Positions 1 through 64,000 of a stretch of DNA of 64,000 bases are shown piece after piece. The stretch spans positions 34,286,001 to 34,350,000 of the forward strand of contig OZ024759.1 in the NCBI GenBank assembly GCA_964016885.1, given 5' to 3'. The translations under genes and the position numbers were made by a program. Position 1 is the stretch's first letter, and each line of letters starts with the position of its first letter. Source of the stretch: Eledone cirrhosa. Lineage: Eukaryota. The notes beneath the pieces were generated by a model. That model was not told the DNA's origin. It saw only the letters and a list, made by a program, of their open reading frames with translations, and searched no databases.

Positions 1-697
1 TACAAAGCAAGACAGTGGCTATAGAATAATACGAAAATTACTTTACTTATAGAAAACGTTTTGGTATTGTTATAGATAAACGCCGTGGAAATCTACAGAT
101 TTACTTTTTAGATAATTCCAACACGAAGCACAAAAGAAGGACACTAGCTTCTTTCTGTATTTTTTTAATAAACCTTTGATGTATCATTACAGCTAAGATT
201 TAATGAGCGCTTCTATTTATTATACAACCCTATACTTAACGCATTATCAAAATACATATTCAAATTATGTATATTCTCTATATTTCATATATATTTTCTA
301 TACCATATTTTTTAGGGAAGGACATTTCGCTATTTCTATGTGTATGTGTGAGATGATGAGTTTCTATATGTGTGTTTTCTTCCTTATATTTGCCTTCTTT
401 GTGTGTGTATCTGTATGTGTGTGTCTGCTTTTTTTCCTGTATTTGTCTGTTTTCTTTAGATTTATCTAGTTAGTTACTTTTTAGAAAAGCTGTCTTAGAT
501 TTTGATAAACGCCGAAGAGCCAGCAAATCATATAATCCCTTTGAATTAATAGGTTTCTTCTCTCTCCTTCCTTCGTCTTTCTCCTCCCTACACATTCTTT
601 TCTTTTTCTCATATATATATATATATATACACACATTTGCTTCACACCTTCGCTCTGAATACCTCACACTGTCGCGCACGCACACATAAACACACTT

Positions 698-771
<74 letters not shown>

Positions 772-1329
772 ATATGTGTGTGTATACATGTATATATACT
801 GTTTCTGTGATGATTGTGTTGTCGTGGATGTCTAATTTAATCTACCACCTCTTCTCTTTCTCTCTCTCTCTCTCTCTATCTATCTCTATCTCTATCTATC
901 TATCAATCTATCTATCTATCTATCTTACAATATGTGTGTTAGTTTCTCCCCAATACAATATGAGAATTAGCGAAATGTCAAATCGAACACATTTTCTCGA
1001 ACGCGGCAACGAAACCATTGCAATAAGAAGATAAATAAGATGAGGAAGAAGAAGATAAATAAGATGAGGAAGAAGAAGATAACTAAGATCAGGAAGAAGA
1101 GGATTAATAAGATATAGCCGAAGAGAAATAAGTAATAAACGACGTACCACTTCTATAATGTTCTAAGAAGACCGTTTTTCGTTCAGCTTCCTATAAAACC
1201 CTAGAAATGTGGCCACAGCAGAGATCTGGACATCAATAAAGGATGGAGAAGGGGAATAACTAAATAAGGAGGAGAGGAAGATGAAGAAGAAGAAAAGAAA
1301 TAACAAACGCAAAGACATCAAAAGAGCAG

Positions 1330-1852
1330 CAACAAATACCACCACTACAACAATCACAAGAACACATGAACCGTAACAGCTACCACTACCACAACAACAA
1401 CAACAACAGCCACCACCAACACCACAACAACAACAACCACAGCAGCTACCACCACCACCGCCACCACCATCACAACAACAGCAACAGCAGAAACAACAAC
1501 CAACATAGCCACCACCAACACCACTACAACAGCAACAACAACCACAACAGCCACCACCACAACAACCACAACAACAACAACAACAGCAACAACAACCAAA
1601 ACAGCCACCACCACCACCACCACAACAGCAACAACAACCACAACAGCCACCACCACAACAACCACAACAACAATAACCAAAACAGCCACCACCAACACCA
1701 CCACAACAGCAACAACAACCACAAGACCCACCACCACAACAACCACATCAACAGCAACAACAACCAAAAGAGCCACCAACACCACCACCACAACAACAAT
1801 AACATCCACAACAGCCACCACCACCACCACCACCACACTCACAACAACAACA
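1330..1852. repeat. Compound CAA/CAC/CAG trinucleotide microsatellite
   Basis: Direct reading: CAACAACAACAGCCACCACC-type units; the poly-H/N, poly-V and poly-W/L ORFs are translations of it. Confidence 0.95.
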
Positions 1853-2348
1853 TCCGATCGTGTTATTTCTGATATTAGTTTCGTTTCGGTTGAAGAAAAA
1901 AAAAATAGCGAAAATAATTCTATAAATATTTAAAATAAATTAAAAAAGAAAAACAATATAAAAACAAAATAACAAACAAATTCTTCAGAAAAAAACAATA
2001 AAATAAAAAAATATTAACAATAAGAGAAATATCCAACATTAGGAAATATATAAAAATATATAAAACATTATAAAATAAATAACAAAAAAAAAACAAAAAA
2101 AACAATCCGGAAATCTAAACAAGACAAACTTGAGAAATTTTAAACTGTTAGGTTGATCGATAATGTTGTCACAAATCGATAATGTTGACATAATTATTGC
2201 TGTGACATGTATTATTATCCGGGACTTGTTTGTTTTATAAAACCATTCACAGCAGCCATTATTGAATGTGTCTTGTTTTATATCAAATAATTTCTATTCA
2301 GGGGACCAGTATATGCAATGACCCTGTTAAAGCGATACGTGCACACCA

Positions 2349-3227
2349 TCACCCTAGCTTACCCTCTCCCCCGCTCGTCCTCGCTGCCAACCTAGCTTAC
2401 CCTCTGTCCCGCCAGCCCTCGCTGCCACCCTAGCTTACCCTCTCCCCCGCTCGTCCTCGCTGCCACCCTGTTTTACCCTCTATCCCGCCAGCCCTCGCTG
2501 CCAACCTAGCTTACCCTCTCCCCCGCTAGCCCTCGCTGCAACCCTAGCTTACCCTCTCCCCCGCCAGCCCTCGCTGCCAGCCTAGCTTACCCTCTATCCC
2601 GCCAGCCCTCGCTGCCAACCTAGCTTACCCTCTCCCCCGCTAGTCCTCGCTGCCACCCTAGCTTACCCTCTTCCCCGCCAGTCCTCGCTGCCAACCTAGC
2701 TTACCCTCTCCCCCGCTCGTCCTCGCTGCCACCCTGTTTTACCCTCTATCCCGCCAGCCCTCGCTGCCAACCTAGCTTACCCTCTCCCCCGCTAGCCCTC
2801 GCTGCAACCCTAGCTTACCATCTCCCCCGCCAGCCCTCGCTGCCACCCTAGCTTACCCTCTATCCCGCCAGCCCTCGCTGCCAACCTAGCTTACCCTCTC
2901 CCCCGCTAGCCCTCGCTGCCACCCTAGCTTACCCTCTATCCCGCCAGCCCTCGCTGCCAACCTAGCTTACCCTCTCCCCCGCTAGCCCTCGCTGCAACCC
3001 TAGCTTACCCTCTCCCCCGCCAGCCCTCGCTGCCACCCTAGCTTACCCTCTCCCACGCCAGCCCTCGCTGCCAACCTAGCTTACCCTCTCCCCCGCCAGT
3101 CCTCGCTGCCACCCTAGCTTACCCTCTCCCCCGCCAGTCCTCGCTGCCAACCTAGCTTAACCTCTGCCTCGCCAGCCCTCGCTGCCACCCTAGCTTACCC
3201 TCTCTCTCTCACTAGTCCTCGCTGCCA
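2349..3227. repeat. 38-bp GC-rich minisatellite, ~23 copies
   Basis: Unit CCA(C/A)CCTAGCTTACCCTCTCCCCCGCCAGCCCTCGCTG; TAGC recurs at 2355 and 2393 (38-bp period). Confidence 0.97.
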
Positions 3228-3553
3228 GACCACCATATTACTACAATCATGGAGGGAACCTACGACAGATCATATATATATGGCCTACCTATCTGCTAGA
3301 GATAGTAACCATTATATCCCTCACCTCTATAGGAAGTGCCGGGAAAGGTTTTGTTTCAATATGAAATGTGAGGTTAGCACCAGATTTAAGATCAGGGTTA
3401 CAGTTAGGTATAGGTTGAGGTATTGTTTGTTTCAATATGTGGGGTTAAGGCCAGGTTTAGCTTATATATATATTTATATACAGTGGCGGACTGGGTCTAA
3501 AAGTATAGGAAAGTAACTTTATAATTATTAATTTTCTATATACTTCTGTAGAT

Positions 3554-3624
3554 GTCTCGGCGGCCTAGTTGGATGAGTCATAGACGGTGGTAATGCTTGT
3601 CTGAAGTTCGATTCTGGTCGAGAG
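3554..3624 (+). mobile_element. tRNA-like (pol III A/B box) module, part of a composite repeat
   Basis: A-box-like CGGCCTAGTTGG, B-box-like AGTTCGATTC, CTCG/CGAG closing stem, T-run downstream; not a convincing functional tRNA. Confidence 0.5.
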
Positions 3625-3696
3625 TAGGTACCCGGTAAACATTTTCAGTTTTTTTTCTATGGGTTGTAAAATAAAAACTGAAAAAGGTTACATGTT

Positions 3697-3767
3697 CCTC
3701 ATGACCGGGATTGAACCCAAGGCCAGGTTCTTCACTGTCTCTAGTACCTACCACTAGGCCACAGAGA
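3697..3767 (-). mobile_element. tRNA-like (pol III A/B box) module, convergent with 3554-3624
   Basis: Minus strand: TGGCCTAGTGG (A box) ... GGGTTCAATCCC (B box), followed by T-runs. Confidence 0.55.
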
Positions 3768-3949
3768 TTCGTTTGCAATTATACAAGCAAGCCTCAATTT
3801 TATAGCCATGACAGTAGAATGAACCCTTCATTTTTGCTCTTGTGTTGGCATGTGAACGTTCACATGCCAACACAAGAGCAAGAATGAAGGGTTCATTCTA
3901 CTGTCATGGCTATAAAATTGAGGCTTGTTTGCATAATTGCAAACGAATC
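3766..3949. repeat. 184-bp spacerless palindrome
   Basis: Arms GATTCGTTTGCAATTAT...GTGAAC|GTTCAC...ATAATTGCAAACGAATC, centre 3857/3858, few mismatches. Confidence 0.95.
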
Positions 3950-4002
3950 GAATGTTATTATTAATATTCGAAAAACTCAGATTACATTTATTACATATAT
4001 AA

Positions 4003-4067
<65 letters not shown>

Positions 4068-4071
<4 letters not shown>

Positions 4072-4203
4072 AGTAAGTAAGACCCCGACGGCTTGAGCTC
4101 AGCCGTCGGGGTCTTACTTACTCCTATTACCCACTCTACTGCCCCAAGTATTGAGTACTTTGGTGCGTTATGGTCCACCTGGTTCCTTACCACTTTTCAT
4201 TCG

Positions 4204-4204
<1 letters not shown>
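4068..4204 (+). mobile_element. (TA)n-embedded fold-back element, family A (putative Penelope-like terminus)
   Basis: Inverted repeat 4068-4126 then tail TATTACCCACTC...GAGTACTTTGG...CCTTACCAC into (TA)n; homologous to 5432, 47421, 47951, 52882, 54489. Confidence 0.7.
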
Positions 4205-4295
<91 letters not shown>

Positions 4296-4325
4296 ACACG
4301 GGTGTGTCTGATTGTGTATAGAAGA

Positions 4326-4522
4326 TTATATTAATAAAAGGAATTCCAACTTTGTCTGATTTAGTCGTTATATTTACAATCCTTTAAAATTTATAATTGT
4401 ATTAGAATGAAATAGTATTTAATATTCTACCATACTATTTCATTCTAATACAATTATAAATGTTAAAGGATTGTAAATAAAACGGGTAAATCAGACAAAG
4501 TTGGAATTCCTTTTATTAATAT
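4326..4522. repeat. ~90-bp-arm inverted repeat between (GA)n and (TA)n
   Basis: TATTAATAAAAGGAATTCCAACTTTGTCTGATTTA... vs ...TAAATCAGACAAAGTTGGAATTCCTTTTATTAATA. Confidence 0.9.
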
Positions 4523-4809
4523 ATATATGTATATATATATATGTGTATATATATGTGTATATATATATATGTATATATATATGTATATATATTTGTATAT
4601 ATATATATATATGTATATATATATGTATATATATATATGTATATATGTATATATATATGTATATATATATGTATATATATATATATATGTATATATGTAT
4701 ATATATGTATATATATATGTATATATATATGTAAATATATATATATATGTATATATATATGTATATATATATATATATGTAATTATATATATATGTACAT
4801 ATATATATG

Positions 4810-4844
<35 letters not shown>

Positions 4845-4861
4845 GTACATATATATATATG

Positions 4862-4920
<59 letters not shown>

Positions 4921-4921
4921 T

Positions 4922-4982
<61 letters not shown>

Positions 4983-4994
4983 ATGTATGTATAC

Positions 4995-5200
<206 letters not shown>

Positions 5201-5380
5201 GTATGTATATATACATTCCTATAATAACCAAGAATCCATACTATCATTGCAGATACACTTTTAAAATTTCGCATAGTACATGAATTCTGCAAACAGGGTT
5301 GATGATATGTACATATATATATATATATATAGATATGCACACATATCATCAAACCTTTATGTAGACTTCATGTAATATGC

Positions 5381-5431
<51 letters not shown>

Positions 5432-5434
<3 letters not shown>

Positions 5435-5619
5435 CCAGTAAGACCCCGACGGCTGAGCTCAAGCCGATTCGACGGCTAATTTTGGACTGAATTAGCCGTC
5501 GAAACGGCTTGAGCTCAGCCGTCGGGGTCTTACTGATTCCTATTACCCACTCTACTACCGTAAGTATTGAGTACTTTGGTGCGTTATGGTCCACCTGGTT
5601 CCTTACCACATTTCCTTCG

Positions 5620-5621
<2 letters not shown>
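5432..5621 (+). mobile_element. Family A fold-back element (longer inverted arm)
   Basis: Inverted repeat 5432-5539, same tail with GAGTAC at 5569, (TA)n on both sides. Confidence 0.7.
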
Positions 5622-5666
<45 letters not shown>

Positions 5667-5727
5667 AAAAAGTATGACCCCGACGGCAGATCTCAAGCCG
5701 TTTCGACGGCTATTTCTGGAGTCCAGA

Positions 5728-5870
5728 ATCCCACCGAGCTTAGCTTTGCCTATTATCCTTACTGGGATCGATATAAAATAAAGCACTAGTTACGCACTGG
5801 GGTCGTATAATCGACTTTTCCCTCACCCAAATTGTTAATATTTTGCCCATAGTAGAAATCCTTATTCTTA
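5728..5870 (+). mobile_element. Degenerate 5'-truncated SINE (long-tail form)
   Basis: AATCCCACCGAGCTTAGCTTTGCC...GATCGATATAAAATAAAGCACTAG...CACTGGGGTCG matches the SINE core. Confidence 0.7.
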
Positions 5871-5898
5871 TTATTATGTTGTATTGTGGTGGATTGCT

Positions 5899-6090
5899 GG
5901 TGGATTGGGAGTATCAGTAGAGGCTCGGATACCATACTATGCAGCATAGAGTTACGCCTCTTTACGAACTGAGTTCAAATCCCGCCGAGGTTAACTTTGC
6001 CTTTCCTCCTTACGTGGTCGATAAAATAAAGTACCAGTAATACACTGGGTCATTGTTGGCCTTGTGCCAAAAGTAGAAACAATTATTATT
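5899..6090 (+). mobile_element. tRNA-derived SINE (octopod-type, Nin-domain-like core)
   Basis: A box/B box (GAGTTCAAATCCC), core GAGGTTAACTTTGCCTTTC...GTCGATAAAATAAAGTACCAG, tail GGCCTTGTGCCAAAAGTAGAAAC(AAT/TAT)n; many copies in window. Confidence 0.9.
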
Positions 6091-6275
6091 ACTATCTTGT
6101 ATTGTCGGCCCTTGTAGCCAATCAATGGAAACATTATTTGACCTTCTTCCAAGATATAGCCTCTAGTTGAACACCTGCCTCCTTCTCATCAACATTTTCG
6201 TCTTTCATATTGTCAGCACTACAATTCTAGCTACGTGTTAGCAGGTGAAAGTCTAGCAGCAGCAACAGCAGCAGC

Positions 6276-6315
<40 letters not shown>

Positions 6316-6689
6316 ATATATCTATCTGTCTCTCTTTCTCTCTCTAGATATATATATATATATATGTGTGTGTGTGGGTGTACGTGTGTATGTGTGTGTA
6401 TAATAACGCAAAGTATCTATATATCTCTTTCTTTACACCCATACTATCTCGTTTAATATATAGGAAAATCACAAATTAGCCAGCATGATGAACTTTCCTA
6501 AAGTAACGTAACCCTTCGACTTGCTTAAAACAATGTTGACGTTTTTCTGTGAACCAAACCTTAAAAATAATATTTAAAGAAACACAGAGGATATATTGGA
6601 TATTGTAATTCTGGATAATATCTTTGTAAATAGGATGCGATTGCGATGCTTGAAGGGCTTTGATCAAAGATCTTTATGATCATAGACGA

Positions 6690-6860
6690 AGTAGGGCTGT
6701 GCATCAACAACATCAACGACGGCATCATCAACAACATCAATTGATATGATTGAAAAAATATCATCTCAGATCAACAGAGCTCATCCTATATAGTGGAATC
6801 TGTAAACCAGTGGTCAGAGACAAACAAACACCAACTATTTGATAGGAAACTGTTTTAGAA
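6690..6860 (+). mobile_element. Possible decayed CR1-type LINE reverse transcriptase fragment
   Basis: Reads CINNINDGII..*..ESVNQWSETNKHQLFDRK, resembling the YINDI...W...N.M.LN..K region of CR1/L2 RT; contains stops. Confidence 0.35.
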
Positions 6861-7378
6861 CTGTTTGGTCACAACCGATGAGATGAAACTAGTAACACGG
6901 TTAGAAAAAAAAGCTTTCCCATGAAACAAACGAAAGCCAAACTGAAACAAATAATTCAATGAATAAAAAACAAATTATATTGGTGTTTCTGTGTCCTACA
7001 AATGAAATTTTAATTATATTTTGACCGTAGAGATGTTAAAACAAAATATCGTCTCATGGAAGCCTGATTACTATTGAAAGTAATGTGTTGTGATCGCTCG
7101 AATGAAATGGCTATCAACAGATAAAAATATAAAGTGTATAGAATAGAAACAAAAGCATGGATTTATATTTACTTTATCTAGAATATTTATTTATTTTTGG
7201 TTGTTTCTCACAGATGTTTGAACATAGTAATAAAACTAATGACGATCCGAAACTATCCAATATGCCACGTAATACAGCGTTTAACGAAATTGTGAATCCA
7301 TCACAACGCCCACTAAAAGAGTTGGAGAGAAATATGGTGGATTTATTTCTTCAATTATTTCTCTCAGCCTCTCTTTCA

Positions 7379-7447
<69 letters not shown>

Positions 7448-7534
7448 ATGGATATATACATATATATGTATATACACAAACAGATGTATACTTATATATA
7501 TACATACTCACACAGATGTATATTTACATATATG

Positions 7535-7614
<80 letters not shown>

Positions 7615-7802
7615 TATACGTATATATCTATATGTATATGTGAATATATATATATATGTATATATATATTTATTTGTGTATATATTTATATATACATATG
7701 TATACATATACACATATATATATATATATAGACACACATATACGTATATATATATATGTATATGTGAATATATATATGTATATCTATATTTATTTGTGTA
7801 TA

Positions 7803-7907
<105 letters not shown>

Positions 7908-8216
7908 CGATGCCGTAAAAACATGTATATTAGGTCGTGCACATTTGCTTAAAGCATCGTAATCTGGTCAAATGTGTTTTCCTTCCTTCCGTCCTTCTAG
8001 CCTTCCCTTACTTCTATCTATTTTTCTATTTTTATCTATATATATCTTTCTATACAAATCTATATCTACGTATACATAGTTATTGCTTTCAATCGATATT
8101 CAATATATATCAGTCTCTTTATGACGAAATCTAAAACACATCACTTCAATAAAGGAGCCAAAATCAAATGATATATATACATACATATATATATATATAT
8201 ACATATTGCATGTATG

Positions 8217-8251
<35 letters not shown>

Positions 8252-8257
8252 ATATTT

Positions 8258-8288
<31 letters not shown>

Positions 8289-8293
8289 ATATT

Positions 8294-8339
<46 letters not shown>

Positions 8340-8340
8340 C

Positions 8341-8376
<36 letters not shown>

Positions 8377-8698
8377 CATGCATACTAATTTGGTCATAAA
8401 CAAATTCAAATGAAACATACAGACATGTTCTTGGCAAAGGCGAAATGCACAGACACTCACTCACACACTCATATGTGAGTGTATATATATAGAGAGAGAG
8501 ATATAGATACATACATACATGCATACATACATACAGATATATATATATGAATTATATATTATATATATATGTATATATATGTATAAATATATATATATAC
8601 ATATGTATCTATCTCTCTCTATCTCTCTTATATATATATATATATATATATATCCTTCAGCCTACTCTTTATATTTACACACACACATACATATATAC

Positions 8699-8729
<31 letters not shown>

Positions 8730-8775
8730 ATATTGTTTATCGTGAACTCGTGCGCCGATTTTTCGATACTCGATC

Positions 8776-8826
<51 letters not shown>

Positions 8827-9194
8827 AGCATGTCAGGGAAAGACGGGGGATCCAAATAAAACGCCACAGAAATCATCAATCTGTTGGTTGATAGCCAACT
8901 ATGACTTACCCTAAATATCCTATATGGCTTATAGCTTCCTGCAATATCATTCTTGATGTGTAATTTCCCCTTGCTTAGTTCCAAAACGATGAAAAAACAT
9001 TTCCCCCTGTAAACTCTTCCATTCACTAAATCTATAGGAATACCCTAAACCTGTATCTCGAGTTAATCTGTACACACTACTACATACTGTGACTAGTTTA
9101 GTATTTAATCGAAACCTTCGTATACTTTTTTCATGTATCTGGAGCGCCGTTTCCTTTCCGTGGTAATTATCTCATATATAGTTGTGTATATAGT

Positions 9195-9281
<87 letters not shown>

Positions 9282-9612
9282 ATAGTAGATGGATAAATGG
9301 ATGGATAATAGTTATAGGATTTTATATCGATAAATGGAATTAGTTATACGTTTATGTGCATATATATATATATATATATTTATATATAGATGTGCGTGTG
9401 CGTGTGTCGATATGTATGTATATAGTGTATGTATTATGTAGATATAGAGGCCATTTATAAATATATACACGTATAGCTGTATACATTTATATACGTACAA
9501 ATATAGCCATATAATTATATATAAAGATACATATTTATACAAGTATATATATATATTTATGTGTGTGTAAAATATACAAGTATATATATATATATATATG
9601 TATATATACAAG

Positions 9613-9676
<64 letters not shown>

Positions 9677-10020
9677 TGAATCATTCACGTATTTAATTCC
9701 CACACGTCTGTATAGCACAAACTTCTATCCACTGTATGACAGATGCATAATTACTTAGTAGCTCCCCTCCACATCTAACGCCACTCCAAGAATGACCACC
9801 ACTACAAGCATTACCACCAACTACAACAACAACGCCAACAACATGCCACATCCTGCTATGATGTTACTTGTGGAAATGGAGATATCTTTATGTGGTTTAC
9901 AAGCATATAATTACGATTGTCTTGCACGTGTAATGCCGCTCTTTTAATATCCTGCTGTAATAATGCCAACAGCCATACTATAAAGATGCATGTTCTAATT
10001 ATATATATATATATATATAT

Positions 10021-10321
10021 AGTATAAAAGAGAAAACACAGGTAAGCATTAAGAGAAGGGTTTTATCCAGATATTTACGACCGTTTCATTGGTAAGTGCA
10101 ACCTTATATTGCTACACTGCAAATAGCGGTCGTAAATACCTGGATAAAATCCTTCTCTTAATGCTTACCTGTGTTTTCTCTTTTATACTTTATACTCCAA
10201 GATTGAACGGAATTCTTACAAACTTGTCGAGTTACCCCTAACCGTACGTTGAAACCGTCCATGAAACTGGCTTTCTTAACCACGAAGTGGATCACAATAA
10301 GCAATTTTCTGCTTCCCTAAC
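10021..10321 (+). mobile_element. (TA)n-embedded fold-back element (putative Penelope-like terminus)
   Basis: Arms 10021-10083 / 10127-10189; GAAACGGTC on the minus strand of the left arm; TATACTC...GAGT in tail; (TA)n flanks. Confidence 0.65.
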
Positions 10322-10553
10322 TATATATATATATATATATATATAAGAATGGGTCCGTGTATGTTTGTGTCTCTTTACTTACGTATGTGCAGGTATACGT
10401 ATATGTATATATACACATATATATACATACACAAACGTTTACACACATGCATATATTTAATAAATAATAAGTAGGAACAAGGTGTCAGAGAATCAACATT
10501 AATTTAATATACATACATACATACATACATACATACATACATACATACATACA

Positions 10554-10581
<28 letters not shown>

Positions 10582-10584
<3 letters not shown>

Positions 10585-11038
10585 GCAGAACTGGTGAGAA
10601 ATCTGCAGATACTCCACCCTGATTACACCTTCAGATTTATACATGTGATTATTGGGGCACTGGGATATGTTAGTAACTCCCTGAATACAAATCTTGAGAA
10701 GCTAGGCTTCACAGGAACAGAAAGAATACAACTAGTTAGGAAATTACAAGTACAATCCATTAATGGAACAGTAAAATTATGTAAAACATTCCAAAAATTG
10801 TGCATTTAATAACTGCATATACACATGTACAGATACAAAGCATATGCACTTGCACACATACAACTCAAAACATCCACATCCACACATATAATAACATCCA
10901 TATCTACACATGCAGACATACATATCTACCTAGTTGATGTTGTGTAAATTCCAATGAGAGAGTCTTGTGGCTATGTTAGAAACCGACTCTCTCTCTATTG
11001 GGAAAAATAATTTGTGAAATTATGAAACCAGAAGAACA
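10582..11038 (+). mobile_element. 3' fragment of R4/Dong-like (restriction-like endonuclease) LINE with 3' UTR
   Basis: YAELVRNLQILHPDYTFRFIHVIIGALGYVSNSLNTNLEKLG...LQVQSINGTVKLCK* matches the KY.L...(P)IVIGALG...LQK..L.GT..I C-terminus; flanked by (CATA)n. Confidence 0.8.
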
Positions 11039-11067
11039 TATATACATATACATACATATATATACAT

Positions 11068-11672
11068 GGTGGCTGCCAACTCGTTTTCGAATCCGGCCAC
11101 TACTTTATATCCAAGTAGGAGAACCCCTACCGATGTGTTGAACGAATGTGACTTTTTAGGCCAGCCAGCGACTTGAAAACTCTGTTACAAACACTACACT
11201 TGTGACAATTATTGACACATAGTGTTAGGCGCATGGTACCATGTGACGACAAGTGCAGAGAGATCTCCAGATATAAAGCAATGCATGTGCCGTGAAGCTT
11301 TTATAGTGAGCAAAGGCACTGCACAAAGCCAGTCCCACTCTCTTAACCAAGATGGTATTACCAAAAAGAAGAACAAGTCAACATCATTGGATACCATCAG
11401 AGGTGCAGGTGTTATATCAGTTTTCCTTCTCCTAGAATTCTGCCTTGACAAAGGCTAAGGGGTAATCTCTCCCGGTGATTTTGGATGGCCATTGACTCTT
11501 AAGAGCTCCTTTTCCCTTTGACAGGTTTTGTTTTTAGTCCTGCAGGATGTCCAAAGTCACCCTCCTCACCAAGAAACCTTGGTGGGGTTGCTAGTTTAGT
11601 CGCCAACGACCCGACCATGGGACAGGTTGTACTGGGATACATGTTACCAGTAGCACCAACTGGTGACCTGAC
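11068..11672 (-). mobile_element. Non-autonomous RTE-derived element (5' UTR-like part + ORF-terminal C2H2 zinc finger)
   Basis: 11204-11127 encodes HKCSVCNRVFKSLAGLKSHIRSTHR*; copies at 35192, 35729, 54607 share the same left (3') end and are variably 5'-truncated. Confidence 0.75.
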
Positions 11673-11781
11673 ATATATATACATACATACATACATGGTT
11701 ATATATGTGTGTGAATGTGCGCCTTTGTTTGTGTGTGTGTGTATGCCTTTGTGTGTGTGTAGGGATACACACACACACATA

Positions 11782-11924
11782 CAATAACATCCATATCTAC
11801 ACATGCAGACATACATATCTACCTAGTTGATGTTGTGTAAATTGCAATGAGAGAGTCTTGTGTCCATGTTAGAAACCAACTCTCTCTCTATTGGTAAAAA
11901 ATTGTGAAATTATAAAACCAGAAT
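11782..11924 (+). mobile_element. Second copy of the R4-like LINE 3' UTR
   Basis: Near-identical to ~10890-11035 (ATAACATCCATATCTACACATGCAG...GTTAGAAACC...AAACCAGAA). Confidence 0.85.
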
Positions 11925-13082
11925 AATATATATACACACATATATACATACATGCAGGCATACATACAGACAGACATACACACACACATAAGTTGTAATA
12001 TCTTCCTATACAACTTTTAGTCTTCCTACGTCGTTGATGAAGTACAGAAAAAAAACACAGCAAAACTTTACTACACTAACGACATCAGAAAAAATTTAAT
12101 AATTAATAAGTGTCTCGGAATCATCTGTCTTTGACAATGTCCGCATTATGTTGCTATTCTTCCACTTCCAGTAACTCATATTTAATATAAATTTTCAGTT
12201 AAATGTTTACGACATGAATATGTTATATTTTCTTTGTACGAAAGATTTCATTTCACGAAAACATATTCCTAATGTATTATAGTGTGTCTTATAAAAATTA
12301 CATGTGAAACCAGGACACGTCGGATTCCTGCAAGACGGATGACTGCTCTTTCAGACTGCATTTCTTGTATTTAAAAAGAAATAATATATTTATAGCTCTA
12401 AACACAACTGTGGTTTATATTAATGATGCAATATAGGGCTTTCGTTAGATATTCTTAATATGTATGATATTTCTCGGAATTTAGATATTGCTTGGTACTA
12501 GTTTTAAGAGCGTATTATAAAACGTTTATATTCATATTATAGACCTGATCAATTTTCATGTAATTACGACTTAGGAAGCTGCAACAGCCTGTCTCGACAA
12601 CCATTTACACTCTTTGAAGAAACTAACCGACTCTACCATATTGCATTAGGAAAAGATTCGTGTCAACTTTCATCTGGTTTCTCCTAAAAGTATCTCAGAT
12701 TAAGTTTTGGTTCAGGCAGCTAGCTTGCAGAAACACAACACGTCTCTGTAAAACATATAGTTATTTTATCATATTATTGCATTGGATTATGAATTGATGT
12801 TAATTAGCTCAACTATATAATATATAATGAAGAACTAAACTTTAGATTATTGAGCACACTCTGTATCTCTTAACACAGAAGGTAGGAATGCATTTTGAAA
12901 ATATATAGGTATATGTTTCTGTGAAGATAGGAAGCGTCATACAGACAGATGCAGAGAACAATAATGGTATAATTATGAAAGGAACTATTTATTATAATGT
13001 TTGGTCCATATAGTAATTGTGCCAAAAATATCTTTAGGATTTCAACGTCATACTTCATCCAACTCTCTCAACTTTCAACAGA

Positions 13083-13126
<44 letters not shown>

Positions 13127-13178
13127 GTGTGTATGTATGTATATATGTATTAGTATGTATTATGTATACATATGTATG

Positions 13179-13236
<58 letters not shown>

Positions 13237-13401
13237 CATATAGATATCGTTAGATAGATATGAATATTTACACATATATATATATATAAGTACACATATA
13301 TATATATATATACATATATGTGCATGTGTGTATATATATATGTGTACACATATATATACATATACGTGCGTGTGTATATATATATATATATATGTGTGTT
13401 C

Positions 13402-13439
<38 letters not shown>

Positions 13440-15322
13440 ATAGTAAAAGGGCAATTGTATTGTGTTTACAGACGGTATGCCCAGATGAGCACTATCTCTA
13501 TCTATCTAACGTTATATATATGCGAGTATGTATATATAGAAATAGAAATATGTATATGAATATGTGTATATATACATATCTTTGACCAACTAGTGTAAAT
13601 GCAATTATTCATTGTTTTACCGTTCGTATATATATTTCACTGTTCTTGGTTTAGTTCTGTGATTCAGTTCTCCTGTTGGCTTACATGTTGCTTGCATAAT
13701 TGAAAGACTGGAGCGTATGAATAAATTTAACACGAACTAGAGAAATTCTTATTCTAGGTTAGGATACTTCATTAAAGGCTTTTCTTATTAAATTAGTCCT
13801 CTTGACAATATATCAGTAGTTAGCAGTAGTCAGCAACAGTCTGACATAGACATAGATCAGATATTATATAATTACCTTTGAGAGTTTGATTGAAAACTAG
13901 TGTGAAGATATATAGCTTCTTCTCGTTTGAGAATATATACCTCACTACAATTCAAAGCTGATATGAAATTTCTACGAGTAAACAATTTGTTATCTTTCGA
14001 AATATTACTTTCTCTAAGCATCACATCGGCGCTTAATAAAGAATGGGCTGCTAGTTTTCATTCTATGGAAGATTTCGTTGAGGAATACATCACTTGTTGT
14101 AATTTAGGTCAAACATTACATTTCACGAATAAACAATTTGTTATTTTTGGAAATGGTTCTTTCACTAAACATCACATCAGCACTTAATAACATATAGGTG
14201 CTAGGTTTCGTTCTATAGAAGATTTCGGTGAAGGATTGAGGGATATATCACTTATTACAATGCAGGGTTAATATGAAACCTGATAAGCAAATACCGTGGT
14301 TTGTCCGGTTGCTTCCTCTTGGTACCGATATCCGTTGAGGCCTCGGGCAGTATCTGCCGCCGTACGGCGGACCACCTCCGTAAAATAGAAAAAACATAAA
14401 ATGTTATTTAACTCGTTTATATAAGGTTTTGTTTCGTGTATATATTTTTTTAATCTACTTAGAATCTTTGTATTTATCCACTTTATAAGCTTTAGATAAA
14501 TCTAAAGTTTATTTCGTGTATACAACTCTATTTGAAATTTTAGTTAGCCATTCCAGCTGTGACATCTCAATTGGGAGAAATAGCGGCTCTACCTGGACCA
14601 ACACTTTGATCTCCGAGCTAGACACTATGTCGAGTGACGTTACTCCAGAGACTCTTAAGAGGAACCGCTTTTCAGACGCTAGTATATGATATATCTCTAT
14701 CAGGACAACTGTGTCGTGGAAACTCTACCGCTAATCCTCGATAACGACGAAGGTCCAATTACAAAGAATATAACATGGACGTCTATGCCATGTCTGTCTA
14801 AAAATGTGTTTACTTCCCTAACTGACCAATCAGCTCAACGTATTTTATATTTGAAACTTCCTCTGCTAAATTTCTTAGCGTTCCATTGACCTATGAAAGA
14901 CATTAGTCGAGATTTCGAAAACGCTGCAGATTAATCCTCTAGCCAAGAGAATAATCCCCATGTTTGCCATAAATAGTCCACGATGTTGGTAATATTAGTA
15001 GAAATTCTTTAAGCACAGTTCGATAACTTGTCAAAGTAAATTCGACATTCAACTTTCGTAAGAAATCAAATATTTCTATAGTTCTGCCACAGATACGGAG
15101 TAACGTGTATGATTATTTCAGACACTTATTCTTGTTCTCTCTTTCCCTTACTCTCTCTTTCTGTATTTCTCTTACACACACACACACATTATCTCTCTCT
15201 CTTACTCCCTCTCTCTCTCTCTCCACATATGTATGGTTGTATATATATGTATATATATATATATACAAATACATATGTATGTATATATATATATATATAT
15301 ACATATATATACAAATATATAT

Positions 15323-15367
<45 letters not shown>

Positions 15368-15385
15368 TATATATATATATATATA

Positions 15386-15432
<47 letters not shown>

Positions 15433-15521
15433 ATATATATATATATAATATATATATATATATAATATATATATATATGTATATATAATATATATATATA
15501 TATATATACAAATATATATGC

Positions 15522-15560
<39 letters not shown>

Positions 15561-15774
15561 TATATGTACATGTGTTTCTATATATGTGTACATTTACGTC
15601 AATACGTATTTTTCTATTCAAGCAACTATGTACTATTATGTTTGAATTTTTTTACATATTCAGATATGTATATATGTATATGTGTATATGTGTATATACG
15701 CATCTGTATATAAACCAGAAGACAATTCAATGAAGAAAGATTAGTTTAAAGTTGACTATATATATATATATATA

Positions 15775-15854
<80 letters not shown>

Positions 15855-15889
15855 CGGTTGTGTATGCATATATATACATGTATACGTAA

Positions 15890-15969
<80 letters not shown>

Positions 15970-16258
15970 TTCTCTCTGTGTGTCATTATATATATATATA
16001 TATATAATTTTTATATTTGCAGTCTGAGAGTCTGTATGTTTTAGATGCTTCCAAAAAGTTCACTACATCGGGTTCTTCTTGTTCGAATTTAGAAAGACCA
16101 AACGGATGTAAGTGGCCATCTGACCGGAAATAGCTTATAGATACCTATTGATAGTACAAGATAGATACGAGATTTGAGTCAATGTGGCTGAATAACTCAC
16201 TGAATTTCGTTATTTGTTCGTAAACCGGAAAAAATATAGTTATGAATGTGTGTGTATC

Positions 16259-16323
<65 letters not shown>

Positions 16324-16400
16324 CTGTGTGTATGTGTGTATGTGAGTGTGTATATATATTTATATACATACATATATACATAAATATATACATGTGAACG

Positions 16401-16431
<31 letters not shown>

Positions 16432-16486
16432 GTATACATTTATGTAAATATACATGTACATATGTACACACACACACACACTCACA

Positions 16487-16553
<67 letters not shown>

Positions 16554-16820
16554 ATATATATATGCGTGTGTCTGTGTGTGTGTATGAGTGTGTGTGTGTG
16601 TACTTGCGTGGATGTATGTGCTTCGTGTATGAGAGAGTGTGTGTCTGCAAATATTTATATTTTATATATTCCTGGCTGCAAAAGGAAAAAGAATATATTT
16701 ATTCAATCTGTCGACTTCTTGTATCTTCTAATATAAGTTAACTCTAAATTACCTTAGCTACAATTACCGACTTAAATAAACTTTGTCGCTACCTATATAT
16801 AGTATATAATATATATTTGA

Positions 16821-17710
16821 CTAGCAGAAAACTACCCGGTGGGCGGTTTTCTGCGAGCAAATCTAGTGTATATACTGATATTGTTGAGATTAGGATGAGA
16901 AATGTTTTCGGCACCACATGTTCACCGTCTCTCGGTGTGTCTTTTATGCATGTATAAATATATATGTTATCTATACGGTGAAATCTTTGAAATAAATATA
17001 TGTTAAAACGAAAAAGGAGAAAATAAATAACTGGCGGTTAGAAAATATATTCCTATGAAATATAAATCATACAATTAGGTGTGAATAAGGAAATATTTTT
17101 TTATTGTCAATACAAATGTTCAAAAGTTAAACTTCAATTTTTTGAATTATTTCCAATTTTTTCATGAAATTGAACACTGGACATTGGATGCTGGAAATGG
17201 AAATTAAATCGTATTTAATTGTATTTAAATTTCTAACCTTATTTTATTATTATATTTTTTCAATAAGAAATAAAAAACAACAACAACAAAAATTGAAGAA
17301 AAAAATTGAACAAACCAAACGTAGGTTATGGAACTGCGCAATCTGATTAATAAATTACCTCATCAGCAGCAACCTTCTTCAAATGGTCCTTATTATCAGC
17401 AGCAACAACCACAAATTCAATGGCAACCTTCTTCGCATGGTGTCAAGTCAGAACCGCCTCGAACTGGTTACTTCTGGCTTGTGCAAGGTGTCTCTATAGC
17501 AACCAGCGATTCCCTCGGCCTCAGTGACCAAAGTCAGTGGAGAGGGGAAGGTAATATTTCGGTAGCACGTGTTTTAGCGTCTATTCACTCTCTCTCTCTC
17601 CCTCCCGCCATCCCCCTCTCGTAGTATGTCTCTTTCTTTCACTCTCACTCTCTCTCTACACACGTGTTTCCACTGTCGGATAGACAGACAGAGCTGGTTA
17701 TATATATAAG
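16821..17710 (-). mobile_element. Possible non-autonomous Helitron-like element
   Basis: Minus-strand 3' end: hairpin GCAGAAAACC...GTAGTTTTCTGC then CTAG|T at 16821; minus-strand 5' end CTTATATATATAACCAGCTCTGTCTGTC; 5' TC not intact. Confidence 0.4.
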
Positions 17711-18040
17711 TGGATAATTAATGGCCGAATTGGTATAGAAAGTTTCAATTCTACGCATGCGCAATGATCCAGAGGTACTTTAATGGATTACTAAACTGTT
17801 ATTTATATATATTTACAATATATGAATTAATATGTATATATATATATATATACGCATATATATATATTAATATATATACGCATATATATATATATATACG
17901 TATATATATATATATATACATATATATACATATGTGTGTGTATATGTGTGTATATGTGTGTATATATATATCTATATATACATATTTATATGTGTGTGTT
18001 TATATATATATATATGTATATATTTTTTTTTTCATATATA

Positions 18041-18082
<42 letters not shown>

Positions 18083-18087
<5 letters not shown>

Positions 18088-18230
18088 GTGGTTACACAAC
18101 AGTTAGTTCACCATACCGAGAAACAATTGTTCTCGGTATGGTCAAGTAACTGTTGTGTAACCACTTCTACCTAACTCGTCCCATGGACTGAGTGCTCTAC
18201 CACTACAGATATTACCTTCCAGTGTTCCAC

Positions 18231-18233
<3 letters not shown>
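18083..18233 (+). mobile_element. (TA)n-embedded fold-back element
   Basis: Inverted repeat 18083-18169 centred on ACAATTGT, tail AACTC...GAGTGCTC (18190), ends in (TA)n. Confidence 0.7.
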
Positions 18234-18302
<69 letters not shown>

Positions 18303-18306
18303 ATAT

Positions 18307-18491
18307 TAATTGTTTCTATTTTTGGCACAAGGCCAGCAATTACTCAGTGTATTACTGGTACTTTATTTTATCGACCCCGTCAGGATGAAAGGCAAAGTTA
18401 ACCTGATTTGAAATCAGAATGGCAAGGGCCGTAACTCTATGCCTAAAAGCATGGCGTCCGTCCCTCTACCGATACTGCCAATCCACTGCCC
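18307..18491 (-). mobile_element. tRNA-derived SINE
   Basis: Reverse complement of the SINE consensus (TTTGGCACAAGGCCAGC...CGACCCCG..GGATGAAAGGCAAAG). Confidence 0.9.
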
Positions 18492-18578
18492 TTATATATT
18501 AATATATATATATATATATATATATTATAGATACACATAATTATTAAACATATATATATATAAATATATTATATATAC

Positions 18579-18608
<30 letters not shown>

Positions 18609-18610
<2 letters not shown>

Positions 18611-18681
18611 GTTATTAATACATAAGGGAACAAAGAAAAAGTGTTGCATCATATACATACATACATATATATATTTATATA

Positions 18682-18730
<49 letters not shown>

Positions 18731-18770
18731 GATGCAACACTTTTTCTTTGTTCCCTTATGTATTATTAAC

Positions 18771-18772
<2 letters not shown>
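18609..18772. repeat. ~50-bp inverted repeat enclosing a (TA)n tract
   Basis: ATGTTATTAATACATAAGGGAACAAAGAAAAAGTGTTGCATCAT vs its reverse complement at ~18728-18772. Confidence 0.92.
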
Positions 18773-18804
<32 letters not shown>

Positions 18805-19189
18805 ATATATGCCAGATAGGGAGTATTACTTTTAATCCTTGCATTTTTCACATTACTCTTACGTCACAACAGACTATACAATTATATACTTTATGTAACT
18901 AAACGGGGCAAAGTGAGTTAAAATTACGAATCTTTTGAAAGGGTCTTCAACGGGTATAAATAGTACGAGATTGGATGAACAGATTCTAGTTTGAAATTGC
19001 GATCTTTTGAATGAAACACAACTAGTTTCATGAAGTGATCCATTGATTAGAAATCTCCACGTCATACCATTGACTGTTAAATGAAGTTCTTATTTATATT
19101 ATTAATGAAATTCTAATTCTGGAGAGTCGCTATTTATAATTATTATCTGTTTAAATTAAGTGTGGATACAGACAGAACACACACAATAG

Positions 19190-19320
<131 letters not shown>

Positions 19321-19389
19321 CAATTATAGTTGAATTGGTCGTTTCTTACATTTAATACTTTTATCAAAATATATATATATATAGATAAA

Positions 19390-19467
<78 letters not shown>

Positions 19468-19801
19468 ACAGAAATAATTAAGTGCTGAATAGATCGTTTC
19501 TTACATTTGATAGGTAATTTCAATGTGTTCTTTGTGTAAAAGTTTCACCGTTCAGTTTACATTACTGGTGAGACGAAACTCGTTTAATCCATGACAGAAA
19601 AAGAATTTAATTAGAAATTGCGAATTAATTTATAAAGTTAATAATTCCTTGTTGAGTGTTTAGGTTTGAGTGAAACCTACAATATGTCTATTATAAATTC
19701 GATAATATATATATGTAAGTATCTATCTATCAATATATAGATACATAGATATATATATATAGATAGAATGTGTGTGTATGTGTGTTTAAACTGATATGTA
19801 T

Positions 19802-19974
19802 ATATCACATAAGAAGCGGAGAATCAGTGGTGCGACGAAAAAAAATGATTAGACATATTACAATCGTTTCCAATAAATGTTTTTCGTCGCGCCACTGATT
19901 CTCGGCTCCTTATGTGATATTATACTCTGCATCGAGTGCTCAAACGGACTACCGCTTACGCATCCCACAACAAT
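19802..19974 (+). mobile_element. (TA)n-embedded fold-back element
   Basis: Arms 19802-19843 / 19880-19920, tail TATACTCTGCATCGAGTGCTCAAACGG; related tail at 28251-28330 (-). Confidence 0.7.
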
Positions 19975-20209
19975 TATATATATATATTAGGCAGAGTCGG
20001 GGCTCAACAGCTTAACTCTTGCCGTTTCAATAGGTAGTTCCAGATCGGAATTAGCTATTGAAATGACAGGAGCTTGTATTCTATAGTCACCCTCTACTAT
20101 ACCAGTGCGTCCCCTACTAGATAAGGATGATAGTCTTCCCTTCATAATATCACCGGTTTGATCCCTAAGGTAGGAGGTGAGTTGTGTCTTAGAGGAAGCC
20201 ACTTCAATT

Positions 20210-20400
20210 CACGTTCTTCATGTCCATTGCTATGAGAGAAATGTTTGCCAGCAGAAATTGGTCAGTAAACCTTTGACTGTCTATCGTCAAATCCAGGGAC
20301 GCTTTATATAATCGCAGGCGATCAACTCCAATGATACTGGAATAAGGACATACCTGATGGACCCTTGTATTTTTGACAGGATTTAAATAACAGTGACAAA
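20210..20400 (-). mobile_element. Decayed RTE-type LINE RT fragment
   Basis: TRVHQVCP...LTIDSQRFTDQFLLANISLIA resembles TGVRQGC...L.I....TDLDFADDI.L.A; catalytic DD lost. Confidence 0.45.
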
Positions 20401-20923
20401 CACATGACTTTCTTGTTGTTGGTGGTTTGAGATCAGGCGTAAAGATTTGAAGATGTGGGTACGTTTCTAAGTATTTCACGTGACAAGGTTGAGGCACATT
20501 TTTTTATTCCCTTAAGTGTGGATGGTAAATATCTCTCTGTATTGTGTGTGCGCATGTCTATGTCCCTCGCTCACATCCTCTCCTTGGTACAATCGTGATT
20601 TTTCTATCCAGGCAGAGGAAACACTTAGCACGTACGTGATTACGTGTATATATATATATATATTATATATATATATAATATATATATAATATATATATAT
20701 ATAATATATATATAATATATATATATAATATATATAAATATATGTATATATATATATTCAAATGAATGTGTATATAGTGAAGTGAATGTATATTTTTATT
20801 TGTAAAGATGCTCTTGAATTCTTATAGATACACGCGCATATGTATGTATATATACATAAGCAAACATTCCGTAGACCCTAAATACATATATACATATATA
20901 TCTGATCTTGTGTGCATGCATGT

Positions 20924-20995
<72 letters not shown>

Positions 20996-21199
20996 ATATA
21001 TATATATACATGTATATATATGTATTTGTTGGTGTGCACACCTTCAATGTGCATTAGTTAGTATCTGTGTGTTGGAAAGACGAGATACAGAAGAAATATG
21101 AAGACAAAAGGAACATATACACTTATTACCCTCCAAGAAGATCTCTAGAATAAGTTCATGAAGAACACAGCCATCAAACTACATCAAGCAAAGAAATGA

Positions 21200-21420
21200 C
21201 GTTGTTCATTTAGTTGGTTTTATTTTACTGTGGCTGTTATTTTTGTTATTGATTCTGTTGCTATTGTTGTTGCTGTTGTTGTTGCTGTTGTTGCTATTTT
21301 TGGTTTTACTGTGGCTGTTATTATTGTTGTTGATGCTATTGCAGTTGTTGTTGTTATTGCTGTTGTTTTTGTTGCTGTTGCTTTTGCTGTTGTTGTTGCT
21401 GTTGTCCTTGTTGTTTTTGT
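21200..21420. repeat. GTT/GCT trinucleotide microsatellite
   Basis: Direct reading. Confidence 0.9.
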
Positions 21421-21595
21421 GTCTTCTTTTAACCTTGCTTCATTCCTCGCACAAAGAATCAGAAGTGTGATTACTAAAGAAATGGCGTTGCCGCGTTAGT
21501 TCCTTTCGCCGTTTTCATATTATTTAATTTTAGTTTTATACATATTATTTTTTTTATCCGTTTCGTTTTTTTTTATATATGTATATGTGTCAAAA

Positions 21596-21626
<31 letters not shown>

Positions 21627-21685
21627 CACATTTATATATATATATACATATACATACACATTTATATATATACATATACATACAC

Positions 21686-21766
<81 letters not shown>

Positions 21767-22104
21767 CACATATATATATATGTGTGTGTGTGTGTATTTA
21801 TATGTGTGTGTATGTCTGCGTACATTTCAATTTTAGTTTTTATTTTACTCCTTCTTCTCTTACTTTTCTTCGTTTTCTTCTTCTTCTTCTTCTTCTTGTG
21901 ATACGCGTTTATTTATTTCTTGTATTTTGGTTGCATTTTATGTATGTTTTTTTGTATTTTTGTTTTTTCAAATTCGTTTCGTTTCGGTTTTTGGCATTGT
22001 CACGATATTCTAAAGGCCATGTTGTGTTTAGATTTATGCTACTTTTATTTTATATATATATATAGATGCATGTATATATATATATATATTTGTGTGTGTG
22101 TGTG

Positions 22105-22157
<53 letters not shown>

Positions 22158-22182
22158 ATCGGTATATATATACATAGAATTA

Positions 22183-22219
<37 letters not shown>

Positions 22220-22751
22220 CCTGAGTGTTACCACAGCCATCACCTTTCCATCTGCGCTTAGGATATTCTAATGCTTCTTCTAACACATTTCATAATTTTT
22301 TCATACCATCAAGCTAAAATGGCTGTAAGGTATATACCATAGATATATAATAGAAAACAATACGTTCGTTGAGAATGAACATTCTAGAATCTTATTTCTG
22401 TCAAAAGATAAAGTAACTGTTGAAGTAAAGGTGAGAAAAAAAAAATTTGTGTCGATTTTTTTAAGTTTCGTTTTGGTTAGATTTCTGCGTTGCCGTCTGT
22501 CAATGGAGGTTTTGAATATGACTTACTACTGAATGAAGAATAGGACGTTTGATGCTGAAAACCCTTATAGACTAAATTAATCGAATAAATACTGGTGATT
22601 TGTCCATCTCCTTCCCTCTATCTCTATCTCTCATTCTTTCTTCGCTCTCTTTTTTCTCTTTTTTCTCACCTCTCTCTCTCACCTCTCTCTGCCTCTCTCT
22701 GCCTCTCTCTGCCTCTCTGTGCATACACGCATACACACATCCACGCACACA

Positions 22752-22792
<41 letters not shown>

Positions 22793-22831
22793 ATATAGGT
22801 ATGACCCTCTCTCTCTGTCTGTTTCTCTCTC

Positions 22832-22985
<154 letters not shown>

Positions 22986-23654
22986 AATATATATATAGAG
23001 AAATATTAAAACAATGAAATTAACAGTTTTGTGTTTAATTTAATTGTTTTAATATTTCTATTTTGACTCTGTATCCAATTGAATTATATCGTTGATAAAC
23101 AATTTTTGTATTTTAAACTTTGCTTCACGACATCTTCTACATGCGGATTACATTGAGTTCTTTATACGGTTTAGACCCTACCATTGATTGGTAGATTTAT
23201 CTGTATATATATATATATGTATGTGTGTGTATGTGTATGTGTGTACATTAGTGTATATACATTTCACTCTCTCTCCCCCTCTCTCGCTCTCTCTCTCCTT
23301 ATATATATATATATATAAACTTTAAATAATTAACATAGAGAGGACAAGACAACGAACGTAAATAAGGCAAAACAAAAAACACTTTTTTTAAGGGAAAACC
23401 TTAAAAAGTTTTTTTTTTTTAAAGTAAACATACAAATGAATGACACAAAACAATAAGGTCATCGACTATTGAGATAGTATTTGGCAGTTTCGACCCCTAC
23501 CAACGGTGCTGCTACTCCACCTGAGGTCACAGTGTCTGTTATGAGCCAAACACTCTTTAGTGGAGTAAGAGACGAGAAACAAAACATTAATTTGTTGCAA
23601 TTAAGCTACAACAAAGAGAGAATTTTATGTGGCGTCAAAGAAAAAGTGTTTATA

Positions 23655-24030
23655 CTCTTTTACCCTTTTACATGTTCCAGCCATCCGGCCGAGCCCATGT
23701 TGGGTACCGCCCTTGTTGCTACACGTTCTATCTCCAGCCCGTGTTGGCTAGCCATTCCTGTAAGAGGGAGTTCGTTGTTGCTGCCCTTAGGTTACCTTCG
23801 TAACATGCTGTCATCCGAGATCCTCTGTAGCAGGGTGTCAAAATGTTTCTGGAAAACATCCACATCCACACCATGCAAACCTCTCAAATTTCTTGACAGC
23901 TTGTTGAAGAGTTGAGGGTCTTTGAACCGCAGGCTACTGCAATATCTTCTCCTAATTCTTGATGTGAAAGACAGGACTTTCGGCACCACACAGGGAGCTG
24001 GTCCATCTCTCAATGCCAAAGTCTGGTAGT
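23655..24030 (-). mobile_element. 3' end of CR1/L2-type LINE
   Basis: RRRYCSSLRFKDPQLFNKLSRNLRGLHGVDVDVFQKHFDTLLQRISDD matches the P.LFN.LP..LR......FK..LD..L..I.D terminus, followed by a 3' UTR. Confidence 0.8.
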
Positions 24031-24059
24031 AGCCCCTCCATTATTTGTATATATATATA

Positions 24060-24228
24060 GCGTTAAGGATGGTATCCTGAAGTGGATCGAGATCGTGAAA
24101 TAACCACAGTTAAATAAAGTACTCAATACCTGAGTAGAGAATTATAATATTTAGTATATAGAAACGACTGGTACAGAACTATATCTGAACGACATTCTCA
24201 TGTGTGCTTACAAGATCATCAGGCAAGA
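24060..24228 (-). mobile_element. (TA)n-tailed element with CTGATGA and ACTC..GAGTAC motif
   Basis: Minus strand: CCTGATGA (24222-24216) ... CTACTCAGGTATTGAGTACTTT (24135-24119) ... (TA)n. Confidence 0.55.
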
Positions 24229-24248
24229 TTCCTATTATTCTACGATAT

Positions 24249-24436
24249 GGGGCGTGGATTGACATTATCGGTAGAGGGTCGGACGCCATGCTTTGCAACA
24301 ATGAGTTACGGCCCCTTATGGTCTGATTTCAAATCCTGCCGAGGTTAACTTTGCCTTTCATTCTTACGGGGTCGATAAAATAAAGTACTTGTAATACACT
24401 GGGATAATTGCTGGCCTTGTGCCAAAAGTAGAAACA
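24249..24436 (+). mobile_element. tRNA-derived SINE with 14-bp TSD
   Basis: Full SINE; ATTATTCTACGATA at 24234-24247 and 24437-24450. Confidence 0.92.
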
Positions 24437-24812
24437 ATTATTCTACGATAGAATTTTTGTTGTGGATGTACTTATAAATAATTCCATTCCAGTCATATAA
24501 ATTGTTTAAAACCAAAAATAATATTTTTTTTCTTTACACCGCAATTTTAACTTAAGAAAACTTTGGTTGTGAATTATCCCCAAAATTATTGGTCAGCCTT
24601 GAGCAATTTCCTTTAATTTCACACAGCTTTACTAACTAATTGCTCACACAACATTCGTCATCTCTCTCTCTCTTCCGCTCGCTCTCTCTCCCTCACTCTC
24701 TCTCTCTCCTTATTTTACTCCCCACTGTCTTCCACATTTCTTAAAGTCATTATGTCTCTCGTTCTTTCTCTCTCGCATTTTGACTCTGTCTCTACATCTC
24801 TCTCTTTCGCTT

Positions 24813-24856
<44 letters not shown>

Positions 24857-25026
24857 GCTCTTTTTCTCATTATCTATGTCTGTGTATCTCTCTCTCCTAC
24901 TCTTCCTCTCTCACTATCTCTCTCTCTCTCTCTCTCACTCTCCCTGTCTCTCTCTCTCTCTCTTTCTTTCTGTAACCCTACCTCTCCTCTCTCTTTTTCT
25001 AATTATGTTTGTATTTGTATCCCTCT

Positions 25027-25091
<65 letters not shown>

Positions 25092-25244
25092 GGTGTTTTT
25101 TATCTTTCACTACGTCAACTAAAATTACAGAAATCTAAAATGCTGAAATCCAACATCGTAATTAATTCAGCGAAGCCTTCCAGCTGACAGAAGGAAATAC
25201 AGGAGTTACGTTAGTTATCATGTTAACGCGTTGATTACAAATAA

Positions 25245-25292
<48 letters not shown>

Positions 25293-25588
25293 GTTGTGCT
25301 TTCAGTCTCAGTCATTGATGTTATTTAACTGGAAAGTGTGTTGAAATGAATATCAAGCCGCTACCTGCAGCCTCAGATATTCAGGACGTATCGGAGGGTT
25401 CTTGCTGTTCTCAACAAGCATGCCTTTCGAAGTGTTCCAAAAAGCGGGGCTGGACTAGTCTTCTTTAACCATCCTTGGAAACTCCTTGAGATAATACCTA
25501 GTGCTGCACCTATGACAATCGAGACCACCTTGATCTCGTGGCAGTTCCAAATCCTTTTTAACTCCCACTTCATATCCTGGTATCGGTT
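25293..25588 (-). mobile_element. 3' fragment of Dong/R4 LINE inserted in (TAA)n
   Basis: RYQDMKWELKRIWNCHEIKVVSIVIGAALG...LRKACLLRTARTLRYVLNI*; 3' end abuts (ATT)n at 25245-25292, the known Dong target type. Confidence 0.85.
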
Positions 25589-25651
25589 AATTTCCCCTCC
25601 CCCCAAATTGCTGGTCTTGTGCCTATATAAGAAACCATTATTATTATTATT

Positions 25652-25832
25652 GTCAGTATCGGTGGAGAGTCGGACGCCATGCTTTCCAGCATAGTTACGT
25701 CCCTTTACGATCTGAGTTCAAATCCCGCCGAGGTTGACTTTGCCTTTCATCCTTACGGGGTCGATAAAATAAAGTACCAGTAATACACTGGGTAATTGCT
25801 GGCCTTGTGCCAAAAGTAGAAACAATTATTAT
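25652..25832 (+). mobile_element. tRNA-derived SINE (preceded by a SINE tail fragment 25590-25645)
   Basis: Match to the SINE consensus. Confidence 0.9.
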
Positions 25833-26084
25833 TATTATTGTTGTTGTTGCTGTTGTGTTGTTGTCGTCGCTAAAACGAACGCCTCGCATACGTTTGTTTC
25901 ATGAATTTGTCAACTATTTTCACGCCTTTAAAATGTGTTTTTCGTGTAGAAAGTTCCAATATCGTTTTCTGGTTCACAAGAATGTTAGAGAATCTGTTGG
26001 TTTAACCTCAATATTCAGCAGTTAAGAGAGAAAATCTGGGTTTAACTCGGGAATACAGGCCTCGCGACATTTTATTACTATCTA

Positions 26085-26668
26085 GCAGTGGATTCGCAGT
26101 ATCGGTAGAGGGTCAGACGTCATGCTTTCCAGCATAGAGTTACGTCCCTTTATGATCTTAGTTCAAATCCCGGCGAGGTTAACTTTGCCTTTCAGCCTTT
26201 CGGGGTCGATAAAATAAAGTACCAGACAGGCACTGGGGAGGATTCATTCGACTTACCCCTCCCTCAAATTTGCTGCCCTTCGGCATATATAAGAAACCAT
26301 TATTATCTAAGACGCCATGCTTTGACGCATAGAGTTACGGCCCTTGCTATTCTGAGTTCAAATCCCGCCGAGGTTAACTTTGCCTTTCATCCTTACGGGG
26401 TCGATAAAATAAAGTGCCAGTAATACACTGGGTAATTGCTGGCCTTGTGCCTAATGTAGAAACAATTATTATCTAAGACGGTGGATTGGCAGAATCGGTA
26501 GATCGTCAGACACCATGCTTTGTAGCATAAAGTTATGGCCCTTTACAATCTGAGTTCAAATCACACCGATATTAACTTTGCCTTTCATCCTTACGGGGTC
26601 GATAAAATAAAGTACCAGTAATACACTGTTAATTGCTGGCCTTGTGCCAAAAGTAGAAACAATTATTA
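26085..26668 (+). mobile_element. Three head-to-tail SINE copies
   Basis: Copies ~26085-26305 (long tail), 26310-26470, 26478-26668; junctions share ATTATTATCTAAGACG. Confidence 0.9.
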
Positions 26669-26714
26669 TCTTTAAAAAAACATGGTGGCAAAACAAATTT
26701 AATCCTCAAAGAAG

Positions 26715-26935
26715 TCCAGCCGTTCAACTTTATGTTCAGCTCAAAGATCACTCAAAGTTCAGCTCTCAAGGTCAATTCAAACTTCAGCTCAAAGATCAAC
26801 ACAAAATTCAGCTCAAAGTTCAATTTAAAGGGGGGGGGGGGGGGGTTCTTGCGAGCAGATGCAATAAATAGTTTATAATAAATAGTATAACAATAAATAG
26901 TTTATAATAAATAGTGTAACAATAAATAGTTTATA
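26715..26935. repeat. Degenerate 12-bp-period repeat plus 29-bp tandem repeat
   Basis: TTCAGCTCAAAG-like units 26715-26828; CAATAAATAGTTTATAATAAATAGT(A/G)TAA x~2.5 from 26861. Confidence 0.7.
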
Positions 26936-27057
26936 ATATAGGGGGAAGACTCCTAAAGAGTGAAAAACAAGTTGACATCGGTGGCTAAAAGGAATTGAAC
27001 TCTGTAACTCCCAGTTATATGTGGGTCAAAGCTGGACGCGTTAACCATATATATATA

Positions 27058-27113
<56 letters not shown>

Positions 27114-27243
27114 TGTGTGTGTGTCTGTGTGTGTGTATGTGTGTGTGTGTGTGTGTCTATATATACATAAATGCATGGGTGCATGTACGTATGCATGTGT
27201 GTACAGACATTTATATATATATATGTATATATATATATGTATA

Positions 27244-27296
<53 letters not shown>

Positions 27297-27644
27297 GCAT
27301 GCCCGAATATATTTTTTCTTTTCTTGTAGTTTTGTAATTGAAGAAGCTGTGTAGTTACTTATATGAATCTGTGGCGACATCTGAAAATGTAGTTAATGTC
27401 TGATTAGATATGACAAAATAATAAATGAATAAACCTATTAATCTATTTATATTTATATATATGCGTCTGTCTAGTCTCTAATAGTTCATAATATAACAAC
27501 ATATACGAGTAAAGTAAGCTTAGCAGGTGAAAAGATTTTTGCTACAACGAATCAAGGAAACCAGTTATATGTATGCATTATGATACCAACATATGGAGAT
27601 TATTTGATATGGTAGCACAGATATGAATATAAAGTTAGTATATA

Positions 27645-27683
<39 letters not shown>

Positions 27684-27939
27684 TCCCTTATATATATATA
27701 TTCTCCCGGGATTTGACTACTGTGAGTTTGAGTTTACGGATTAATGGTGAAATATATTTCTTTAATGAAATATATACAAGGAACATTAATCATTTTAAAA
27801 GGTATCAATATTTGAAGTTCTAGTTAAACTTTAATTAGTTACCTAACAAGCTGTGTGTGCTTACACACTTTACAAATTATCCCCTGTGATTGCGTGATGT
27901 GTTTATTTTAGATATATATATGTCAATCAATTTCTAATT

Positions 27940-27976
<37 letters not shown>

Positions 27977-28020
27977 ATACACATATTTAATTAAATATAT
28001 ATATATATTTATATATATAT

Positions 28021-28182
28021 ATATACAATGATATTAAATAAATGGAAACCATATTTATAAAACCATATTTATATGGTTTCCATTTATTTGATATGATTGT
28101 ATATTATACTCTAGAAAACTTGTTGAGTGCTCTGATTCAGTTATAAACATTTATATTTGTTGAATTACAAACAAAGTGTCTG

Positions 28183-28186
<4 letters not shown>
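28021..28186 (+). mobile_element. (TA)n-embedded fold-back element
   Basis: Arms 28021-28054 / 28071-28104, tail TATACTC...TTGAGTGCTC (28125); related to 28560-28785 and 53298-53701. Confidence 0.7.
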
Positions 28187-28250
<64 letters not shown>

Positions 28251-28256
<6 letters not shown>

Positions 28257-28450
28257 GCTTAAAGCGTCCGTGTGCGGTAGGCCGTTTGACCACTCGATGC
28301 TCTCATAGAGCAGAGTATGATATCACGAAAAAGTGCTTCCTAGAATCAAGACGTGTCTAAGAACCTTGCGATTTTCAGAGTCGGGTTCGATCATCACATC
28401 GATCGTGCCTCGAGCTGATCTCCAGAGAAACGATTGTAATATGTCCAAAA
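28251..28450 (-). mobile_element. Relative of the 19802 element (tail on minus strand)
   Basis: Minus: GTGATATCATACTC...CATCGAGTGGTCAAACGGCCTACCGC, homologous to 19914-19955; GAAACGATTGTAATATGTC shared with the 19802 spacer. Confidence 0.6.
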
Positions 28451-28586
28451 AATGAAATTGAAAGATAAGAGAAGCTGAAGGAAATGGGAGAAAATGAGTT
28501 TTGAAAAATTATTTTCACTATCTTCAATGAACTTCTAACATGAAGTTCACATAAAGATATGCCACTATCTTTACACAAATTATTGC

Positions 28587-28645
28587 ATTTTATCAGACGA
28601 AAGCTTACTAAAATATTGGTACCCTTGAAATACTTATAATAAAAT
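28587..28645 (+). ncRNA. Degenerate minimal hammerhead ribozyme motif
   Basis: ATTTTAT-CAGACGA-AAG..CTT-GAAA-TACTTATA-ATAAAAT; homologous to 53615-53683 but with the core U4 changed to A. Confidence 0.5.
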
Positions 28646-29242
28646 AAATATGGTTTTATAAATATATTTTCCATTTATTAATATTATTGATATCAATTAT
28701 ACTCGGGAAAAAGTCGTTGAGTGCTTCTAATCTGTTATAAATTAACTTTGTTGAATAATTAACAAACCAAATAACTCATTGTTTATATATATATATATAT
28801 GATAGTATGGGGGGGGGGACTGTTGTCTTCGTTGTGTTTGTATTACTGACATAGTTGTTTAAACATTCTGCGCTGGTAGATATTGTTCAATAGTCTGTTT
28901 TTTCATGTCCGATTTCGTAGATTTCCTATTGGATAACTACGGCCTGACCTATAATACTAGTTTCAAATAATATAACGTTCATTTGATCTTAGATTCACCA
29001 TGGCGTCTCAAGTATCAATGTTAATAGCTGTATGACTATCTCTGAGGTTGATGACATCCTGTTCGTGTCACCAATACACAGTCCTTGGGGCTATTATCTC
29101 AGACGTTGTTTCAAGCAACTAACAGTGTAAAACCTAACACTTACTCGTTTCATTTTTACGACACTGTAACCGGTTCCTGAGCCACACCCACCGGATGTAG
29201 TAGATATATATGTTATCTCGGAGGCGCCATCATAATTGCTGG

Positions 29243-29291
<49 letters not shown>

Positions 29292-29559
29292 CGATACTGT
29301 TTTTTGTGTCAACATTTCTCCACTTCCATAGAAATACAAAATAACTTCCGATCCGTTTCATGACTTTTCAACAATGTTTATTTGTCATGAAAGTACGTTG
29401 AGTGCCCATGGGCTGAAATTCCAACAACTACAGCTACAACAACTAGCACAATCTAGGCCAATGAAATTAATGTGAACTACAACATTATTTGATGAATGTG
29501 TCTTTTTTTATAGCTTTTTTGGCATATGTGTTGTTTTTCAATTGTTTATGTTTATTTCT

Positions 29560-29614
<55 letters not shown>

Positions 29615-29781
29615 AGTAGAGAAATTATTGTAGCAATATATATATATTTATATTTATTTATTTATTCATTTTAATCATTTAGTTTATATATATATATATT
29701 ATTTATTGCATATATTTGTTTATTTTTTTAATTATTATATATTTCTCATCTATTGGATATACTTGTTTTTTATATATATTG

Positions 29782-29862
<81 letters not shown>

Positions 29863-30188
29863 TTATTTCCTCTGAATTGTAAAGCTTGTGTGAAAAACAA
29901 GACAAACACATATCAGACGCAAAGTCTAAAATGAAATACGTCATTTCACAAAAACAAAAAACATTTCAAAACATTAGTAATTAGTTGTAAAGATTTTCTC
30001 GTCTTTAACTCATTGTGTCTTCCGTGTTAAATACTAAATAAGTGTTTGGTATTTCAATCTTATCTCAGTCACCAACGAAAGGACGTAAGTAGCCAAAGGT
30101 GGGAAGGAAGGAAGTAGGAACGCTAGATAATATACCAGATCTCCTTCGCTTAAAGGGTGTGGTGCTGGTGGTGCGGACTCGGGAAAAC

Positions 30189-33100
30189 GGACCAAGGAGA
30201 CAATGTTTCCATTGGTCTTTCTATTGCTGATACTATCTGTTGGTAAACAGATCGGACCAAGGAGACAATGTTTTTTCCATTGGTCTTTCTATTGTTGATA
30301 CTATATGTTGGTCAACAGATTGGACCAAGGAGACAATGTTTCCATTGGTCTGTCTATTGCTGATACTATCTGTTGGTCAACAGATTGGACCAAGGAGACA
30401 ATGTTTCCATTGGTCTTTCTATTGCTGATACTATCTGTTGGTCAACAGATTGGACCAAGGAGACAATGTTTCCATTGGTCTTTCTATTGCTGATACTATC
30501 TGTTGGTCAACAGATTGGACCAAGGAGACAATGTTTCCATTGGTCTTTCTATTGTTGATACTATATGTTGGTCAACAGATTGGACCAAGGAGACAATGTT
30601 TCCATTGGTCTTTCTATTGCTGATACTATCTGTTGGTCAACAGATTGGACCAAGGAGACAATGTTTCCATTGGTCTTTCTATTGCTGATACTATCTGTTG
30701 GTCAACAGATTGGACCAAGGAGACAATGTTTCCATTGGTCTTTCTATTGCTGATACTATCTGTTGGTCAACAGATTGGACCAAGGAGACAATGTTTCCAT
30801 TGGTCTTTCTATTGTTGATACTATCTGTTGGTCAACAGATTGGACCAAGGAGACAATGTTTCCATTGGTCTTTCTATTGTTGATACTATATGTTGGTCAA
30901 CAGATTGGACCAAGGAGACAATGTTTCCATTGGTCTTTCTATTGCTGATACTATCTGTTGGTCAACAGTTGGACCAAGGAGACAATGTTTCCATTGGTCT
31001 TTCTATTGTTGATACTATATGTTGGTCAACAGATTGGACCAAGGAGACAATGTTTCCATTGGTCTTTCTATTGCTGATACTATATGTTGGTCAACAGATT
31101 GGACCAAGGAGACAATGTTTCCATTGGTCTTTCTATTGCTGATACTATATGTTGGTCAACAGATTGGACCAAGGAGACAATGTTTCCATTGGTCTTTCTA
31201 TTGCTGATACTATCTGTTGGTCAACAGATTGGACCAAGGAGACAATGTTTCCATTGGTCTTTCTATTGTTGATACTATCTGTTGGTCAACAGATTGGACC
31301 AAGGAGACAATGTTTCCATTGGTCTTTCTATTGTTGATACCATCTGTTGGTCAACAGATTGGACCAAGGAGACAATGTTTCCATTGGTCTTTCTATTGCT
31401 GATACTATATGTTGGTCAACAGATTGGACCAAGGAGATAATGTTTCCATTGGTCTTTCTATTGCTGATACTATCTGTTGGTCAACAGATTGGACCAAGGA
31501 GACAATGTTTCCATTGGTCTTTCTATTGTTGATACTATCTGTTGGTCAACAGATTGGACCAAGGAGACAATGTTTCCATTGGTCTTTCTATTGCTGATAC
31601 TATATGTTGGTCAACAGATTGGACCAAGGAGACAATGTTTCCATTGGTCTTTCTATTGCTGATACTATCTGTTGGTCAACAGATTGGACCAAGGAGACAA
31701 TGTTTCCATTGGTCTTTCTATTGTTGATACTATCTGTTGGTCAACAGATTGGACCAAGGAGACAATGTTTCCATTGGTCTTTCTATTGTTGATACCATCT
31801 GTTGGTCAACAGATTGGACCAAGGAGACAATGTTTCCATTGGTCTTTCTATTGCTGATACTATATGTTGGTCAACAGATTGGACCAAGGAGATAATGTTT
31901 CCATTGGTCTTTCTATTGCTGATACTATCTGTTGGTCAACAGATTGGACCAAGGAGACAATGTTTCCATTGGTCTTTCTATTGTTGATACTATCTGTTGG
32001 TCAACAGATTGGACCAAGGAGACAATGTTTCCATTGGTCTTTCTATTGTTGATACCATCTGTTGGTCAACAGATTGGACCAAGGAGACAATGTTTCCATT
32101 GGTCTTTCTATTGCTGATACTATATGTTGGTCAACAGTTGGACCAAGGAGACAATGTTTCCATTGGTCTTTCTATTGCTGATACTATCTGTTGGTCAACA
32201 GATTGGACCAAGGAGACAATGTTTCCATTGGTCTTTCTATTGCTGATACTATATGTTGGTCAACAGATTGGACCAAGGAGACAATGTTTCCATTGGTCTT
32301 TCTATTGTTGATACCATCTGTTGGTCAACAGATTGGACCAAGGAGACAATGTTTCCATTGGTCTTTCTATTGTTGATACTATCTGTTGGTCAACAGATTG
32401 GACCAAGGAGACAATGTTTCCATTGGTCTTTCTATTGTTGATACCATCTGTTGGTCAACAGATTGGACCAAGGAGACAATGTTTCCATTGGTCTTTCTAT
32501 TGCTGATACTATATGTTGGTCAACAGTTGGACCAAGGAGACAATGTTTCCATTGGTCTTTCTATTGTTGATACCATCTGTTGGTCAACAGATTGGACCAA
32601 GGAGACAATGTTTCCATTGGTCTTTCTATTGTTGATACTATCTGTTGGTCAACAGATTGGACCAAGGAGACAATGTTTCCATTGGTCTTTCTATTGTTGA
32701 TACTATCTGTTGGTCAACAGATTGGACCAAGGAGACAATGTTTCCATTGGTCTTTCTATTGTTGATACCATCTGTTGGTCAACAGATTGGACCAAGGAGA
32801 CAATGTTTCCATTGGTCTTTCTATTGCTGATACTATATGTTGGTCAACAGTTGGACCAAGGAGACAATGTTTCCATTGGTCTTTCTATTGTTGATACCAT
32901 CTGTTGGTCAACAGATTGGACCAAGGAGACAATGTTTCCATTGGTCTTTCTATTGTTGATACTATCTGTTGGTCAACAGATTGGACCAAGGAGACAATGT
33001 TTCCATTGGTCTTTCTATTGTTGATACCATCTGTTGGTCAACAGATTGGACCAAGGAGACAATGTTTCCATTGGTCTTTCTATTGCTGATACTATATGTT

Positions 33101-34692
33101 GGTCAACAGTTGGACCAAGGAGACAATGTTTCCATTGGTCTTTCTATTGCTGATACTATCTGTTGGTCAACAGATTGGACCAAGGAGACAATGTTTCCAT
33201 TGGTCTTTCTATTGCTGATACTATATGTTGGTCAACAGATTGGACCAAGGAGACAATGTTTCCATTGGTCTTTCTATTGTTGATACCATCTGTTGGTCAA
33301 CAGATTGGACCAAGGAGACAATGTTTCCATTGGTCTTTCTATTGCTGATACTATATGTTGGTCAACAGTTGGACCAAGGAGACAATGTTTCCATTGGTCT
33401 TTCTATTGCTGATACTATCTGTTGGTCAACAGATTGGACCAAGGAGACAATGTTTCCATTGGTCTTTCTATTGCTGATACTATCTGTTGGTCAACAGATT
33501 GGACCAAGGAGACAATGTTTCCATTGGTCTTTCTATTGCTGATACTATCTGTTGGTCAACAGATTGGACCAAGGAGACAATGTTTCCATTGGTCTTTCTA
33601 TTGCTGATACTATCTGTTGGTCAACAGATTGGACCAAGGAGACAATGTTTCCATTGGTCTTTCTATTGCTGATACTATCTGTTGGTCAACAGATTGGACC
33701 AAGGAGACAATGTTTCCATTGGTCTTTCTATTGCTGATACTATCTGTTGGTCAACAGATTGGACCAAGGAGACAATGTTTCCATTGGTCTTTCTATTGCT
33801 GATACTATCTGTTGGTCAACAGATTGGACCAAGGAGACAATGTTTCCATTGGTCTTTCTATTGCTGATACTATATGTTGGTAAACAGATTGGACCAAGGA
33901 GACAATGTTTCCATTGGTCTTTCTATTGTTGATACTATATGTTGGTCAACAGATTGGACCAAGGAGACAATGTTTCCATTGGTCTTTCTATTGCTGATAC
34001 TATCTGTTGGTCAACAGATTGGACCAAGGAGACAATGTTTCCATTGGTCTTTCTATTGTTGATACTATATGTTGGTCAACAGATTGGACCAAGGAGACAA
34101 TGTTTCCATTGGTCTTTCTATTGCTGATACTATCTGTTGGTCAACAGATTGGACCAAAGAGACAATGTTTCCATTGGTCTTTCTATTGTTGATACTATAT
34201 GTTGGTAAACAGATTGGACCAAGGAGACAATGTTTCCATTGGTCTTTCTATTGCTGATACTATATGTTGGTAAACAGATTGGACCAACGAGACAATGTTT
34301 CCATTGGTCTTTCTATTGCTGATACTATATGTTGGTCAACAGATTGGACCAACGAGACAATGTTTCCATTGGTCTTTCTATTGCTGATACTATATGTTGG
34401 TAAACAGATTGGACCAACGAGACAATGTTTCCATTGGTCTTTCTATTGCTGATACTATCTGTTGGTCAACAGATTGGACCAAGGAGACAATGTTTCCATT
34501 GGTCTTTCTATTGCTGATACTATATGTTGGTCAACAGATTGGACCAACGAGACAATGTTTCCATTGGTCTTTCTATTGCTGATACTATATGTTGGTAAAC
34601 AGATTGGACCAACGAGACAATGTTTCCATTGGTCTTTCTATTGCTGATACTATCTGTTGGTCAACAGATTGGACCAAGGAGACAATGTTTCC
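30189..34692. repeat. 65-bp tandem satellite, ~69 units
   Basis: Unit GGACCAAGGAGACAATGTTTCCATTGGTCTTTCTATTG(C/T)TGATACTAT(C/A)TGTTGGTCAACAGATT; near-identical units, no spacers. Confidence 0.99.
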
Positions 34693-34732
34693 GGGATTGT
34701 GTTTTTTACTCGACAGAGAAGACTGTCAGACT

Positions 34733-34778
<46 letters not shown>

Positions 34779-34779
34779 C

Positions 34780-34836
<57 letters not shown>
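34733..34836. repeat. (GATA)n microsatellite
   Basis: Direct reading. Confidence 0.97.
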
Positions 34837-34837
<1 letters not shown>

Positions 34838-35191
34838 GTAATTCGATAAATCGATAGGTGAGAGAGCGATGGATCATTAGCAATATAGACATATTTATTA
34901 ATCGATAGATAGATAGATAGAAAGATAAATAGATAAAATTTATTTTTCAGTCTATAGATGTTTAATGATGAGAAAAGAAAAGAAGCAAATGAGTCCAGAA
35001 TTGCAAGATGAAGGGAAACAATATAGAGACAAGGAGAAAATGGAGGATATTCACATCTCTTTTATATCAGATCTGGTATTTTAATGGTACGTGGAGAAAG
35101 TTTACTTTTTGATGCTCAGAATATATTTGAGATGCAAACAAACACATACATACATATATACACACATACCTAAGATCATATATACATACAT

Positions 35192-35510
35192 GGTGGCTGC
35201 CAACTCGTTTTCGAGTACGGCCCCTACTTTATATCTATGTAGGAGAACCCCTACCGATGCGCTGAACAAGTGTAACTTTTTAGTCCAGCCAGCGACTTGA
35301 AAACTCTGGTACAAACACAACACTTGACAATTATTGACACATAGTGCTGGGCCAATGGCACCATGTGACGACAAGTGCAGAGAGATCTCCAGATATAAAG
35401 CAATGCCTGTGCCGTGAAGCTTTTATAGTGGGCAAAGGCACCGCACAAAGCCAGTCCCACTCTCTTAACCAAGATGATATTTACCAAAAAGAAGAACAAG
35501 TCAACATCAT
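35192..35510 (-). mobile_element. RTE-derived non-autonomous element, 5'-truncated, with TSD-like flanks
   Basis: Homologous to 11068; CCVCTRVFKSLAGLKS; ACATACCTAAG(A/G)TCATATATA at 35164 and 35521. Confidence 0.85.
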
Positions 35511-35613
35511 ATACATACATACATACCTAAGGTCATATATAACTGCTTAACTATATACATACATACAAGTATATATACACACACACACATATATATATAC
35601 ATATATATATATA

Positions 35614-35788
35614 TATTTTAATGGTACGTGGAGAAAGTTTACTTTTTGATGCTCAGAATATATTTGAGATGCAAACAAACACATACATACATATATACAC
35701 ACATACCTAAGATCATATATACATACATGGTGGCTGCCAACTCGTTTTCGAGTACGGCCCCTACATTATATCTATGTAGGAGAACCCC

Positions 35789-35791
<3 letters not shown>
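35614..35791 (+). repeat. Local direct duplication of 35077-35254
   Basis: 178 bp identical but for 1 mismatch, offset 537 bp. Confidence 0.95.
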
Positions 35792-35838
<47 letters not shown>

Positions 35839-35920
35839 TATGTGTGAGTGTGTGTATAGTTTACATTCTATATATTTATATATATATATGTGTGTGTGTG
35901 TGCGTGTGTGTGTGTGTGTG

Positions 35921-35990
<70 letters not shown>

Positions 35991-36611
35991 GTATGTATAT
36001 TTATTTATTTACATCTCCATATATAAATTTATACAGAGAGAGAATGAAAGAGAGACTGAAATGTGCGTCTGTGTTATATATATATATATATATATTTAGA
36101 ATTATTCCGGATATTATTTATTTATAATGCAAAATTGGAGTTTAGCGAGAGGGGAAATGATTTTTTCACTGTTTTTATTACTTTAATTCTGCTAGAAACT
36201 AACAGCTATATATTTATTGTCGCCTTTTTCTCGGATTATTTTCCTGATTTTGAAAATTACAAAGCAACAGTGCGACTAGCGGTTTCATTGATTTTCCTTT
36301 TTTTTTTTTTCGTTGATGCCGATAACTTGTGATAATAAGGTTTCATATTTTATATCGTTAGATTTTATTTCTTGATAAAGATGGTTTTATTGTTTTAGCA
36401 CCATACTATTTCTTGATATGGTAGTAATAAACTCTCGGGAAAGGTAGACAATAAAAGGCTTTCTAAGAAGAATCCGCCCTCCTCAGACGAGTGTTTCGAA
36501 GTAAAGGTCAGAAACTATTCCCTGACCCATTGTTTGTTCGACGTTGAGAAGGAAAGGGAAGGGTAGATAGAATAATGGACCTCTAAATGGTTGTGGGTTT
36601 GCGGGGAGCAA

Positions 36612-36661
36612 AACCTAACCCTAAATCCTATCTCTAAACCCTAACCCTAACCCCTAACCCC
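36612..36661. repeat. Degenerate (CCCTAA)n telomere-like tract
   Basis: AACCTAACCCTAAATCCTATCTCTAAACCCTAACCCTAACCCCTAACCC; a similar TTAGG-rich tract lies at ~3370-3462. Confidence 0.7.
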
Positions 36662-36774
36662 ATGGTAACTTTAAACCGATGGCCCGGGACTAACCACCCA
36701 ACCACCTTTTCATAGCTGATTGAGAACTGTAACTGTTACCTATTGCTATCGAAAGTGATGAAATGAGGAAGAGT

Positions 36775-37073
36775 CCACCCCTCAGTATTAGACTGATACA
36801 TATTTTGTTATCCAGCTCAAATAGATGAAAGGTAAATTTGGCGTGGGCAGGACTTGAACTCAGAAAGCAGAGAGCCGGACCAAATACAGGAAAGCATTCT
36901 ATTGAAGGTCAGAAATTTGAGTGGAGGGGAAAGTCGATTGAATCGATCCCAATGCAAATACTATAGACTGGACTTGATCTTTGCTCATTAAACTCTGCTG
37001 TTGGTGACCGAACTTTGTGGAGAAAAATATCTTATGTTGATGCGAAATCAACACCTGGTGCAGTTTAGCGCCA

Positions 37074-37108
<35 letters not shown>

Positions 37109-37260
37109 CATTCCTGCTACTTTATTTTACCGACCCCGTAAGAATGAAATGCAAAGCTAACCTCAGTGGGATTTGAACTCAGAACGTAAAAGGCCATAAC
37201 TTTATATTTTACAAAGCATGGTGTCTGGCGCTCAACCAATTCTACTACCAATCCACCACC
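36775..37260 (-). mobile_element. Old and younger SINE fragments
   Basis: GATGAAAGGTAAA...GACTTGAACTCAGAA (36825-36865); TACTTTATTTTACCGACCCCGTAAGAATGAAA...TTTGAACTCAG (37118-37260). Confidence 0.75.
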
Positions 37261-37782
37261 ACAAGTAGTATAGAATATAATACCAATTATATTATTGCGA
37301 ATTTAATGCGAGTTATAAGTTTTATAATAACTTGTTATAATAAAATATATTTCATTTTATGGTACATAAACTATTTTGTCTGTTGTCATAGAAACTGGTC
37401 GTATGAACTTCACTTAGATACGAAAAGTCTGCAGGAAAGTGTTTTGTTTTTTGTTGTTATTTTTTGTTGTTGCTCTTCTTCTTCTTCTTCTTCTTCTTCT
37501 TCTTCTTCTTTTTCTTCTTCTTCTTCTTCTTCTTCTTCTTCTTCTTCTTCTTCTTCTTCTTCTATATAATGTATACACACATATGTACATATATGATCTT
37601 TAAATAAGATTGTGTAATGTTTAATAAGTTTGTACGTGTTTCCTAATATATCTTTGAATGACTGTCGCCTTTCTTTGGAACACGCCTATTTATATATATA
37701 CCTATATATACATAAGTATGTATATATACATATATATATATATGTGTGTACACATGTATATATATGTATACATAGATATATG

Positions 37783-37823
<41 letters not shown>

Positions 37824-38630
37824 ACAAAGAGAGAGAGAGGGGGGTGTAGGAATAAGGGAGATTTCATTCAATTCCCCAATCCTTGGGATTAGAAAAGAAA
37901 CACAAAATAATGAAGAAAGAAATACTGAAAATATTTATTTATTTTATTTATCATTTTGCTTTTCTTTTTTCTCATCTAATTCTAGAAAAATGTTTTAATG
38001 AATTCCGTTCACTATTAAGATGTTAGTCTTTAATGATTCGTCTTATCGATCTCACCTCGATAGATAAGTCATTTATCTTTAGCTAGAGGCTTCTATGGGT
38101 TATATTTGATTATTTAGTCCTGGCTCCTTAATCAAGTTTTCGATTCAAAACTAAAGAAAGAGGGTCGATTTTAATAATTCCCATAATAGACAAGGTTTGT
38201 TGATTTATTCTCTACCAAGTAACCTTTTATTTAAATGGTTTGCTTTGTTCTTTCTGTTGTTGTTGTTGTTTGTTTCCGCACTGACACCTAGCTTCAGGTA
38301 TTTCTGCCATATATAGTATTACTTCGAGAATAAAAACGAAGGATGGACATGTTTAAATTCAGTGAAGTCTGCGCCACAATAATATTCGTAAACTTGCCCA
38401 TTTATTTAACGAGAAAAATAAGCCATCGATAATTCTTCTAGCTCTGAAGTGTTTCAGCCACACATTTGAAAATAGGAGTAGCAAAAGGGTGTACAGTGGA
38501 TACAAGATTATTTTGTTCTGTTTTAGTTGTCATCATATTTGTCAACCACATGTACAGGGAGTTTGAATATTATCACTCGGTTCGTAAATCCAACTGATAA
38601 CCTCAGTGTTTTACGTCAAAAACTCTAAGC

Positions 38631-38675
<45 letters not shown>

Positions 38676-38790
38676 CTGTTGCTTTAATGTGGGGTTGTAA
38701 TCCCACTATTTATTTAACTATTTATACTCTGCTTTGTGATGAGTACCTTACTTACTGTGGATACCACCGATTGAACCCGGGATAAACTTA

Positions 38791-38902
<112 letters not shown>

Positions 38903-39097
38903 CGCACGCATATATATATATATATACCCATGCGCCCACACACATTGATATACAATCATATTCAATAATGCTAGTAATTCACACCTCTGGTTCCATTTTC
39001 AATCTTCTCCATATGCCGACGTCATCGCTCGTAATCTTACCTAACTATTATGGAATGTAAACGCTTTATTATTTATTTTAGTTCATCTTCCACCATT

Positions 39098-39149
<52 letters not shown>

Positions 39150-39166
39150 ATGTATATACATATATA

Positions 39167-39213
<47 letters not shown>

Positions 39214-39416
39214 ATCTATATATATATATATGTTTATGTATATAATTATGTATGTATAATTATATAGAAAAATATATACTATTTCGTGAAAGGTAGAAGA
39301 CTTTATTACTCTATATGTTATTATATTCATTTTATTTCGATATTTTTAACTATAACAATGAAATACATTCAGAAAACTTTTCGCCGAGGGATAATGATAT
39401 GTTTAAGAAGTATAAT

Positions 39417-39455
<39 letters not shown>

Positions 39456-39470
39456 ATATATATACATATT

Positions 39471-39502
<32 letters not shown>

Positions 39503-39540
39503 CATATTTATATATATATATATATATTTATATATATACA

Positions 39541-39606
<66 letters not shown>

Positions 39607-39623
39607 CATATATATGTATATAC

Positions 39624-39859
<236 letters not shown>

Positions 39860-39925
39860 GTATATATATACATATATATATATACATATACATATATACA
39901 TATATATATATATTTACATATATAC

Positions 39926-39995
<70 letters not shown>

Positions 39996-40279
39996 GAATA
40001 GTTTTTGGCATTTGAAACGTTCTTTCAATATAACCTGCAAACTTCCTTATTGGTATATTAGTTTAAACAAGAATGATATGTATATATAATTTTGAAATGT
40101 GATTTAAATGTAAACCGAAATTCCTTTAATAAAATATTATTGAAACTAGAAAACAAGAAGGCGCAGCTTCTATGGAAATGGAAATTGATTAGGTTTATGG
40201 AATGAGAAAATTGCATGAATATAATCTCATATACACATACATATATATATATGAATATATATGTTTATATATATATTTA

Positions 40280-40377
<98 letters not shown>

Positions 40378-40463
40378 GATAAACAGGCGAAGCTCCAGAG
40401 TAACCCGACTATATATATATTTGTCTTTAAACATTCACACATATACGCAACCATGTCCATAGC

Positions 40464-40568
<105 letters not shown>

Positions 40569-40690
40569 TGTTTCATATAGAAATGGCTTCGACAGAACTA
40601 GAACTGTTTCATCCAAAATAATCATCAGGTCTTTCCTGATGAATACTTTTAATGAATCAGTCCTATAGAAGCCATATCGATATTAATAAT

Positions 40691-40866
40691 TTTGGCACAA
40701 GGCCAGCAATTACCCAGTGTATTACTGGTACTTTATTTTATCGACCCCGTAAGGATGAAAGGCAGAGTTAACCTCGGCGGGATTTGAACTCAGACCATAA
40801 AGGGTCGTAACTCTATGCTGTAAAGCATGGCGTCCGACCATCTACCGATACTGCCAATCCACCGCC
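40691..40866 (-). mobile_element. SINE with ~19-bp TSD inserted into a fold-back element
   Basis: CCATATCGATATTAATAAT at 40672-40690 and 40866-40884. Confidence 0.92.
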
Positions 40867-40966
40867 CATATCGATATTAATAATGATGTTTACACACTAC
40901 TAATGTATTGAATGCCTTACCCACGATTTAACACGAGACTCACAAGTACACACACACACACACACA

Positions 40967-41021
<55 letters not shown>

Positions 41022-41221
41022 AATACAAGGACGAATGGATAACCCTTCATTACGTTTATTGTTTAGTGATGCGCATTTCGCTGTTGATCAGCTCAAGGTT
41101 CGATCTGTATCGATCTGGCCTGACTCTGGAATCAAAAGCTCATCGGACCTCTGAAAGATAGGGAGGTGGGAAGAGCGATTCAGTTAAGAATAATACATAG
41201 ATGTCCATAGAGCCAAATAAT

Positions 41222-41421
41222 NNNNNNNNNNNNNNNNNNNNNNNNNNNNNNNNNNNNNNNNNNNNNNNNNNNNNNNNNNNNNNNNNNNNNNNNNNNNNNN
41301 NNNNNNNNNNNNNNNNNNNNNNNNNNNNNNNNNNNNNNNNNNNNNNNNNNNNNNNNNNNNNNNNNNNNNNNNNNNNNNNNNNNNNNNNNNNNNNNNNNNN
41401 NNNNNNNNNNNNNNNNNNNNN
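41222..41421. other. Assembly gap (200 N)
   Basis: Run of N followed by >700 bp of TA-rich repeat. Confidence 1.
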
Positions 41422-41498
41422 TATATATATATATATATATAATATATATATATATATATAATATATATATATATAATATATATATATATATATAATAT

Positions 41499-41849
<351 letters not shown>

Positions 41850-41874
41850 ATATATATATATATATAATATATAT

Positions 41875-41958
<84 letters not shown>

Positions 41959-42138
41959 TATATATAATATATATATAATAAATATATATATATAATATAT
42001 ATATATATAATATATATATATTTATAATATATATATAATATATATATATATAATATATATATATTTATAATATATATATAATATATATATAATAAATATA
42101 TATATAATATATATATATATAATATATATATATTTATA

Positions 42139-42170
<32 letters not shown>

Positions 42171-42230
42171 TATATATAATATATATAGAGATTACAATAA
42201 TCAAAGTTCAGTTTAAATCATTTATTTGCT

Positions 42231-42270
42231 TACAATTGTTTCCTCCAAACCGAGGTTTGGATTCTTCGGA
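42231..42270 (-). ncRNA. Degenerate hammerhead-like motif in (TA)n
   Basis: Minus: CCGAAGA-A-TCCAAACC-TC-GGTTTGGA-G-GAAACAATTGTA; stem II and palindromic stem III present, stem I not paired. Confidence 0.4.
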
Positions 42271-42372
42271 GGGGTGACATCCATCAAAATATATATATAA
42301 TATATATATATATATAATATATATATTATAATATATATATATATATAATATAATATATATATAATATAATAT

Positions 42373-42405
<33 letters not shown>

Positions 42406-42498
42406 ATATATATATATATATATAATATATATAATATAATATATATATATATATATAATATAATATAATATATAAATATAATATAATATATATATATA

Positions 42499-42530
<32 letters not shown>

Positions 42531-42531
42531 G

Positions 42532-42599
<68 letters not shown>

Positions 42600-43119
42600 A
42601 TGCATGCCTTCCTGCCTGTGTATGTGTTGTGAATAGATAAGTAACATGACTACTGTTTAAGTCTGGAATAATCTTTGAGAATCTTAAGAAAGGAAAGATT
42701 CCCCGTTCTAAAGACATCTGTGTAGGTGTGACTGCATTCTTCATAGATTCTACACACATGTATAGGAATTAGATGTATATGAATAGAATGGATTATTAGT
42801 ATTATATTCATATAGGAAATTGAATTTATCATAAGATAGTTCAAACTTGAGTAGCAGAATCTAAATACGTTCAGAAGCTTTCTTTAGAATATCCGTCAGT
42901 GCTCTGTCTTCGTATATATATTCATGTATGTCTGTATTTATCTATGCTCCTGTGACTCCTGAGGAAATTGTAGGAGTGATGTATTAATATAAGGCGTGTA
43001 TAAGGCATTTTCAAAGCCTGGTAGAGCCCATCTCGTATCCAGGCCTGAATACAATAGATTGCTTCCAGAGAACGATAGAGTGAGAGTGAGAGAATGAAAG
43101 TAAGAACGAGATATAGACA

Positions 43120-43277
43120 AGGAACGACCCAGTACGGCACTGGTACTTTTTATCGACTTGAAAACATGACAGACAAATTTGACATCGGTGGAGTTGGAAC
43201 TCGGACAGTAGAGAGCCGAAACTAAAACTAAAAAGCATGATCTCCGACATACTAACGATTCTGCCTATTCGCCGCTT
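43120..43277 (-). mobile_element. Old SINE copy
   Basis: CACTGGTACTTTTTATCGAC...GTTGGAACTCGGAC...AAGCATGATCTCCGAC..TTCTGCC. Confidence 0.65.
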
Positions 43278-43313
43278 GTCTGAGGTCAGATAGAGCCTGA
43301 AACATCCCATCAA

Positions 43314-43970
43314 ACCCCAATCCATTTGAGGGGACATAAGAGACAGAGAGACCCCAATCCATTTGAGAGGACATAAGAGACAGAGAGACCCCAATCCATT
43401 TGAGGGGACACAAGAGACAGAGAGACCCCAATCCATTGAGGGAACATAAGAGAGAGAGAAACCCCAATCCATTTGAGGGGACATAAGAGACAGAGAGACC
43501 CCAATCCATTTGAGGGGACATAAGAGACAGAGAGACCCCAATCCATTGAGGGAACATAAGAGACAGAGAGACCCCAATCCATTTGAGGGGACATAAGAGA
43601 CAGAGAGACCGCAATCCATTGAGGGAACATAAGAGACAGAGAAACCCCAATCCATTTGAGAGGACATAAGAGACAGAGAGACCCAAATCCATTTGAGGGG
43701 ACATAAGAGACAGAGAGACCCCAATCCATTTGAGGAGACATAAGAGACAGAGAGACCCCAATCCATTTGAGGAGACATAAGAGACAGAGAGACCCCAATC
43801 CATTTGAGGAGACATAAGAGACAGAGAGACCCCAATCCATTTGAGGAGACATAAGAGACAGAGAGACCCCAATCCATTTGAGAGGACATAAGACACAGAG
43901 AGATCCCAATTCATTTGAGGGGACATAAGAGACAGAGAGACCTCAATTCATTTGAGGGGAAGAGACAGAG
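43314..43970. repeat. 37-bp minisatellite, ~17-18 copies
   Basis: Unit CCCCAATCCATTTGAGGGGACATAAGAGACAGAGAGA (TCCATTTG at 43321 and 43358); some 36-bp variants. Confidence 0.97.
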
Positions 43971-44352
43971 AGGAATCATGTGATCCAGAGAGATACATTC
44001 TACATCTTATCCAGCTTATCCAGGAAATATCCAATCGTTGTATGTTCTCAGGACATATTTAATCGTAAATCAGAAACAATTTCGTTTTACAGACACAGAA
44101 ACTACCGCCATTGGAAATTCTCAAACACATATCCTGGTAAATCAATAACTGGTGTAACTTTCATGCTCCCTCTACAGTCACACACATACACAGTCACACA
44201 CTCACACACAGACATAGACACACACAAACACACACACACACACTCACACGCACACACACAAACAAACACACACTCACACGCACACGGCCGTTCAGATATG
44301 AATATATATGTTTGGATATATGTATATATATATAATTAGGAAACGAAGCAAG

Positions 44353-44423
<71 letters not shown>

Positions 44424-44498
44424 GAATATATATTTATATGTATGTGTATATATATATATATGTATATACACATATATATATATATATATATGTATGTG

Positions 44499-44548
<50 letters not shown>

Positions 44549-45098
44549 TATAAATACATATATAGAGAGAGAGAGAAAGAAAGAGAAGGGAATACAGAGA
44601 GGAATAGACGTGTAAAAATACACCTGTATTTTGTGTACATGTGTGTACATGTGTGTATCTGTGTGTGTGTGTGTGTGTGTTGGTGTCTATGTATATCCTT
44701 GTAAAACTCTGGGTATATATATTCAGATGTGTGTTTGTATATTATCTCAATCCATCTGTATGTATGCTGTGCACGCATATATACAGGTGTACTATGTGTG
44801 TGTGTTTGTGTGTGTGCGTGTTTGTTTGTGTCTGTGTGTGTGAGTGTCTGTGTGTCCTGTAAATATATTGGCACTATAATAACCCTTATGTTAGTGCTAT
44901 ATTAAACCCCAGATGTACACACACGCTGAATGCTAACGATAAAATAACTGAGTAGTACAGCTGGCGCCTCTGCCACCTAGATCGATACAGAGAAAGATTC
45001 ATGATGAACAGCCACAAATAATTCCTTATTCCTTCTTCAAGAAACTTCACAGTTCCGAAATTGTAAATAGACCATACTTGCTTAGGTCTTGCATACAC

Positions 45099-45208
45099 AC
45101 ACTGAGTGGTTAGAGAATTGGATTCGCTATCGTGAGGTTGTGAGTTCAATTCCTCGACTGGGTGATGTGTTATGTCCTTGAGAAAAACATTTTATTTTAT
45201 GTTGCTCC
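45099..45208 (+). mobile_element. Second SINE family (tRNA head + TGTCCTTGAG-type conserved core)
   Basis: TGAGTGGTTAGAG...GAGTTCAATTCC...GTGTTATGTCCTTGAGAAAAACATTTTATT, a CORE/V/Meta-SINE-like body. Confidence 0.65.
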
Positions 45209-45224
45209 TTCTGCCAGGATATGC

Positions 45225-45344
45225 TACCGATAGATAGTATTAGCAACTGGAAAGACCAATGGAAACATCGTTACCTCGGTCCGATTTAACGAGCTCCACC
45301 ACACTCGTTGAGTGAATGAGGTCTGCGATCTTGTCGATCGACAG

Positions 45345-45348
<4 letters not shown>
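45225..45348 (+). mobile_element. Single dispersed homologue of the 65-bp satellite unit and its left flank
   Basis: Reverse complement GGACCGAGGTAACGATGTTTCCATTGGTCTTTCCAGTTGCTAATACTATCT aligns to the satellite unit; carries CACTCGTTGAGTG and ends in (TA)n. Confidence 0.8.
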
Positions 45349-45413
<65 letters not shown>

Positions 45414-45553
45414 GGTCATTTTAGAAGCATCAACAATGCTGATGGGTAAATCTCCGGGTAACAGTATTAGATGCTAATGAGATGTAAGAGTAAATGTAGA
45501 ATGAGGCGTATAGTGGGTAGAGGAACATAGGAAAGAGTGTAAACATAATAACA

Positions 45554-45650
<97 letters not shown>

Positions 45651-45652
<2 letters not shown>

Positions 45653-45840
45653 TGTCTGGTCAGGGTTCACACAAACCCATGCAGGGCTGTCTTCCATTTT
45701 CCATCAATGGAGATGAGGGGGCTGTCCTGGCATGGGTTGTATGGATACGATTAAGGGACATGCATTGACCTAGGAAGGTGAAAGCCATCTGGTTTAGATG
45801 TGGCGACCTGATCGATGCCTTCATTGACGAATTTCAACTC
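45651..45840 (-). mobile_element. Vingi/Ingi (I-group) LINE C-terminal fragment
   Basis: With frameshifts: KPDGFHLPRSM / SLNRIHTTHARTA / WKMEDSPAWVCVNPDQT, matching PGF.LPR..W..LNR.RTGH....W...SP.C.CG...QT. Confidence 0.7.
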
Positions 45841-46483
45841 ATTCACAACTTGTACATATATCAATTAAATGCAGACAACGTGTTATTAGTAAAAATCCAA
45901 AAAAGATTTTCATAAACAAATCTAATTCAAATAACTACACGACAGATAACTAAAAACATAAAATGAAGGGAAGGGGTAAGTCTCTGGAGTCACAGAAGAA
46001 TGGCTGGGAAAAGACAAAGAGTGATGGGCCTAGGGTGCAGTGGTGGTGAAGCAGCGCCCGGCGGACAAGACCCCAAAAGCATTTCAATTGAATATAATGT
46101 TGAATTTCATTTATCGAAAATAGGCCTTTTGCCGTTGTTTCCAGACTTTAGGGACAGCGTGTAGATTACTTTAAGTACGAGTCACCATATTGTATCACAT
46201 TGATTCTGTTTGGGTATTACATTCAATGTGTGACTCCCTGTAGAATACACAGCAGTTTATAATGTTAATCTAACGAGCATCACTTTCTGTTTATCTAACT
46301 TTCAGTTGATCGACACCGACAAACAGTTCATTGATCCATTACAAATACAAACAGGTAGACACACAGATAGACATATGTATGTATATATATGTATATATAT
46401 ATATTTTTTTTTTTATGTATACATACATAATAAAAGGTCGATTTGTTATTTCTTCAATAATAATAATAATATTATTAAAAGGG

Positions 46484-46551
<68 letters not shown>

Positions 46552-46709
46552 CGCATATAGATATACATACACATATTCAGATACATATTTATACATATGT
46601 ATAAATATATATATATGTTTATATGCACACATGTATATATATATATATATATTTATACATATGTATAAATATATATATATGTTTATATGCACACATGTAT
46701 ATACACGTA

Positions 46710-46745
<36 letters not shown>

Positions 46746-47020
46746 ATTATAGATGTATAAAAGATGTGATATATAATGGTTCTGGAAGTTAGCATATTTG
46801 CCAACTGGGAGTCAGTATTAGGCGCCATATTATATCTCAACTCTAATGATTAATCCACACCACCTGACAAGATGTCGTCTGATATTTCCTTCAACACTTA
46901 CCTCCCTTTATGTTCTGGGGGAAATAACGCTGCGGTCCACTTTGCATATGTGTAGACACACACACACACACACAAACACACAGACATATATGTATATATA
47001 TATACACATACATAAATTTA

Positions 47021-47070
<50 letters not shown>

Positions 47071-47382
47071 TATACATATATGCGAATGTGTAAGTACATA
47101 TGTATATATGTATGTCTGTGTAGGTAATATATTTATATAATACAGATTACTAATATATATATATATATATATTTTTATAAATATATATAAATATATATAT
47201 ATATTTCTGAAGACAGCATATATATGTGAAGGTATGTATATTTCCTCTGATTGTTTGTAATATTTTTACATAGATCTATATGATTTACATACCAACACAC
47301 ATTATATCCTAGAAACGATCGAAAAATGATGAATCTTTTAATATAAGGAACTTGTTCTTTGTTTTTATTCAATGTTTTATTA

Positions 47383-47420
<38 letters not shown>

Positions 47421-47422
<2 letters not shown>

Positions 47423-47500
47423 CGAAGGAAATGTGGTAAGGAACCAGGTGGACCATAACGCACCAACGTACTCAATACTTAGGGTAGTAGAGTGGGTAAA
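47421..47500 (-). mobile_element. Family A tail-only copy
   Basis: ACGAAGGAAATGTGGTAAGGAACCAGGTGGACC...GTACTCAATAC...GAGTGGGTAA. Confidence 0.8.
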
Positions 47501-47534
47501 TATGTATATTTATAAGAATCTATATATATATGTG

Positions 47535-47865
47535 ATTTTGGACACCCTGCAGGACAAAATGCAAAACCTGACAAAGGTCAGAAGAACTCATAGGAGACAA
47601 CGGCCATCCACATATACACAGGTACCGCGTGGTTAAACCACTGGGAGTGAAGGACCCCTATCCTTTGTCAGGGCATACTTCTAGGAGAAGGCAACTCAGG
47701 AAACTGGGATAACTCCGATATAAAACCTATGGCTCAGTAGTTACCGATGATGTTGATCTTTTCTTCTTTTCAGGTTATAACTACTGTCGCTCAGAGAGTG
47801 GGATTGGCTCAGTTCACAGTCTTTCCTAACTTTAAAAAATCTTCACGCACAGGCATTGCACGATA
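47535..47865 (+). mobile_element. Diverged RTE 5' UTR-like fragment related to the 11068 family
   Basis: TTTGGACACCCTGCAGGAC..AAAACCTGACAAAGG...TCTAGGAGAAGG...GATGTTGATCTTTTCTTCTTTT...AGAGAGTGGGA aligns with the reverse complement of 11290-11560. Confidence 0.7.
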
Positions 47866-47950
47866 GAATTAATTAATAATTAATAATAATGGTATATCGT
47901 GCAATGGCCATACTCGATAACGAGGGGGCAACCATCATCATCTACATATA

Positions 47951-48077
47951 TAGCGGTCGAAACGGCTTGAGCTCAGCCGTCGGGGTCCTACTCGTTCCCA
48001 TTACCCACTCTACTACCCTAAGTATTGAGTACTTTGGTGCGTTATGGTCCACCTGGTTCCTTACCACATTTCCTTCG

Positions 48078-48079
<2 letters not shown>
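47951..48079 (+). mobile_element. Family A copy without inverted arm
   Basis: GTCGAAACGGCTTGAGCTCAGCCGTCGGGGTC...GAGTACTTTGG...TTCCTTCGT(TA)n. Confidence 0.8.
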
Positions 48080-48125
<46 letters not shown>

Positions 48126-48136
48126 CTATCTATCTA

Positions 48137-48195
<59 letters not shown>

Positions 48196-48218
48196 TTATA
48201 TATATATGTATATATATA

Positions 48219-48319
<101 letters not shown>

Positions 48320-48340
48320 GTATATATATATATATGTATA

Positions 48341-48467
<127 letters not shown>

Positions 48468-48638
48468 CTATCTATATATATACATATGCATGTTTGTATT
48501 CCAGTTATAATGCTTCTCGCAAATGATTTAATCTGATCGTGTGCTGGAATTAAATGATATATGTATATTAAATGTAAATCACGTGTATTTCATGAACGCT
48601 TGTAATGTATATACCTATATATACCCATATATATATAG

Positions 48639-48705
<67 letters not shown>

Positions 48706-48762
48706 ACTATTTATTTATATATATATATATATATATTATATAGTATATAATATATGTAATGC

Positions 48763-48799
<37 letters not shown>

Positions 48800-48958
48800 T
48801 GTGTGTATGTGTGAGAAACAGATGTGTACATGTGTGTGTTGCTTAGGTGTGTGAATATTTAATATATTCATTTTATGCTCGGTGACTAATGCCCGCACTT
48901 ATAGATGATTGAGTACACGTGCATGGTTTACGCCAGTACATATATAGATGTATATATG

Positions 48959-49056
<98 letters not shown>

Positions 49057-49057
49057 T

Positions 49058-49095
<38 letters not shown>

Positions 49096-49485
49096 TTATA
49101 TATATATATAATATAACATAATATATATATATATTCATATATATGTATAATATATAAAATATATATATATATATAATCATATATATGTATAATATATATA
49201 TATATATAAATATTCATATATATGTATAATATATGAATATTTATATATATATTCATATATATATATAATATATAATATATATATATATATATAAATATTC
49301 ATATATATGTATAATATATATATAATATGTATATATATATATATAATAATATAATAAATATATACATACATATTTATATATATATAATAATTGTATGTAT
49401 ATATATGTATATATATATATATATATTCATATATATATATATATATGAATATATATATAATATAATCATATATATATAATATATT

Positions 49486-49518
<33 letters not shown>

Positions 49519-50110
49519 TATATATATTCATATATATATAATATATATATAGATTCATATATATAAATATATATATTTATATAAACAGAAAGAGAGAGAG
49601 AGAAAGAGACATAGAGAGAGAAATATATATATATATACATATACAAACATATATATATAACACACACATATATATATATATACATTTATATACATATATA
49701 AACATATTTAAATACATATATGCTACTTATATGCACATGATGTACGCTTTACGAAATCCATTTGAAAATTGGTTTCCTGAAAAATCCTGATAAATATTCT
49801 GTAATTTATATTTCATGCCGTCAATGGAATGGAAAGAATTCTATTTCTGTTTCCTACCATTCCATCTGTAATAAATCAGGAATTCAGCAGAACCTTTCAA
49901 CGCAAAACTAAACTGTTTTTACCATTGAGGTCATGATGCCTCTAAACACCAGATTACAGCAATTGTTAATTAAAATTTTGTGCTGCTGAAAGAGTTAGTG
50001 ATAATACGGCTTTTATGAAGTCTAAGGGGAAATGCGTTGTATTCTAATGCTGCAAACACCCATGAATTTTTTATCTCTCTCTCCCCCTCTCTCTCCCTCT
50101 CTCTCTCTCT

Positions 50111-50150
<40 letters not shown>

Positions 50151-50304
50151 GCCCTCCCCCTGTCTTTATCTCTCTCTCTCTCTCTATCTATCTTTCTTTG
50201 CCTCTCTCTCTCACTCTCTCTCTCTGCCCCTATCTCTCTCTCTCTCTGCCCCTATCTCTCTCTCTCTCTCTAGCTCTCACTCACTATCTTTTTCTCATTA
50301 TCTG

Positions 50305-50385
<81 letters not shown>

Positions 50386-50417
50386 GTATATACATATATA
50401 TATACATATGTATATAC

Positions 50418-50483
<66 letters not shown>

Positions 50484-50759
50484 ATTCGTATGTGTATATA
50501 TTTGTATACACACCCACACACACACATATACATATAGACACACTAGGTTTACTAGTACGGTCAATTAGATTCAGGAAATGGGAGGGATAATCATGAGATA
50601 ATTATTTCTATCGGAAATTTGGTCTTGGAATAAATCTGTGAGGATCTCAGGTGATCGAAGGGGTTTGAATTGGATCAGCCCTGGAATATAGAGTTCGATC
50701 TCAACCTTCGATTTTCATTATATCAATACATCTTGTCATCATTCTCCTCATTTTGTTGT

Positions 50760-51224
50760 AGGGCAGTTGATTTACAGTTATCTGTAGAGCGTCGGATAAC
50801 ATGCTTCGTGGCATATAGTTACGGCCCTTTACTCTTCAAGTTCAAATCCTGCCGAAGTTATCTTTGCTTTTCGTCCTTACGAAATATTGGCTCGAAATAT
50901 TCGACATTTCCGACTCCCTCAAATTGTTGGCCTTGTGTCTAACTAGGGAACTATTATGAAGGAGTTCAAATCCTGCAGATATTAGCTTTGTCTTTCATTC
51001 GTATGGGGTCGATAAAGTAAAGTACATGTTATACACTGGTATCGATTCCATCGATTTTCCCCATTCCCCTACCCCCAAAATTGATGCCCTTGTGTGTAAA
51101 TCAGAAACCATTATAAATATCTCTGATTTTGACTTTGCCTTTCATCCTTACGGGGTCGATAAAATAAAGTACCAGTAATACACTGGGTAATTGCTGGCCT
51201 TGTGCCTAAAGTAGAAACAATTAT
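50760..51224 (+). mobile_element. Cluster of three SINE copies/fragments
   Basis: ~50760-50945, 50960-51112 (long tail), 51130-51224 (short tail). Confidence 0.8.
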
Positions 51225-51234
51225 TTGTAAGTGG

Positions 51235-51261
51235 TTCTGTGTGTCTGTGTGTCTGTGTGTC

Positions 51262-51298
<37 letters not shown>

Positions 51299-52345
51299 GT
51301 GTGTATGTGTGTGTATATGTGTGTATGGGTATGTGTGTATATGTATGTATATTCTATGTATATGTGTATATATGCCTGTGTATATTTGTATATGTGTGTA
51401 TATGTGTGTATAAATCTGCATATGTCGGTACATGTGTGTGTATGCCTGTGTATGCATGTGTGTATGTGTATGCATGTTTGTCTGTGTGTCAGCATGTGTA
51501 TATGTTTGTCTGTCTTTATATGTATGTATATGTCTCTATGTATGTATATGTGTCTGTGGATATAAATGTGTCTGTGTGTGTCCGTGTGTATATGTGTATA
51601 TGTATGTATGTGCATGTGTGTGTATGTGTCTATGTATGTCTGTGGATATATGTGGATATGTATGTCTGTGTGTCTGAGTGTGTATATACGTGTGTATGTA
51701 TGTGTATGTGTGTATATGTGTATATGTATGTGTGTGTGTGTGTCTGTATATGTGTTTATGTATCTGTGTGTGTGTGTCTGTATGTGCATATGTGTGTCCG
51801 TGTGTATATACGTCTATGTATGTATGTCTGTGTGCGTGTGTATTTGTGTATATGTGTCTATGTATGTATGTGTGTGTGTGTGCGTGTGTCCGTGTGTATA
51901 TGTGTCTATGTATGTATGTGTGTGTCTGTGTGTATATGTCTATGTATGGGTGTGTGTGCGTGTGTGTATATGTCTATGTATGTATGTGTGTGTGTGTGCG
52001 TGTGTGTATATGTCTATGTATGTATGTGCGTGTGTGCGTGTCTGTGTGTATATGTCTACGTATGTCTGTGTGTGTATGTGTGTCTGTGTGTATATGTCTG
52101 TGTATGTATGTGTGTGTGTCTTTGTGTCTGTGTGTCTGTATGTGCGTGTGTGTCTATGTATGTATGTGTGTGTGCGTGTGTCTGTGTGAATACGTGTCTA
52201 TGTATGTCTGTGTGTGTCTGTGTGTGTCTGTGTGTATATGTCTATGTATGTCTGCGTGTGTGTCTGTGTGTGTATATGTCTATGTGTGTATGTGTGTATG
52301 TCTGTGTGTGTGTATGTGTGTGTGTGTATGTGTGTGTATGTGTCT
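51235..52345. repeat. Compound (TG)/(TATG)/(TGTC) low-complexity tract
   Basis: Direct reading; source of the 366-384 aa V/C/Y ORFs. Confidence 0.95.
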
Positions 52346-52482
52346 CTGGTCCATGAATTGGATCCGTTCTATTGGTTCTGCCAAATCCTTTGATTCAGAC
52401 CGAGTCATTCTAACGAATCCCAATTCAAACAGGAGGAAATCTGCAAATTACCTGAACAGATCTCTTTCTTGGTCACATGACA

Positions 52483-52755
52483 CTGCTGCTGCTGCTGCTG
52501 CTTCTTATCATCATCAGCAGCAGCATTATCATCAACATCTTCACCATCATCAACATCATGGCCATCATCATTATCATCAACACCATCACCACCAACACCA
52601 CCATCATCATCACCACCATCGTCATCATCACCATCATCATCACCATACTCACCATCATCATCATCATCACCATCATCATCCCCATCATCATCCCCATACT
52701 CATCATCATCATCATCACCATCATCATCACCATCGTCATCATCATCATCGTCATC
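52483..52755. repeat. CTG + CAT/CAC trinucleotide tract
   Basis: Direct reading. Confidence 0.9.
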
Positions 52756-52827
52756 CTAACAGATGCAAATGTCAATAAAATCTAGCCAATATAAAAATGC
52801 TACTGACCCCTCTCTTCTGTCGCCTCA

Positions 52828-52880
<53 letters not shown>

Positions 52881-52881
52881 A

Positions 52882-53024
52882 TAGGAAAAGGTATGACTCC
52901 GACGGCAGAGCTCACACCGTTTCGACGGCTATTTCTGGACTAAATTAGGATTTTTAGCCTAGTAAATAAATAGCCGAACTTATCAAGGGGTACTTTGTCC
53001 ATCTGGTTCCTTACAATTCCTTCG

Positions 53025-53026
<2 letters not shown>
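52882..53026 (+). mobile_element. Family A relative (inverted arm + internally deleted tail)
   Basis: GGAAAAGGTATGACTCCGACGGCAGAGCTC..CCGTTTCGACGGCTATTTCTGG (as at 5664) ... CTGGTTCCTTAC..TTCCTTCGT(TA)n. Confidence 0.7.
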
Positions 53027-53082
<56 letters not shown>

Positions 53083-53297
53083 ATGGGAAGAAAGAGGAAA
53101 ACTGCGTGGTTGCACATGGGTTACATATTATAAAATTAGTCCCTCATCAGTGATTTGCCAACCATCATTGGTATTTCATCGCATTAAAAATCAGATACCT
53201 CAGGTTGGTGCGAGCAATAACTAAAATATGCTATTGGGACAAGTGAATCGCGTAAAGCGAGTGAGACAAGTAAATATATATATATATATATATATAT

Positions 53298-53701
53298 TTA
53301 AAAGTTAAACAGGTTCAATGAATAAATCAAAGAATGAATTTTACAATAGATTGGAAGCACTCAACCGTAGAGGTTTTCCATAGTTATTAATATTAATTAA
53401 AAATATTAACAAAACAGATATTCTTGTGATCAAATATATTTTATTATACATATTTCAGAGGTACTGAGTTAACTTCAACAGTACGTCCTCATCAGATTAA
53501 ATAAGATGATGCATGACATATCCTGACATAGTAGATGGTTAAGATTCAGTCGTGGTAGTACTACCAAGATTGAATCTTAACCATCTACTATGTCAGGGTA
53601 TGTCATGCATCATCATATTTTATCTGATGAGGACGTACTGTTGAAGTTAACTCAGTATCTCTGAAATATGTATAATAAAATATACTTGATCACAAGAATA
53701 T
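53298..53701 (-). mobile_element. (TA)n-embedded 284-bp palindrome plus tail (putative Penelope-like terminus)
   Basis: Palindrome 53418-53701 centred 53559/53560; minus-strand tail CCTCTACGGTTGAGTGCTTCC (53362-53357) runs into (TA)n. Confidence 0.75.
53615..53683 (+). ncRNA. Minimal type I hammerhead ribozyme (mirror copy 53436-53504, - strand)
   Basis: Stem I ATATTTTAT/ATAAAATAT, core CTGATGA (53624-53630), stem II with GTACTG/CAGTA(T/C), GAAA (53663-53666), short stem III ATA-TG-TAT, predicted cleavage after AUA at 53674. Confidence 0.7.
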
Positions 53702-53868
53702 ATATATATATATATATTGTTATACTTGGGGAGGGTCATATTGTTATAATATTGCCAGAAATAATAACATAACACACTCACTATTTGGTTGGTTTTCGCT
53801 TCTATATCTTTTATACCTCCATAGTGAATTTATTTGCCAATCAACGTTTATCATTGATTGACCAACGG

Positions 53869-54125
53869 TTAGGTTGGGTAAAATTCCCGAGATCCATGGA
53901 CGAGTTCTCTCCAGTGCTCTCTTTCCTTCATCATCGCCGCCATGTCCTGCGTCTTGCAGACACCAGATTCTGTCTTTAGGGCATGAAAATATGTTACCCT
54001 CGGTCTCCCTCTTCTAGTGTGTCCATGTAGGGACTCCCACAGGACCTCTGAGAACAGTGCCAACTCTGAATATCTGTGAGCATGTCCAGCTAACCTCAGT
54101 CTCCTCAGAGACACTTTCGACGTAT
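53869..54125 (-). mobile_element. RTE LINE ORF C-terminal fragment
   Basis: SKVSLRRLRLAGHAHRYSE...VLWESLHGHTRRGRPRVTY...MKEREHWRELV, a classic RTE terminus. Confidence 0.9.
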
Positions 54126-54356
54126 ACATATTTGAATACATCACTGAGGTAATTTTAACTTTTACTGACTAGTTGTATTTCAATCCAGCTAAATACAAGT
54201 TAAAAGATAGCGCCCCCCCCCCCCTGCCATCTTTCTTCTTCCGCTTTGTACTTCCTGTCTTATCTAACAATTTTATTTCATTCGCTTTAATTCAATTATT
54301 CATTACAAACCTTTATTTTCATTCTTCAATATATATAAATATGCACATATATACAC

Positions 54357-54397
<41 letters not shown>

Positions 54398-54429
54398 AAG
54401 AGAAATTTATATATATATAAAAATACACA

Positions 54430-54488
<59 letters not shown>

Positions 54489-54490
<2 letters not shown>

Positions 54491-54564
54491 CGAAGGAAAT
54501 GTGGTAAGGAACCAGGTGGACCATAACGCACCAAAGTACTCAATACTTAGGGTAGTAGAGTGGG

Positions 54565-54568
<4 letters not shown>
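54489..54568 (-). mobile_element. Family A tail-only copy
   Basis: Same as 47421-47500, (TA)n on both sides. Confidence 0.8.
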
Positions 54569-54606
<38 letters not shown>

Positions 54607-54608
<2 letters not shown>

Positions 54609-55004
54609 TGGCTGCCAACTCGTTTTCAAGTACGGCCACTACTTTATATCCATGTAGGAGAACCCCTGCCGATGCGCTGAACGAGTGTGACTTTTTAATC
54701 CAGCCAGCGACTTGAAAACTCTGGTACAAACACTACACTTGTGACAATCATTGACACATAGTGCTGGGCCCATGGTACCATGTGAGGACAAGTGCAGAGA
54801 GATCTCCAGATATAAAGCAATGTCTGTGCCGTGAAGCTTTTATAGTGAGCAAAGGCACTGCACAAAGCCAGTCCCACTCTCTTAACCAAGATGATATTTA
54901 CCAAAAAGAAGAACAAGTCAACATCATTGGATACCATCAGGGTTGCAGGTGCTATATCAGAGTTTTCCTTCTCCTAGAATTCTGCCTTTGCAAAGGCTAA
55001 GGGG

Positions 55005-55005
<1 letters not shown>
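54607..55005 (-). mobile_element. RTE-derived non-autonomous element, 5'-truncated
   Basis: High identity to 11068-11462; flanked by (TA)n. Confidence 0.85.
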
Positions 55006-55045
<40 letters not shown>

Positions 55046-55357
55046 CATATTAGAAAGTGAGGGTTTTTTTACAAGATAGAGAGAGGTATTAACTGTTAAG
55101 CTAATAGTTCCTGACACTAAAATAATAGTAAATTGGATCACAGTATGAGGGAATATTAATCATAACAGCTTTTAGTACACTAGTATGACATATATGCCGT
55201 CTATTAGATTTTACACACGTTCACCACACACACACACACATATATATACATATATATATATGTGTGTGTGTGTGTCTGTGTGTGTGTGTGTACGTGTGTG
55301 TGTGTGTGTGTTTGTGTGTGTATGTATGGTGACCGTGCGTAACATAGACAGACACAT

Positions 55358-55438
<81 letters not shown>

Positions 55439-55862
55439 CATATATATACACACATAAAAAAATAAAAAATATATATTAAAAATATATATTAAAAATATAT
55501 ATATATATAATATATAGTGTAGATGAACTTTTTCATATTACATGAGGAGTGCATTATTTGTTTCCTATGTTTTAAAGAATGTGATACTTGTTAAACATAG
55601 AGGCTGAATATAGTTCTAGATTAGTTTCACCTAATCTGTGTACGTATGTTCAATTTCCATTTATAATTTAATATTAGAAAATACTCTATAACTATACGCC
55701 ATTTTGTTATGTAGGAATTCTACAGAATTTTATATAGAATTATAGTGTTATCAACTAATACCAGCTCATCTGGTTTTGTTTCACAGTTATGTATAGGCAC
55801 ACACACACACATAAACGCACACACATTTATATATATATATATAGAGAGAGAGAGATAGATAG

Positions 55863-55914
<52 letters not shown>

Positions 55915-56001
55915 ATTTATATATATATATATTTATATATATATTTATATATATACATATATATATATATATATTTATATATATACATATATATATATAT
56001 T

Positions 56002-56032
<31 letters not shown>

Positions 56033-56115
56033 TTATATATACATATATATATATATATTTATATATACATATATATATACGTATATATACATATATATAC
56101 ATATGTAAACATTAT

Positions 56116-56172
<57 letters not shown>

Positions 56173-56322
56173 GTATATATACATATGTAAACATAATTAT
56201 GTGTATATATATACTTATTTTTCTTCATGTATGGTGACAGTGTACGACACTTATTTCATCAGAACGAACAAAAATCTTGCAAAAATGTCTTCCAGCATAT
56301 ATATTTACACACACACACACGC

Positions 56323-56437
<115 letters not shown>

Positions 56438-56747
56438 TATAGATATATATATATATCCGATAATAAATTGCAGAAAGATAGATAGATATCGTAATTGTAA
56501 CAAGACATACATTTTTATGTTTTATATTTTGAAATATACATCGTTATGTTTTGAAATGTATAATACGTTATAATATATATATATATATATATACATGGTT
56601 TTTATATATATATATATATAGATATATATATATGGTATATACGGGTACATATATATGTATATATATATATACACATATGTATATACATATACTCACCCAC
56701 ACTTTGTCTTTCTCTCTCTCTCTCTCACTCTTGCTCTCTCTCTTTCC

Positions 56748-56779
<32 letters not shown>

Positions 56780-56782
56780 CTC

Positions 56783-56829
<47 letters not shown>

Positions 56830-57369
56830 CCCAGCAATGGGTCGACGTTAATATGAATAACAGAAATTTCAAAGAAAGCGTGAAAAAAAATTGTCTTTCT
56901 TCTGTATCAATTCTCACAACACCACCCCTTCTCCCACCACACCCACAAAGATCTCTCTCCCCCTCTCTATATATATATCTATATCTATCTATCTCTCACT
57001 ACCTCCCCCACCTCTCTCACACTCTCTTTCTCTCTCTCTCTGTTCTCCCAACTTCCTTAAAAATATTGATATGCTATTTGAATTTAAATTCGATCAAGAT
57101 ATATAAAAAAACTACTAAAATACTAAAATACCAATCAACAAACACACCAAACAGGATATATTCCAGGTCTGATTTTCTTAAAACATTTCAACATTTCTGC
57201 TTCATATGAAATATTACAAGACAAGGTCTTGTTAGCCTGGCTACATACTAACACATCCTTTTACATAACTCAAAACAATGGCCGCCATTTTATTTCTTAA
57301 TTAATTGAGGAAGAGAGTTCCTTTAATTAAGCCAATTCTTTTAATCCGTTCTTCTTTAACAGAGAATTG

Positions 57370-58207
57370 CACATACACACACATACACACACATAGCCAT
57401 ATATACACACACATACACATACACACACATAGCCATATATACACACACATACACACATATAGCCATATATACACACACACATACACATACACACACATAT
57501 CCATATAGACACACAGATACACACACACAGATACACACACACACATAGCCATATATACACACACATACACATACACACACATAGCCATATATACACACAT
57601 ACACACACATAGCCATATATACACACATACATACACATACACACACATTATCATATATACACACACATACACACACACACACACACACAGCCATATATAC
57701 ACGCACATACACATACACACACATAGCCATATATACACACATACACACACATATACACACAGACAATACGTGTATGCACAATCATACACACATATACATA
57801 CACGCATGCAAATAAAACAAACACACACAAACATACACAAACATTTATTAGAATATATATGTATGCAAATATATGAGCATTATTTCCACATACACACACA
57901 CACACACAGCACACATACATACACACACACACATACGTGCATGAACATGCCTTCACACGCATATGCATACACGAACACACACACACTTGTAAATAAAACA
58001 CACACACATACACACACATTCACACACTTGCAAATAAAACAAACACACAAAAACATTTATTACAATATATATATACGCACATATATGGGCACATTCTCAC
58101 ACACACACACACACACACCAAAGAAAACACACACTCACACACACACACATTCAGACACTTGTTAGAATATATACACACATATATGAGCGCATTCTCATAG
58201 AGACAGT

Positions 58208-58248
<41 letters not shown>

Positions 58249-58740
58249 GAATATATATGCGCATATACATGAGCACACCTTCACAGACACATGCACACAT
58301 CCCCATACACACATACACACACAAACAAAGCACACATACACTTATGAATATATATATACGCATATATATTAGCACATCCTCACAGACACACATACACATA
58401 CATATACACACATACACACACATACACAAACAAACAAAGCACTCAGACACACACTTATGAATATATATATACGCATATATATGAGCACCCCCTCACAGAC
58501 ACACGCACACATACACACACATACAAACATACACACACAAAGTACACACACATTCACTTATGAATATATATATACGCATATACAATATGGGAACATCCTC
58601 ACAGACAAACGCACACACACTCATACACACACACACTCATACACACATATACACACAAACACATAGACACACACTTATACACACATGTACACAGACACAC
58701 ACACTTATACACACATGTACACACACAAACACACACACAT
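57370..58740. repeat. Compound (CA)n-rich tract with CATAGCCATATATACAC and longer degenerate units
   Basis: Direct reading. Confidence 0.9.
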
Positions 58741-58789
58741 GTTTACAAATGCTGACCTAGTTGAATTTGCTAGTATGAAATTGTTTCAT

Positions 58790-58976
58790 TGATTGGCAGT
58801 ATCGGTAGAGGGTCGGACGCCATGCTTTGCAGCAAAGAGTTACGGCCCTTTATTGTCTGAGTTCAAATCCCGCCGAGGTTAACTTTGCCTTTCATCCTTA
58901 CGGGGTCGATAAAATAAAGTACCAGTAATACACTGAGATAATTGCTGGCCTTGTGCCTAAAGTAAAAACAATTATT
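58790..58976 (+). mobile_element. tRNA-derived SINE
   Basis: Near-consensus full copy. Confidence 0.92.
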
Positions 58977-60340
58977 TCATTAAAAGGTGTCGATGTTGCT
59001 GTTGTTGTTACTGTTGTTGTTGTTGATGCTACTGTTGTTGTTGTTATTGATGTTGTTGTTACTGTTGTTGTTGATGTTGTTGTTACTGTTGTTGTCGATG
59101 CTACTGTTGCTGTTACTGTTGTTGTTTTGACATTTTATTCTTGTTGAAGTTACCGGCGTATTATGCCTGTTGTTGTTGTTGGTGTCGTCATCCTCCTTCT
59201 CCTTCTCCTTCTTCTTCTCCTTCTTCCTCTTCTTATCGTTCTGTTGTTGCTGTTGTTGTTTCTGGAACTCTATTGGATTCACTGTTGCAAAAGTAATTAG
59301 GTCAATATGTGTGTGTAACAATATTTTGTGTTAGTGGATGTGTGTGTATGTATATTAGATGGTGTATATATATATATATATACAGCCTCTAATATATATA
59401 TATATTAGAGGCTGTATATATATTTATATATATATATATACAGCCTCTAATATATATATATATATTAGAGGAAGTGTCTGTATATATCAGAGACTGTGTA
59501 TATTTGTCTGTGGATGTCTGAGAGAGAGAGAGAATGAGTCAGAGATAGAAAGTGGGAGATGGAGGGAGATAGAGAGAATGAGAGAGAGAGAGAGAGGAGG
59601 GAGAAGGTGAAAAAGAGAGAGAGTGAGAGGAGAGAGAGAGGGGGGTAGATCGTGTGATTGTACGCGTGTGGTTCTTTGTTAAAGAATGGATTATGAGAAT
59701 TGGCTTCGTTAATAATTGCTGTCGTGTATGGAAGATTATCAGCATCGTAGTCAGAGAAAGTGAGGGAAAGAAGAAGAAGAAGAAATGGGTTCAGAAGCAG
59801 AATAAAAGGGGGAAATTGGGGAGAGACAGTCAAAGGATAAACAGAGACAGATAGATGGATAGAGAGAGAGATGGAAGTAGAGAGATAGATGAGATAGATG
59901 GACAGATAAATAGATATATGGATAGATAGAAAGTTATATAGCTGGACAGATAGATAGGTAGGTAGATAGATAGATAGATATATTTCTTTATTTGCCACAA
60001 TGGCGCACAAGATAAGGGGACAGACAATACAAAGACATAATAGATAGATACATATATAGGTATGTAGGTAGGTAGGTAGGTAGGTAGATATACAGACAAA
60101 CAGAAGCAGATTTGACAGTGGCTATACTGGAGAAACGTCTTCTAGAGATGATAGTCGTTCATATTGCTTTTATTTGTTGCCAAGATTCCTACATGTTATC
60201 AATCTCTGTTTACAAACCGTCAAAGACAGAGATACTCGGTGGAGCGAGAATATACGTATTTGTCAAGCGATGTACAAGACTACATAACTATACATACTTT
60301 TATACTGAAAGGCACCGAACGTCAACATCTATATGAAATT

Positions 60341-60635
60341 GGTGGAATGGCAGTATCGGTAGAAGGTCGGACGCCATGTTTTGCAGCAAAGAGTTACGGC
60401 CGTTTACGGTCTGAGTTTAAAATCCCGCCGAGGTTAACTTTACCTTTCATCCTTACGGGGTCGATAAAATAAAGTACCAGTAATACACTGGGATAATTGC
60501 TGGCCTTGTGCCAAAAGTAGAAACAATTATTATATCTTATTTGAAACTTGGAAGGCGGGCTGCAAGTAATCGGTAGAGCGTCGAACAACATGATTTGTGG
60601 CATAGAGTGTCATCCCATTACGTTCTGATTTCAAA
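60341..60635 (+). mobile_element. tRNA-derived SINE followed by a SINE head fragment
   Basis: Full copy 60341-60532; head 60553-60635. Confidence 0.88.
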
Positions 60636-61251
60636 CGACTAATTCTGGTTTTGAAAAAAAAATACGTAGACATCCTAGAAGAATGTCTGATTATCCAGCA
60701 ACCACACCCACCCTCACACACACAGTTTTTCCACCCAGCCCCCGCTTATTCCAACCCCACCGCTTAAACAAACCCCTCACTTATTCTAACTCCCTTTCCA
60801 ATTATTTAGGACCAGAGAGTACATATGTATAATAGAGTATTGAGCGACCACTTGCGAAGTAATTTCGAGAACAAGCTGTACCCCTTGTAAGATATAACTG
60901 GAAGTCCCATCGCCGCAACCGACGGGAATTCAAGAACAACCACAATAACAACAACAACTACAGCAACAAGTTTAAGTGTATATTTATCACTGATTCATTA
61001 GAATGCATTAAATATGTAAATACAGTACAAATGAAAGAGGTGACATAGTCCAGGTTATACGAACTTCGTGGCTGGCAATAAGAAATATTTGGTTAGCGAA
61101 AGATTAAAATTTACCATTTTCATTAAACAGTCAACATTCTGATTAGAAATATATGAAATAGATGGTTCGTGGTATCCTCTACATACATATATATATTCAA
61201 TATATACACATTTTCATCAAAGGCACACAAACACACAGACACACATATATA

Positions 61252-61304
<53 letters not shown>

Positions 61305-61360
61305 CTGTGGGTGTGTGTATAAATATGTTATGCATTCGTATGTTTATATACATATATATG

Positions 61361-61425
<65 letters not shown>

Positions 61426-61516
61426 TTATACACACACACACAGAAATATTTCCCCATGAACCTCCCAGGAATAAATGAACGAAGTAGAAGATATTTAAAT
61501 GTGCATTTATATATAG

Positions 61517-61561
<45 letters not shown>

Positions 61562-61879
61562 AGTGTGTGTGTGTGTGAGAGAGAGAGAGGGGGGTGTGTA
61601 TCTGTATGCGCGTTATGTATATAAACGAAACTACCTAATTTATCAAAATGAATATATGAATAAATATGTCAATAATTATGAATATAAAATGGCTGCCTTC
61701 GTCACTTAAATGATTTGCAGAAAACTTCCTTTCCGTTCAGTTCTAAAAGATTTGCTCTGCTATATACCCCATTAATAATAGGGTACTCGTTATCTTGCAG
61801 TTTCCAATCCCATACTTAACAGAATTTAATATCACACTACGATCTTATGTATGTATATATATATATGTATATATATATG

Positions 61880-61917
<38 letters not shown>

Positions 61918-62069
61918 CATATGTATGTATATGTATGTATTTATTTGTCTATTAAACATATATACATTTATTTATTTATATATACCTGATATATATATAT
62001 ATATGTATAAACATTTATATCTATTTATTTGTATATATATATGAGTTATATATATATGTGTATAGAAAG

Positions 62070-62225
62070 TAGGTGTTTTAAACAACATCATGTCAAAAGT
62101 ATTCAAACATTTCTTGGATGAGTTCGGACTACTTCAAAGTAATGATGTAAATTTTATAATTTTATTTACTCTGACAGAAACGTGTCTTGTGTTGAAGTTG
62201 AGCTTGGAAGCAGTATATGGGTGCC
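62070..62225 (+). mobile_element. Possible Penelope-like GIY-YIG endonuclease C-terminal remnant
   Basis: SKVFKHFLDEFG...NFIILF...LKLSLEAVY resembles S.v.kH......nF.IL.......lEa..I; a fold-back/tail element follows at 62313-62420. Confidence 0.4.
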
Positions 62226-62312
62226 TAATGTATTCATATAGATATGCATATAGATATAGATATATAAATGTGTGTGTGTGCGCGGGCGCGTGTTTGTGTG
62301 TGTGTCTGTGCA

Positions 62313-62415
62313 TAGTTCGTTCGACAACAAATTAGCAAAACATATCCGAATATGTTTTGTTAATTTCTTGTGGAACTATCTCTATACCGAACTCGTACTG
62401 AGTGCTCTACTAACT

Positions 62416-62420
<5 letters not shown>
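62313..62420 (+). mobile_element. (TA)n-tailed fold-back element
   Basis: CAAATTAGCAAAACATAT-CCGA-ATATGTTTTGTTAATTTC inverted repeat, tail GAACTCGTACTGAGTGCTCTAC similar to the 18083 element. Confidence 0.65.
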
Positions 62421-62500
<80 letters not shown>

Positions 62501-62832
62501 GAGACAGAGAGATGTAAGTAAAACAGGGATGAAATATATTATATAAATGACTAACCTTTTGGTTATATAGAAGCTTTATGTGATAATGTTCCAAGTAATT
62601 CGATGATTATTTACATATTTTTGTTTATTTTTGCAGGTGTCAGCTTTGTTTAAAACCTTTTCAAAAATATTTTCGTTGCAGTCATTCGAAAAATGGTTTT
62701 CGATTATGTTTATCTCACAGAAAACTTCTAAATTACCAAAAGGTCAGTCTTGCATTTTCCAAACTTTATTATCCCGGCAACATGTGATTTGTAAACAAAC
62801 CCCTAACGTTTTAATTTTTTTCACAACATATA

Positions 62833-62871
<39 letters not shown>

Positions 62872-62960
62872 CATGCATACATACATTTATATACATACAT
62901 ATATTGATAAAACATTTCTATGCATCTATTATATATATATTATATTATACATGCATACAA

Positions 62961-63005
<45 letters not shown>

Positions 63006-63814
63006 CGAGAGACGGGGAGGGGGGTAAAGGCAGGTGGGTCTGATAAACATAAAGCTTATAATATGGAAAGCTTATAACATGTATTAGAACTAACCGGACG
63101 ACATTTTGTAACGCTTTGAGATAACAAATAAATAAGCGCTCTGCTTTTATATGCTATCAAATGTGGCAGTTAAAAAACTGCCATGTGTGTCTATTGGGCC
63201 CTGTGTAAAAATAAAGTGTTATATGGACGTTTAAGTTGACGTGAAAGAAATCGTACAAAGGGTTAGAGTAATTTTTAACATTAAGAGAAGCAAATATTCT
63301 AACCAGTTCACATTTGAAAATGTTTCGTTCCGATAGATTTCTATAAGATTTCTTCTATAAGATTTCTAAAAGAAAAATCGTGATAAATAGGGATATGTGT
63401 CATTGATTTATCAGATAATTCAGACTGAATACTCTGCGCATTCTTAATCTTTGACATTTCAAAGTAAGGACAAAGACGGTGAGTGGGGGTGTGAGGCAAA
63501 GGAAGGAAAAGGAAAGAAAACAAAACAAAATGAAAGAATATCGAAGAATATATTTAAAAAAAAACGCATTAAAATACTGAAGGAAATTAAGAAAGAAAGA
63601 AAGAATGTAGGAAAGAAAAGATCTAAAAATGGGGAAATGTGAGGAATAAAAGAAATGAGAAGAACGATAGAACAATGGCGAGAAAGAAACGACGAAAAAA
63701 TAAAAATAAAAAGGTTAGAATGAAGAAAACTAAATAAATTAAACATGGATAAAAACTAAAAAGTACTGAAGGAGAAACCGAAAGAAAAACAGGCAGACAG
63801 ATAGATAGATATAT

Positions 63815-64000
63815 AGATATGTAGATACATATATACGTACATATTATACATACTTACATATGTACATACATATATACATACACATATACATACGTACATA
63901 CATATATACATACGTACATACATACGTACGTACATACATACATACATACATACATACATACATACATACATACATACATACATACATACATACATACATA
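63815..64000. repeat. (CATA)n microsatellite
   Basis: Direct reading. Confidence 0.95.

Follow-up and report, generated by a model that had tools for sequence, protein, structure and literature searches.

Introduction

Insertions of Penelope-like elements (PLEs), in the sections of Craig et al. (2021; PMC8557442) consulted here, combine an inverted 5'-truncated copy, a tail at one end only and a microsatellite target with a bias towards (TA)n. Head-to-head repeats with palindromic junctions have also been described, and self-priming was proposed for them (PMC3846280, Arkhipova et al., in the part consulted). For PAc, the green anole's Poseidon element, the excerpted experiments of Frangieh et al. 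(2024; PMC11167929) report a protein that nicks and extends both target strands, with two internal start sites.

Dual hammerhead ribozymes of PLEs lie on opposite strands, 100-700 bp apart, and their cleavage is weak and dimer-dependent (PMC4209133, Cervera and de la Pena 2014, as excerpted); cleavage as dimers is likewise covered in the consulted part of a review (PMC6765202). The PAc hammerhead depends on the protein; insertion in vitro does not require this hammerhead, and, in the excerpts concerned, RNA-seq shows no ends where it would cut (PMC11167929). Mirrored hammerheads on opposite strands are known by-products of PLE insertion (PMC4209133 and the PMC8557442 supplement, both in the parts consulted), and in one member of the Hydra clade, Penelope-13_HM, the target is (TA)n, a 5'-truncated copy stands inverted, and the same hammerhead is given for either strand (entries in the PMC8557442 supplement).

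Here, we analyse an insert at 53298-53701 of a 64-kb window (the whole stretch of DNA under study), in which two mirrored hammerhead motifs are embedded in a palindrome. We argue that it is very probably a dead-on-arrival insertion of the 3' end of a hammerhead-bearing PLE, probably of a (TA)n-targeting kind (e.g., the Hydra clade), composed of a 5'-truncated copy and its inverted 5'-truncated twin.

Structure of the insert

The window, to judge by its SINE perhaps from a cephalopod genome, is AT-rich and microsatellite-rich, and it is non-coding around the insert. Neither an RT nor a GIY-YIG family was recovered by Pfam in the window frames (0/135; 135 of the 179 filtered frames, tandem-repeat duplicates being left out), among which the only matches were C2H2 zinc-finger fragments and two weak ones. 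A 200-N assembly gap (41222-41421) is distant from the insert.

The insert is asymmetric, with a long arm of 262 bases and a short inverted arm of 142 bases. The short arm (53560-53701, plus strand) and the paired part of the long arm (53418-53559, minus strand) meet head to head, with no spacer, at 53559/53560, and together form a palindrome of 284 bases (53418-53701; fold z-score -32.6 against 100 shuffles). Its 142-bp arms match at 135 of 142 pairs and differ at seven, which bears out the spacerless 284-bp palindrome of an earlier, sequence-only reading of this DNA. The remainder of the long arm (53298-53417, minus strand) is an unpaired 3' extension of 120 nt (the tail), which terminates at the distal 3' end of the repeat family and carries, 66 nt from that end, the motif TGAGTGCT (53356-53363, minus strand), common to six of the seven other fold-back tails in the window. 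The insert is bordered on its tail side by (TA)n (53274-53297), likely the insertion target, into which other copies likewise pass from TTTAAA, and on its short-arm side by (AT)n (53702-53717), likely the second half of the target. The possibility that the short arm terminates at the cleavage site was rejected, since the arm stops 27 nt past the predicted cut, its final ATAT overlapping the (AT)n tract.

On the plus strand, the type I hammerhead motif (53615-53683) has a stem I with 9/9 pairs (53615-53623/53675-53683), the ninth of which depends on 53615, a position that differs from the other arm. The core segments CTGATGA (53624-53630) and GAAA (53663-53666) enclose stem II (53631-53640/53653-53662), which has a G.U closing pair, one C.C mismatch and, at 53658, a G-C pair changed to G.U. 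They are followed by a short stem III (ATA-TG-TAT, 53666-53673) and an AUA triplet, with a predicted cut after 53674. The core lies 198 nt from the distal 3' end on the sense strand (sense being defined by the hammerhead itself). These parts and the cut position agree with the sequence-only reading, and its recognition of a short, near-palindromic stem III (the dimer type) linked to PLEs is supported as well. The mirror hammerhead that it placed on the minus strand is indeed present (53437-53503; core 53495-53489, cut site 53445), with the two cores starting 129 bp apart, but its stem I is broken by an A.A mismatch at 53498, a change private to that arm.

A type I descriptor (CUGANGA, GAAA and UH around three stems) matched at two places only in the 64-kb window, compared with 0.06 matches per shuffled window (100 block-wise dinucleotide shuffles). 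The description of the motif as 'canonical-looking' holds for the core letters and fails for the Rfam hammerhead models, none of which matched in scans of the insert; what these scans did return were sub-threshold miRNA and snoRNA matches, attributable to hairpins and microsatellites, and an identity with MIR7994 was rejected (60 bits, 100 needed). A metagenome scan with a 23-nt core motif gave 0 matches, and the main text of an Octopus vulgaris repeat paper contains no mention of the strings hammerhead, ribozyme or palindrom. Judged by its sequence, the family appears to carry a conserved hammerhead variant missed by Rfam, distinguished by the AUA triplet, an AT...AT stem III and the retained C.C mismatch.

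Comparison with described elements

The PLEs of the Hydra clade, in the published entries compared, share with the insert a (TA)n target, a type I hammerhead situated about 90-210 nt from the 3' end and a short stem III with a 1-3-nt loop. By our own count of the Hydra rows, a U precedes GAAA in 18/26 and an A occupies the cut site in 12/26, and the insert has both. The G.U closing pair recurs in the entries for Penelope-13_HM and Penelope-17_HM, and in the former an inverted 5'-truncated copy likewise results in one hammerhead per strand. In addition, four of the six new Hydra consensus 3' ends (as given in the entries compared) carry, by eye, GAGYAST, which is near the tail motif of the insert. 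The two differ in stem III, which is AC...GT in 26/26 of the Hydra rows and AT...AT (with the AUA triplet) in the family of the insert, and in stem II, which in the insert spans 10 bp and includes the C.C mismatch; moreover, four insert motifs of 17-18 nt had no exact match in the portion of the PMC8557442 supplement that was compared. Since a preference for (TA)n or other microsatellites is also found in Naiads and Neptune, it is not diagnostic of the Hydra clade. Considering target, hammerhead position and style, and the tail motif matched by eye, the Hydra clade seems to be the nearest described match, a placement made on nucleotide features; at the protein level the clade is set apart by RWK, DKT and CxCX5C motifs, the lack of CCHH and its RT phylogeny.

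The general PLE unit (a pLTR, an adjacent inverted pLTR and an optional tail; excerpts of PMC3846280 and the legend of Fig. 2 in PMC8557442) has the same head-to-head copies with a palindromic junction, the same tail at one end and, within a microsatellite, the same lack of a discernible TSD. The insert differs from it in being an end module only (no ORF), in its longer tail (120 nt vs 30-40 nt) and in its zero spacer. In the excerpts of PMC4209133, PLE hammerheads show the same type I topology, long stem II, small near-palindromic stem III and dual copies on opposite strands; measured against them, the insert represents a small-helix-III variant and not a strict min-HHR, its G10.1 pairs with U instead of C, and its stem I is longer (8-9 bp). 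The PAc element, as excerpted from PMC11167929, resembles the insert in its AT-rich target, and its two RT start sites define a tail; its hammerhead overlaps the ORF start, whereas no such overlap is evident at the insert. The inverted junctions are left without explanation in the consulted portion of that study.

Copies of the family in public runs

We surveyed the family by aligning four public runs to 53298-53590 at 80% likeness; two other runs, X7 and X8, contained small shares. Two of the data sets, X1 (2074 contigs) and X9 (2439 reads), belong to one species, the richest in the family, and X6 (8 contigs) belongs to another; X5 provided two short pieces that were less than 90% alike and were excluded from the counts. 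Around the centre of the palindrome the summed X1 depth fell from 67,101 (53548-53557) to 7,540 (53558-53567) and 1,077 (53568-53577), figures in which aligned depth does not equal copy number and the likeness filter favours intact copies. At 53559 we recorded loose ends leading, over the 30 letters visible, into AT-rich, non-palindromic sequence (11 contigs in X1, 204 reads in X9, 1 contig in X6), and at 53311/53314 loose ends in which TTTAAA gives way to (TA)n (19 contigs in X1, 213 and 224 reads in X9, 1 contig in X6). The 3' end of the family is therefore fixed, on (TA)n, and the present copy is 5'-truncated at the centre. As most of the family sequence continues past the centre in a non-palindromic manner, the fold-back is a property of the present copy and not of the family.

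The centre itself is not purely random, since other copies fold at or near it: a minority of those in X9 (46 of a depth of about 305, 3 starts, at least 9 other differences) and 8 contigs in X1. At 53570 in X9, the perfectly pairing letter is found in 40/48 reads (3 starts). These copies are what could be expected of a non-autonomous palindromic mini-element that acts as a fold-back master, is copied by the PLE machinery and passes on its centre by inheritance. We regard such a master as unlikely, given that the depth past the centre amounts to 1.6% (X1) or 15% (X9, few loci) of that just before it, a share that may be underestimated because contig assembly handles palindromes poorly, and given that other centres exist. 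Opposite-strand joints were registered at 53462/53496 (1 contig) and 53413/53444 (54 reads, 1 start), and a relative at 28021 folds elsewhere. As for a templated palindrome at the centre, none follows from the main loose ends, and one of 2 bp would follow from a minority form (agreement 0.62).

To read the variation within the family we used 40 of the 87 variant rows, which cover 35 positions; with 53570 left out (as lying beyond the centre), the remaining positions divide into 7 near-fixed differences private to the present copy and 27 polymorphisms. Among the variant rows listed, the 55 positions of core and stems contain none of the 27 polymorphic positions (P = 0.0012) and, within the arm only, none of 14 (P = 0.0007); three lie in the 12-nt loop II. 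Conservation of CTGATGA and GAAA across copies, whose absence would have counted against the sequence-only reading, is what the listed rows display. Departures are rare: an insertion in stem II at 53464 (21/1040 X9 reads), a decayed core in a loose end at 53468 (6 X1 contigs), and one X6 contig that keeps CTGATGA and has a different stem II. The pattern of substitutions suggests that the ribozyme is conserved in the source elements and not in the present copy.

The window holds two relatives. The first (28555-28790, plus strand; 70% over 131 columns) is diverged and not palindromic; its hammerhead core has decayed (CAGACGA), it carries the tail motif of the insert, and it ends on (TA)n. Compared with the insert, its stem II displays three compensatory (both-side) changes and keeps the C.C mismatch, a covariation drawn from three sequences, two of which are the arms of one insert, with one of the three changes depending on gap placement. 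The second (28021-28185, plus strand), 76% alike to the first, consists of an 84-bp fold-back downstream of the hammerhead position and an 81-nt tail.

Decay of the arms and the transcript

Four private changes were counted in each arm, none of them compensated (unlisted positions being read as family-like); because one site is changed in both arms, differently, the 4 + 4 changes yield the seven mismatches. The arms (8/284) and the tail (4/120) do not differ in their load of private changes (P = 0.76), and two of the eight arm changes hit structured positions, against 39% expected (P = 0.34). Of these two, the change at 53498 (where 1013/1027 X9 reads have the pairing letter) disrupts stem I in the minus copy, and that at 53658 makes stem II of the plus copy weaker. 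The arms decay independently and at the same rate as the unpaired tail, and nothing maintains the duplex.

These observations bear directly on the potential self-silencing switch put forward in the sequence-only reading; in a selected form of it, the palindrome would be preserved for the masking of the ribozyme in read-through RNA, with cleavage by shorter transcripts. The masking stands as a prediction: the duplex would be very stable (MFE -218.8 kcal/mol) with the core fully paired (each of its 11 positions at a pairing probability of 1.0), and inverted Penelope copies in Drosophila do produce siRNAs that stem from the inverted regions (PMC3681739, in the part consulted). The switch itself finds no support, as the palindrome is not the normal form of the family (mostly non-palindromic at the centre), the seven mismatches are uncompensated, the arms decay like the tail and each hammerhead copy has received one weakening change. 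Modelled alone, without the other arm, the hammerhead seldom adopts its active fold (1.6e-5 for the plus and 8e-5 for the minus copy, from nearest-neighbour energies that ignore tertiary contacts). Furthermore, on either strand the hammerhead resides in the second-transcribed arm, so the masking arm is made first and read-through would have no 'on' state; the mirror copy, being antisense on any one transcript, cannot be a dimer partner. In the same excerpts on Drosophila, the siRNAs from inverted Penelope did not silence efficiently (PMC3681739). We therefore consider selection for such a switch very improbable. Modelled folding indicates that read-through RNA would form a 142-bp hairpin devoid of an active ribozyme and could do no more than supply small RNAs passively; passive dsRNA from the insert is, by analogy, a possible outcome, of a known kind and not new.

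Origin of the insert

A type I hammerhead inside a short non-coding unit would also fit a non-LTR retrozyme or a hammerhead satellite monomer, which a later DNA rearrangement could have inverted, and retrozymes have been described as PLE derivatives (bioRxiv 10.64898/2026.07.22.740005, in the part consulted). We find this origin just as hard to credit as the switch, because the window contains an inverted pair only and no head-to-tail tandem, the 3' end of the family on (TA)n is fixed, and the arm-plus-tail layout recurs in unrelated families. Zero-spacer palindromes are a typical shape of chimeras and no aligned piece covers the whole stretch, yet an assembly or library fold-back artefact can be practically dismissed, given that the arms differ at 7 sites, each with the family letter where the other arm is private, that the flanks differ, and that raw reads of another individual cross a similar centre.

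EN+ PLEs, in turn, are defined by an ORF for a telomerase-like RT and a GIY-YIG endonuclease; of their other features, the insert shows 5' truncation with a fixed 3' end, a sense-strand hammerhead near that end, in the terminal repeat, and an inverted 5'-truncated copy joined head to head with a tail at one end only. We reason that the mirrored hammerheads and the palindrome are likely an ordinary head-to-head PLE stump in a TA repeat, and the presumed tie to an autonomous PLE is an analogy of layout only. In such an insertion, the element protein would nick both strands of the (TA)n tract and reverse transcription would be primed from each, as published PLE biochemistry suggests. One cDNA may start at a distal point on the RNA (53298) and the other at a proximal one (the equivalent of 53418), and the two could then be joined at 53559/53560; alternatively, a single cDNA may prime itself. 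If the ribozyme ever acted, it would have been in source-element RNA, as a dimer or with the help of protein. Read as a PLE stump, the insert is one more dead PLE end, and it cautions that hammerheads mirrored within a perfect palindrome can be by-products of insertion.

Fold-back inserts elsewhere in the window

Eight fold-back-plus-tail inserts were picked by hand in the window, including that at 53298-53701; they come from several families, between which BLAST found no similarity. The other seven (4067-4204, 5428-5620, 10016-10321, 18083-18233, 19798-19974, 28021-28185 and 62319-62419) all end in (TA)n. The layout is shared by all eight, with a short inverted arm and a longer arm bearing a 43-127-nt tail that ends in (TA)n, which is also present at the short-arm end in 6/8. 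The motif YGAGTRCT, that is GAGT(A/G)CT preceded by a pyrimidine, occurs in 7/8 tails, 21-66 nt from the end (21-62 nt in the other six); it has 15 matches in the window against 7.4 expected, and was defined after the tails had been viewed.

A second family is represented at 52879-53021 (minus strand), where a motif resembling a hammerhead, its core of the U3-A8 type (TTGATAA from 52986), was read by eye. This motif has a long stem II and a palindromic stem III loop, and its MFE fold is without the full three-stem form. The inverted arm and the tail adjoin at GTAC (4 bp, 52990-52993), without overlap and with the middle part missing, a junction that looks like twin priming with a deletion (two-strand priming). 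Among the fold-back inserts, the fold of the copy at 4067 falls on the stem III loop of this second family's motif, and that of the copy at 5428 within loop II of the motif. Further truncated copies were noted at 47423-47499, 47951-48078, 54491-54569 and 5662-5729, some of them comprising only the tail.

It is possible, although on balance doubtful, that twin priming by a PLE dimer has left its record in this genome's fold-back inserts. Both (TA)n strands would prime, the proximal and distal starts would flank GAGT(A/G)CT (which would be the binding element of the protein), and the cDNAs would join at self-complementary spots, often the hairpins of the ribozyme. If so, the second-strand step, which is still unsolved, could be read from the palindromes, and the genome would offer many natural junctions on which to test how PLEs make inverted copies, a matter left open by published work. 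A literature search combining Penelope-like with twin priming retrieved no paper on PLE junctions, as judged by titles and abstracts.

Additional repeats

Two further near-perfect palindromes, in which no tail motif or hammerhead was identified, are located at 3766-3949 (184 bp, 97%, zero spacer) and 4327-4523 (197 bp, 91%). Read inward from its (TA)n end, the fold-back arm at 10022-10060 presents TATAAAAG followed by ACAG-GTAAG, a TATA-box-like and 5'-splice-site-like arrangement that may be due to chance. A repeat of ~430 bp occurs three times (11038-11466, 35150-35510 and 54567-55008; 90-93% alike) and includes, in a minus-strand frame, a single fragment of a C2H2 zinc finger (11130-11300, Pfam E 9e-6). 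A tandem array with a 65-bp period extends over about 30170-34690, with a single related unit near 45226-45302. Finally, a SINE-like repeat of ~190 bp, which we take to be the octopus SINE, is present in many copies that are 75-95% alike (5898-6095, 18302-18503, 24233-24469, 25591-26677, 40687-40883, 50760-51225, 58774-59005 and 60332-60635).
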